This document shows positions 1 to 63,886 of a stretch of 63,886 bases of DNA, one piece after another. A model generated the notes under the pieces. The model saw nothing but the letters and a program-made list of their open reading frames with translations. It was not told where the DNA came from and did no database searches. The stretch covers positions 20,342,945 to 20,406,830 of the forward strand of contig NC_058132.1 in the NCBI RefSeq assembly GCF_016433145.1, read 5' to 3'. Each line of letters begins with the position of its first letter. The stretch's first letter is position 1. The position numbers were made by a program, and so were the translations under genes. Source of the DNA: Gracilinanus agilis. Lineage: Eukaryota.

Positions 1-153
1 GGTCAATATACTGCATTGGTTCCGAAGCAGAAGAGCAGAAAGTCTGGCAATGGGGGCTAAGTGACTTGCCCGGGGCCACACAGAAGGAATATCTGATGTC
101 AGATTTGAACACAGGACCTTCTGTCTCTGGGCCAAGCTCTCAACCCACTGAGC
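1..153 (-). mobile_element. Diverged marsupial tRNA-derived SINE
   Basis: Reverse complement of the SINE core (gcaatgggggctaagtgacttgccc...gatttgaac...ccactgagc) shared with younger copies in the window. Confidence 0.85.
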
Positions 154-572
154 TTTTCCATGTTGTTTTCTATGTAAGGTAATTTGGAAATGCATTCATC
201 TGAACTGAGGCCATTTGACTGGTAATGGTTTTTGTTTCAAGTTCCGAATCCTTAATGTTGTATATGATATATTCTTTGTTAACAGTCTATCTTCTAACGT
301 GGATGTACTGAATTTTGAGCTGAGCTGTCAAAAAAAGAAAACCGTTTTGTCTGGTTCCTTCAGCTTATCTTCACGTGTCATGATCCTGACACTTGAATAG
401 GTTTAAGTGATTCATTGTCAAAAAAGACAGTTGTCAAGAGAAGAAAGATAAATTCTCAGCGTCTATAAGAAAACTTTTTCTTTTATCCCATCCTTGATAG
501 ACTCAGCCCTTTTGGGAGAACTCCTGGCTAATGTTTCAGAGAGGCTGCCCCTTGGGTTAGTTACTTTCTCAC

Positions 573-668
573 TGGGCTCAGGGTCTCTTGGGGCCTCTCC
601 CTTGGACATCCCTAGAGTTCCTCCTCTCTCCAATGGGGAGATCACATCTGTTTTCAAAAGTGGAAGTC
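573..668 (-). pseudogene. Degenerate KRAB-B exon of a minus-strand KRAB-ZNF relic
   Basis: 96-bp exon, acceptor atgatcag, donor gtgaga; translates GLPLLKTDVISPLERGGTLGMSKGEAPRDPEP; the usual PW motif is lost. Confidence 0.8.
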
Positions 669-1177
669 CTGATCATGGGGAGAGAAATGAAGAAGTTCTG
701 GTATAGAAAGCTGTTTTAGAGTCCCATCTTGGTCCCTTTCAATTCAGAGAAAAGAGGCAGGTGCTGAGAGGGACCAGAGCCAGAGCTTATTCCCTCTATG
801 AGGATGGAGGCCTGATCTAATTAGGACTCAGAGATCCCTACTGTCTATTCACTGACCTGTCTCCCTTCTAAGAGGAGAGGACCTTCTCCTGTCTTAGGGC
901 GTCCTGGTTCCTGGGACTGAGTGAAAATCTGTGACCTGGGAAGTGAGAAAGTTGGCAAGTTAGAGCTTCAAGGCTAGGACCATGCAGGATCAGGATGCTC
1001 ACCCACAAAAGGCATAGAGACTCCCACGATCTCCCCCCAACTGAAGTGCTCAATTCTATCATTGCAGAGAGATCCCCAGTTCAGGAGACCTTGTTCGTCA
1101 CCTCAGAGTTTGCCAAAGGAGAAGCAGAGACATCCCAGGGGTCAGGGCCTGGGCTGGGGGAGAGAGGGTGTCCTTAA

Positions 1178-1304
1178 TCAGAGAGACAAGGCTCTCAACG
1201 TTCTCCAGCATCATTTCCTTGTACAGGGCTCTCTGAACAGGGGTCAGCTGGTTCCACTCGGTGCAAGAGAGGTGCACAGTCACATCCCAGCACATCGCCA
1301 GCTC
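1178..1304 (-). pseudogene. KRAB-A exon with dead splice donor
   Basis: 127 bp, acceptor ttctag; ELAMCWDVTVHLSCTEWNQLTPVQRALYKEMMLENVESLVSL; the expected G|gtaagg donor reads A|ttaagg. Confidence 0.85.
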
Positions 1305-1574
1305 CTAGAAGGTCCCACACGTCTCTCCTGACCCAGGTACCTTCCTCTCATGGCTCCTGGGGGACACAGAGCACTGATGGGAGTAGGAGGGAGTAGGAAG
1401 CTTTTCATGGCAGGCATTTGCTGAGTCCCTTCCAAGAAATAGCCTCCTCATGGGCTAGATTCCCAGGCATGGAGATGGTGCCCTTTACTGTTCTTCTTAA
1501 GAGAACTCAGAAAAAGTCTCCTCCCAGTGAGGTCCCAGCAAGTCCTGCCCTTTACATGGAAAGCCCTAAACAGC

Positions 1575-1606
1575 CCAATCAACGCTACTTGGCTGCCATC
1601 TTCCGG
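1575..1606 (-). promoter_or_regulatory. Candidate promoter of the minus-strand KRAB gene (ETS-YY1 composite plus CCAAT)
   Basis: gccatcttccgg at 1595-1606 (reverse CCGGAAGATGGC) and CCAAT at 1575-1579. Confidence 0.55.
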
Positions 1607-2224
1607 CTACATATCCAACAGGAACCCTGTATTCAGGTGTGATTGCTGATGTTCATGTTCACTAGAATCGTAATTTCTAATTAGTTGTAGGCTAGCATGT
1701 AGCCACTCTCTGTCACTGGTTCCCTTGTTCTAGAAAAATTGACTTTCAAAAACCAGCAAAGAAACTGGAGTACATCTTTCCTTGTCTCTAGCCACAAATG
1801 GGTGTCTCACTACTTTACCTGCCTCTCTGTGCGTCTGTGTCGGAATCCCAGGGAATCCTCCCAACTGCAGGCCTGGAGCTCTATTCACTGGGTCTGTATC
1901 TATCTATCTGTCTGTCTGTCTCTTCCTACAGAAACACTCAAGAGATGAAGATGATGAGAGACAAAGACATCAGTGCCATTTCAAAGGGTGCATAGGAGTC
2001 TGGGTGATGCTGACAGTAAAAGCCAACATTTATGCAGTGCCCACTATAGCTCCCTGGGAGGCTGGCATGGAGGGACAGGGACAGGTGCCCTGGTTTAGAG
2101 GGCATCTGTGCATGACTCAAAGGAAGGCTATTACTGAACTAGGCAGAGATGGAGGCAGAAAGGGCATTGCAGGAATCTGGAATAATGTGGGGAGGGCAGG
2201 GGAGGAATACATATTTATTCAGCA

Positions 2225-2410
2225 TTCTGTGTGCCAGACACTGTGCTAAGCACTTTATAATTTTACTGCACTGGACCCTTACAACCACCCTGGGAAGGGA
2301 GGTGCTATTACCTTTTTTTATAGTTGAAGAAAGTGAGGCAGACAGAGGTGATTTGCCCAGAGTCACATATCTAGATAGTGTTTGAGGCTGGTTTTGAACT
2401 CAGATCTTCC
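2225..2410 (-). mobile_element. MAR1/MIR-type CORE-SINE
   Basis: CORE-like segment acaaccaccctgggaagggaggtgctatt...gtgatttgcccagagtcaca...tttgaactcag. Confidence 0.7.
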
Positions 2411-3399
2411 ATCAAGTCATGAACTGCCCCTAATGATGCCACCAGAATGAAGAGTCCAGAAAGGTTGAAATAGGATTCATGTGGAGGAGTGTAGGAAGTT
2501 GAGTCCAGGACGGGGAGCCTTGAATTCAGAATCCTTTCTTTGCTAGGGAAGAGACATTGATGGGAAGGCTCTGAGTCCAGGAAGGACTGGAGAGAGGCCT
2601 CCTTGGGTCAGGGAAGCCCAAACATCTGTCCCAGAACTGAGAGCTAGTTCCATCTAGGAGGGCTGAGGTGAAAGGAAGGAACCCATGGTTCCCCTACTCT
2701 TGCCCAGCCTGAACCTCTTCCCCTGTCTCTGGGCTCAGCCATTTAATTCATATCCCCAAACTACCTTTGTTCCCAGAAAGTATAAGGGACACAAATTCAA
2801 ATCTTGCCTCTGACATTTATGATTTGGGTTAATTTTGGGCAAGTACTTTCCCTTCTCTGGCCCTTAGTTTCCTTTTCTGTAAAATGAGAGGGATGGGTTC
2901 CATGACTCTTGAGGTCCTTCCCAGCTCTAGATGTGAGAGGCCATAGCTGTCCCATTGATGGACTCAGCTCCTTCTGTCCTCCAATCTCCCTTCTCGTCAC
3001 TACAGACTCCCAACCTCCAGGTCAAAGAAGAAGGTGAAGTTGGGATGAGTAAGTCTGGGGTTCAGACTGCAAGGACAACAGGGATGCCTGCCTAGTGGGG
3101 TAGGGAATATAAGGAGGGAAATGACTGGGAGTCCCAGGAGGGAGGTAGGGTCTGGATATCCTATTTTGGAAGAAGATGAGTGTAGCAGGGAGAGAGCAAC
3201 AGCTGGAAGAAGCCAAGAGACTCTGCTCAGAGGAGGAGGGTCTGAATATGAGAGCAGGGTTTGGGAGGGAGGGAGAGGGAGGGGGACTCTCCCGGATGAC
3301 CAGTCTGCTGGGTAGCGGCTCAGGTGGAATTCGAGCCCTGGTGGAGTGTGGAGGCCTGGGAGGAGTCTAGAGTAGAAGGGTTATTTCAGTGGCCCAGAC

Positions 3400-3687
3400 A
3401 TTCCACGTGATGGAAAGCAGGGCTTGGGGCGGAGAAGTGAGCAGGCTCAGAGAGCCAGGCTCTAGCAGCCATTGGAGGAAAGGGAAGATGCTGGGGTTTC
3501 AGCTGGAATAGGCAGGGCGGGGCTTTTGGGACTAGAAGGATCTGCCCAGAGTGGTTGACTGAAAGCCTCAGCTGTTGAAGCTGAGATTGCTCTGTCTTCT
3601 TCCCTTGGAGCTGAAATCACTCTGCCTTCCCTTGCAGCTAAGATCCTTCTGCCTTCCAGAAGACAGATCTGTGCATGCAGATACAAG
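3400..3687 (+). promoter_or_regulatory. Candidate promoter and non-coding first exon of the plus-strand KRAB-ZNF
   Basis: CACGTG 3404-3409, GC boxes 3426-3434 and 3515-3523, then donor aag|gtaggt at 3687/3688. Confidence 0.5.
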
Positions 3688-4991
3688 GTAGGTCTGAGTC
3701 AGGAAACCATGCAGCACTCAGTTTCTGCTGGCTTTCTTTTTGATCTCATGCCCCCCATTTGACCTCATGTTGACTGTCCCTACAGGGCCACCAGAAACCC
3801 CCTCCTTCCTATGGTTGGCTCCCCAGCTGGCTTTCCATTCCTGTCTCTTTCATCACAACCCAAATATCTCAGGTCACCATCCCAGCTTTACCACTGGCTC
3901 ACACTTGCTCAACCTTTAGACCTTCCCCGTAGAAACCCAGGTGTTCTGTCTACCTGGCCCCAGCTCCTGTTCAGGTTTTCAGTTGTTCCTCTAACATCCC
4001 AGGCTCTCTGTACAGACCCTGGAGTCCTGCCTTCTTGCCCACAGTACCCAGTTAAGATCCAGGGATCACATCTTCCTGACCTATCCTTAACTGGACCTGT
4101 GGCTCTCCTGCTGGCTCCCTATCATATCTCAAACATTTGACTCCCTGTCTCAAATTTCCCTCCCTCCAGGGACCCAGATGACCAGACTGTGAGCCTAAGC
4201 TCCAAAAGAGGGTCCCAGGAGTCCTTCCCAGCTCCTTGCTAGCCCCCACGACACAGTCATCCTACTTTCCCAGGCTCAGCTGTCCTGCTGTCACTCAGAT
4301 GTCCCTCTCTCTGTGTCCTTAGCTTTGTTACATTATACAGCCTCCCAGATCCTTCCTCATTGGCCTCTCTGCCCCTACTTTTTTTAGATCCCTCGGGCCC
4401 AATGCCAGGTAACTCAATACCAGACAGGATTCTATCAGGCTTCCTCTGGTCATTCCTGGCAGCTCCATCCCAGAGCCCTCCCTATCCTCAACCTTCTTTA
4501 GCTCCCTTTCTTCCTAGATCAACCAGATGTCTGTTGTCTAGATTCTGTTTGTGTGTGAGTTGGGGAAAGGGGCTGCTGGGGAGGGGGCATGAAGCAGAAG
4601 ACCAGTTGGAGGGAGAGCTCTGACTTGGGGGCCATTGAGGCTCTGGGGTCCCAAAGCCCTTTTTGCCTCCTGGGTCCCTGTAGCAGGTTGGGGCAGAAGA
4701 GAAGAAGTAAGGGGCCAGAGGAGGTCATCTTCCCATTCAGACCACTTTCATTTTCATACCTAAGCCTACCTGCTGCCTCCTCTGTTGATTGGAGTCTCTG
4801 TGTTGATGACAGGGCCAGGGCCTTTGTAATTTCTGGGGGATCTCAGTCTATAAATCCATGTAGGCCAGTCTCCAGCCTAGGAAGAGAAGGGAAAGACATC
4901 CCCTGCCTGGAATCCTTCTCTGTCTTCCTGTCCAGCTCAGTCAGAAGAAGACTAAGGCCTGGCCCAAGCAGAGAGCCTGCAGCCAGAGGAA

Positions 4992-5024
4992 ATGGCCCCT
5001 GGAAGCTCCAGAGCCGGACCCCAG
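4992..5024 (+). CDS. KRAB-ZNF coding exon 1 (MAPGSSRAGPQ)
   Basis: ATG at 4992 within an exon with acceptor at 4935/4936; donor cag|gtgagt; phase 0 fits the KRAB-A exon. Confidence 0.75.
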
Positions 5025-5624
5025 GTGAGTGCAGACTTTTCACAGGCTTGACTAACATTAGCCAAGGAGGCTGAGACCATTTCCATAGACAGAGGATTGT
5101 CTAGGAAGCTGGCCATCTCTGCTACCTTTACAGAAACGGAATGAAATGGAATAGAGTAGTAACAACTCTGCCCTGCTGTCTTCTGGGTTTTGAACTGATT
5201 CATGGCACTTGGGCATTGTGAACACTTGCCCCCCTCTGACAATTGCTGCTCTCCCATGGTTTTTTTCTTTTTTAAGTTCTTTCTCATCACATCTGACTGC
5301 TAAGAACAACCACCCGATTCATTATTTCCCATTCCATCGATGCTGTGGTTTTGCTAGCATCTCCACTCCTCCTCCTCCCAACTCGTCCCCCCTTCTCTTT
5401 GTTTCTTTTGGCCAGCTTCTCCCTGGTAGCAATGAAAGTCAAGAAAACTCCTTCACAGTTGTGCCTTGTCTGCTCAGGCCTAAAGCAGAGCCCTGAAGGC
5501 TTCCTTGGCTCTCGTCCTTCCCAGTGTCTTCATATGAACAGAACTTGTCCTCCTTCTTGGTTCTGCCCATTTCCCTTTGCCTTAGCTCACACAAGTCTTC
5601 CCAGGTCGCTGAATCCTTCTCATT

Positions 5625-5960
5625 GACCATTTCTTATGTCAAATCAAGAAGCTGTTAGGAAGTGGCTACTCTGTGCCAGGCACTGTCCAAAACTTCTGGG
5701 GACACAAAGGAAGATGAAAAGCAATGCCAGTCCCTGCCCTCAGGGAGCTCACAGTCTAGTGAGGGAGCCCTCACATCAGCAGGTGTGCCCAAACAAGCTC
5801 TCCCCAGTAGGGAAGGGATGTATTCTGAGAGGGAAGAGTCTAGCAATTTTGAGACCATGAAAATCATTTTTTCAGAAGATGAGATCTTAGCAGAGACTGA
5901 GAGGAAGCTGGAAGGGGCAATGTGAGGTGGTAAGTACATTCCAAATATGAGACATAGTGT
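5625..5960 (-). mobile_element. L2 LINE 3-prime fragment
   Basis: tactctgtgccaggcactgt...ccctgccctcagggagctcacagtctag is the typical reverse L2 tail. Confidence 0.75.
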
Positions 5961-6499
5961 AGGACTATACAGCTAAAAAGTGTCCAAGCCTAAATTTGAA
6001 TTCAGATCTTCCTGACTCCAGATCCAGGAGCTGAGTCACCAATTCTTTCTAACTAAGGAAAGTTCCCTCCATACCCATTTCCCTGATTTTCTCCTACCCA
6101 CCCCACCCCCACCTGCACTCCCCCCATAAAAAAGAAAGGAAAAAGAAGCATTTAAAAAATTCTGAGAAGGGAACAGAAGAACTTTGGGACAGATACAGAG
6201 ACAAGGTAAACCTCTTAGAAAGGGACATGCTGATAATAGTAATTTAAAAAGAAGCTGAACAGAACAGGGATTCATGGCTTCACATCTAATCAGCTCTTTC
6301 TCTTCTCTGCATTTGGGAATATTTTCCCTATTTAGGGTGGTCATTATATTTAGAATAAATTTAAAAATAAAAAAATCCTTAGCTTCCTTTAAGAGTTAGC
6401 TCAAATGATACCCTTTTAAGGAAACTTCCCACGTGAGATTAACATCTGCCACTCTTATGTGTTTTGTAGGCAGTCAGGTGGTGTGAACAAGAAATAAGT

Positions 6500-8720
6500 C
6501 ATGAGCCTAAATCATCAATCAAATTATTTCCTAAAGGCCTTCTGTGTGGCAGGCACTGTGCTAAGCCTTAGAGATACAAAAAGAGACAAGAGACGAGCAA
6601 GGCCCTTAAGAGCTTACAATCTAACAGAGGAGACAACATGGAAACCAATATATACAAAGTAAACTATATACGGCGTACAAGTGTCCCTTCTTCATCCTGA
6701 CTTTCCCCATCATGGTTTTAATAAATCCTTCATGGGTTGACATAAGATTGGGAATTTTTTGGGAGAGTTGAAGAAGCTGCAAATGACACACAAAGGCCAG
6801 TAGATGCCACAGAAAAAGTTAAGAAACTCAGAAATACATAAAATACATGTATTGCATTATATGTCAGTATATTTCAATTTTTAATGCAATGCATCTACAC
6901 AATTTCTTTTTAAAATGAAAATAAGTAAAAAGTTATGGTTTGAAAAAAATGCAAAATCCAGCTGATGCCACACAAAGACTAGAAATATCAACATATCTTA
7001 ACAATGACCTACATGTGATCTATGACCAAATACTTAACCAATTATTACCTTACTTCTACATCCTGTTCACAATGAATTATTTCCTAAGTACCGGTATCCC
7101 TTTCTCATTAAGGGGGTTAGGGGAATGTTGCCCTGAGATCTGGAAAATCTGTGTAAATATTTTTGGCCCTCCCTTCATACCAGGATAGTATGAAATTTTT
7201 TTCTTATTATTTTATGGGATGTTTCCAATAGTATCACCAAGTTTCACCAAGTACCACCTCATTCTAGCCACCAATTCTATGCCATGTGTACTCATATGCT
7301 TGACTGATGAAACCTGACAGGAGTTTCACTGATCTGGACCATCAGATGTCAGTGTCTTATCAATGTCCTCAACAAGCTGTAGGCAGATAAATAGAATAAA
7401 AGTAAAAGTGGGAAGATGCTAGAATTGAGAGGAGTGGCAAAGGCTTCCTGTAGAAGGTTGGATTTTAGTTGTGAGTAGCTAGAAACCAGTAGAAATATGA
7501 GAAGAAAGAAGATTCTAATTATGGAGGACATCCAGAGAAAAAGCTCCAACCTAAGAGCCTCTGCTGTGAATAAATGTTATATAATAAAGAACAGTGAGTG
7601 ACTCACAAGTCTCTCTATATAATACAATACAAATATTTTATGAATTTCTGAGTTTCTAAACTTTTTCTGATTTGTCTGCTGGCCTTCACGTGTCATCTGG
7701 GGCTTCCATAAAACTCCCCACAAATTCCCATTTAATTTCTTATGCTGACCCATGATATATTGAAACTATGATGGAAAAAGTTGAGATATGGAAGCGATAT
7801 GTGTATGTATGTATGTATGTATATATATATATACACATATATCTATCTTAGTATGTATTTGTTTACATATTTTTCTCCTCCATTAGATTATAAGAACCAT
7901 GTGTCATTTTCCTATAGAGCAAGGAGGAGAGTGTCATTAGATCAATGAGTAGGTGGGAGGAAATAAGGTGTAAGAAAATTGGAATACTGAGTGATGTCTA
8001 GGGCATGAAGGACTTTGAATGCGAGATAATTTGTTTTTAATCCTGAAGATGATAGAGAGCCTCTGAATTTTATTGAAAAGAAGAGTCATATGAGCAGACT
8101 TGTGATTTAGGAAAATTACTCTTTGGACCAAATGGAAGATGCATTGGAATGCGAAGAGTCTTGAGGCAGGCTGACCTAGTCACAGGCTATTGGGATCTGA
8201 TCTCATTCAATCTCATACAAGGGTGAGATGATGAGAGCCTATACCAAGGTGGTTATAGTATAAGAGGAGAGAAGAGGGTGTATTCGAGAGATGTGGCAAG
8301 GTAACATTCACAGGCATTGGCAACAGATTGCATAAGAGGGCTGAGAAATGGAGACTGAGAATAATACTTGGGTTTTTGATAAAAGACAATATGATAATAA
8401 GTTCTCTTTTGGCCATGTTGAATTTCAGATAGCTATTGGACATCATGTTGGAGATATCTGAAAGGATTTTGAGAGCACAGGTAGCTCAAGATGAATGGCC
8501 TCACTTTTTAGGTAAAATAAGAGATAAGGTCCTGGAATGAGAATGAGTGGAAGTTAATAGTCAATTGATATTTATTAAGCACTTATTATGCATCAAGTCC
8601 TATATTAAGGTCTGGGAATTCAAATATAAAAAGAATGAAAGACAGTTCCTCCCCCAAGGAGTTTATAATCTAATGGGAGAAGACAACATATAAAAGGAAT
8701 CTGAAAAGTGGAGAGGGATG
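6500..8720 (-). mobile_element. Fragmented L2 LINE interrupted by DNA-transposon pieces
   Basis: L2-like segments at about 6500-6670, 7380-7550 and 7900-8720 continue one another around the insertions. Confidence 0.65.
6676..7805. mobile_element. Inverted pair of Tc1/mariner (Tigger-type) DNA transposon fragments
   Basis: 6676-6862 aligns with the reverse complement of about 7615-7805 (e.g. agaaaaagttaagaaactcagaaatacataaaata versus agaaaaagtttagaaactcagaaattcataaaata); TA-flanked ends; family name tentative. Confidence 0.6.
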
Positions 8721-10062
8721 AAAGGAGGTACCAGATACTGGGACATGATGGAGAAATCAATCAAAAGTCTCTAAGTAGTGTAGCCATGGGAGAAATGAAA
8801 TACTTGATCTTAGCTTTCTCATTAAATGGAGTTTGGAGTTCATGGCCCCATCCTCTAATCAGAGAGGCAGGAATTATGAGGTGTAATACCAAGACTGATG
8901 AGATTTTGTAGGATGATGAGGTTATTCCAATAATAAGCTTCCTGAGTACATGGCAGAGAAGTCAGAGAAGTCTGGAAGGTACTGTAGCCAGGTAAGAAAG
9001 GATATGTGTGAGCTCAGTTTTCTACTTAAATAGAGGTTTGGAGTTCATGAGCCTATCCCACAATGGTAAAGGATGGATATGTGAGGATTGAAAAGGAAAG
9101 AAGTTTGGATTAGGAGGAAATGAAATTTAGAAGTTTCTGTTGGGAGTGAGTTAGAGAATTAAATTATCAGTCAACAAAAGGAGTGCCTTCCTACAGTGAG
9201 AGCTCACAATGTGAATAAATGCTATGAAGTGAAGAACAGTGATTCAAGAGACTCTAGTGAAAGGAAAAAAAGGTATGTAAATTCTTGAGAATGTTACACA
9301 GTGGAAAATTGTCAATCAATACCTTAATTATTCAGAAGACAAATATTAGAAATAAAGGAACTTGAGGATGAAAATGATTGCAAATAGATCATGTCTCTTA
9401 AAGAAAAAATGAAAATGATGAAAAAGTTAAAAAGAGTTTTTTTTCTGCATGATAGAGAATTGCTCTAAAATAACAGAAACTCTTAAAAACTGCGTCATAT
9501 CACTATAGTGGAAATGGAAGAAAATGGGATGGAAGACCATCAGATTCTTAGCACATTGGCCAAACGTGTTCTACATTTAGCAAGTTAGAGGACTTGATGG
9601 CCTTTCTCAAGGATCAGTGTATTTTCAGATCTGGTCAATCTCTCCTTTATATTATTACTCAATCTGCCACAATATTCTCTTGACTCATTCTCTCAAGTTC
9701 CAAGTTCTAGGGGTATGTTTAAATCCTTTATTTCTCATAAGGAAATTGGCAGTGTCTTTCTCATAAATTAGATCAAGCTTCAACTTCAGTTAATAAAATA
9801 TTACCTTTATAATGAAATGAAAACTTCTTTCCCTTTCTTAGTTCATCTTATTTCTGTATAACTAAAGATTAAAATGAATGAATATGTGCTATTAACAAAT
9901 TAAAACTATTATAAAGCAAAGATAGAATATTTGGCAGCTATGACACATCATGCCCAGAACCACCACAAACCCTCAGTATAACAAAATCTGACTCTTTTCT
10001 CCTTGGCTAGAATTAGTTTTATGCCACTCAGTTCAGTCCAGATTGTGATTAATATTTCTCTC

Positions 10063-10200
10063 TTTTCTTTTTAACCCCTACCTTCCATCTTTTTGGTTCC
10101 AGGGCAGAAGAGTGGTAAGGGCTAGGCAATGGGGGCTAAGTGACTTGCCCAGGATCACACAACTAGGATGTATCTGAGGTCAGATTTGAACTCAGGATTT
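10063..10200 (-). mobile_element. SINE1-like element, left part (split by the ERV; resumes at 14567-14615)
   Basis: SINE sequence stops at gatttgaactcaggattt and resumes after the LTR with atttctggtttctag...caatccactgagccacccagctgc. Confidence 0.85.
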
Positions 10201-10272
10201 TGTAATGCAGGGTTTCTTGCATTACAACATTACCCTAGGTAATCCTGTCAGTTATCAGAATAGAATCTTGCC

Positions 10273-11407
10273 GATGACACTGTTTCTGTACTCCCTATAG
10301 TGGACAGGACTATCCTGCAATCTGGGGAGGGTATCATGCATGTGAAGTCATACAAGGCTTTTACTCCAAATGATCTGAAGGTACTCAGGAGGCGCTTCCC
10401 CCAATTTTTCATCTCTCCTTTCAAAAGTATAAAAAAAATGAAATGTGTCTTCACCCTATTCAACCCTAGCTTTGATGACATTGAATTTCTTTTGGGGGAG
10501 TTTTATTCACCCTCTGAGGAGAAGTTTTTGGCCTAAACTCGCACGAACCCTAACCTCACTGCTTGGCCTATGGTCCACCATGACCTGGAGTTAACATCTC
10601 ATGCAAATAGGAAATACCTGGTCCAATGCTGGACAGATTTACTTGAAGCAATGTGGCTCCATGCAAAAAGGCCAAACTCTTGGAAAAAATTTGAAAAGCT
10701 TAGGCAAGGAGTGGAAGAACACCCTAGCAGCTTCCTGGAGAGGGTAATGGAAGCAGCTGAGACAATACTAGGCCTTAGAGATGTGCATGCCCCAGAGACT
10801 ATCGATCATATTAGGAGGCAGTTTGTGAAGGGTGCTTCACTGCCAGTCCAGACCTATTTCTGGCAGAACTGTCCTCGGTGGGAATCATTGCCACTAGAAG
10901 ACATCAGGCAACATGCATCCTATATCCATTATTTCAAGCAAAAGGAGGTCAGGAAAGCTAGACAATCAGATTCAGAAAAGGACTCTGTATAGCTGATCTA
11001 AAAAGGCAACTTAAGCAAAGAAGGAAAAAGAAATCGAGGAAATAAAGAACTTCACCCTCCAGGCCAGTAAGGGGCATAGTCAATTCAGGCAGCCTGCTAG
11101 TGTCACCAAGCCCAAAACCTCTTCCCAAAGGTGTTATCTGTGTGGCCACCAAGGTCACATGGTTCTCACATTCAGGTTCAAACAACAAATAGACTTTGGT
11201 AGGGCTAACAACAATCCCAACCAGAGAGATAGGAACAATAAGAGGACATTTTACAACTCTAAATGGTCAAGCAATTCAGGAAGAGTTCAGGGCACGAAAC
11301 ATGATGACCAGTGTTGCAACCATTCTTGCAAGAGGTACAGCCAGTCTCAATCACTAGACCAAATGGAGAAATTCATAGCACAAGGTGAAATTCTGAAGTC
11401 CTTATGA
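10273..11407 (+). pseudogene. gag: ERV gag remnant (capsid plus nucleocapsid)
   Basis: MHR-like QGVEEHPSSFLERV; in-frame stop at 10534-10536; frameshift before the knuckle CYLCGHQGHMVLTF (11132-11173, last Cys replaced by Phe). Confidence 0.88.
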
Positions 11408-11559
11408 ATCGAGGCTTCAGGATCAGAAATGATTAACTGCAACAAGGACAAGGACGTGTGTATCACTAACCTAGGCATAGTGAATGTTTCTCAAAGATTG
11501 GGCATGGGAGAGCATATGTCTCTAGCAAGCTGCACAGAAAACAACGATATTTCTGTGGC

Positions 11560-12090
11560 AGAAGACCAAGAATGGGAGGATATAATGCAAATGAGCAAAG
11601 AGATTTATGGGGCAATTGAGGATGACTATAAAAGGAGTCTGCTTTCTCATTCCACTGCAAAAGGCTTGGATCTGAAGCAAAAGGACCATCCAAGAATTTG
11701 TAAGGGCTTTCCTCCAGAAGCTTTACAATCTTGGTTAGACATGGACATCCACCTTACCAAGGGAAGTCACTTCAAAGCATCCATAACCTATCACATCTGG
11801 GTATGGAATGCAAGCTCTATGAGTACATTAAGTTTCTCAAACAGCACTTAGATCAGCTTCATAAGTTGGCTTTGATACATCAAAGAATTCCCTTTGATTT
11901 TAGTCTATACAACTTCCAGCCTGGAGATTATGTCTACATAAGAACTTTTATGAGGAAGTCTGTGTTAGAACCTAAATGGCATGGACCATCCCAAATAATC
12001 TTAATGACCCCTAGTGCAATCAAAGTTAAGGGGAGGGATCCATGGTTCCATGTCACCCATGTCAAGCCAGCAAAAGATATGTCCCAATAA
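11560..12090 (+). pseudogene. pol: ERV integrase C-terminal remnant
   Basis: FQPGDYVYIRTFMRKSVLEPKWHGPSQIILMTPSAIKVKGRDPWFHVTHVKPA matches the gamma-type IN C-terminal pattern; no protease or RT motifs seen upstream. Confidence 0.85.
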
Positions 12091-13704
12091 CAAGAAGACC
12101 TGATCAATGTACAGCACACAGATCAATTAGTACCAGCCAGCCAGCCAAGCAGTAAGATCATAGCAAAACCACAGTCTGAAGATCAGATCATAGCTTTCCA
12201 ACAGTTTACTTGTGAGCCAAGAACAATGCAAGAGTCAGGGAGCAGCCAAATATTACACCAACATCCAAATAACTATCTCACAACTAATCACAATCACCTA
12301 GAAGAAACATTCATGGATTACCATAATAGCGAAAAAGACTCAGCTACAGAAGAAACAACATCTGAACTTCAATCAAGTCAAGACTTAGATAGTGACATCG
12401 ACGAATAATTGCAAAATTACAAATGACATCATAATGGACTTTGTTTCACTTTGATCATCTTTATTTAAATACAAGAAGAAAAGATTAGTCTAAATTTCAT
12501 GGACACACAACTTTTGTCATGACACAAGTCAACACAACTGAACAACGGTTCCAGTTCAAGTTGACAAGCATGTGTGGTAATATCATACATCACAACGGAA
12601 GCATTGTTGACTTCATAGATCATCGCAAAGACATCAATGCTGAGGACCACAAGGACAACCATAACCTGTCTACACAACCAGTGTAATGGACAACAGCACT
12701 GTGAAGAGGATCATCTGATCAGTGTTTGATCCATGGGTTTGAAGAGCACATCTTACATCCAACAGATTTCTCACTGCACCCAAACACTTTAGAATTCCAT
12801 CCACTCAGCACATGTAATTGGCAGAAAAATTCTGAAGGAGTAAGTATGTGACGCTTCATCACACTTAACAACATATAAATATATTTCTGACCTCACATGT
12901 ACATATGTAAATAATAGTTTACACATAGGAGAGAAGGGTTTGTCTGCCTTAGCTTGGAGTTTTTCTCTTACTTTGGTTCAGACACCTTCTACTCAAAACC
13001 ATCTGACATTACCCTTTTAAAGAATGTAAATATGTAAATGCTTGCTTACTAACTTTTAGTAATAGCTTCCTTAGTAATAATTTCTACTAACACTCAGAGA
13101 CAGAATAGTTAGTTTGGTAAGTTAGAACAGGATCAGAATTTTCTTTGTAAAATAGTGTACATAGTTTAAGTCTATAGTTTAACCAAAAGGCTTGTAACTA
13201 GTGTTAGGTTTACTTATCCCTACTAATATTTCCTAACATAGGCATCATTGTATTGACATAATAACATACTAACACTTAGAAAGATTGAATTAGGTTTTAG
13301 AAACTTGCTAGAAATTTTCTTAGTTGTTACTTTTGTTGTTAGTTCATGAGGTTAGAAAATTTCATAGTTAGAGTTTATTACTTAGATTGTTTTAGCTAAT
13401 ATTCTGCTTTAAGACTGTTCTGTTGATGTTTTGTGTTTAATCCTGTTTTCCTTTCTGTTCAAAATTTTTGTAAAACTTCAATCCCCATTTCTTTCCTTTA
13501 TCTTTCCCATAACCCATCTTAGCTTAGCTTAGGATAGAAATAGAGTAAAAATAGGAGCTAAGACCCCTTTTGTTATTTTGCAGTGCTTAGAAAGGAGTAG
13601 GGGAATAGTTTAGTTTAGTCTTAGAGTAAGTGTAGAATTCCTCAGGAACTTAGGGACCTGGAAATGTTGCAGGTTGCAAATTTCCAAAAGACAAATGGGA
13701 AAAT

Positions 13705-14566
13705 TGTAATGCAGGGTTTCTTGCATTGCAACATTATCCTAGGCAATCCTGTCAGTTATCAGAATGGAATCTTGCCCATGGCATGTGCTATGGGGCAGGT
13801 GCTAACTGGCAGTTGGGTTGTGACTATATAAGGCCCTGCAAACCCAACCTTGGGCTTCTTTTCCTTTGACCTCACCCAGACAACTTGTTATCCCTGACCT
13901 TTCCCCCCAGGGCCCCTGATAGGGAAGGGTGGAAGGGAGGTGGATCGTGGGTAGGATCTTAGATAGTGTAGCCTAGTGGTTAGGGCCATCTCTAGAGCAA
14001 CTCAACAACATCATCGGTGTACCTAGCTGATCAAATAACACCAAGCCAGAGTCTAGATATCTCTGGCTGGGGGCTGGTTGCCCTCAGCCTGTCTAGACCT
14101 TTGCCGGCACCTGCCAGTTGCCCCTAGCAACAGCTTAGCCAACCTAAGTCCTCTTACCTTAGTTTTCCCTTTCCAGTTCAAATAAATCCCTTAGCCTTAA
14201 TCTGTGAATTCCTGTGATTATTCTAACACCTTCAAGGCTAAGGAGAATAAGTGGAGGACAGAATTTTGAGGAGTAGGGGCTACTGTGGAAGTGAAAGCTA
14301 AGCCTCCATTGTTGGGAGGAAGTTGAACCATGGTTTCCTGTTGGGCTCTGCTCTCACCCAATAGGGAGTCAGTTACCTCAGCAGGGAGGGGCCACCAACC
14401 GAACACCTTAAAGGGGCCTGAAGCTAGCGGTAGAGATTCACTGGGCAGCTCAACTGAGGCTGTTCCCCTCTGATAATATCAACTCCAATCTCCAGCTAGT
14501 TTAATTACTGGCTCCTAGGCCCCTGGTGATCCCCTCATTACCATCTCCTCTTATCCCTTTATTACA
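13705..14566 (+). mobile_element. Complete 3-prime LTR (862 bp)
   Basis: Preceded by the purine tract aaaagacaaatgggaaaat; TATATAA 13825-13831; AATAAA 14181-14186; terminal inverted repeat tgtaatgcaggg / ccctttattaca. Confidence 0.9.
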
Positions 14567-15167
14567 ATTTCTGGTTTCTAGAATTGGTTGTCAATCCACT
14601 GAGCCACCCAGCTGCAGCTGTGATTAATATTTTTAAAAATTGCTTTTCCTGTTTTCATCTAGATAAGACTTTATTTCAGAAACTCAGGAAATAAACGAGG
14701 TTTTTTTTCCTTTACGTTTTTCTTTGTGATCACAGGAAACTTCCCCTCTACCACCCATCCTGACTTCACAGTATTTGGTAGCATCTTCATGGAATTTTCT
14801 TTGTAACCTATTACTTATGTATGTTCTGATGAGGCAGTTTTCTCACATTAACTTTTCTCTTTCTTCTCCATAAATCCTCATATCTCTCTGATAGAACACA
14901 CAACTTCTCTGATTTCCATGAGGAGAAGCAACCCATAGGAACACATTTTTAAATTTTATTCCAACTGTAAATATAAAGTCTTTCTCAACTCTCCATTGGA
15001 TTCAACATGACTCTAGTTCTAGGTATTGGCTCTGCCACTCATAAAGGGTAGGACCTTTGGACAAATCCATTCTGTGTTTCAGTTTCCTCCTGTATGTTGA
15101 TGAGCATTGGACCAGATGAATTCTGAAGTCTCTTTCAGCTTTATGTCTCTGACTTTTGATGGTTTAG

Positions 15168-15371
<204 letters not shown>

Positions 15372-16353
15372 TAGCATTTTTCAATTATTAGGAAGGCCAA
15401 GGTGCTGCTCTCTTGTGTCCAAGAGACAGGACTTCCCTGTGGTCTGGTTTTTCTGTAAAAGACCTTTGCTTTGTGTGATAGGGGAGTGGGGATTTCCTTT
15501 ACTGTTCTCATTTGTATCTCTTACTGTTTCAAGGATACTTGAGAGCAAAGATCAAACTAATATTGAAGAATCTCTTTCCTGAAACTAATCTCAGAGTTTC
15601 TATCTTGTCTAACTTCTCCCTAAACATGAATTTTGTCTGGTAAATTCCTAAAAACTGCTCATCCAGCTTTTCCTTGAAGATGGGGAGTGAAGGGAACCCT
15701 TTACCTTTCAAAGTAGCCCCTTCTTCCTTGGTCTGGGTCTGGTCTTTGGAATGTTCTTGTTAACAAGAATAAATTTGTAGTTTCCTTATTCTTCCTTTCT
15801 GCTTCTCCATATTCAGTGCAAATGGTGAAAAATGAATGGAATGAAATAAGCATTTATGTAGATATGCTAAGTGCCAGGCATTGTGGTATGAGTTTTCTTT
15901 ATAGATATTATCTAATTTTATCCTCATAACAAGCCTCAGAGATAGATGATATCCACATTTTACAGTTGAGGAAACTGAATCAAATGGAGGTTAAGTGACT
16001 TGCCTGGGATATTCAGCTTATAAATATCTGAGAATAGATTTGAACTCAGGACTTTCTAAATCCAGGCTCTAGTCTTTCTCCATTGCACAGCCAGCTGCCT
16101 CTTAATTTCTAGAGAATAGAATTTATGGACTCAGTCCCTCCTTCTGTGAAAGAAGTGGAGAAAGCAGAATTTTCTTATTCCAAATTATCTCTTTCCTATC
16201 CCCCTTCAAAACTCCCAATAGTAAACATAGAAACTATTCTTGAGGAGTCCTAGGAACCTTTATGTAACTCTTCTTGTATGCTCCCTTTCCCTAAAGAGAA
16301 CTAAAGTACAAGTGTCTTTCTAGCCTCATCCCTTCCTTATTCCCCATGCCTAG

Positions 16354-16449
16354 GACTTCCAGCTCCTAGAGAAGAATTGATCTCACATTTTGAGCAAGGG
16401 AAAGTTCCATGGATGCTGGAGCAAAAAGGCCCAAGAAAATCCTGTCCAG
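16354..16449 (+). CDS. KRAB-B exon
   Basis: 96 bp, tag|gac and cag|gtaagt; GLPAPREELISHFEQGKVPWMLEQKGPRKSCP. Confidence 0.93.
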
Positions 16450-16704
16450 GTAAGTGAGGTGAAAGTAGGTGTATGAGGGCTTTTATCATAAGAGCTAGCT
16501 ACATGGTGCAGTGAAGGGGATGTTAGATTTTGGGGCAGGAAGATCTAACCTCTGAGCCTCCATTTCTCGTTTGTGAAAAGAAGACATGGTCTTTCACTTC
16601 TCTTTCAATGGAATCTTATAAGATCCTTTTTTTTTTGAAACTTGAGGTCAAGGGACTTTCCTGAAAACATCCCAAATGACTTTAAATTGGCTAATTGAAG
16701 CACT

Positions 16705-17990
16705 TTTTTGACATTCAAATCAACAAACATTGATTAAGTGCCTACTGTGTGCCATACCTCATGCTAAGTGCTAGGGATTCTAAGAAAGGCAATAGATATC
16801 TCTTGCTGTCAAGGAGCTCACAGTCTATGCAGGAAGACAACATGAAGAGAGCCATATAAACCTTGGTATATACAGGATAAATTGGAGCTAATCAAAAGAG
16901 GGAAGGCCCTTAGCTTAAGGATGACTGGAAAAGGCTTGTTGTGGGAGGTGGGCTTTAGTTGGGGCTTCAGTGCAGTCAAGGAGAAACCATGGAGTCTAGA
17001 GATGTTTGTCCTATTCAGTGATAGAAAGGAGCATATGTAGAAGAGGAATAAAAATGAAAGAAGACTGGAAAGATAAGAGGTGAAAGGTGACGCAGAGCTC
17101 TAAGTGACCAACTGAGGATTTTATATTTCATCTTGGTGGTAGGGTGTCTTGGAGCTAATTGAGCAGGCAGAGATGGGGTCCCATGGATGCTTTAGGAAGA
17201 TGAGTTTGACAGATGAGTAGAGGCTTGACTGATCTAGAGAGAGAATCGAGGCAAAAAGAACCAACAACAGACTAGTCACACATTAGGCGGGAGGTAACTG
17301 GGACTGGAACCTAGAAGCTGGTGGGTCTTGGAGAGAAGCAGGTGCATGTGAGAGGTGTTACAAAGGAGAATCAATAGGACATTGTAAAAGATTGATTATA
17401 GAATGGGGGTGGTATGAGTGTATGAGAGATGATGAGGAGTAGGTGCCCCCTCTTATGAACCCACTCAATTGGGATGGAGATCTGGATAGAATCAGGAAAG
17501 CAGGAAGCATGGATGGTTAGGAGAAAGATAATGAGTTTAGTTTTGGACATGGTTGAAGAAGAACTGGAAGAGGAGGGTCATCAAAACCTGGAGAGAAGAG
17601 AGTATCAAGGAAAAGGGGGTGATGGACAGTGTCAGAAGCTGCAGACAGGTCAAGAAGGAGGACTGAGAAAAGGCTTTTTGATTTAGCAATTAGGAGATCA
17701 CCAGTAATGTTGGACAGAGGAGTTTGAGCTAGACTGCACAGCTTATTGTAATATAAGTATAAAGGAGTTGGAGACCTGAGTGTAGATGGTCATTTCACCA
17801 CAAAAAGGATTATAGATAGGGGTCAATATTTACTGGGAATTGATAGATCAAGTGAGGGTTGTTTGAAGCTTGGGGAGAAAGGGTTTCATTTGTAGTAGTA
17901 GGGAAAGAGCCAGTAGAAAGGGAGAGATTGAAAATTAATGAGACAATGGAGATAATAGAGATGGGGATATCTAGAAGGATAGATGGGGTG
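16705..17990 (-). mobile_element. L2 LINE fragment
   Basis: Starts with the reverse L2 tail caaacattgattaagtgcctactgtgtgcc and continues as purine-rich L2 body. Confidence 0.75.
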
Positions 17991-18059
17991 AAATGGCATA
18001 TTTGCCTTTTCAAAGAGGAGGCCCACTTTGTCATTTGAGGCTGGGGTAAAGAATAAGAA

Positions 18060-18400
18060 GCAGTGTCTGAACAATTTGTTCCAAAGGCCATGAAGGTGGC
18101 TGAAGCAGATGCTGTGGAGTGCTTAGAGCTTGATCGCACACTGAAGATGCCAAGGCCATCCACAGCATCCTGAGCCATCACGTGCCATCTTAACTTTTGT
18201 CCTGCCACTGGATTTGAATGGCTATGGAAGAGAGAGTGAGGCTGGCAACTGTGCATCTCTGCCTCACTTAAGTCCAGTTCATGGCCGAGTCAAGAAAATG
18301 CACTGCCGTATCATTGGTCCTCTTCAGAATGAAGGATGAACAACAGGTTTCGAAGCTGGTGGTTGCTGTTCTTCATCCTTGAAAAGGACCAAAATGGAAA
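18060..18400. mobile_element. RTE-clade derived fragment
   Basis: Inversely related to 34390-34860 (gaacaatttgttccaaaggccatg versus ccatggcatttggaacaaattgttc); tail tcttcagaatgaaggatgaacaaca; family call tentative. Confidence 0.5.
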
Positions 18401-19139
18401 ATCTTTATAATGAAAAACACTGATGATGCCTTTTGAATTGCACCTAAATTGAATTTAAATGAGGTAGAATTGTGTTGTTGGCCTCATTGAAATATTGGAG
18501 CTAATGGCCAGGTAAAAGAGTACTTGTTCATCTTTTTGAGAGGAAACATTTGCTGTAAATACTAGAAAATGCTCAGTAGTTTAGTTGTGCTCTGAAGCCA
18601 TTTGGGCCATTAGAATAGTTATAATCACATAGTTTTTATAATTGAAATTCAAATAAAACCAGATAAAACCAGCACAACTGCAAATTTAGTCTCTAGTTTT
18701 TCATCTCTGCAATCACAATGTAATCAGTGTAGGAAAAGAAAGATCTGTCTTTTCTGAAGGCTTTTGAAAGTTTCTTTCTTTTTTTACAGTCTTTTTCTTT
18801 GATGATAAGACAAAGGTAAAGGCTAGGTTGATATATCAGGACATGGAACAAAATAAGTTCTTGGAGACTCCTGCCAGACAGATTACACAAAGTGCCCAAT
18901 AAGATAGACACTTACCCCTGAACTTTTATGCTATAAATTTCTGTTTAGATCCTCCCAGAATTCCATTTATATTGCTCCTCTTTTTCTTTCTTTAGTCTTT
19001 AGTAAAATGCTCCTCTTTGCAATAAAAGCATACCCATTCCCGGAAGCATCCTGGCAAGGTTTAAAAAGGACCTGGAGCTATTTGAATAGTGGCCAAGATT
19101 GTACGAGTTTTATGTCTAGGTTTCCTCTTTAAAAAAATT

Positions 19140-19283
19140 TTTTTTATTAAAACCCTCACCTTCCATCTTGGAGTCAATACTGTGTATTGGCTTCAAGGCA
19201 GAAGAGTGGTAAGGGTGGGCAATGGGGGTCAAGTGACTTGCCCAGGGTCACACAGCTGGGAAGTGTCTGAGGCCAGATTTGAA
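19140..19283 (-). mobile_element. SINE1_Mdo-like SINE, truncated
   Basis: High identity to the full copies in the window. Confidence 0.85.
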
Positions 19284-19593
19284 TGTTTCCTCTTTTCTTG
19301 ATCTCTTCCTTCATATTGGAAAATTTGTGAGGGGTAACAAGAGTCTTAAGGATATCGTCTTTCCAGCCTGGGTGACATAACTCACTTTTGGAGAGAAAAT
19401 CACTAGTAGCCAGTCCTTCTTGTCTGAATGAATTTAGATCTATTACCATTGTGAAAGAGGAAGAGGGTAAAAAAGCAAAACAGGAGGCTATAATAAGGAC
19501 AGAATAGTAAGAAACAGGGCCCATCAGAGAGGGCAGGCCCCTACCAAATGTACACATAGTTCATTTATTTGGCGTAAGTTCATTTGTTTTCTG

Positions 19594-19789
19594 TTTTTTT
19601 TTTTTTACATTTTTAAACCCTTAACTTCTGTGTATTGGCTCCTAGGTAGAAGAGTGGTAAGGGTAGGCAATGGGGGTCAAGTGACTTGCCCAGGGTCACA
19701 CAGCTGGGAAGTGTCTGAGGTCAGATTTGAACCTAGGACCTCCCGTCTGTAGGCCTGACTCTCAATCCACTGAGCTACCCAGCTGCCCC
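19594..19789 (-). mobile_element. SINE1_Mdo-like SINE, full length
   Basis: Poly-T tail, complete body, TSD agttcatttgtttt / agttcgtttgtttt. Confidence 0.92.
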
Positions 19790-21873
19790 CCCCCCCCCCC
19801 ACTAGTTCGTTTGTTTTCAATGGCCATTTTAACTTCTCTAATGTGCAATAATCAAAAGTGTCAAATTTAGGTCAAAAGAGTCATCAGCTGAATCACTAGT
19901 AGTCTTAGACCAAAAGTCAGTTAAGTTGAACAGAACAATGAACTCTTTTGACATTCTTAGCTAAACTGGCATCTTGCCTTGACTCCATGATTCAAACAAT
20001 TTTCCCAAGAGTGCTCCTGTGAAATTACTACTACCTTCCCCCATTGTCAAGTATAAAGAGATATTAAGTGGGCAACCAGCAGTAGTGGTCACAAGTGGCT
20101 CTAGGATGGTAATTACTGGGAAATGGCCACAAGTGGTCCTACAGAGGGCAGTGACTAGTGGGATGTCCCTCCACCTACTGTCAAGTCCTGGAATACAAGG
20201 GTATCCCAGGGGCCTTCCTTTATGACTGAGCCAATATAAAATTGTGATTTTTAAATTGAACATATAAATTATATGTTTATTACAAATTATAAACAGATAA
20301 AATCATAAACATAAATAAACATAATAAAACATAATGAATTTAAGTAGCCAATTGCTTTATAAGCTAAAAATTATTTTACTTCATCTCACTAACATTTAAA
20401 ATAAAGGGGAACTTATAATTAAGGAGCAGTTTTACTTTGACCAGCTGCCACTATAAAGAAGATATTGCTAGCATTATAAAAGTAATGATTTTCTTTCTTT
20501 TTTTCTTTGAAATCTCTGCCAAAAATGTGCACACAATCAATTTTAAGACTCTTTTATCAGTTTTAATTCTACCGTCTGAGTGGCCAAGAAACTTTGGTGG
20601 TTGGTTTGTTGATAAGGATCTCCTATTCTGCAGCTTATATTGGTTCAGAGAAAATTTGCCTGAGGGGGAGTTCAGTCTTCAGAGCAGACCTCTGAGAATA
20701 TTTCTTTTGAGAGTCAGCCTTGGGGGATGGAGACTCTCACTCAGATCTCCTATGGGTTTCCCATGGTCATGAAAAATCTGCAATAAAGAGAAACCGAGAT
20801 ACAAAAGTCTTTGCATAATCAATTTATTATCAAGTTGCCAAATAAATATATGACAATGTTCTTTGGTAGCCAAAGATCCATCTGACAGAGTAGTTCCTTT
20901 ATAGCAACTGGTTACAAAACATACCAGTGATGTGAACTAAATTCAGACTGTCATGGTCCAACATGAAGAAGGAGGATAGATTTATATTTAGCTTGACTCA
21001 GAGAGGGGATTTCTAGAACCCACAGCAATGGGAAAACAGAGTGGGCTAACATCCTCTGGAAAGTCTCATGGTGGACAAATATCTTATGACCAGATTGACT
21101 TATCTTTCTTTTTCCCTTTCTCTCCTGTGGGCAAAAACTCACAGATTCTGAGTCCTTGTGGTCAAGCTATATATAGGAATGAGGAAATTAAACTGTAAAC
21201 TCCACCACTGAGGCCTGTACAATCAAATCTTTGTTTGATCCACAAATATTGATTCCAGTCATTCAGTAGAATTCTTAATCAATAATTAACACAAAATAAA
21301 GCAGAGTTTCAATTTTCAAATATCACACATCAATGGATCAGAAGGCAATATAAGAAAAATTACATACAACATTGAAAATTACTTTAAAAACAGAACTATT
21401 TTTTCAGCTAAACATATGAAATGTACAAAGACTGCAATAATGCATCAGAACTAGTCAATAAAGAGAAACAGGAAGAACCACAACTCAATAAAGGTATAAA
21501 CAGCAACTAGCATTTGAAGAAAGGATTCAAAGTACAATGGAAGTCTCAAAAAGAAGTGGGGAGAAGGGAGAGGCTGTGCTAGAGGACCCCTTGCATCCTG
21601 GGACTGCAGAATTCTTGACTCTAGGAGGTCTCTGGGGGTCAGGGTGCTTGGTAAGTAGGGGTACTGCCATGGAGTCCAGGAGCTAATGGTTATCCATGGT
21701 AGAGGACCTAGGGGAAGGTGGGAATGTCTCAGAGAACTTTATCTGTGATTAGATTTCCTGCCCTTCACTATGTTCTGCAGAATAGTTGGAACTCCTTCCA
21801 GACCTGCAGCATCTGCACCCCAGTTGGTCTGCACACTGCAACCTTAAGCTGATTGTCTGAGTGTGGAGAGTAC

Positions 21874-22578
21874 TGTAAGAATATAAATTATTGTTTTGAC
21901 TAAATATATGAGAATTCTAAGATAACTTTGTGGTCACCTATTTAAAATATTATAGCTCAAGTCAAAATGACTTTCAATAGCTTTTATTTACAAAGAGAAA
22001 TACAAAAAGAGGGTAGAAAAGATATTTAGCGTATCACACTACATATTGCTCTGGTGCTTGACTCAGTATGACTTGTTAACCCTCAACCAGAGTTAATCTC
22101 TCTCCAGAAGTCAGGAAAGGAAAGCCAGCTATTCACTCACCCAAGAGCCAGTCCAAGTCCCAAGTCACCTCTAAGAGGCAGGTCACCAGTGGAAGAATGA
22201 GATGGAGATGATGACAACTCTCAGCTGAAGAAGTTCAGGATTTTTATAGTCCTTCTTGTCACTTACCCTCTTCACAAGGGCCAATTACAGCTTCCAAATT
22301 GCCTAGCACTGTCCAGGAGTCAGTGTCTATGGGATCCACCTCCTGTCCTCTGAGGGTATGAACTCTTATCAAAAGGATTCACAAGTTCCTGACAGAATTA
22401 AAAGAGTGGAACTCTCTAAGTAAATGACTTGTGAATTCTCTTACGTCTCCAAGTAAGTGACTTATGAATTCTCTTACTTGATGGCTAACAAAGTGTTAAG
22501 TAGGGGTGTTTTCAGTTTTGGTTGATCAATTCAAAAGTTGCTCATGCTAGACAAAAAAAGTCTGATTCACACTTCACA
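21874..22578 (-). mobile_element. Solo LTR (705 bp)
   Basis: TG...CA ends with 4-bp TSD GTAC (21870-21873 and 22579-22582); minus-strand TATAAA near 22245 and AATAAA near 21985 in the correct order. Confidence 0.8.
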
Positions 22579-23021
22579 GTACTGGACACAACTGGAAGAA
22601 GATGGGCATTCATACCATCCTATGGGCACTTAGGAGTTGCATACCTTATTTGAACTTAAGGCCAGGATCAAAGAATCCTTTGCTTAAAGTCATCTTTAGA
22701 CCAGAAGTCAATGTAGTGAACTATATATTAACTTGTGGAAATCCCCCCAAACATGCTGATACAATCACTGAAGGACAATGATACATGAGCATATATAATC
22801 ATTAAGAAGGAAAATAATTGCCAGATATCTGGGTTGGAATTGATTACTTCAGTGATATTATATTACAATTTTAAAAGGTATAATTATTTACTTGTCCTTA
22901 TCAAGTCCTTACACTTGGCAGTGACAGCCTTCTATTCTAGTGTGAGATGCTGGTCCACTCTCTATAATTAGGAAACTTTAAGTGATGCCTTCCGACAGAA
23001 ACCATTTTTCAAACAGCTGAA

Positions 23022-23363
23022 TGCAAGCATTAGATTAAATAGGAATTGGTCCTTAGATTTCAATAAGATTTATTGAGATTATTTGGATAGGTAAAAGATA
23101 AGAGACAGTGATAGAAAAGGGGCCCCAATAAAACTTTTCCATGTGGTTCCTCCAGCAGACTCCTGGCATGGAAGTTTCTTGGCAGACCGCCAGAGAGAGA
23201 GCCTGAACTTCCTGCTTAACCCTTTTTACAACCTCCTGGCTCCCTTTATCTGTCCTAGCCTTCAGGTCAAGTTCAAGCTCATGCCAGGTACTCAGGTAGT
23301 CAACAGGAGATGATGTCACCTGAGTGACCCCAGAAAGGTGGGAGAGTAAATTTCCTTTGCACA
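23022..23363 (-). mobile_element. Probable 3-prime LTR of a second antisense LTR element
   Basis: Minus strand begins TGTGCAAAGG right after the purine tract agggagggat; AATAAA at 23069-23074 minus; left boundary uncertain. Confidence 0.45.
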
Positions 23364-24906
23364 ATCCCTCCCTATGATTCTTTGGGAGACTTGCATGTTA
23401 AATCTCCTCACATGGGTTTTCTAGGAGATTAACATGTTAGGTCTCCCCAGAATCATTCTATATATGGAGTCTATACACTTAAAGATTCTCTTACTAGAGG
23501 TATATAAAATATGACATCTTACACAGAAGGACATAATTTGGAGGATAAGAGGGAAAGAAGGAAGGAAAAAAATGATTGATAGACACATTGACAAAAAGCC
23601 AATTAGGAGATACTCCCCTTTGGCATAAGAGTTTGCAATCAGAATAAATGATAGGTTCAAACCCCTTCAGTTGAGTTCATTATATCTCATAGTTTGCTCT
23701 GGATCTTTTGATGTAGTGTGTGATTTCTGTAGTCATCCTTATGTCATCTTTTCCAGGAGATCCACTTTCTTGGTTTGGAGTATTGGTGATTTTCTTTTCC
23801 TAAAATGACTTTAAAATATTTTAAAGTTTGGATTTTAGGATAATTATATAATTCCCCCCCCAAAAGGGTGTTGACCAACAGTAGAATCACCCTGAGATAT
23901 GCTCAACTGAGCAAGGAAGTATATGAATCAATTTTCCAAAAACCCCTCCCAAAAAAACAAATAGAAGAGAGAAAATCATATATATATATATTCTATGAGT
24001 ATAAAATTATGAGTAAAAACAAAATCATAACAGGTTCTTGAATCGCCATCAAGGTCCAATTGAGGTAGTTTATATCCTATAAGCATGCAGGACAATTGCA
24101 ACAATATTGCACTTACCCATTTGGAGCCAGGACTACAGAAAATTGCCATAGTCTAAAAGAGAAAAGGGGACAAAGGACTGACGTAAAAGGGAAATACAAT
24201 TCCCTGGTTTGATTTTTTCCTTCAATCACAGGGAGAAGGGAACTATTATGAAAGCCAAACAAATTACTTGTAGAAACCCAACACAGAGAAATCCAATGTC
24301 TGAATCTGTCAAGCAGCCACTTCCTCAAACCCCAAGACAAGTCCTTTGTCTTGGCATAGATTCTTATCAATGCCACAGGGATTGACAAGATACTAATCAT
24401 GATTTCTAATAAGCACAATGAACTTAGGAATAGAATGTGACAAGAATTATAGCTTTAAAGATCAAATTAAATTTGTATTTCAAAAATATCTGGACTCAAT
24501 TTTTATAGTATATTTCTCATACTATTTGTTTGGCATTAGTTCATATATTAATACCTAAAGTAATAAGCACTTATTTAAATTGCTGCTTATACAATGTTCT
24601 GTACACATACAAATATAAATAAGTGAACATACAGGCATAAAATATTTTTTCTTAAAAAAAGTGCAATGGAGAAAAAACATCTAATACTATAGACAGAGCA
24701 TGCTCAGTCATAAAGTTTGAGTATTAGTCTCAGCTTCAGGGATGTTGGCAGGTCCCTCTGACATTATGAGTGAATAGCCTCAGTTGTGAATGCAAAGAGA
24801 ATTCTAGGCCTGCTTGCTTGTGAACATCCAATGTTATTGTATGTGAGATTCTTTGTAAATTAAGTCATTCCTAAGGTGTGGGATAATGGTATTGTCAAAT
24901 GATTGA

Positions 24907-27560
<2,654 letters not shown>

Positions 27561-28329
27561 TTTTTCTCTGAAAAACTATTGTTTTTCAGTACTCCTCAAT
27601 AATATTTCATATTATTAATTTACCACAACTTTATTAGTCACTTCCCAATCAATTAGTACTTAACTTCTTACCTGTTCATTGTTGATACAAAAAGTATGGT
27701 ATAAATATTTTGGTAACTGACATTTCTTTCTTTCTTTAGATGGGTAGATGGAACAGTATTTAGAGTACTGATCCTGGAGTCACAAGACCTGAGTTCAAAT
27801 TCCGTCTTACAAGCTGTATGACTTTGGACAAGTTATTTAACCTATTAGTGCCTCAGGTTTCCCTATTTGTAGAAGATATATACTAATAACACCTAATTTT
27901 AAAATTGATGTGAAGAACAAAGGAGCTTATATGTGTAAATCACATTGTAAGCATCAAATCACTATTTAAAAGCTAATTCTTACTATTATTCCTTGGGTCA
28001 GAAGTCTCAGAGTCAGCTAAAAGGTATGGGCAATTTAGTCACTTTTCTTATAATTCAAATTGATATTTAAAACAATGTGGAAGAAGGCAGTGCCTCATGC
28101 TCTCTAGCTATATAACTCTGAGCAAAGAAGAATCTTTCTATCCATAGTTTATTCATTTCTAAAATAAGGAGGGTGTCATCAGTGACTTCTATGGTACTTT
28201 CTAACTCAATCTGTATTCCCATGGAAAGTGTGTTTATATGTCTTTTCCCATAGCCTCTTCCAGTATTTTAGGAAGGATTCCTAACAGGACAAAACCTGAA
28301 AGTATCACACAAACAATTTAGTAGCTTTT

Positions 28330-30700
28330 CAAAATAGAAACCTTGAGAAATTGAACAGATAAGGTTTATGATATCCAAAAAAATTGGGGGCTGGAGCTAA
28401 GATTGTGGAATGAAACCAGCATGCTTGTCCAATTTTTGCAATATACTTCTCTTTAATAACTTAAACAAATGTACCTAAACAAATAATGAACAAGAGACTC
28501 CCAAAATCTCAGTGAATCATTTTTACAATTCAGGGTAGCTTAGGAAGACATAAAGAGATGTCTGTAGGCACTGGGGTGAGAATTGGTGAGAAGCTTGATG
28601 GGCTGGAATTGGCATTGTCTATAGGCTTTAGAGGTGATGGCAGCAGAGGCATCAGTAATGGAGTGGTACAATTGGTCAGAAAAAATTCTATGGGATCCAT
28701 GAAATAGTACTGGGAATAAGATCAGGTGGCATTAGGTGACACTATAACCTATTACCTGTCCAGGTTGGAGAGGTGCATGGAGTCACAAAAGATGAGGGGC
28801 CCTATAGATCAAGAGAGTAAGGATCATATTTTTCCCTGAATCATACCATGTTGGAAGCATTAGAAACTTACAATCCTGTACACCTTGTAGTAGAAGCAGC
28901 AGGACATAAAATAAAGAAGCTCAGACCAATCATCCACTCCAACACTGAGCAGAGCCCAACTGTAACATGAAATCCAAGGTTGAGAAATATACTGGAAAAA
29001 TGAACAAATGACAACAAACTTGTCCATAAGTAAGTACTATGAGGACTAGGAAACTCAAAACCAAAACACAGAAGGTGATGATGACTTAAAAACGTCTACA
29101 AGCAAAACAATGAAGAAAAATTCACATTGGACACAAGCCTAAAAAGAATTCCTCAAAGAGCTAAAGTGATTTTTTAAAAGGAGATTTAAAAAATAAAATA
29201 ATACTGGAGACAGGAGGTCCTGGGTTCAAACCCGGCCTCAGCCACTTCCCAGCTGTATGACCCTGGGCAAGTCACTTGACCCCCATTGCCCACCCTTACC
29301 AATCTTCCACCTATGAGACAATACACCGAAGTACAAGGGTAAAAAAAAAAATAATAATGGTAGAGAAAAATGGGAAGACGTAAGAGCACTGGAAGAAAAT
29401 TGTGGCAAGAAAACAGCTTAGCAAAAAATGCAGAAGACATCTGAAACAAATTCCTTAAAAATCAGAATTGGCCGAATGGTAAAAGAGGTTCAAAATTTCA
29501 CTCAAGAAAATAACTCTTTTAGAATTAGAATTGGTCAAGTAGAGGCTAATAACTCCATGAAACATTAAGAAATCAAACAAATTTGAAAAACTAAAAAAAT
29601 AGAAAAAAGAAACAGAAAAAACAACTGACATTGAAAAGAGATTGAAGAGTGATATTTTAAGAATTATTGAATCACCTGAAAGCTATGATAAAAAGAGCCC
29701 AGCCATTATATATTAAGACATTATAAAGAAAAACTGTCCAGATAACTTTTAAATAGAGGGCAAAGCAGAAATTCAAAGATCCCCTGCCAACATCTTGAAA
29801 GAAATTCCATAAGGAAAACTCTCAGCAATATTATAAACAAAATCCAGAATTCTTAGGTCAAGGAAAAAGTCCTGCAACCAGTCAGAAAGTCAAATACCAT
29901 GAAGAAATAATCAGGGTCATTCAAAATTTTGCCAGCATTACTTTTAGGAACTAGACAGTTTGAACTATGATATTCTGGAATACAAAGGAAGAAGGATTAA
30001 AATTAAGAATAACCTACTCAACAAAACTCAGTATAATCTTAAAAAATAAACTCTTTACTTTTTATCTTAGTAACAACTTTAAGATAGATGGGAAAGGGCT
30101 AGGCAATCAGGGTTAGGTGACTTGCCCAGAGTCATATAGTTAGGAAGGATTTAAAGCCAAGTTTGAACCCAGGTTCTCTTCACTCCAGACCTTGTTCTCT
30201 AGCCACTCAGCCACCTAAATGTCTAAAAACTCAGTATAATTCTTCAAGTAAAAAATAAATATTTAATTAAATAAAGGACTTTTAAGCATTCCTAATGAAT
30301 CTAAGTCTGAATAGGAAATTTGACATCCAAAGACCAAATTCAAGAGAAGCATGAAAAGGTAAACACGAATGAAAAATCTTAAGAGACTTGAAATGGTTAG
30401 AGTGTTTCTATTCCTACACGTGAAGATGATACATATGTGTCCTAAGAACTTCACAATCATTAGGGTTTTTAGAAGGAGACTACTTAAACATAGATATGAG
30501 TCTATTGTGTTGGGATGATCTCAAAAGGAGAATGTAAGAATGAGAAAGAAGGATGCACTGGGAGGTGGGGGAAGAACAGGATGAATAAAGAAACTATAGA
30601 AAAGAGGTGTGCAAGAGGAGTTTTTACAATGGAGGGAAAATTGAACTAGTTCAAAATGGAAAGTATACATATAGTGTATATATACTATATATAATGCATA
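28330..30700 (+). mobile_element. Degraded L1 5-prime region and ORF1, with two SINE insertions
   Basis: A-rich decayed ORF1-like text (agaattattgaatcacctgaaagc, gaataacctactcaacaaaactcagtataat); SINEs at about 29205-29352 and 30041-30225, the latter with 15-bp TSD aaaactcagtataat. Confidence 0.8.
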
Positions 30701-30979
30701 TATATCAGCTATACAGTCTTCCCTCACTATATCATGGTTTAATTATTGCAGTTTCACTGTATCAAGGGTTTAAAAAAATCTAATTCTGTATTGTGGAATT
30801 TTTGAGATATCACAGGATTTGGGGGATGAACACTGTACTGTAAACAATGGAAAAAGTCACTACCACTTGTGCAAGTTTGTCAACGTGAGAATGTGCATGG
30901 CACACAATTGGCTAATGGAATGAAAGACAACTGACTACAGTACTGTGTTCTGTAGCCTGGGCACTGTTTGACTCAGTGT

Positions 30980-31052
30980 TTATAAGAATGTAGGAAAGGT
31001 TAATAAGAGTGTGGAAAAGGTTTATAGGAGAGTGGGAAGGGTTTATAAAACC
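30980..31052 (+). repeat. 21-bp minisatellite running into the gap
   Basis: ttataagaatgtaggaaaggt / taataagagtgtggaaaaggt / ttataggagagtgggaagggt / ttataaaa. Confidence 0.7.
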
Positions 31053-31552
31053 NNNNNNNNNNNNNNNNNNNNNNNNNNNNNNNNNNNNNNNNNNNNNNNN
31101 NNNNNNNNNNNNNNNNNNNNNNNNNNNNNNNNNNNNNNNNNNNNNNNNNNNNNNNNNNNNNNNNNNNNNNNNNNNNNNNNNNNNNNNNNNNNNNNNNNNN
31201 NNNNNNNNNNNNNNNNNNNNNNNNNNNNNNNNNNNNNNNNNNNNNNNNNNNNNNNNNNNNNNNNNNNNNNNNNNNNNNNNNNNNNNNNNNNNNNNNNNNN
31301 NNNNNNNNNNNNNNNNNNNNNNNNNNNNNNNNNNNNNNNNNNNNNNNNNNNNNNNNNNNNNNNNNNNNNNNNNNNNNNNNNNNNNNNNNNNNNNNNNNNN
31401 NNNNNNNNNNNNNNNNNNNNNNNNNNNNNNNNNNNNNNNNNNNNNNNNNNNNNNNNNNNNNNNNNNNNNNNNNNNNNNNNNNNNNNNNNNNNNNNNNNNN
31501 NNNNNNNNNNNNNNNNNNNNNNNNNNNNNNNNNNNNNNNNNNNNNNNNNNNN
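31053..31552. other. Assembly gap (500 N)
   Basis: Run of N. Confidence 1.
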
Positions 31553-32567
31553 AAAAAAAAAAAAAGAAGAAGAAGGAAAGAAGAAATAGTGACCCCCCCC
31601 AATACAGAATAGGAAAAATAAAAACAATAAAGCCTTTCAAGCTTTCATCACATTACAGGGTCTCAGAGATAATTAGGAATTGCATCAATATCATGTAACA
31701 ATGGAAAAATATCCTAAATCAATTCATTAAATAAAATTTTTTCAAATGAAAAAAGATTTGCATCAATAAGACTCCTTATTTTAAAAGCACTTTTACAATT
31801 CACCTGCCCTGGTTATAGAAATTGCTATGAAGGGGGAAAGGTCCCTGGTTGTAATGATAGCAAGAGTGCAATCTGACCTGAAGAGGACAAAGCTTCCTTG
31901 GCTCAGTTCAATTCCCCACAAGCATCATAGTAAACGTTTTGGAATAGTCCATCATGTAGTGAAGTTCCATATTATTCATAGCATATCCTAACTGGGCCCA
32001 GGACTAATGAAGAAGGAAACATTCCTGTTCAGAAAGGAAATAGCTCAATGGGGAAACAGAGTCAAAAGGATCCTGCCATTATCTTTGTGAGGCTGTCTTC
32101 TCAGCCTTCCTAGGCACCAGCACCCCGGCAGCAATCCTCAGCTCACACTCACTTTGAGCCATTCGTGACATCTCCCTTGAATGGCAATTTACTAATTTAA
32201 TGATAATTCAGACTATTGTGCCTAAATTCAGAACAATATCAAATTATAGTCTCAAGGGATTTTTTTTCCTCAAATAGCAAGCTTTATGAGTCAACTGAGG
32301 GAAAGGTACAGTGAATGTTATTATTTTTCTCATATTATTATATTAGCACTTAATAAAAGCATTTATCTTCAACATTTATTAAGCACATTCAAGGTTTCAT
32401 CTTACGCTTTCTTTCTAGTTTAAATCATCCTGGAGCAAAAATCAATCATCAGAACCAAAACAAAAAAAAAAAAAACCCTAACTCCCAACACTACACATGT
32501 ATCGTGAATACATAATTCACTCAAAATCCAGAAAAACATCAGCTACTGGCAGCCTCCAGAGTGCAAA

Positions 32568-32570
<3 letters not shown>

Positions 32571-32611
<41 letters not shown>
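32571..32611 (+). repeat. (ATCT)n microsatellite
   Basis: About 10 tandem ATCT units. Confidence 0.95.
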
Positions 32612-32814
32612 AATTGATCAATCGATATTTAACCCCTAAGGCAAAAATCTAGGGTCTATTGATGCTAAATTGGCTCAAAGTATAAATTAAATACATATTA
32701 TTCCAGGATAAATATTATAATTTTCATAATTAGCAGAGAATTTTTTATAAAAATCACTTCTATTTTATTAACAAACTTTTTAGCCATTCCCTCTGAAATA
32801 TTTTATATATATAA

Positions 32815-33780
32815 TGAAGTGGGGAAGACCTTTAACCAGAATTCAAAGTTTATTGAACATCAGAAAATTCACACTGGGGGGAAAAAGAAATTATGAATAT
32901 AATCAGTGTGGAAAAGCCTTTAGACAACAGCCATCCCTTATTTGCCTTTAGAGAAGCCATACTAGATTGAAATCTTATCAGTGTAATAAATGAAGAAAGC
33001 AATTCAAATAGCATATAGAGATGTTGTTCAATCCCATATGACTCTGTGACCCCATTTGAGGTTTTCTTGGCAAAAATCCTAGAGTGCTTTGCCATTACCT
33101 TCTCTGGCTCATTTTATAGATGTGGAACCTGAAGCAAATTGAGTTAAATGACTTTCCCAGGGTCATACAGCTAGTAAGTGTCGGAGGCTGGATTGGAACT
33201 CAGGTCCTCCTGGTGCTCCAGGCCTGGGGCTCTATCCACTATCCCACCTAGCTACCCCACAAAGCTTATCAGAAATAGAAAATTCAGTCTGGGGACAAGT
33301 TCTAGATTGACTCAATGAGAGACAACCTAAAGTCACCTTCATCTCTTATTTACATCAGAGAGTTCACATTCAAGAATGTGGTTGATGGGGACATGCTTTT
33401 CCCTGGAAAGAGGAGGTCATTGGACATTAGAATATTCCTCCTATATTAAAAAGAAGAAAGAAGCTTTATAAGAGCAATGATTATGGGAAGGCTTTCACTT
33501 AGAGCTCATACTTGACTGTTCATTGGAGACATTGTATCGGAGAGAACGCATATGGATTTATTTAATGCTGCAGGACAGACTTCACTAGACATCTGGGACT
33601 TCATACTGTGCATGAAGCCCATGCAAAGAATTTTTCTCTGACATTCTAATATTTGCCATTACTCCTCCATACTATTCTATGACACTCTAAGCATCACTTC
33701 TTTAGCCAATCCTCAAATGATTGGTCATCACTTTGTTTCCAGTTCTTTGCTGGCACAAAAAAATCTTAGTATAAATATTT
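32815..33780 (+). pseudogene. Orphan degenerate ZNF 3-prime tail, paralogous to about 27050-27720
   Basis: Degenerate fingers (GKTFNQNSKFIEHQKIHTG; QCGKAFRQQPSLI); colinear similarity with the tail and UTR of the intact gene; MAR1-like SINE at about 33030-33258. Confidence 0.8.
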
Positions 33781-34003
33781 TCGAATCTGTCAGACGTTTA
33801 TTTTGGTAATGATTTCTTTAGGCACCTGGATGGCTCCATCAATAGAATTCAGTGTCTGCAGAAGACCTAAGTTCAAATAAATTCTCTGATGATTGTTGTG
33901 GATTTTAAAATTAATATTCAATAGCTAAGTATTATATTTATCAAAGTTTTATTAATAATAACTAAAGTAAAAGACCTAGCTATTCAGCCCACTCAACAGA
34001 ACC

Positions 34004-34372
34004 AAAGAGAGAAAGAGAGAGGCAGAACTTCAGAACTTATACAAATATGACCATGCAAATGTGGACAAAGGGAAAAGCATTCTAGGTAATACAGAAAGGA
34101 AGTTTGGGTAGTGTAGTTTTTAGGGGTCCAAGATTTTTTACATTTTCCCCCCTGTGATCCTTTGGGAGACCAGTCTCCCAAATGGATCATGAAAACATAA
34201 TCAAATTAAAACTTATAATAATTTGAGAATAAAAGGGAAATAAAAGAGAGAAAGAGGGGGTGGAGCTTCAGAACTTATACAAATGTGACCATGCAAATGT
34301 GGACAAAGGAAAATCATTCTAGATAACAGAAAAGAAGTTTGGGTAATGTAGTTTTTAGGGGTTCAAGATTTT
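34004..34372 (+). repeat. Direct repeat, two copies of about 130 bp
   Basis: 34004-34138 and 34243-34372 share cttcagaacttatacaaat.tgaccatgcaaatgtggacaaagg...gtagtttttaggggt.caagattttt. Confidence 0.9.
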
Positions 34373-34389
34373 CCACCTATACATTATTC

Positions 34390-34860
34390 ACCCTTCATTA
34401 AGAAGAGAACTGATGATGACACAGGCAATTGTCTTGACTTGCCCCTGAAATGATTTAAGTGAGGCAGAGTTGTGCAAAGTCCTCTGCTTCATTCTTTTGC
34501 AGAATTATTAAAGTCCATTGGAAGACAAGTTAGGACACCTGGTGATGCAATAGATGGTCATGGTGTCTTTATGTCTGACCAAGCTCTCAGCACTTCCTAG
34601 GACCTTCAGTTGCCTCCATGGCATTTGGAACAAATTGTTCCCATCAGCCCATTCTATAGGGAGAAGTCTTCATGTGCTTGGCGTAGACACACCCTGGCTC
34701 ATCTATAGGTTACCCTCAACCTGGTTTAATTCTTTTGCTAAGGCAGTTTTACTATGGTATAACCTCTGGGCATGCTACATGGAGCCACAGTTGAGAGCTG
34801 GTTGACAGGTAGACAATAAAAGTGGATAAGGAGCCCTGAAAAAGACTTGGCAAGCCTTGC
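34390..34860. mobile_element. RTE-clade derived fragment
   Basis: Inverse similarity to 18060-18400; family call tentative. Confidence 0.5.
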
Positions 34861-36217
34861 CACCAGAGATGCTAGTTGTCCCTATCTACTCCTGAAATCT
34901 ACTAGCTGTGTGATCCTGGGAAAATCACTTAATCTATTACTGCCCGAGTTTTCCTATCTATAAAATGAGGATAATGATATCTACCTCCCAGGGTCCATGA
35001 GAAGATCAAAGGAGGCCATATTTGTAAAGCGCTTTACAAGCATTGAATCACTATGTATAAAGCTCAGAGGGTTTGATCATTTTTCTCATTCAAATTCATA
35101 TTCAGAACAGTGTAGCAGAAGGCATTATGTTGTAATGAATAGGACTCTGTTTTTGTGTCAGGGAGATTATAAAGCAGTAGTCATCCAAAGGATTTTGTCC
35201 ACCATTAAAAAACAAAAAAACAGAAAGGTTGATAGACTGAAGAAATCAGGTGTATAATAGACAAAAGAAAATGTGCATGATAACTCTTAGTCAACAGATT
35301 CAAAGACCTCATCTATGGGTTCATGACTTAGTAATTATTACATAATTCTGGAAAAATTCAAAAGTGTTCTGGCAGAAAGTAGGTATAGACCAGCATCTCA
35401 CAATGAAAAAAAAAGATCAGTGCCAAATGAATACAGAACTTAGAAAAGCTCACCTCAAATTAGATGGACTATGAAGATACATTTTGCAGTGAGTAGGGGA
35501 AGAGTCATCACCAAAGAAAAGAGGGGATCACAGAAAATAAAATGAGTAATTTTGATCACAATAAAAATATCAATGCATCTAAAATGGAAAAGAAATCAAT
35601 AGAGAAAAAAATCTTCATGAAGTTTCTCTGATAGAGGTCTCATATTCAAGGTATATGAAAAATAGATACAGCTTTATAATATGGACACTTTCTCCAAAAG
35701 GCTACAAACAGGCAATTTTCTTCTTTTTAAAATTTAAACATTTTTATTTTGAGCTCTCAATTCTTTTCTTTTGTCCACCCCTCTCCTGCTCATTGAGAAG
35801 GCAAGAAATACTTGAGTCATTATATAGAGATAGATATATATAAATATATATATGTAAAGTCATGCAAAACATATTTCCTCATTAGCCATGTTGAAGAAAA
35901 TAAAATCAAGAAAAATAAAGAGAAAAAATATGCTTCATTCTGCACTCAGAGTCTATCATTTGTCTCCCTAGAGGTGAATAACATTTTTCAATATGAGTAC
36001 TTTCAGAATTGGGGTGAATCTTTGTATTGGTCACGTCAACTTTTAAAAAGAACTACCAAAATCATAACAATAAAATGTCTTTAATTGAGGTGAGAAGGCT
36101 ATAATTTGGAGTTCTTCATAGCATCCCTGGGCCATCATCTTTTTACAAAGGTCAGGAGGAATGGGATTTAAACAGATCTGGAAGTTACAGCCTTGAGAAG
36201 AAGTTATACAAGTTGTT

Positions 36218-36424
36218 GGGTTTTTTGTTTGTTTGTTTGGGTTTTTTTTAAACCCTTAATTTCTGTGTATTGGCTCCTTGGTGGAAGAGTGGTAAGGGTG
36301 GGCAATGGGGGTCAAGTGACTTGCCCAGGGTCACACAGCTGGGAAGTGTCTGAGGCCAGATTTGAACCCAGGACCTCCCGTCTCTAGGCCTGGCTCTCAA
36401 TCACCAAGCTACCCAGCTGCCCCC
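36218..36424 (-). mobile_element. SINE1_Mdo-like SINE, full length
   Basis: 11-bp TSD tacaagttgtt at 36207-36217 and 36425-36435. Confidence 0.93.
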
Positions 36425-37769
36425 TACAAGTTGTTTTTACATAACTGAAAATCTATATCTCAGCCAAGCCCTGGGGAGGCTGGGAAATGGCATGATCTTC
36501 TTCCAGGCAATCTGTGACCTGGGGCTAGGCAAGGTCAGTTGATAGTCAACTGCAACATCAACAGAGTAGTTGTCTTTCCCAGTTGATTTTTCTTATAAAG
36601 TTGCTATTATTGTGTACAATGTTCTTGTGGTTCTTCTTACTTCACTGTGCATCAGTTCATATAAGCCTCCCAAGCTTTTTCTGAAACCATGCTGCTTGTC
36701 ATTTTTTATAGCTACAAAAATGAAATTTTATTTTAATTCTATTTTTAAGGATTAATCAAACTGGCATGGGCTTAATACTCTTCCACACCCCAGTAAATCC
36801 AAACTCCTTCTCCATCCTTCACCAATAGGGCAGAGAAACATTGCCTAAAGGCCTTGTCTTGTAATTACCTTCATCATAGAATTGAATCTTCTCCCTGGTA
36901 TTGCCTACATTGGTAACTTCACCCACTACCCACTTATTCTGAATTGAGGCTTCTTTGTAACTTTATTCACCACTTACCAATTACTTTAATTATAATATAT
37001 ATAATAATATAATACTAATCCTTTAATTCTTCTTCATTGGTTGTATTTTCACCTTTTTTATTTTTGAAAGGAGAGAATTGGTTTTCTCTTTAAAATAACA
37101 TTAGCCAATAATTTATCTATATATAAGTTTTATGTATTAGTTCCTTATTTTAGTTTCATTTCCTTTTTAGCAATCCCTCCTTTGATTTCTCAGAATTTCT
37201 ATTTCAGTGTTTGGAGGTTCTAAATTTGTTACCGTAGATTTTTTTGGGTTTTTTAAAGCTGTATTCCAAATTTAATGATCTGTTCTTCCTCTTTTTTTAT
37301 TGATGTAAGTGCTCAGAGATAAGTACTGCTTTGGCTGTGCCATCCTTAGAACCAAACAACAACAGTTTCCTTATCCTGATAAACCAATCTGCCAAACAGC
37401 TCTGCAACAGAAATGTTTTATTTCCATTATGAGAGAGAAGTTACATGTGTGGGGGTTGGATATACCCTAGCTGGGGGAGGAGAAAAAGACTACACTTTTA
37501 TAGTATTTTAAGGAAGAGGGGAAGGGGTCTAAGAGGTGAACAATGTAGGAAAACTGGACAGAAACAGGAAATTCTTCTTGGAATGTAAACCAGGATGTCA
37601 CTGTGATAACATGTGCCTGGCTGTTATCTGCAGGGACTCTCTGACCATGAAATGTTCATGTATAGAACTTCCAAGGCATATCTCGCTGCTTTATCAGATT
37701 AATCTTGATATTTCAGGGAAATTATATATACAAAAGCCATTAGAAACTCGTTTACTCTCAACAGCTGTA

Positions 37770-38900
37770 TCCTACACATTTTGACATATATTGTCTCATT
37801 GCTGTCAATATCTTTCATGAAATTATTGTTTCTATGATTGGTTCTTTGATCAACTCATTCCTTAAGGATTAGATTATTTAGTTCCAATTAATGTTAATTT
37901 GTGCTTCCAAGATCATTTATTGAATTGTATTGTGGACCCTCAAAAGGTACATTTTATCATTTTACTTGTCTGCATTTGTTATGAAATTTTTGTCGGATAT
38001 ATGGTGATTAAAAAAATCTTTTTTATTGATTAAGAAAAAATTTCCATAGTTCCATGATTCATGTTCTTTCCCTCTCCTCCTCCCAGCCCCCTCCCATAGC
38101 CTATGTGCAGTTCCATTGGATTTTACATGTATCATTGATCAAGACCTATTTCCATATTATTGATATTTGCATTAGGACCATCCTTTAGAGTCTATATCCC
38201 CAATCATATCCCCATCGACCCATGTGATCAAGCAATTGTTTTTCTTCTGTGTTTCTACTTTATATGGTGAATTTTTGAGAAGGTGCCATTTACATTTGAG
38301 AAATTCATATACTCTATTCTGTATTCATTCAAATTCTCCAGAAGTCTATCATATATAATTTGTCTAAAATTCTATTCATTTCCTTAATCCTTTGTTGTTT
38401 ATTTTATGGTTAGATTTATCCACACCCGAGAGGAATACATTTAAGTCCTCCATTAATATAGTTTTACTATCTCTTTCTTCCTATAACTCATTTAACTTTT
38501 CCTTCCAGAAGTTGGATGCCATTATTATATTTGGATGCCAATATTAATTCACTGTCTGTGCTGTCTTTTAGCAAAATGTACTTTCCTTGATTATCTCTTA
38601 CAGTTGGAGCTATTTTTGCTTTGTTCTGAGATCATGATGGCAACTATTCTACATGCTAAAGCATGAGATTCCGTTCTAGACCACTATTTTAACTCTATGA
38701 GTGTTTTCTATTTGCAGTGTCTCACATAAATAACATATTGTTGGATTCTGGTTTCTAACACATTCTTCTATTCTCTTTCGTTTTATCAGTGAGTTCTTCA
38801 TATTCACAATTATAATTGCTCTAACTGCATATTGCCCAGCATCTTCTCCTTTTTTCTTTCTTGTTCTCTTTTCCCCCTTTTCTTTTTGTTCAGTAGTCTC
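37770..38900 (-). mobile_element. L1 ORF2 endonuclease-region fragment with a nested L1 3-prime end
   Basis: Reverse-strand decayed EN-like text (ggaggacttaaatgtattcctctc...gataaatctaacc); poly-T tailed L1 end at about 38030-38250. Confidence 0.7.
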
Positions 38901-38921
38901 ACTCTTGTCTGACTCTCTCTG

Positions 38922-39110
38922 ACCCCGTTTAGGGTTTTCTTGGCAAAGATCCTGAAAGAGTTTGCCATATCCTTCTTCAGCTCATTTTACAGAAGAGGAA
39001 ACTGAGGCCAACAGGATGAAGTGATTTGTGCTGGGTTACACAGCTAGGAAGTATGTGAAACAGTGTTTGAATTTAGGGAGATGAATCATCCTGATTTCAG
39101 GCTCAGCACC
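38922..39110 (-). mobile_element. MAR1-like SINE
   Basis: RTE-type tail gggttttcttggcaaagatcctgaaagagtttgcc plus CORE region. Confidence 0.75.
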
Positions 39111-40042
39111 GCACCCACCCTCTTCCAAAGTCTGTTTTACTTCTGATTAGGAACTCTTAACCTCCTGGATCTACATTCTCTCTTAACCTGGCCCCTTCTC
39201 TTAGCCCCTTTCTCTCTTACTTGCCCAATTTGGTATATACATCTACATATATAGGCATAGACATATACACAGCCTTCCTCTAGTCAAGCAGGATTTAGGG
39301 ACTGGTCAATTCTAGACTGACCACCATTGCTCTGAGCAAACCCATCCTGGATACGGTGCCCTAATAGCCCTCAAGGATCCCCAGAGGTGAGCAGGGGTCA
39401 CTGGGACAGGAGATACACTCAAGTCAGCTCCCTGTAGAGCAGAGGCTTCTCTCCAAGCCTCCATGCTCAAGGCCATTCTCACCAAGTGGAGATCCAGACC
39501 TGGTCTGTTGGGCAAGGATGGCCTCCACATGCAAGGACAGCCTCAGAGCACCCTGGAAGTGTTCTAAGGAGGGAGCTCTCATTGGCCAGTCCTTGCCACG
39601 TCCCCCAGCCCCATCTCGCTCACTAGAGTGACCTCACAGGGCTGTGAAGAGGAAAATGAAGCAGCCAGTCAGGCCAAGAGCTGTCCTGGTTCCTGCCTGC
39701 AGCATCTCTTCTTGGGGAACAGTTGTCTCTGCTTGCATCAGTCCTAGCTATTCTCATCTCTGGTGGGAGAGTGGGAAGAGGGGACAGGGGCAAGCCTGTG
39801 AGTGGGAGGGAAGAGAGACAAAGCAGAAGCCAAAGAGAGGAAGGGAGGAGCTGGCTGTTAGCAGAGTATAAGGAAGGGAGGCCAGGACCAGGTGCCAAGG
39901 GCAGGGATGACCCTCTGTGGAGCTGGCAGAGCCATTTCCTCCAGACTGGTGCCTCCTGGGGGTCGCATATTCCCCAAACCCCGGTTCGATCTTCCTGTCT
40001 ATCTTGACTGGCTGCTCACACAGGGTCTCCCCAGGGGGTTTC

Positions 40043-40161
40043 TCAGGGTCCCCTCCAGCTGGTCCAGGCTTCAGCCAGCAGGATGCCCATGATGAGGAGC
40101 ACCAGGCCAGCCAGGCCAAGACGAATCACATTGCCAGTGGTGTAATCCTGGGAGGCAGCAT
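40043..40161 (-). CDS. LRC-type Ig receptor: transmembrane and tail exon
   Basis: Acceptor ccccctcag|at, phase 1; DAASQDYTTGNVIRLGLAGLVLLIMGILLAEAWTSWRGP*; matches the YT..N..R motif of FcR-gamma-coupled LILRA/FCAR/GP6/NCR1-type receptors. Confidence 0.93.
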
Positions 40162-41479
40162 CTGAGGGGGCAGAGGCTGTCACTGAGATAGAGGCAGGGC
40201 CTCCCCTTTCCCAGGAGCGCCAGGGTGCCACTTCCAGGCTACTCAGAGCCCAGCCACTGACCTGAGAGCCTTTAGTGCTCATTAGTCTGGGGATGTGGGT
40301 GAGAGCTGGGGGGCCCCCAGGCTCCAGGGGCTGCAGCTGACTCTCCCCCCTCTCCCTCAGGCCTTCTCTCCCCTGTCCCAGGTCTGTCTCTCCCTATGAC
40401 TTGTTGCTTCCAATACTCTGTGGATCTCCTGTTTGTGCCACACTCCTTCCACGTGGCCTCCACTGGCCCAGGAGCTCCCTGGGAGCCAGGACTTTTGTCT
40501 CTCTGTGTATCCACAGCACTGAGCCCCGTGTCTGGCACATAGTAGGAGCTTAGTAAAGAGTTAACTGACTGTCCAGCTCTGACACCTGAGGATTCTGCCA
40601 TCTGGTGACTCTCTTGTCTTGTTGCTCCAAGTGGGAGGGAAAAGCCAGAGAGCAGGAGGAGGAGCTGGTGGGGGGAGAGGAGCCCTCTGAGTCCTCCTCA
40701 GGGCCTCTTCTCAGGCTCCAGAGAGCTGAGGTCCAGTCAAGGCTCCAAGTCCTGACTAGGTCAATGGGACCCAGCGCTGGACAGAGGAGGGAGGTGAGGA
40801 CATCCCTCCAGTGCTTCCACTTACTGGGAATTGGGCTGAGAGGAGCTAAGAGTTTCCTCTCCTGCCAGCCAGGCCTGGAGGAGGGGAGGGAAGGGATGGC
40901 AGAAATAGGGCATCTTCATTTGGGTCAAGGCCTGGGATGCCCTGGGGCTGCTGGGCAAGGGGAGAGAAGGGCTGGGGCTCCCTCACTCCATCAGCTCTTT
41001 CTTCCCTGGGCAGCTGCTGCCCACCTTCCATGTCCCTGCCTGGATCTTCACCTTCCTCACTTCAGGGTGCCAGGAGGGGTGGGATGGAGACAGAGGGGGA
41101 GGGGAGGAAGGACGTGGTTCTCTGAGGGCTCCCAGAAGAGCCAGGCAGGGAGGAATCCATAGAGAGGGGGCAGGAGAAGAGGGAGGCGCCAACACTGAGA
41201 CCTGAGCCTTCCCCTGCCCTTCTCCTGGCTCCCCTGGACCTCCTCAAGCTAGAAATCCTAGAAAGGACCCAGCAGACCCACTGTGTGCCCCGAGGGAGCA
41301 GGGCTGAGGGGTCAGGGGGAGGGGAGGGTCTCCCTGGGATTCCCCCATTGCCCAGACTCTGGTCCTGTGTGTGAGCCCCTTCCCTCCCCACCCACCAGCC
41401 TTGCTGGCCTCTGGAGAGCAGGGCCGGGGGTGGCCCGGGGTGGCCCGGGGTGGCCCCGGGGCGGCCGGGGTCCGCTTAC

Positions 41480-41773
41480 CCAGCAGCCGGAGTTCCAGGG
41501 GCTCGCTGGAGGCTGACCACTCATAGGGAGCGTCGCTGTGGAAGGTGTAGCATCTGTAAGTCCCTCCCTGGGCCGCAGTGCCGGCCGGGAGGGAGAAGTT
41601 GGTCTGGGCGCCCCTTTGCTGCCTCTGGGCCGCGCCCAGGGCCACCTGGCCTCCGTCCTTGTACAGAGCAGACCTGTCGTGCCACAGCTTTGCCTGGCAC
41701 TGAAGGGTCACGTTCTGTCCTGAGGCCACGTCGAGGCTGGGCAGCGCCCGCAAGGAGGGTTTGCTGGATCCGC
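41480..41773 (-). CDS. LRC-type Ig receptor: Ig domain D2
   Basis: 294 bp, phase 1-1; SKPSLRALPSLDVASGQNVTLQC...GGTYRCYTFHSDAPYEWSASSEPLELRLL; sequons NVT and NFS. Confidence 0.95.
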
Positions 41774-42024
41774 CTGGGGAAGGAGGCGGCGGGCTTAGCA
41801 GAGACACTCCCTCCCCTCCCGGGGCCCAGGCAGAGCTGGGAGAGGGCCAGGGCGGTGCCAGGCCCTTCTCTTGGCTTGGGGCAGGGCAGGGGCGAGCCCC
41901 AGGGAGCCGCCACGTGCCGGGTCTCCCGAGAGCAAAGCTGGCTCCTGCGGAGGAGGCAGCAGCCCCAGAGAGGGGAGGCCAGAGGCGGCACCGCCTCGGC
42001 CAGGGCTCGGGGCCTTCCTCTCAC

Positions 42025-42315
42025 CTGTCACCACCAGCTTCAGGGGGTCGCTGTTCTCCGAGCAGCCTGATTGGCTCCAATAGCAGCACCTATAGACCCC
42101 CCCATGGCTGGCCGTGACAGACGACAGGAGGAACTCGGCCTCCAGGGCAGCGGCCGGAGGCATGACCATGTATTCATCCGCGTAGCCGGAGGGTCCTGCC
42201 TTCCTCAGGATGAAGAGATGAGCCCGAAGAGGCCCCCGACACCAAAGGCTCACAGGCTTGCCCTGGGGGGTCACCGAGGCGGGCTCAGCCCTGAGGGAGG
42301 GTCTCAGGGATATGC
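42025..42315 (-). CDS. LRC-type Ig receptor: Ig domain D1
   Basis: 291 bp, phase 1-1; LRPSLRAEPASVTPQGKPVSLWC...GGVYRCCYWSQSGCSENSDPLKLVVT. Confidence 0.95.
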
Positions 42316-42506
42316 CTGGGAGGGAATCAGAGACCAGAGTCCCAGCGGGTCCCCCCGAACCACCCGGCCTGCTCCTCCCCGCCGCCCCTCTCTGAGTCTT
42401 CCCATCCCAGCAGCCCAGACTCTCCCTCCCTCCCCTCCCCTCCCCCTGGGCTGCCTTGGAGGCCGTTGGCTGTGCCCGGTGGGCTGGGTTTGGGCAAAGG
42501 ACTTAC

Positions 42507-42542
42507 CCTCTGGAGCCTGCATCCTCTCTTCCAGACACAGCC
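42507..42542 (-). CDS. LRC-type Ig receptor: second leader mini-exon
   Basis: 36 bp, cctctag| and |gtaagt; LCLEERMQAPE; canonical LRC leader architecture. Confidence 0.92.
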
Positions 42543-42771
42543 CTAGAGGAGACGCTCCGGGTTAGACTGAGCTCTTCTAGAACCCCCATCCTTGCCATGA
42601 AGCCCGAGGGACAGCGGCCGGACACCAGAAGACCCGGCTCCCCTCCCCCCCTCTGGGCCTTAGTTCCCTTTTCTGTCAAGTGGGCTTTCGGGCTGGACTC
42701 GGTTTGCCCGAGGTTCCTCCCAGCTTTCGGAGTCTTCTGAGAGGCCTCGGAGCTCTGCCCCCAGCACTCAC

Positions 42772-42805
42772 CCAGGCACAGCAGGACCCGGAGTCTGGAG
42801 GCCAT
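42772..42805 (-). CDS. LRC-type Ig receptor: first leader exon
   Basis: Perfect Kozak GCCACCATGG; 34 bp MASRLRVLLCL(G); donor gtgagt. Confidence 0.93.
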
Positions 42806-42977
42806 GGTGGCCCAGGTGCTGCTGGGAGAGCAGACCCAAAGCACCGAGGCAGAAGCGGTGGTCAGGGCCAGCCCATCCCAGCGACCGGCCTGCTGCGGAG
42901 AAGGGGGCAGCCCCTTCCTCCTTGTGGCTTTCACATCATCCCCGGGGGCGGAGGGGGGAGGTAGTTGGCAGATGGAA

Positions 42978-43018
42978 GGGGAAGTAAGGTCAGAGGAAGC
43001 CCAGAATGGAAGAGGAAG
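42978..43018. promoter_or_regulatory. Cluster of three ETS/PU.1-like cores upstream of the receptor ATG
   Basis: ggggaagt 42978-42985, agaggaag 42992-42999 and 43011-43018. Confidence 0.4.
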
Positions 43019-43164
43019 CCTCAGTTTGAAGGCAACCTCTACCCCTACCAGGCTTGTGACCAAGTCCAGTCTCTGCACCTCCCTAGTTCTCAGTTTTCTC
43101 CTCTGGATAATGGGCAGGAGGTGGCTTCATTGAGTCTAGGTGCCCAATTGTTCCAGGATTGTAT

Positions 43165-43450
43165 GATTCCTTTGAAAATTTTGATTCTTATATTCTGTCT
43201 TCGAATCAATACTGTGTATCAGTTTCAAGGCAGAAGAGTAGAGAGCGAGGCAATGTGGGTTAAGAGTCATGCCCAGGGTAGGCAGCTGGGTGGCTCAGTG
43301 GATTGAGAGCCAGGCCCAGAGATGGGAGGTTCTGGGTTCAAATGTGACCTCAGATACTTCCTAGCTGTGTGACCCTGGGCAAGTCACTTAATCCCCATTG
43401 CTAGGAAATATCTGAAGCCAAATTTGAACTGAAGACCTGCTGTCTTTAGG
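43165..43450. mobile_element. Two nested SINEs in opposite orientation
   Basis: Minus SINE interrupted at about 43278-43400 by a plus copy starting ggcagctgggtggctcagtgg. Confidence 0.8.
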
Positions 43451-43572
43451 ATAGGGATTATATGATTTTTAACCTAATCCCCAAACCAGACCCTGACCCT
43501 CAGGGCTTGTTCCCTAAAAACTAGATCTCTCCCTACTTTTCAACATGGCCTACTTTGTAACCAGAGACAGAT

Positions 43573-43772
43573 NNNNNNNNNNNNNNNNNNNNNNNNNNNN
43601 NNNNNNNNNNNNNNNNNNNNNNNNNNNNNNNNNNNNNNNNNNNNNNNNNNNNNNNNNNNNNNNNNNNNNNNNNNNNNNNNNNNNNNNNNNNNNNNNNNNN
43701 NNNNNNNNNNNNNNNNNNNNNNNNNNNNNNNNNNNNNNNNNNNNNNNNNNNNNNNNNNNNNNNNNNNNNNNN
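43573..43772. other. Assembly gap (200 N)
   Basis: Run of N. Confidence 1.
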
Positions 43773-44467
43773 TAATATCTGTCTGAAGTAAATTTCTCTT
43801 TCCTGTGCCACTCTCATGATGTCATCTCCCATCACCTGGAGTGGAGGCCAGATACCACTGAGTAAACTGAGGCTAGACCAGCCGCTGAAAAAGGAGTCAA
43901 GAATATGGCAAGATCAGGAGGGCAGGATGATCTTCCCTGTAACACCTCCTAGACTGCCTCCATGGGTGGCCCAGACAAATAAAGAAACTATGGTTGGCTC
44001 CTGAGATGTGCCATGTAAGAGTTAGTGGATGGAGAAAATACTATAAGGTGAGGCAAGGAGGAAATGGAGGTCTGGGGTGTGCTGTGTATGGTGCTGACTG
44101 GACAGTGGTGGAATATAGGGCCCACAATGGAGTCCACAGATTAGTCAGCTGAGTACCTACTTTCCCCTCTCCTTCCTCCTCATCCTCCTCCTTTTGAATT
44201 AATGAAGTTATTAAGCCATAATCAGCCTCATAATGCTTCCTTCCCTCCCTTCCTTCTCATACTTTACTCTCCTTCACATATATATCTTACCTGCTCTGAC
44301 CTCCTTAGTCTTCCTGGCAAGGAGGATCCATTTCCTGTCATTCTATATTCGTACCGCCTGCCCTCTAGGCCTGGGAATCTCTTCCTCCTCTTCACTCCTG
44401 CCTAATTTCCTCCAAAACCCTGTCTTCTGCAGGAAGGAAGCTTTCCACTTCCCCACCTGCTAGTCTC

Positions 44468-45120
44468 TGTCAAAATAAATCTGGGATAGCGAGAGACTGA
44501 GGCACAAAAGGTCCAAGCTTGACTATTTATTGGCAAGGCTAGCAATCACCAATGATGGAAATCAATGGTCCCTCTGTAATGAAAGGTCCCTGACACAGAG
44601 GAGCTCTTTTACACAGTTTAGGGATTTTATGGGGTCCAGAAATGCACCCCATCCCCCAACTAAGATTGGGATTGATTCTTAATTTTGCTTAATTCCACCT
44701 GACCGTGAGTCTTCACCCATCCTGGTGACCATAAAACCCATATTAGGCCAATGTCCTTTTGTAAGAACCAAGCCCACAGCATCCTCCCAGACCAGGCACT
44801 TTCCAGAGTTCATGGTGTTATGAAGGGAGACGTAGACTTAGTCAACCTTCCAGAACATTCTCCAGAAGGTTCCTCATCTACCAGTTCCTGTACCAATGGA
44901 GTCCTGTGCTACAAACACATCTTGAGCTCAGGTTAAATCACCTGCCATCCATCTTTCTTCTCTCCCTCCTCTGCCATCTTGTTTTGCTCACTTATTGAGA
45001 GTTGGCATTAGATCCACACACTAATACTCCAAACCTCAAAGCCTTCAAGCTTAGTTACAAGATAAAATTTGATTATAATAGTCTCAGTTATGATTAACAA
45101 ACTCTTAGCTCAAGTTCACA
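44468..45120 (-). mobile_element. Probable LTR
   Basis: TG...CA ends and a minus-strand AATAAA near 44527; no TSD found. Confidence 0.4.
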
Positions 45121-45381
45121 CCTTCTGCTTTCTAGTTACCTCCCATCTCTGCAGACTCTTATGTACATCATTATTTATTCAGATATGATCTCCCTCATTA
45201 GAATGGGAGCTTCTTGAGGGCTAGGACTGTTTTTTGGTCTTTGTATCCCCATCATGTAGCAAGGTGATTGGCACAGCAAAAGCTTAATAATCCCTGACTC
45301 CCTTGACTATCTCCCTCTGTCTTTTTGGCTTTGACACTGTACTCTGGATATTCAACTAGCTCTGCTTTCATACCTCTATAT

Positions 45382-45575
45382 CAGTGATTCCCAAAGTGGG
45401 CGCCACTGCCTCCTGGTGGATGCTACAGCAATCCAGGATGGCAGTGATGGCCACAGGTGCATTTATCTTTCCTATTAATTGCTATTAAAATTTTTTAAAA
45501 TTTTTATTTCCAGGGAGCTAAGGAATATTTTTTCTGGAAAGGGGGTGGGAGGCCAAAAAAGTTTGGGAACCACTG
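45382..45575. mobile_element. hAT-Charlie type MITE (194 bp)
   Basis: TIRs cagtgattcccaaagt / agtttgggaaccactg; perfect 8-bp TSD ctctatat (45374-45381 and 45576-45583). Confidence 0.92.
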
Positions 45576-46141
45576 CTCTATATAAAGCTCTTAGAGAGCT
45601 CAAATCTCAATCTCTCAAACCTCGGGGTCCTCATATTTCCAAGTCTCTGTGTCCCAGAGTCAATACTACCAGAATTCTATCTCCATCCCCTAATTTGAAT
45701 GCAAGAAACTTATAAATGGAGCACAAATGTAAAACAAGCTTAACATAAAAAAAGAGACTTGTTATCATAATACTAAGCCAGTTGAATACTTCTCCAAATT
45801 GTCTAGAGGGGAAAATATTCCAAGAATTTCTCTCCCCTCTCCCACTTTTTGGCCTTCTTTGCTGGTTGAATTAAAAAAATCATCGTAAAGAAGTTATCGC
45901 TCCTAATCTTCCAGAAACAATGCTCGGTACAATCGGTAATGATTCAGATCACAGATTGTCTTCATCATGAACAATGATTGTCCCCAAATAATTTATTGAC
46001 CCTGATATAAATCTGTTTTAAATCAATCAGTTCTAGAAGTTGCACCATGATCCCAACTACTTTTCTAGATTATATCTTAATTAATTCAATCTTAATTAAT
46101 ATCTTAATTAAATCAATATCTATGAAATAAAGTTTGGGAAT

Positions 46142-46867
46142 TGTTAGAAAGTGTCAGATCTATCTCTAACTCCCACAAGCATGTTTTCCCTTGTTGACTT
46201 TGCTTCCCATTAAAGAGAAAATTTATTATATGTGTGTGGTAGGTCCCCGAAATAGAGGAGGGAATGGAGTGGGATGCAGAAAACCCAGAAGTTCTGGGAA
46301 CACATGAAGGATTCCTCTAAACCCGTCTGGCCAGATAAGACCATTCCAGATGACCACTGGTAAAAAGATAAAGATGGTGTGTGCATTTCACGCTTCTGAG
46401 ATCTGCAAATCTCCCCAGTAGACAACTTTGTCCCTCTTTGACCATGTATCAACCTCAAGCCCACTTCCCGAGAGTCTCCAGCCCTTGTAAATCACATGTC
46501 AACCTCAAGTCCTCCTTCCCCCAAGTCTCTTTTCCAGGAGGCTCTTTCTGCCATGTTTTCTGTCATGTACCCAGTTCTTCCCTACAACCAATAAAAACTT
46601 CATCTTTGGTTAATTTAAGCAGGCAAACTTGGGGCAGCTGTGTGGCTCAGTGGATGGAGAGCCAGGCCCAGAGAGGGGAAGTCCTGGGTTCAAATCTGAC
46701 CTCAGACACTTCCTAGCTGTGTGACCCTGGGCAAGTCACTTGACCCCCATTGCCTAGCCCTCACCACCCTTCTGCCTTGGAACCAATAGACACTATTGAT
46801 TCTAAGACAGAAGGTGAGGGTTTAAAAAAAAAGACAGGCAGACTTCTACCTGCAAATCTACCTTACA
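46142..46867 (+). mobile_element. Probable LTR containing a SINE1 insertion (46631-46832)
   Basis: gggaat|TGTTAG start, AATAAA 46590-46595, end ccttaCA. Confidence 0.5.
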
Positions 46868-47209
46868 ATCATCTCCCAAATAAATCTCTAAATTTATTGG
46901 AGTGCCTTGTGATTCCTTAGAAGTGAATTCCTAGTGAATCAGGATCGTTCTTACCCCATAATGTGTAATTATGGTTTATAATTTCCCGTGTCAAGAGCTT
47001 CTCTGAACTTTTTTTTTTCTTAGTCCCCTTGGGCTTTAATTCTACCTGGTGTCCATTTAAATAAGCTTGATTCTTTGACGTCTTTTTTCTCCCAAGTTCT
47101 TCACTTATCAACCCAACCAGACTTAAAAATTCTGGAACTTCAGTGACCATCTTTTGCCTTTTTGAATCCTCAGTGCTTGGAATAGTGCTTGGTCCCTTAG
47201 CAGACTCTT

Positions 47210-47399
47210 TTTTTTTTTTTAAACCCTTGTACTTTCGGTGTATTGTCTCATAGGTGGAAGAGTGGTAAGGGTGGGCAATGGGGGTCAAGTGACCTGCCCA
47301 GGGTCACACAGCTGGGAAGTGGCTGAGGCCGGGTTTGAACCTAGGACTTCCCCTCTCTGGGCCTGGCTCTCACTCCACTGAGCTACCCAGCTGCCCCCT
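47210..47399 (-). mobile_element. SINE1_Mdo-like SINE, full length
   Basis: 15-bp TSD ccttagcagactctt at 47195-47209 and 47400-47414. Confidence 0.93.
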
Positions 47400-49059
47400 C
47401 CTTAGCAGACTCTTAATAAATACTGATTGATTGATTTATTGATTGATTCTTAAACTTCATTGTTTTTCACTTCCTTTCTAACCCTATTGTTTTCTTATCC
47501 TTACACATCTGCATTTTTAAAGTAGTGCAATTTCCTTTAAGGACCTCAAATCCATTGCATTAACTCTGGAAGGGGGCTTTGGGCTTTGCAGAGGGAAGTG
47601 GTCAGACTTTCAGGGAATTTCTCTTTTTGTAAGACTTTCTCCTGGTTGATTTCTCACTTAAGAAGGTGCAACCAGAACTATTCTAATTCCTTCTAGAGAA
47701 TTTGGCTTTTGACTTACTGGGCAATTAAATTCCCTGATGGCATCATTCTGAGAAGCCCACTGTGTCATGGAAATCAAACTGCCTGCAAAAAAAAAGGGGA
47801 AGGTAACAACTGTTTTTTCCCTTCAAAAATATTTTGCTTGCCTCCTTTTCTTTGGCCCTTGAGGCATGCCTTTTCTTAAGGCTATTTTACTGAATGAATA
47901 AGTATGTTTTAAGCAGGAGAACGGGGAGAAAGATTAAAAACCAAAGGAAAGAGTCCTTAAGCACATGAAAAGTCTCTTCAACCTAATTAAAGACCATCAA
48001 AGTAGCAGCAATGAAAGGTCTTTAATGGAGGCAAGAAGATTTTGATCTGGGTTGTCCTCCAAGTTCTTGGGAGCCCAGGAGTAGAGGGAGTCAGGGTTAA
48101 AATAACCTCATGGAAGGGACAGCCTGGAAAAGCAGGCACTACGTTGTTTCACATAAGAACCTCAAGTCCACCACCTGGGACCAGTAGCAGTAGCCAGAGG
48201 CTGGGGAGGCTGGAGAGTGGGATCTCGCTCTTGAGCAATATGTGACTCTGGGAAGGAACAAGATCAGCTGAATGTCAGTTGCTGTATTCTATAGTCCAAA
48301 ATCTGAAAACTCCAAAATAAATTTTGAGGATTTTCTGGAGAGAATAATCATCATTTTGAATTGACCTCACACAGAGAAACAAATGTCAAATGGTTGGTTT
48401 TGCCAGCAAATCCCTCTATCATGAACCCCTGGCCTGCTCTCCTTCCCCGTGTCTTCCCTCCAGGGCTCCCGGGGCTCCTTCAAGTCCTAACTAAAATCTT
48501 TCCTCTATAGGAAGCTTTTCCTGATCTCTCTTAATGCTAGAGCTTTCCTTTTCTTGGTTATTTCCAGTTTATTTGTCTAGATCTGTGTTGGCAGACCTAT
48601 GGCATGTGTGTCAGACAGACCAGCACTTGGTCTCTAAAAGGTTTGCCATCACTGGTCTAGATGCTGCCTGTACATGGTTGTTTGAAGGTTGTTGCCACCA
48701 TTAGACCCAAGATTCCTTGAGATCAGGGATTGTCTGTTTCCTTTCTCTGTGTCCCTAGGGCTTAGCACAATGTCTAGCATGCTATAAATGGTCAATAAAT
48801 GCTTTGCCACCACAAAAAGCACAGCTATAAATATTTTTTGTACAAACACAACCAGCCACTTTCACTTCTAATTTATAGTATTCTTTAATGCTAGAAATGT
48901 GTCCAATCTGTAATAAAACAACTGAGGCAGGGCCCTGAACCTGAATCTATTAGAGGGGCCAGACTCCTGCTGAGATTTTTCTAAGGAGATCAGACTAAAG
49001 CAAAGTTTCTATAGTCATCATTATTATTTGACTCTAAAAATGCTATAAGAATAAGACAG

Positions 49060-49560
49060 CAAAAAGAAATTGGATGAATACAGCATAGGCCAAGAAGAGA
49101 CAAATGATTGCTTTTGTAGATATTTGGTTTCTTTAAAGAACCTTAGAAAGTCAGCTAAAAATTAATAGAAATAATTCATAATTGATATAATCAATCTATT
49201 ATTTATTATAAATATTTTTATCTATTATAATTATACATATTAATTTACTTAAAATAACATAAAATATAAATATATAAAATAATAATGGATAATGATAAAT
49301 AATGGTAGGAATAATTAATATTAGAAATAATTTGGTGAACCAGTAGGTCACTAAACAATCTCCCTAAATAATCAGCATTTGTTTATACTATCAATGAAAC
49401 CCAATAGAAAAGTAAGAAAATCAAATTCCATTTAGAATTGATAGAGGATCTATAAATTATCTGGGGGCTCAATTGCCAAGACCACAGGAATTATATAAAT
49501 TCATCTAAAAAGACTGATTGTAAAGACAATCATTGGGATAGGAACCAGGCCTGTGATGTC
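49060..49560 (+). mobile_element. L1 ORF2 RT-region fragment
   Basis: Decayed ttttgtagat...agaaccttagaaagtcagctaaaaa...aaattccatttaga...aaattatctgggg pattern. Confidence 0.65.
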
Positions 49561-51779
49561 ATTAGATTAGCAAACTTTAAGGTGAAGAAATGCATTCTTG
49601 CCATTGCAAGTGGGCTGCTTCTGTGCAAATTCTAGTCTAAGAGAGTTGCCTAGAACCCCAGATTTTGTTTGGAGTTATACAGATGTTATGCACAGGGGCA
49701 AGACTTGAACCAGGTCTGTTTGACATTAAAGCCAGTTCTCTATCCATTATACCATGTGTCCTCTTACTTGTTCATGGCTGGGTCATGCTAATGCAATATA
49801 CAACACAGATGAATTTGTAAATTCGGTTCCATTTCTAATATCACAGAAAATATTCTATTATCTAATACATAATATCTGATATCTATTATCATAAATAATA
49901 TGTATCATAGATAGTGTACTGGCTACTTCCCCTCTGCCTACAAACACTTATCTTCTGTCTTAGAATTGATACTAAGTTATCAGTTCCAAATCAGAAGAAC
50001 TTGAGGGCTAGGCAGCAAATGGGGATTAAGTGACTTGCCCAGGGTCACACAGATTTAAACCCAGGTCCTCCCATCTCTGGGTCTGGTTCTCAATCCACTG
50101 AGCCACCTAGCTGCCTCCTTATAAGATACACTTTTAAGGTGAATCCACATTATGGGTATTTTATCCAATGCTTTCCTAAGTCTGCACCACCAATTCATGC
50201 CCCAATTTATAGTGGTATAAATGCTTACACTGAAAATTTAGCAGTCGGCTCAAGTATACCCCAAAGAGGTTTTTAAAAACAAGGGCAGGAATTCATACGT
50301 ACAAAAGGCTTATAGTGGCTTTTATGTTGCAGCAAGGATGGAGTATTGGTAGTTAGTCACCATGTATACAGTGCTTGCTAGATGCCAGGCGTTAAGCTAA
50401 GGACTTTACAAATGTCTTGTGACCTTCATAACAACCCTGAGAGACGAGTGCTGATATTATCCCCATTTTACAGATGAAATATATATATATATATATGTAT
50501 ATGTATATATATAGCTTTTAAACTGTCCCCAGGAGTGCTGGGGTGGGGAGGATGGAAGGGAACTCTGCTGGCTAGAGAAGGAGCCTCTGATCTGCCCCTG
50601 CCCAATCTCTTCTCCCCCTCCAGAAAGGGACCAACACAAACATAGGACTGAAGCTCAGGGCTCCTCACCAGGCACCAGAGTCCCAGGCTCCACTTCCTGT
50701 CCAGTTTCCCTAACAAAATGAGATGTTGTAACAGTGCTTAGCACATGGCCTGGCACATGGTAGATGCTTAATAAATACTTGGTTCCTTCCACCAAATGAT
50801 TATGTATGAATAATGGAATCATAAGCAATAAGAGAAAGGACGGATTCAGAAAGAGCTGAGAAGAGCTTATCTGAACAGAAGCAGAGGAAAAGGAAGAGAA
50901 CCTAGACAACAATCAACATAATAATTACAACCTTGTAAAAGAAAACATTTCTTCCCAGCTGTGTGACCCTGGGCAAGTCACTTGACCCTCCATTGCCTAC
51001 CCTTACCAATCTTCCACCTATAAGTCAATACACAGAAGTTAAGGGTTCAAAAAATTAAAAAAAAAAAAAAAGAAAACATTTCTGAAAGACTTCAGAATTC
51101 TATTCAAAGCAATGACCCATCCTGTCTTAGAAGCTGATAATGAAAGATAATGAAGCCTTCTCCCACCTCTTGGCACGGAGGGATGACCGAGAAATGTCCA
51201 GAAAGAGTCATGTTTTCACACTCAATCAATGCAACCCCAAGTGGTTTTACTTGGCTACGTTTTGCTTATAAAGGAGACTTTTTATTTGTCAGGAAGAGAT
51301 CCTGAAATTGGAGAGAGGAGATCAGGTAGGAAGTGGATAGTAATGAGAAAAAGAAGAGAGGAAATAATGTCAAAGAAGCGTTTTTTTTGTTGTGTTTTTT
51401 TTTAATACCCAGAAGAAACCTGAAGGAAGTCCAGGAAGGGATAACAGGACAATATTGTCTTTAAATATAAAATTTAATGTGTATTAATTCATAACAATTC
51501 ATGAACTCAATACATATTAATTCACAGTACATATTAATATGGAAATTCATAAAATTTAATGGGTTTGAAAATAAAACAAGATATCTGTAGTAACTTGACA
51601 ATTTCACAGATTTCCCTCAGTCTTTCAGAAATGTGTTTATTTATAGATAATTTTCTAATTTAGATTCTTTTAAGAAAGATACGGCTTCTACTTCCAGGCC
51701 TGAGGAGACCATAGGACGTCCAGATTCTTCCTTATTAGACCAAATGGAGAGAATTGTGGTGAGATCTGATCTCAACAAT

Positions 51780-52190
51780 TTTGGAAAAATATCAGTTAAC
51801 TGAAGAGAGGGCAGAGAAAGACAAAATCAGTGAAGGGCCTAGAACTCATCCCATATTGGGGACAAGTGGAAGAAATTGGATGTGGTTAGTTTTCAGAAGA
51901 GGAAACAGGGAAAAAGAACTGTGTCCAAATCTCCAAAGACTTGGACATGTGAAAGAGAGGCTCCACTTGGTCCAAGTAACATTGGGTAGGAATTAGGAAA
52001 AGACAATTTAGGTTTGACTTCAGAAAGAACCGCCTTGACCATTAGAACTGTCAAGAGTTGAGGCAGGTTGTTCCCCATCCCTGGAAGTAAGAAGGAACTG
52101 GAAGACCATTTGTCTAGTACACACAGGGGATCATTTTTTAGCTTCAGGTTGGACCAGATAGACAATGGAGTCCCACTCATCTCTAAAAGT
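51780..52190 (+). mobile_element. CR1/L3 LINE 3-prime fragment
   Basis: gaagagagggcagagaaagac...gaagggcctagaa and atttaggtttgacttcagaaagaac resemble the CR1 RT C-terminus. Confidence 0.65.
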
Positions 52191-52193
52191 CTT

Positions 52194-52693
52194 NNNNNNN
52201 NNNNNNNNNNNNNNNNNNNNNNNNNNNNNNNNNNNNNNNNNNNNNNNNNNNNNNNNNNNNNNNNNNNNNNNNNNNNNNNNNNNNNNNNNNNNNNNNNNNN
52301 NNNNNNNNNNNNNNNNNNNNNNNNNNNNNNNNNNNNNNNNNNNNNNNNNNNNNNNNNNNNNNNNNNNNNNNNNNNNNNNNNNNNNNNNNNNNNNNNNNNN
52401 NNNNNNNNNNNNNNNNNNNNNNNNNNNNNNNNNNNNNNNNNNNNNNNNNNNNNNNNNNNNNNNNNNNNNNNNNNNNNNNNNNNNNNNNNNNNNNNNNNNN
52501 NNNNNNNNNNNNNNNNNNNNNNNNNNNNNNNNNNNNNNNNNNNNNNNNNNNNNNNNNNNNNNNNNNNNNNNNNNNNNNNNNNNNNNNNNNNNNNNNNNNN
52601 NNNNNNNNNNNNNNNNNNNNNNNNNNNNNNNNNNNNNNNNNNNNNNNNNNNNNNNNNNNNNNNNNNNNNNNNNNNNNNNNNNNNNNNNNNNNN
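52194..52693. other. Assembly gap (500 N)
   Basis: Run of N. Confidence 1.
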
Positions 52694-52789
52694 TCCTGCT
52701 CCAGCCAGGCTCCAAACTGGGATGTGGGGAACCTTGGAGGCAAAGAAAAGCTCGGCTCCCTAGACTCCAGCCTCCCATTGGCTGTCCTT

Positions 52790-54400
52790 TGAGGGTAGAG
52801 CATGGTGCCCTCCACTCAGTGATGCCCATTCTCCCCCCTCCCGCACATCCCAGTGACTCTCAGCTCCTGGCGATTATCACCCATCCCCCTCAACTTTCCC
52901 AGAGTTCCAGCGTGACCCAGCTAGGCTTTTCCTTGTGCCCTCTGAATCACTTCATCTCAAATGGATTCTTCTCTGCTCCTTCCATCTACTGGCCCTTCCT
53001 GAAACCTGGCTTCCCCCTGAAGATACGGCTTCCTTGGCCCCCTTTCCCTTCACTTCCTCTCCTTGGCTCACTGGCCAAGGCTTGCCCTCCGGTGCCGCTC
53101 CTTCCTCTCTCCCTCTGAAAGCTCTCCTCCTTTGAGCTTCTCTGCTCACCTCTCCCCCCAGTCACAATCCTGCTGTTGTCTACAGACCTCCAGGGCGCTC
53201 TTCTTGCTTCCTCAATGAATGGGCTCCTGGCTCACACTATTTCTCCAACTCCTGCCCCCACACTAAGGGACTCTCCCTCACACAGCCCAACCACCCACTC
53301 TCCACCTACGCGCCTCCCATGAGCTCTTCCTCCACTCACCTCAGTGACACAAACATGCTCATCCCCTGGATCTTGCCCTCACCCATGGACGTAGGACGTC
53401 CACATTCAAGATTTCTGAAGCGCCCTCATCTGGCCACTACCCTCTTACTGTGGGTTCACCTCTCCCTCAGCTTTCCCCTCTGCAATCCCGGCCTCTGTCT
53501 GGCCTAAAGCAAACCATCGACCCCTCAGTTCTCTCTCCTCTTCGCTCCATTTGGACTCCTTGGTGAACCAATCCGCCCCTTTCCTCTGGGATCACCAGTG
53601 GCATTAGCATTTTGCCCATCGTGCCCAGCCAAGCCTCAACTGTGGATCACCGCCACCATTCACTTCTACACCCATGCTACTTATTGAACGAAGGGGCCGA
53701 AAACCAGGCAACCCTTGTAACTGGGGCCGGCACAGACTGGTTACCCAGCCTCCAGGGGTCAACATCCTTGCCTCATTCATTCATTCTCCACAGCTGCTCT
53801 TCTAAACCTTTCCATCCCTCCTCTAGCCTTCCATGGCTCCCTCTCTCCCCACTCTCTCAGAGGCCATCCTTGCCATGAGCTCCCTCTTCTTCCCTCTTCC
53901 TCATTTCCCATCACTCCGATGTCTTCTGCCCCTCCTTCCTCCACCTCGGGCTCTCATGAAGAAGTGCCCCTCTTCCTCACCACGACTAATCCTCTGCCTG
54001 CTGAAGGGATAGCAGGGCCTTCCATCTTCTCCAGCAGATGTCCCTTCTCTCATCCCCACTGATTTCTTTTCAATCTCTGTCCGCTGGCTTATTTCCTTCT
54101 GCCTACAAATATGCTTGTGTCTCACCTACCCTGAAAACCCCCTCCCTTAATCCTTCCGGCCCCAATAACTATCATTCTGGAGCTCTCCTACCCTTTGTAG
54201 CCAAACTGCCCATCTCTTGGCATTCCTCACCCCTCTTCCTTCTGTTAATGACTTCCAGTTTCTTCTGTAGACAGCGGTGCGTGTTGGTTTGCCTGCTGTC
54301 TCCCCCATTTGATTTGTGAGCTCCTTAAAGGCGGGACTGTGATCTGCTTCTTCTGGGGTCCCCCCCCACCGCCTATCTTAATAAGTATGTATTGACTGCC
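52790..54400 (+). mobile_element. L2 LINE with recognisable endonuclease remnant
   Basis: FHLLALPETWLPPEDTASLA in ORF 52935-53135; L2 tail gtgagctccttaaaggcgggactgtg...aataagtatgtattgact. Confidence 0.8.
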
Positions 54401-55207
54401 TGGCGAATTGGGAGGACCCAAGATGGATTTCGAAGAATAGTGGAGAGGGTCAGCCAGGCAACCCCCATTAAGGGCCAGTTACTGTCTGGCCGCTGTGCAC
54501 AGGAGATAGGGAAAAGGGCAGAAGGTAGTCCCTGCCCTCCAGGAGTGCACAGTCACACGGGGAGACAAGAAGCTGACAGACGGGTCCAAAGGAGATCTGG
54601 GTAGGAGGAAGAGGAGCCAGCCTCGGAGGGAAGGCGCTGAGATCAAGGGGGACCAGAGAAGGCTTCCGGTGGAAGGTGGAGAAGGATGACGATGGCCAGG
54701 GCAGACGTGGGAAGCTGTAGGCTACCATCATCATAACAAGGATGAGAACTTTGATGGGTGCCGGCCTTTGGCAGAGGAGACTGAGGCGCAGGAAGCTTTT
54801 AAAGCTTTACAGATCTGGGTCATTCTCTAGCCTAACCCCTTCAGTTGCTTTTTTTTTTTTTTTAAACTCTTACTTCCGATCTCAGTAGCTATTCTAAGAC
54901 ACAAGAGTGGCATGTGACTTGCCCAAGGTCACACCGTTAGGAAGTGCCCGAGCCTAGATTTGAACTCGGCTCCTCCCAACTCCAGATCCGGCGCTTTGTG
55001 CAGCTGCTTTGATAGATGAGGCTCGGAGAAGAACAACAACTCTCTCGAGGTTACCCAGCTGGTGTCAAAGCAGAGATTTGAACCGAGGCCCTAGGGGTGG
55101 GGGTGGGGGGTGGGTCGGGCCCTTCCCACCTGCTCACTGTATCCCCGGTGTTGGGGGAGGCCGGCGGGAGGGAGCAGGCTGAGGAATTGGCCCGGTCCGC
55201 TCCCCAG

Positions 55208-55698
<491 letters not shown>

Positions 55699-55737
55699 CG
55701 GCCACGGGAACGCGCAGCAGCGGCCGCCCCCGGGCCT

Positions 55738-55743
55738 AATAAA
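55738..55743 (+). terminator. TNNI3: TNNI3 polyadenylation signal
   Basis: AATAAA 40 nt after the stop. Confidence 0.85.
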
Positions 55744-57166
55744 GCTCCCTCTCCAAGACGAGACGGGGCTACCGAGAGCTTGTGTGGGGGGCGCCGGGGG
55801 GGGGGGGGCGGGAGGCCTCTCTGGGAAACGAGGGCAAGCCAGGCCCCCGAGCTCCCCTGCGCCTCGAGATGGGCCCATCCTGCCCTTTGCAGTCCCGGCC
55901 TCAGTTTACTCACCGGGCAAACGGTTGGATGTCCTGGGGATCCCCGACGGTCTTTCCAGGCGTGAGCTTGAGCTCCTTCCTGGTCTCCGGAAGGAGGTCG
56001 CGGCTCTGAATCCATCAGACTCTGCATAGGAGGCCTCCTGGGCGGGCTCTGAGCTGGGCAATGGGCAGGCAGCCTCAACAGCGATTCCTCGCGCCCTGGC
56101 CCCGTCTGGAACCCAGCACTCGGGCAGGATCCAGGCTGCGGGGCGGGGCGGGGAGGGTCCAAGAAGCAAACGTGGAGAGGAGGAGCATCCCCAGGCAAAG
56201 GCTGGGAGGTGGGAACTTCTGTGCGTGCAGGAGTAGCAGGAAGGCCCACCTCGCCATGGGCCTGGAGGGAGGCCCCGGGGAGCCACTGGCCAGGCGCAGT
56301 TTGGCAGCTTGCGGGCAGGAGGGGGCTTGGAGGCCCAGCTCTAATTCTGTGCCATTGCTTCAGGCTGTCCTGGCACCCGTCTGCCTGCTCCCGGCACGCC
56401 AGGACGCCCTCCCCGCCCCAGTCACACACCTGTTGTCCCCATTTAGGACCTGATGTCACCGCTGAGAGACAAAGCAGGGGGGGAGGGGAGGGGGACAATG
56501 CCAGAAACAAACCCAGGAGGACGAGAGGAGGGGGGAGAGGGAGAGCCGATGAAGGTCGGCAGAGGCTGCCCAGCTCCCCTCTGGGCAATGTGGGCAAAGC
56601 AGAGGGCTGGATGATGAGCTGGGTGGGGGGTGCCACACTCGGGCCACCGAGGCCTCCTGCCACGAGACAGAGGAAGAGAGAAAGTAGCCAGAAAGTGGGA
56701 GGAGAGGAAGAGGGGAAGGTCTGGGAGCAGCAGGGGCTCAGGGGAAGCCGGGGATCCTGGGACCCGGAGGGAGCAGTGAGAGCATCCCCTCAGGGAGTGC
56801 CGGCAGACGACACCAGGAGAGTGGGGGGGGCAGTTTCTTGGGATCAGAGAATAGGTGGTGGGGAGCCTGGAGAGGCGCCCGTCTATGTGTGTGCGCGTGG
56901 AGGGGCCCGAATTGTGGCGGGCTTTAGAAGTCAAACAGCATCATTTTGTATTCGATCGGGGAGGGAAGAGGGAGAGAGCGGGAGGGAGGAGAGGCCGCCA
57001 GAGGGCGATCCGAGTGGGGAGAAGGGGCGGCGGTCTGTTGGGACCCAAAGAGGCGAGGACTTTGGAGCCCTCGGGAGGGGGGCAAATCCTCCCCGAGCAC
57101 AGGACGGCTCCCCAAAGGCAGGCAGCAGATGGACCGAAGGGGAGGCAGAGAGAAAGGGCGAGCCAG

Positions 57167-57354
57167 CCAATTTGAAGCGGGGAGGAGGAGGAGGAGGAGG
57201 AGGAGGGGGAGGAGCCCCGGGCTGGCCCTGCCTCAGCGCCCCTGCTTATGTCTGGAGGCTCCCCCCTCCCCTGCAGCTATAAAGCCCCCGCCTCTCTGCC
57301 CCTGACTCAGAGCCCCAGGAGCAGCTTCCCTCCTTTGCTGAAGCTTCAGCCCCA
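57167..57354 (+). promoter_or_regulatory. TNNT1: TNNT1 core promoter and non-coding exon 1
   Basis: CCAAT 57167-57171, (GGA)n tract, TATAAA 57278-57283, donor ccag|gtaact at 57354/57355. Confidence 0.75.
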
Positions 57355-57707
57355 GGTAACTGAGCCAGCCCGGCCTCCCCACCGGGCCCTGCCCCAGGCC
57401 GCTCAGCTGGGAGATCCAGGCAGACACGAGAAAGGAAGGGAGCCGAGCCCCAGAGAGAGGGAAAGCCCAGAAGGCGCGAGGGAGGAGGCGGATTTCTGTT
57501 CAGGCCTGCCGCCAGGGAGGGGAGGGAAGCGTCCCAACGAGTAGAGCTAGAGCGCCCCCAAAGCGGGAAAGCCTGCCCTGGGCGGAGGGAGCTCCTCGGC
57601 CCCCAGGACCGCCCCATGCCCCAGACCAGTTGGTGGGCTGTTGGGACGATGGGGCTGGAGTAACGGGCCTTGAAGGTCCCCGCCAATTCCTAGGTTCTGT
57701 GGGTGAG

Positions 57708-58400
57708 ACAGAGACCGAGTAGAGAAGGGAGAGAGGGAGGCAGAGACAAGAGAGAGCCAGAGGACCGGGTGGAGGGGGAGAAAGAGACACCCGGGGGGGG
57801 GGGGGAGGGAGAGAGAGGAGACAGTGAGAGCTAGAGAGGACGGAGAAAGGGGGAAGAGGAGAGAGAGGGAGGGAGGAAGAGAGAGATGGAGGTAGGATTA
57901 GAGAAGAGAGACAGTGAGAGTCAGAGATAGAGGGACAAAGAGGACAGAGAAAGAGGAGGAGAGAGAAAGGGAGGAAGAGAAAAGAGAGACAGGTGAAGGG
58001 AGGAATAGAGAGGAGAGAGTGAGAGACGGACAGAGGGACAGAGTCAGAGAAAGGGAGGAGAGAGAGAAAAGAGAGAGACAGGGATGGAGGTAGGATTAGA
58101 GAAGAGAGAGTGAAAGACTGCGAGAGTCAGAGTGAGAGGGACAAAGAGGATAGGAAGGGAGGGAAGAGGAGAGAGAGGAAGGGATAGAGTGGAGAGACAG
58201 ACACAGACAGAGGGAGGGAAGAATAGAAAGGAGAGAGTAAGAGACAGTGAGAAACAGTGAGAGTCGGACAGAGGGACAGAGACAGAGAAAGGGGAGGAGG
58301 AGAGAGAAAAGAGACAGATGAAGGGAGGAACAGAGAGGAGAGAGTGAGAGACAGATAGACAAATGCAGACAGACAGACAGACAGACACAGGAAGAGACAG
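57708..58400 (+). repeat. Purine-dominated GA-rich tract with internal duplications (TNNT1 intron 1)
   Basis: atggaggtaggattagagaagagaga at 57886 and 58084; gaagggaggaa.agagaggagagagtgagagac at 57995 and 58320. Confidence 0.9.
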
Positions 58401-58987
58401 GAAATCACGAGATACAATTTATACTGGGGGGGGGGGGCGGCTGTTTATGCGTTGAGAGGAAACTTGCTGATCTCTCCACCCCCCTTTCCAGTGCTACTGA
58501 CCTTGGAAAATTGGCTCCCTCTGTAGGTCTCAGTTTCTCTGTCTGTAAGACTGAGTAGAGGAAGGCCAAGCCTCGTTGCCCTGCCAAGAGCCCGAGCCTG
58601 GGGCGGGTGGGCAGCGGTCTGACAGATAGCCTTATGGTCAGGGGTTTGGTGAGGAGAGACAAGCCAGGGTCTGAGTCAGGGCCCGGCTGCTCTGCCCTTA
58701 TTCGGACATCTCCCTGGCCTTGGCCCCGGCCCGAGACCCCCCAGAAATAGCTTGTGACAGGTCAGGAGAGGGAACCGGGGGCGGCTATTGTCTGTCCCAA
58801 GAATGGCCAGAGATAATCTCCCCGATCAGGTTCCTCCCCATCCCCCAATGCCCTGAGACCAGAAGACAGGTGGTGGGGATGGTGGGGGAGGGGCCCCACG
58901 TTGCCACCCCCACCCCAGAGATGGCAGCTCCCCCCCTCAGCCACTGTGCATTCCTGGCCTTCTCCCTCCCTCCAGGCCACTGCGACC

Positions 58988-59019
58988 ATGTCGGACGCCG
59001 AGGAGCAGGATTATGAGGA
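58988..59019 (+). CDS. TNNT1: Slow skeletal troponin T exon 2 (start)
   Basis: gcgaccATG; MSDAEEQDYE; 32 coding bp; donor gtaagt. Confidence 0.96.
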
Positions 59020-59103
59020 GTAAGTATGGGGCGGAGGGGACGGGACTGGGTCCACTCTGATCTCTGGATCTAACTTCTTCCTCTCTCCTGCCCCAACCTG
59101 TAG

Positions 59104-59117
59104 GGAACAACAGGAAG
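59104..59117 (+). CDS. TNNT1: TNNT1 exon 3
   Basis: 14-bp mini-exon ggaacaacaggaag with ag/gt. Confidence 0.93.
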
Positions 59118-59330
59118 GTGAGTTGAGTTTGGGGCCGGGGGACGGCAGAGCAGGGTCCCTGGGGCTCGAGGGGGTGGGCACTGGGGCTGGGACACCTGGC
59201 TCAGAAGGCGCCCGGGGGAGAGGGTCGAGGAAGGAGGAGCGTTAACTCTTTCAGCACCACGGCGCTGTCCACCGGCTCACCACAGTCTTTTCCCCCCTCC
59301 TCTATCCGGTCCACCCCATCCCCTCAGAAG

Positions 59331-59357
59331 AGGAGGCTGCCGAGGAGGAGGAGGAAG
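59331..59357 (+). CDS. TNNT1: TNNT1 exon 4
   Basis: EEAAEEEEE; tandem acceptor CAGAAG allows an alternative start at 59328. Confidence 0.92.
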
Positions 59358-59683
59358 GTGAGCTCAACGGGGCGGGGAAGAGGGATGCCTGGGTCCCTGA
59401 ATCAGGGGTGGTGGCCGGAAGCCGGATTCCTATTGCGGGGTAAAGGCCGAGAGGCGCTTAGAGATCCTGGAGTCCAAACGTGCCCAGTGTACCGCTGGGG
59501 GCTGGGCGGTGGCGGCGCTGGGCTGCCGAGTTCACCCAGTGGGTGGGACTTCTCCCCTCGGCACCTGATTCTCCCCTTACCAGCCTCTCCTCTCTCTGCC
59601 CTCCTCTCCCCCTCCCCCCTGCACCGCTGGCGGGGCCGCGCCCCTCCCGCAATTCCTCGCTTCTCCCTCTCCCCCCACCCCAG

Positions 59684-59716
59684 CCCCCGAGGAGTCGGAG
59701 CCGGTCGCAGAGCGAG
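59684..59716 (+). CDS. TNNT1: TNNT1 exon 5 (alternatively spliced in mammals)
   Basis: 33 bp; APEESEPVAER. Confidence 0.92.
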
Positions 59717-60229
59717 GTATGGTGGTCGCTTCGGTTCCGTCTCCCGGAACATCCAGGCCGCGGCCCCTTTAAGCGCCCCTTGGGCGCCCTCTGAGCAATA
59801 ACGCTGCCCCCCTTACCCCTTAAAGGGGCCGCACCCACTCCTTTCCCCCACACCTGTCCTCTTCTTTCCTCGATATACATTCAAAGGTTTGGGGTTGGGA
59901 GACGGGAGGGATGTCCCGAGCCCCGGGGATGGGGGCTGAATTCCTAACGGGGCACCTGGGACCCTGAGCGGGCGGAGGGGAGTCGCGGTGCCGGGTGAGG
60001 GCACATGTGGGGCCCTAAGCTGGAAGCGACGGGGGCCAGGAAACAAGGCTCCCCGCGGGATGCCCCCCCCCCAACGAGTCGTGAATGTATATGGACGCTG
60101 TGTGATCCCAGCTCTGCCCCTCCCCTTTTCCCCGGAGGAATCGGTGCCTCCCGGGGGCCAGCATCGGGCGGGAGGCAGCAGCCCCCCCGGCCAGCTTCCC
60201 TTCCCTAATTCTCCTTCTCTGTCTTACAG

Positions 60230-60251
60230 AAGAGGAGAGACCCAAACCCAG
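60230..60251 (+). CDS. TNNT1: TNNT1 exon 6
   Basis: 22 bp; EEERPKP. Confidence 0.94.
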
Positions 60252-60607
60252 GTGAGCCTTTGTCCCAAGCGCGGCCTGGAAGAAGGACCTGGGAAAGAGC
60301 TCTCCCCTTTCCCAGGGCGGGGCGGGCCGGGGGCTCCGAAGCCGAAGTCACGCCGGGAGGGAGCCTTTAACGCGGTGGCACGGTGCTAGGGCCCCGGTCC
60401 CTGAAAGGACAAAGGACGGGGACTCGGCCGAGCTCACCCCGAGAGCCTTTCTCCGCCCCGCCCCCGCTCCGCTTTAGTCCTTCCCCAAGAGGTCTGAGGG
60501 GAGGGGGGAGGTGACCCCGGGGTGAACAGGCTTCATTCTCGGAGCCTCTGTCTCCCACCTGCTCTGCGGAGGGACCCCACCTCTGTTCCCCTTCGCTGCC
60601 CCCGCAG

Positions 60608-60668
60608 GCCCGTGGTGCCGCCACTGATCCCGCCAAAGATCCCCGAGGGCGAGAGGGTCGACTTCGAT
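60608..60668 (+). CDS. TNNT1: TNNT1 exon 7
   Basis: 61 bp; RPVVPPLIPPKIPEGERVDFD. Confidence 0.96.
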
Positions 60669-60854
60669 GTGAGTCATCCCGGGAGCTGGGGGTGGGGGGC
60701 GAGGAGGAGCGGGCGGGGCTATCCTCCGGGGTTTCTGGCTTCGCGTTGGCGCGCTCAACACTGAGAATGCACATGGCGCCTGGTGGCTGGCTGGCGCGGG
60801 GGACCTCGGAAACGAGGTCCCCACCAACCCCTCCGCCCCAAATGCCACCCTCAG

Positions 60855-60971
60855 GACATTCACCGGAAACGCATGGAGAAAGACCTTCTGGAGCTGCAGA
60901 CCCTCATCGACGTACACTTTGAGCAGAGGAAGAAGGAGGAGGAAGAGCTCGTGGGGCTGAAGGATCGGATT
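60855..60971 (+). CDS. TNNT1: TNNT1 exon 8
   Basis: 117 bp; [39 protein letters not shown]. Confidence 0.97.
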
Positions 60972-61324
60972 GTGAGTGTCGGGCCCTCCTCCGCCCCGCA
61001 AAACCCCGAGGCAGATGTCACCGGCCTCACAGACGGGAAAGGGACTTGCCCGAGCTCATAGCAGGGGATGAGGGTCTCTGGCAAAGGAATCTGACCAGCT
61101 GGCCCTCGGGTCCACGGTTCTAGGACCTGGAAGGTGACTCCAGCTGTATGGGGAGAAAGAGCACAGGGTCTGAGATTTAAGAGCACCTTGGAATCCACCT
61201 TTCCATTTTACAGAGCAGGAAACTGGGGTCCAGAGGAATACAGTGACTTTTGTGCAGAGGTCAAGGTCGCATTATAAGCTGGAACTTCTAGAGAGCATTG
61301 AATGCATCTCTTATTTTAGAGGCC

Positions 61325-61470
61325 ACTGTGTGACCCTGGGCAAGTCATTTCACCTTTGTCTGCCTCAGTTTCCCTCAACTGCAAAATGAGGATAATAATA
61401 GCATCTCCCAAGGTTGCTGTGAGGATCCAATGAGATAATAATTGTAAAGTGCTTTGCAAACCTTAAAGTA
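61325..61470 (+). mobile_element. MIR-type SINE
   Basis: ctgtgtgaccctgggcaagtcatttcacc...cctcagtttccc...aaaatgaggataataatagc...gtaaagtgctttgcaaac. Confidence 0.85.
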
Positions 61471-61711
61471 CTATAGAAACACTGTAATTGTTATTATTAT
61501 TATTAGGAGGGGGATTGAGACCCCAAGAGCTAGAAGAAGGGATGCTCCCAGGACCATGAGAATCTGGGTCAGAGCTGGAAATCGGAGCCTCTGATTTCCT
61601 TTCTATCCTCTCAGGCTTCCTTCTGACTCTCCCAGGAGTTATGAGGTGTCGTGGGGAAATGGGGGACCAGGGAAAGACCCTTTGTGGGGGGCAATCCTCT
61701 CCTCTGTGCAG

Positions 61712-61789
61712 GAACGTCGAAGAGCTGAGAGAGCCGAACAGCAGAGAGTCCGCACGGAGAAGGAGAGAGAACGCCAAGCCAAGCTGGCC
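61712..61789 (+). CDS. TNNT1: TNNT1 exon 9
   Basis: 78 bp; ERRRAERAEQQRVRTEKERERQAKLA. Confidence 0.97.
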
Positions 61790-62079
61790 GTGAGGCTCCC
61801 CTTCTTGCTCTCCCAATCGCAGAGCCTTCCGGCTCCTTTTGTTTTCTGCTGTGTGGTGGGCCCCCAAGCCAACCCCTCCTGGGGCCTCAGGTTCCCTGAT
61901 CTCTCAATTGGGGGGCCTGGATTCTGGGGTCTGCAGGCCCTCCCTGTTGGGACGCTGTCTGAGCAATGACTTCACCAGGGAAAAGGATATTTAAGCAGGC
62001 TCCTATCTAGGCAAAGCTTACAGGTTCCACCCTGGAGAGAGCCTCTCTGGGCCTCAGTTCCTACATAAATGAATGAATG

Positions 62080-62267
62080 GGGGCAGCTGGGTAGCTCAGT
62101 GGATTGAGAGTCAGGCCTAGGGATGGGAGGTCCTAGGTTCAAATCCGGCCTCAGACACTTCCCAGCTGTGTGACCCTGGGCGAGTCACTTAACCCCCATT
62201 GCCTAGCCCTGACCACTCTTCCACCTAGGAGCCAATGCACAGAAGTGAAGGGTTTAAAAAAAAAAAA
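62080..62267 (+). mobile_element. SINE1_Mdo-like SINE, full length
   Basis: ggggcagctgggtagctcagtgg (A box)...ggttcaaatcc (B box)...poly-A. Confidence 0.93.
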
Positions 62268-62528
62268 GAATGAAAAGCTGCTTCCTCTGTGCCAAGCTCT
62301 GTGCTGAACCCTGAAGACAGGAAATCTCAAGAGTAGCTCCTCCTCCCTCCAAGGAGTCTGCATTCTGTTAGAGGAGGGCGCAGCTGCAGGGCGCATGGCA
62401 AAGCCCCAGCTAAAAAAGCGAGAGGGTGGCCTCTAAGAGCTCTGTGACAAACAGCTGACCTGGCCCTTCCCCACCCTGATCTGTCCCCTGGATGTGGTAT
62501 AATCTCTTTCTGCACCCCCCCCCCCCAG

Positions 62529-62642
62529 GAGGAGAAGATGAGGAAGGAGGAGGAAGAGGCCAAGAAGCGGGCGGAAGATGATGCCAAGAAAAAGAAGGTC
62601 TTGTCCAATATGGGGGCCCACTTTGGGGGCTACCTGGTCAAG
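62529..62642 (+). CDS. TNNT1: TNNT1 exon 10
   Basis: 114 bp; [38 protein letters not shown]. Confidence 0.97.
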
Positions 62643-62731
62643 GTGAGGCTGGCCGGGCGTCTAAGGAAGGGGGGGGCTCAGGGCTGGAGACGGGGGCGCT
62701 TGGCTCCTCAGTTCATCTCTCTCCCCAACAG

Positions 62732-62841
62732 GCTGAGCAGAAGCGTGGGAAACGCCAGACTGGCCGCGAGATGAAGCAGAGGATTCTGTCCGAGCGGAAG
62801 AAACCCCTGAACATCGACCACATGGGGGAGGAACAGCTCAG
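62732..62841 (+). CDS. TNNT1: TNNT1 exon 11 (gene continues beyond the window)
   Basis: 110 bp; [37 protein letters not shown]. Confidence 0.97.
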
Positions 62842-63817
62842 GTGGGGCCAGAAGCCCAGGGGGAGGGGGAGGAGGAGGTTCCGAGGGGCAGCCAGGCCGA
62901 GACCTCAGGAGAGCCGAGGGGGAGGGGATATGCAGAGATGGAGAAAATGATTAGCCCAAGAGACTGATTTAGACAGAAAAGGCAATCCAGGGGCCGGGGG
63001 AGGCCGAGATCAGTGAGCCAGTCAATGAGAACTGGGCCAGCCCTTCCTCTGGGCCAGGCCCTGGGGATGGAAATACACAGACTAAAGCCACCCCTGCTGG
63101 AAAGGAACCCAAACCTTAATAGGGAAGACCAGAAGCACGCCAAGCACCGAGAGAAAAATGCCAACAGAGTAATGACGCCCAGCGGCCACGAGGGGGCGAC
63201 CCGGGCACGTCAGCTCTTGGGCTGGTGGTAGGCTCAAGCGAGGCAGCACCAGGACAGAGCTCTGCCAGGGCTCAAGTACCAGGGCTGGGCTCGTGGCCCT
63301 GAATAGAAGGGAGTGAATTCAAGGTCCTCAGCGATGGCACTGAATTAGAGGCAATCGGGAAGGCTTCCTGGAGAGGGCATGGCGTGCTGGAGCTGCCCTC
63401 TGGGAAGGAGGAGGGCCCTTCTGGGAGGCGGGGGCAGGAAGGAGCCCAATCCAGGCCCAGGACTCAGGGAGGCAAAGCGGCTCTCAGAGGCTGGGAGAGG
63501 ACTTCCAACGCCAAATCCAGTGTATAGGTCTTGTTGGAGGCAAGACCAGCCACCGAGGCGGGGCTGCCAAGGGCACATCCTCGATTTTTGGCAAGAGAGA
63601 CAGAGAGGAGAGCCGGCACTGGGACAAAGCTAGAACCGCGGGGGAAGAGGGGGTTTAGGAGAAAGTGGCGCAAACAGAGAGCTCGAGAGGGGCACAGGAG
63701 GAAGATGGCTGCAGGGCAGAAGAGGTGAGGGACGCCCACAGCACGACGGGGGCCAAATTAAAGAAAGAAACAGGGAGGCCAAGAAACCTCGGAGATCAAG
63801 TCTGAATGAGGGGCTCA

Positions 63818-63886
63818 GGGGCAGCTGGGTAGCTCAGTGGAGTGAGAGTCAGGCCTAGAGACGGGAGGTCCTGGGTTCAAATCCGG
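63818..63886 (+). mobile_element. SINE1_Mdo-like SINE, cut by the window end
   Basis: Same 5-prime tRNA-like head as the copy at 62080. Confidence 0.9.

What the first reader, a model, noticed from the sequence alone, without database searches (positions are those of the whole stretch)
40043..42805. Unnamed two-Ig activating receptor of the marsupial leukocyte receptor complex
Seen: 34-bp and 36-bp leader exons, two phase-1 Ig exons and a TM exon (DYTTGNVIRLGLAGLV...) that splice directly into a 257-aa protein with a tail of about 7 aa. Established: this exon layout and a TM arginine mark the FcR-gamma-coupled LILRA/FCAR/GP6/NCR1 class. The tail lacks ITIMs and lacks the basic and proline-rich motifs of GP6. 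Inference: a marsupial-lineage activating receptor with no one-to-one eutherian orthologue and an unknown ligand.
Basis: partly seen in the sequence, partly recalled or inferred. Interest (0 to 1): 0.7.

Follow-up and report, generated by a model that had tools for sequence, protein, structure and literature searches.

The report
Marsupial two-Ig activating leukocyte receptor gene
This is an intact-looking gene for a small two-domain immune-cell surface receptor of the large, already described marsupial leukocyte-receptor family, so it is one more member of a known kind, and whether it is expressed could not be tested.

Summary
On the minus strand, five exons (34, 36, 291, 294 and 119 nt) have canonical GT/AG sites and all junctions in phase 1. 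They add up to 774 nt, which is 257 codons plus a stop.

The two large exons are LRC-type Ig domains. The last exon encodes a transmembrane segment with the DYT...NxxR...E signature of FcR-gamma-coupled LRC receptors and a tail of about 6 residues with no tyrosine.

All close relatives are marsupial proteins:
- D2 sits inside an all-marsupial "M2" clade (support 100/98).
- D1 pairs only with a Monodelphis protein (74% identity). That pair branches beside all other sampled marsupial "M1" domains (support 84/66).
- Identity to human LILR, KIR, GPVI, OSCAR, LAIR1 and NKp46 domains is only 26-46%.

This is the "M1M2 + NxxR-TM" architecture that Guselnikov and Taranin (2019) describe as typical of the expanded marsupial LRC (MAIR family), which is already known to lack eutherian orthologues.

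The Monodelphis counterparts are annotated, fragmentarily, as "LILRA6". The gene lies alone between a KRAB-ZNF gene and the TNNI3-TNNT1 pair.

Two things were not done. GPVI, FCAR, NCR1, OSCAR and TARM1 sequences could not be brought into the trees.

The parts
42772..42805 (-). Exon 1 (34 nt): start codon and first part of the signal peptide (MASRLRVLLCL + first base of a Gly codon)
   Evidence: ATG at 42805 in a GCCACCATGG context, donor GTGAGT
42507..42542 (-). Exon 2 (36 nt): rest of the signal peptide, phase 1 in and out
   Evidence: AG acceptor and GTAAGT donor. The same stretch is recognisable in the Monodelphis model P0017, where it is read in another frame, so the DNA is conserved
42025..42315 (-). 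Exon 3 (291 nt): Ig domain D1, an outlier of the marsupial M1 / eutherian A1 type
   Evidence: Pfam Ig_2 E=7e-12. AF2 pLDDT 93.5. 74% identical to Monodelphis P0017 and at most 52% to anything else. Tree
41480..41773 (-). Exon 4 (294 nt): Ig domain D2, marsupial M2 type, with two N-x-S/T sites
   Evidence: Pfam ig and Ig_2. AF2 pLDDT 89.7. 68% identical to Monodelphis P0004 and bilby P0001. Inside the all-marsupial M2 clade with support 100/98
40043..40161 (-). Exon 5 (119 nt with TGA): DYT motif, NxxR transmembrane segment, acidic residue near its end, tail of about 6 aa
   Evidence: Translation. 80-84% identical to the C-terminus of Monodelphis P0004, which also ends in RGP. Motif definition from PMC6557307
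40467..40556 (-). Stalk-like stretch inside the D2-TM intron. It is homologous to a 23-aa stalk in the Monodelphis model P0004 and is probably not used as an exon here
   Evidence: 53% identity to P0004 residues 229-254. In the window the position matching the Monodelphis donor reads GG, not GT, and the only nearby GT is in phase 0, which would put the TM exon out of frame (read)
39136..39141 (-). Nearest poly(A)-signal variant (AGTAAA), about 0.9 kb after the stop. The first canonical AATAAA is at 38403, inside LINE-like sequence
   Evidence: Pattern scan and sequence. Weak evidence only

Best explanation
This is a protein-coding gene of the marsupial leukocyte receptor complex, the MAIR family, with the 'M1M2' two-domain architecture. 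It encodes a type I membrane protein made of a split signal peptide, two LRC-type Ig domains, a transmembrane helix with an arginine in an NxxR motif, and a tail of about 6 residues with no signalling motif.

Mechanism (inferred, not shown): the buried arginine pairs with the transmembrane aspartate of an FcR-gamma dimer. Ligand binding by D1/D2 would then signal through the adaptor's ITAM and Syk, making this an activating receptor on leukocytes.

The ligand is unknown. D1 belongs to an old, divergent lineage found so far only in this genome and in Monodelphis. D2 is an ordinary marsupial M2 domain.
For: - Gene structure: five exons with canonical splice sites, all in phase 1, open frames, a Kozak ATG, and both Ig cysteine pairs present.
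- Domains: Pfam Ig_2/ig hits, and the best solved-structure relatives are LILR, PIR-B, KIR and GPVI. AF2 models are confident Ig folds.
- TM exon: it carries DYT, N-x-x-R and a C-terminal Glu. PMC6557307 describes these as the conserved FcR-gamma-associating TM subtype, found in 45 of 74 opossum LRC TM exons.
- Splicing pattern: annotated marsupial relatives (P0001, P0005, P0008, P0009, P0012) also go straight from D2 into a DAAPQDYTVGN-type TM exon, and several end near ...RGP.
- Trees: D1 pairs with Monodelphis P0017 (100/100) and D2 with Monodelphis P0004 (100/95). D2 is nested in the M2 clade (100/98).
- Constraint: exons are 64-80% identical to the Monodelphis models. Where those models read through introns, identity is only 35-47% with many gaps. 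This suggests constraint on the exons.
Against: - No transcript evidence.
- No canonical AATAAA within 1.6 kb of the stop.
- FcR-gamma pairing is inferred from a motif only.
- D1 lacks the family's conserved Trp of the 'WSE' motif and has extra cysteines. This could mean altered function or relaxed constraint.
- The Monodelphis models are fragmentary, so the conservation estimate is qualitative.
Confidence: 0.7

Rival explanations
1. It is an unexpressed or decaying family member: a young pseudogene that still looks intact, as is common in expanding LRC clusters.
For: There is no expression evidence and no nearby canonical poly(A) signal. D1 has lost a conserved Trp and gained cysteines. PMC6557307 reports many LRC pseudo-exons in opossum.
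Against: All five exons are open, with ten canonical splice dinucleotides and a good Kozak site. The Ig core residues are kept. Exons are clearly more conserved than introns against Monodelphis. The D1 lineage is old yet intact in two genomes.
Confidence: 0.12
2. The real transcript differs from the five-exon model. It may include the stalk-like stretch at 40467-40556, as in the Monodelphis model P0004, or use it to make a frameshifted, secreted two-Ig form.
For: P0004 contains a 23-aa stalk that is 53% identical to that stretch. A phase-1 acceptor (CCAG|AC) exists in the window.
Against: The position matching the Monodelphis donor reads GG here. The only nearby GT is in phase 0 and would put the TM exon out of frame. 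The 53% identity is no higher than for the true introns. P0004 also retains a whole intron, so it is an unreliable model. Most annotated relatives splice D2 directly to TM.
Confidence: 0.1
3. It is the didelphid orthologue of platelet collagen receptor GPVI (GP6), much diverged.
For: D2's best human match is GPVI D2 at 46%, against at most 42% for KIR and LILR. NCBI names several relatives 'platelet glycoprotein VI-like'. The gene lies next to TNNI3-TNNT1, and in human (own knowledge) those genes are about 0.1-0.2 Mb from GP6. PMC6557307 finds a GPVI orthologue in devil but names none in opossum.
Against: D1 is nearer to LILR D1 (41-42%) and OSCAR (38-40%) than to GPVI (35-36%). D2 is nested among ordinary M2 domains. 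There is no mucin stalk and no basic or Pro-rich tail. The gene lies upstream of TNNI3, whereas human GP6 lies beyond TNNT1 (human gene order from own knowledge). No RDH13 or NLRP neighbour was seen in the window.
Confidence: 0.04
4. It signals through another adaptor, such as DAP12 or CD3-zeta, or through none.
For: Only a motif links it to FcR-gamma. NKp46 with a TM Arg also uses CD3-zeta (own knowledge).
Against: The whole DYT/NxxR/acidic-end signature matches the FcR-gamma subtype. DAP12-coupled KIRs use a Lys, and PMC6557307 found no such TM in marsupials.
Confidence: 0.05

Closest known systems
Marsupial LRC / MAIR receptors with M1M2 ectodomain and NxxR transmembrane exon (Belov et al. 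2007 as cited in, and Guselnikov & Taranin 2019, PMC6557307)
   Same: Two Ig exons (membrane-distal M1-like, membrane-proximal M2), a direct D2-to-TM splice, a DYT...NxxR...E transmembrane segment, a very short tail, and no eutherian orthologue. D2 is nested in the M2 clade.
   Different: D1 is an outlier. It branches beside all other sampled M1 domains on a long stem, lacks the conserved Trp, and has an extra Cys next to the canonical one. The gene is solitary, between a KRAB-ZNF gene and TNNI3, and is not in a tandem array within this window.
Monodelphis domestica 'LILRA6' models P0017 (177 aa) and P0004 (292 aa)
   Same: Nearest relatives: D1 74%, D2 68%, TM 80-84% identity, and the same C-terminus ...RGP.
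   Different: Both are mis-modelled fragments. P0017 has an N-terminus made from intron read-through, and P0004 retains the D1-D2 intron and adds a stalk. Their shared D1 part differs by one residue, so Monodelphis probably has two loci. Whether they are orthologues or paralogues of the window gene is not settled, because the window's species is unknown.
Eutherian activating LILRA / PIR-A receptors (e.g. LILRA5, LILRA2)
   Same: 34+36-nt leader, phase-1 Ig exons, a TM Arg in NxxR, a short tail, and FcR-gamma coupling (the last from established knowledge). D1 is 41-42% identical to LILRA5, LILRA6 and LILRB3 D1.
   Different: Not orthologous. Eutherian LILR D2, D3 and D4 form separate clades. 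Most LILRA have four domains plus stalk exons.
Platelet glycoprotein VI (GP6)
   Same: Two Ig domains, a TM Arg, and FcR-gamma coupling. It is the best human match for D2 (46%).
   Different: No mucin stalk and no calmodulin- or SH3-binding tail. D1 is only 35-36% identical. The chromosomal position relative to TNNI3-TNNT1 is different.

Membership tests
LRC Ig-like receptor superfamily (group A: LILR/KIR/GPVI/FCAR/NCR1 type) | Signal peptide split over a first exon of about 34 nt and a 36-nt second exon, followed by phase-1 Ig exons of about 290-300 nt | tested here: met
   Exons of 34, 36, 291 and 294 nt, all in phase 1, with GT/AG sites. That this layout is typical of the family is own knowledge.
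LRC Ig-like receptor superfamily (group A: LILR/KIR/GPVI/FCAR/NCR1 type) | Ig domains most similar to LRC domains: D1 to the A1 type and D2 to the A2 type | tested here: met
   The PDB sequence search is topped by PIR-B, LILR, KIR and GPVI. Foldseek gives D1 to LILRB4/LILRA5/LAIR1 D1 and D2 to KIR, LILR D2-D4 and GPVI D2. The tree splits A1/M1 from A2/M2 with support 100/98-99.
LRC Ig-like receptor superfamily (group A: LILR/KIR/GPVI/FCAR/NCR1 type) | Location in the (extended) LRC region, syntenic with human 19q13.42 | tested here: met
   TNNI3 last exons lie at 55207-55386 and 55614-55698, and TNNT1 exons at 60633-61800, all on the + strand. A KRAB-ZNF gene lies at 25003-27132. The human position of these genes is own knowledge.
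FcR-gamma-coupled NxxR-TM activating subclass | TM arginine embedded in NxxR, a DYT motif before the TM, and acidic residue(s) at the TM's C-end | tested here: met
   The exon reads QDYTTGNVIRLGLAG...LLAEAW. The features are as defined in PMC6557307.
FcR-gamma-coupled NxxR-TM activating subclass | Short cytoplasmic tail without ITIM or other tyrosine motifs | tested here: met
   The tail is TSWRGP followed by the stop, with no Tyr.
FcR-gamma-coupled NxxR-TM activating subclass | Physical and functional association with FcR-gamma that depends on the TM Arg | not testable with these tools
   This needs co-expression or co-immunoprecipitation and an Arg mutant.
Marsupial MAIR M1M2 group | [quoted passage not shown] | tested here: met
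   win_D2 falls inside the 33-row all-marsupial clade, support 100/98.
Marsupial MAIR M1M2 group | Membrane-distal domain belongs to the M1 clade | tested here: inconclusive
   win_D1 + P0017 is sister to the other 29 marsupial M1 domains with only 84/66 support. It was unresolved in the quick tree.
GPVI (GP6) orthologue | Both domains closest to GPVI, a mucin-like stalk, a basic and proline-rich tail, and neighbours RDH13/NLRP2 | tested here: not met
   D1 is 35-36% identical to GPVI against 41-42% to LILR. There is no stalk or tail motifs. The gene lies on the other side of TNNI3-TNNT1. Only D2 favours GPVI (46%). GPVI sequences could not be placed in the tree.
OSCAR / TARM1 / NCR1 / FCAR orthologue | Both domains group inside that family | tested here: inconclusive
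   Identity to human OSCAR is 38-40% (D1) and to NKp46 26-31%. FCAR is absent from the top 50 for either domain. All of these are below the 47-74% identity to marsupial domains. No sequences of these families could be fetched by reference for a tree, and TARM1 has no solved structure to compare with.

The most novel reading that the evidence does not exclude
The gene is not just another copy from the fast-turnover MAIR expansion. It would be a solitary activating receptor, separate from the main cluster, whose D1 lineage split off before the American and Australasian marsupials diverged and has been kept since. Its remodelled D1 face (conserved Trp lost, an exposed extra Cys next to the core Cys) would point to a distinct and possibly conserved ligand, or to covalent dimerisation.
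Probability: 0.15. Interest if true: 0.45.

Novelty: new member of a known kind. Interest (0 to 1): 0.22.

Why it matters
It adds one correctly modelled member to the marsupial leukocyte receptor complex, where automatic annotation is poor. The nearest Monodelphis models retain introns and lack the leader exons. It also marks a divergent D1 lineage lying apart from the main cluster, beside TNNI3-TNNT1. That may help in reconstructing how the group-A LRC receptors arose. It does not reveal a new receptor type or mechanism.

Tried and rejected
- Opossum DNA and neighbours: the look-up of encoding contigs for P0004 and P0017 returned no DNA because the file was too large, and showed no neighbouring genes within 10 kb. 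So neither dN/dS nor opossum synteny could be done.
- Named GPVI, FCAR, NCR1, OSCAR and TARM1 sequences for a tree: the profile word search and the exhaustive search were both flooded by four- to fourteen-domain LILR/PIR-like proteins, and none of those families appeared. I fell back on Foldseek identities to solved human structures.
- One cluster returned is named as human LILRA2 (P0222). I did not use it in alignments or trees.
- Protein Atlas search: only generic LRC clusters.
- Supplementary tables of PMC6557307 are not held.
- A stalk exon like that of Monodelphis P0004 was considered and judged unlikely here, because there is no phase-compatible donor.
- The joined 257-aa model was deliberately not built or searched. 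Every search used single exons or open frames by reference.

Full report
**Observation**

The feature is a minus-strand gene. Reading the reverse complement and checking by script gives five exons:
- E1, 42805-42772 (34 nt): ATG in a GCCACCATGG context, donor GTGAGT.
- E2, 42542-42507 (36 nt).
- D1, 42315-42025 (291 nt).
- D2, 41773-41480 (294 nt).
- TM, 40161-40043 (119 nt including the TGA).

All acceptors end in AG behind pyrimidine tracts, and all donors start with GT. Each exon is open in the expected frame.

I did not build or search the joined protein.

**What the exons encode**

- D1 matches Pfam Ig_2 (E=7e-12), and D2 matches ig and Ig_2, above the curated cut-offs.
- Sequence searches of solved structures are topped by PIR-B, LILRs, KIRs and GPVI.
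- AlphaFold models built from alignments A2 and A3 are confident Ig folds, with pLDDT 93.5 and 89.7.
- The TM exon reads ...QDYTTGNVIRLGLAGLVLLIMGILLAEAW, then TSWRGP and the stop. That gives a DYT motif, an arginine in NxxR, a glutamate near the end of the helix, and a tail of about 6 residues with no tyrosine.

Guselnikov and Taranin (PMC6557307) describe exactly this transmembrane subtype as the most conserved element of the LRC family and as the one that associates with FcR-gamma. They found it in 45 of 74 opossum LRC TM exons.

**Relatives**

A word search with D2 found only marsupial proteins, at no more than 68% identity. They came from bilby, Monodelphis, Gracilinanus, devil, Dromiciops and Antechinus. 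NCBI names them "platelet glycoprotein VI-like" or "LILRA5/6".

D1 has a single close relative, Monodelphis P0017 at 74% identity. This held in the word search and in the exhaustive search of 1.84 billion representatives. By single-domain BLAST, every other D1 match is at most 52% identical. The next best are inhibitory M1M2 receptors of bilby and dunnart and a bat LILRB4.

Laying the two Monodelphis models on the window shows that both are mis-modelled fragments of the same kind of gene:
- P0017's N-terminus is read-through of intron 2, plus exon 2 read in another frame.
- P0004 retains the D1-D2 intron and adds a 23-aa stalk.

The exonic parts are 64-80% identical to the window. The intron-derived parts are only 35-47% identical, with many gaps. 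That is qualitative evidence that the exons are under constraint.

**Trees**

I cut all Ig domains out of 40 named proteins (26 marsupial, 14 eutherian) and built IQ-TREE trees.
- win_D2 pairs with Monodelphis P0004 D2 (100/95). The pair lies inside an all-marsupial clade of 33 domains (100/98), apart from the eutherian LILR D2, D3 and D4 clades.
- win_D1 pairs with Monodelphis P0017 D1 (100/100) on a long stem. The pair is sister to the other 29 marsupial distal domains, which include both American and Australasian species. Support for that placement is only 84/66.

So D2 is an ordinary "M2" domain. D1 is an outlier of "M1", possibly old and possibly just fast-evolving.

I could not get GPVI, FCAR, NCR1, OSCAR or TARM1 sequences by reference, because both large searches were flooded by multi-domain LILR-like proteins. 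As a substitute I used Foldseek identities to solved human structures:

| Human domain | D1 | D2 |
|---|---|---|
| LILRA5 / LILRA6 / LILRB3 | 41-42% | not compared |
| OSCAR | 38-40% | not compared |
| LAIR1 | 34-37% | not compared |
| GPVI | 35-36% | 46% |
| NKp46 | 26-31% | not compared |
| KIR (D1) / KIR2DS4 (D2) | 27-30% | 42% |
| LILRB1 D3D4 | not compared | 41% |

All of these are below the 47-74% identity seen to marsupial domains. None of them points consistently to one eutherian gene.

**Context**

This is the only LRC gene in the window. Its neighbours are:
- Upstream on the + strand, a KRAB-ZNF gene (25003-27132) and gammaretrovirus-like fragments.
- Downstream, the last TNNI3 exons (55207-55386 and 55614-55698, + strand) and TNNT1 exons (60633-61800).

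The gene therefore lies head-to-head upstream of the conserved TNNI3-TNNT1 tandem. From my own knowledge of the human map, human GP6 lies on the far side of TNNT1. Together with the missing stalk and tail motifs, this argues against GPVI orthology.

The gene body is 64% G+C, in flanks of 38-42%.

**Open points**

- Expression is untested.
- There is no AATAAA within 1.6 kb of the stop, only an AGTAAA at 39141.
- A stretch in the D2-TM intron (40467-40556) resembles the Monodelphis stalk. In the window the matching donor position reads GG. The only nearby GT is in phase 0, which would put the TM exon out of frame. Most annotated relatives also splice D2 directly to the TM exon.
- The species is a marsupial. 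It is probably a didelphid opossum, because the nearest relatives are Monodelphis proteins and earlier scan notes call the genome opossum. I could not decide whether the Monodelphis proteins are orthologues or paralogues of the window gene.

**Verdict**

The literature already describes this architecture as the typical member of the expanded marsupial LRC, and already states that these genes generally lack eutherian orthologues (PMC6557307; PMC4608214). The finding is therefore a new, well-modelled member of a known kind. It has one mildly unusual feature, the divergent D1 lineage and its solitary position. FcR-gamma coupling and activating function are inferences from the motif.

Noticed in passing
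window 42025-42315 (D1), residues 76, 77 and 84 of the exon translation: D1 has an extra Cys right after the canonical F-strand Cys. The 'CC' is shared with Monodelphis P0017 and P0004. The family's near-invariant Trp of the 'WSE' motif is replaced by Cys here and by Gly in Monodelphis. This may mean an unpaired or novel disulfide cysteine.
   Followed up: partly
P0004 and P0017 (Monodelphis domestica, GCA_027887165.1): Both NCBI 'LILRA6' models are mis-built. P0017 starts in intron read-through and lacks the leader exons, and P0004 retains the D1-D2 intron. Their shared D1 part differs by one residue, which suggests two near-identical loci.
   Followed up: partly
window 55207-55386, 55614-55698 and 60633-61800 (+ strand): These are the last two TNNI3 exons, with an AATAAA near 55740, followed by TNNT1 exons. 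It is the conserved troponin tandem. Earlier TNNI3 exons were not found by motif and may lie in or beyond the assembly gap at 52194-52693. The gap was not filled.
   Followed up: partly
window 25003-27132 (+ strand): A long open C2H2 zinc-finger exon with 16-plus fingers, belonging to a KRAB-ZNF gene that another note of this scan already flagged.
   Followed up: no
window 10570-12090 (+ strand): Gammaretrovirus-like fragments with weak Gag_p30 and MLV integrase C-terminal matches. This is a degraded endogenous provirus. It is described only.
   Followed up: no
window 41425-41470: A short tandem repeat of about 10 bp (GGTGGCCCGG-like, 3-4 copies) lies just inside the D2-TM intron, next to the D2 donor.
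   Followed up: no
window 40043-42805 versus flanks: The gene body is a sharp G+C island (64%) in flanks of 38-42% G+C. CpG observed/expected is only 0.42, so it is not a classical CpG island.
   Followed up: no
window 41795-42274 (- strand): The D1 reading frame stays open for about 77 codons past the D1 donor into the intron. This may explain why automatic models in Monodelphis retain that intron.
   Followed up: partly
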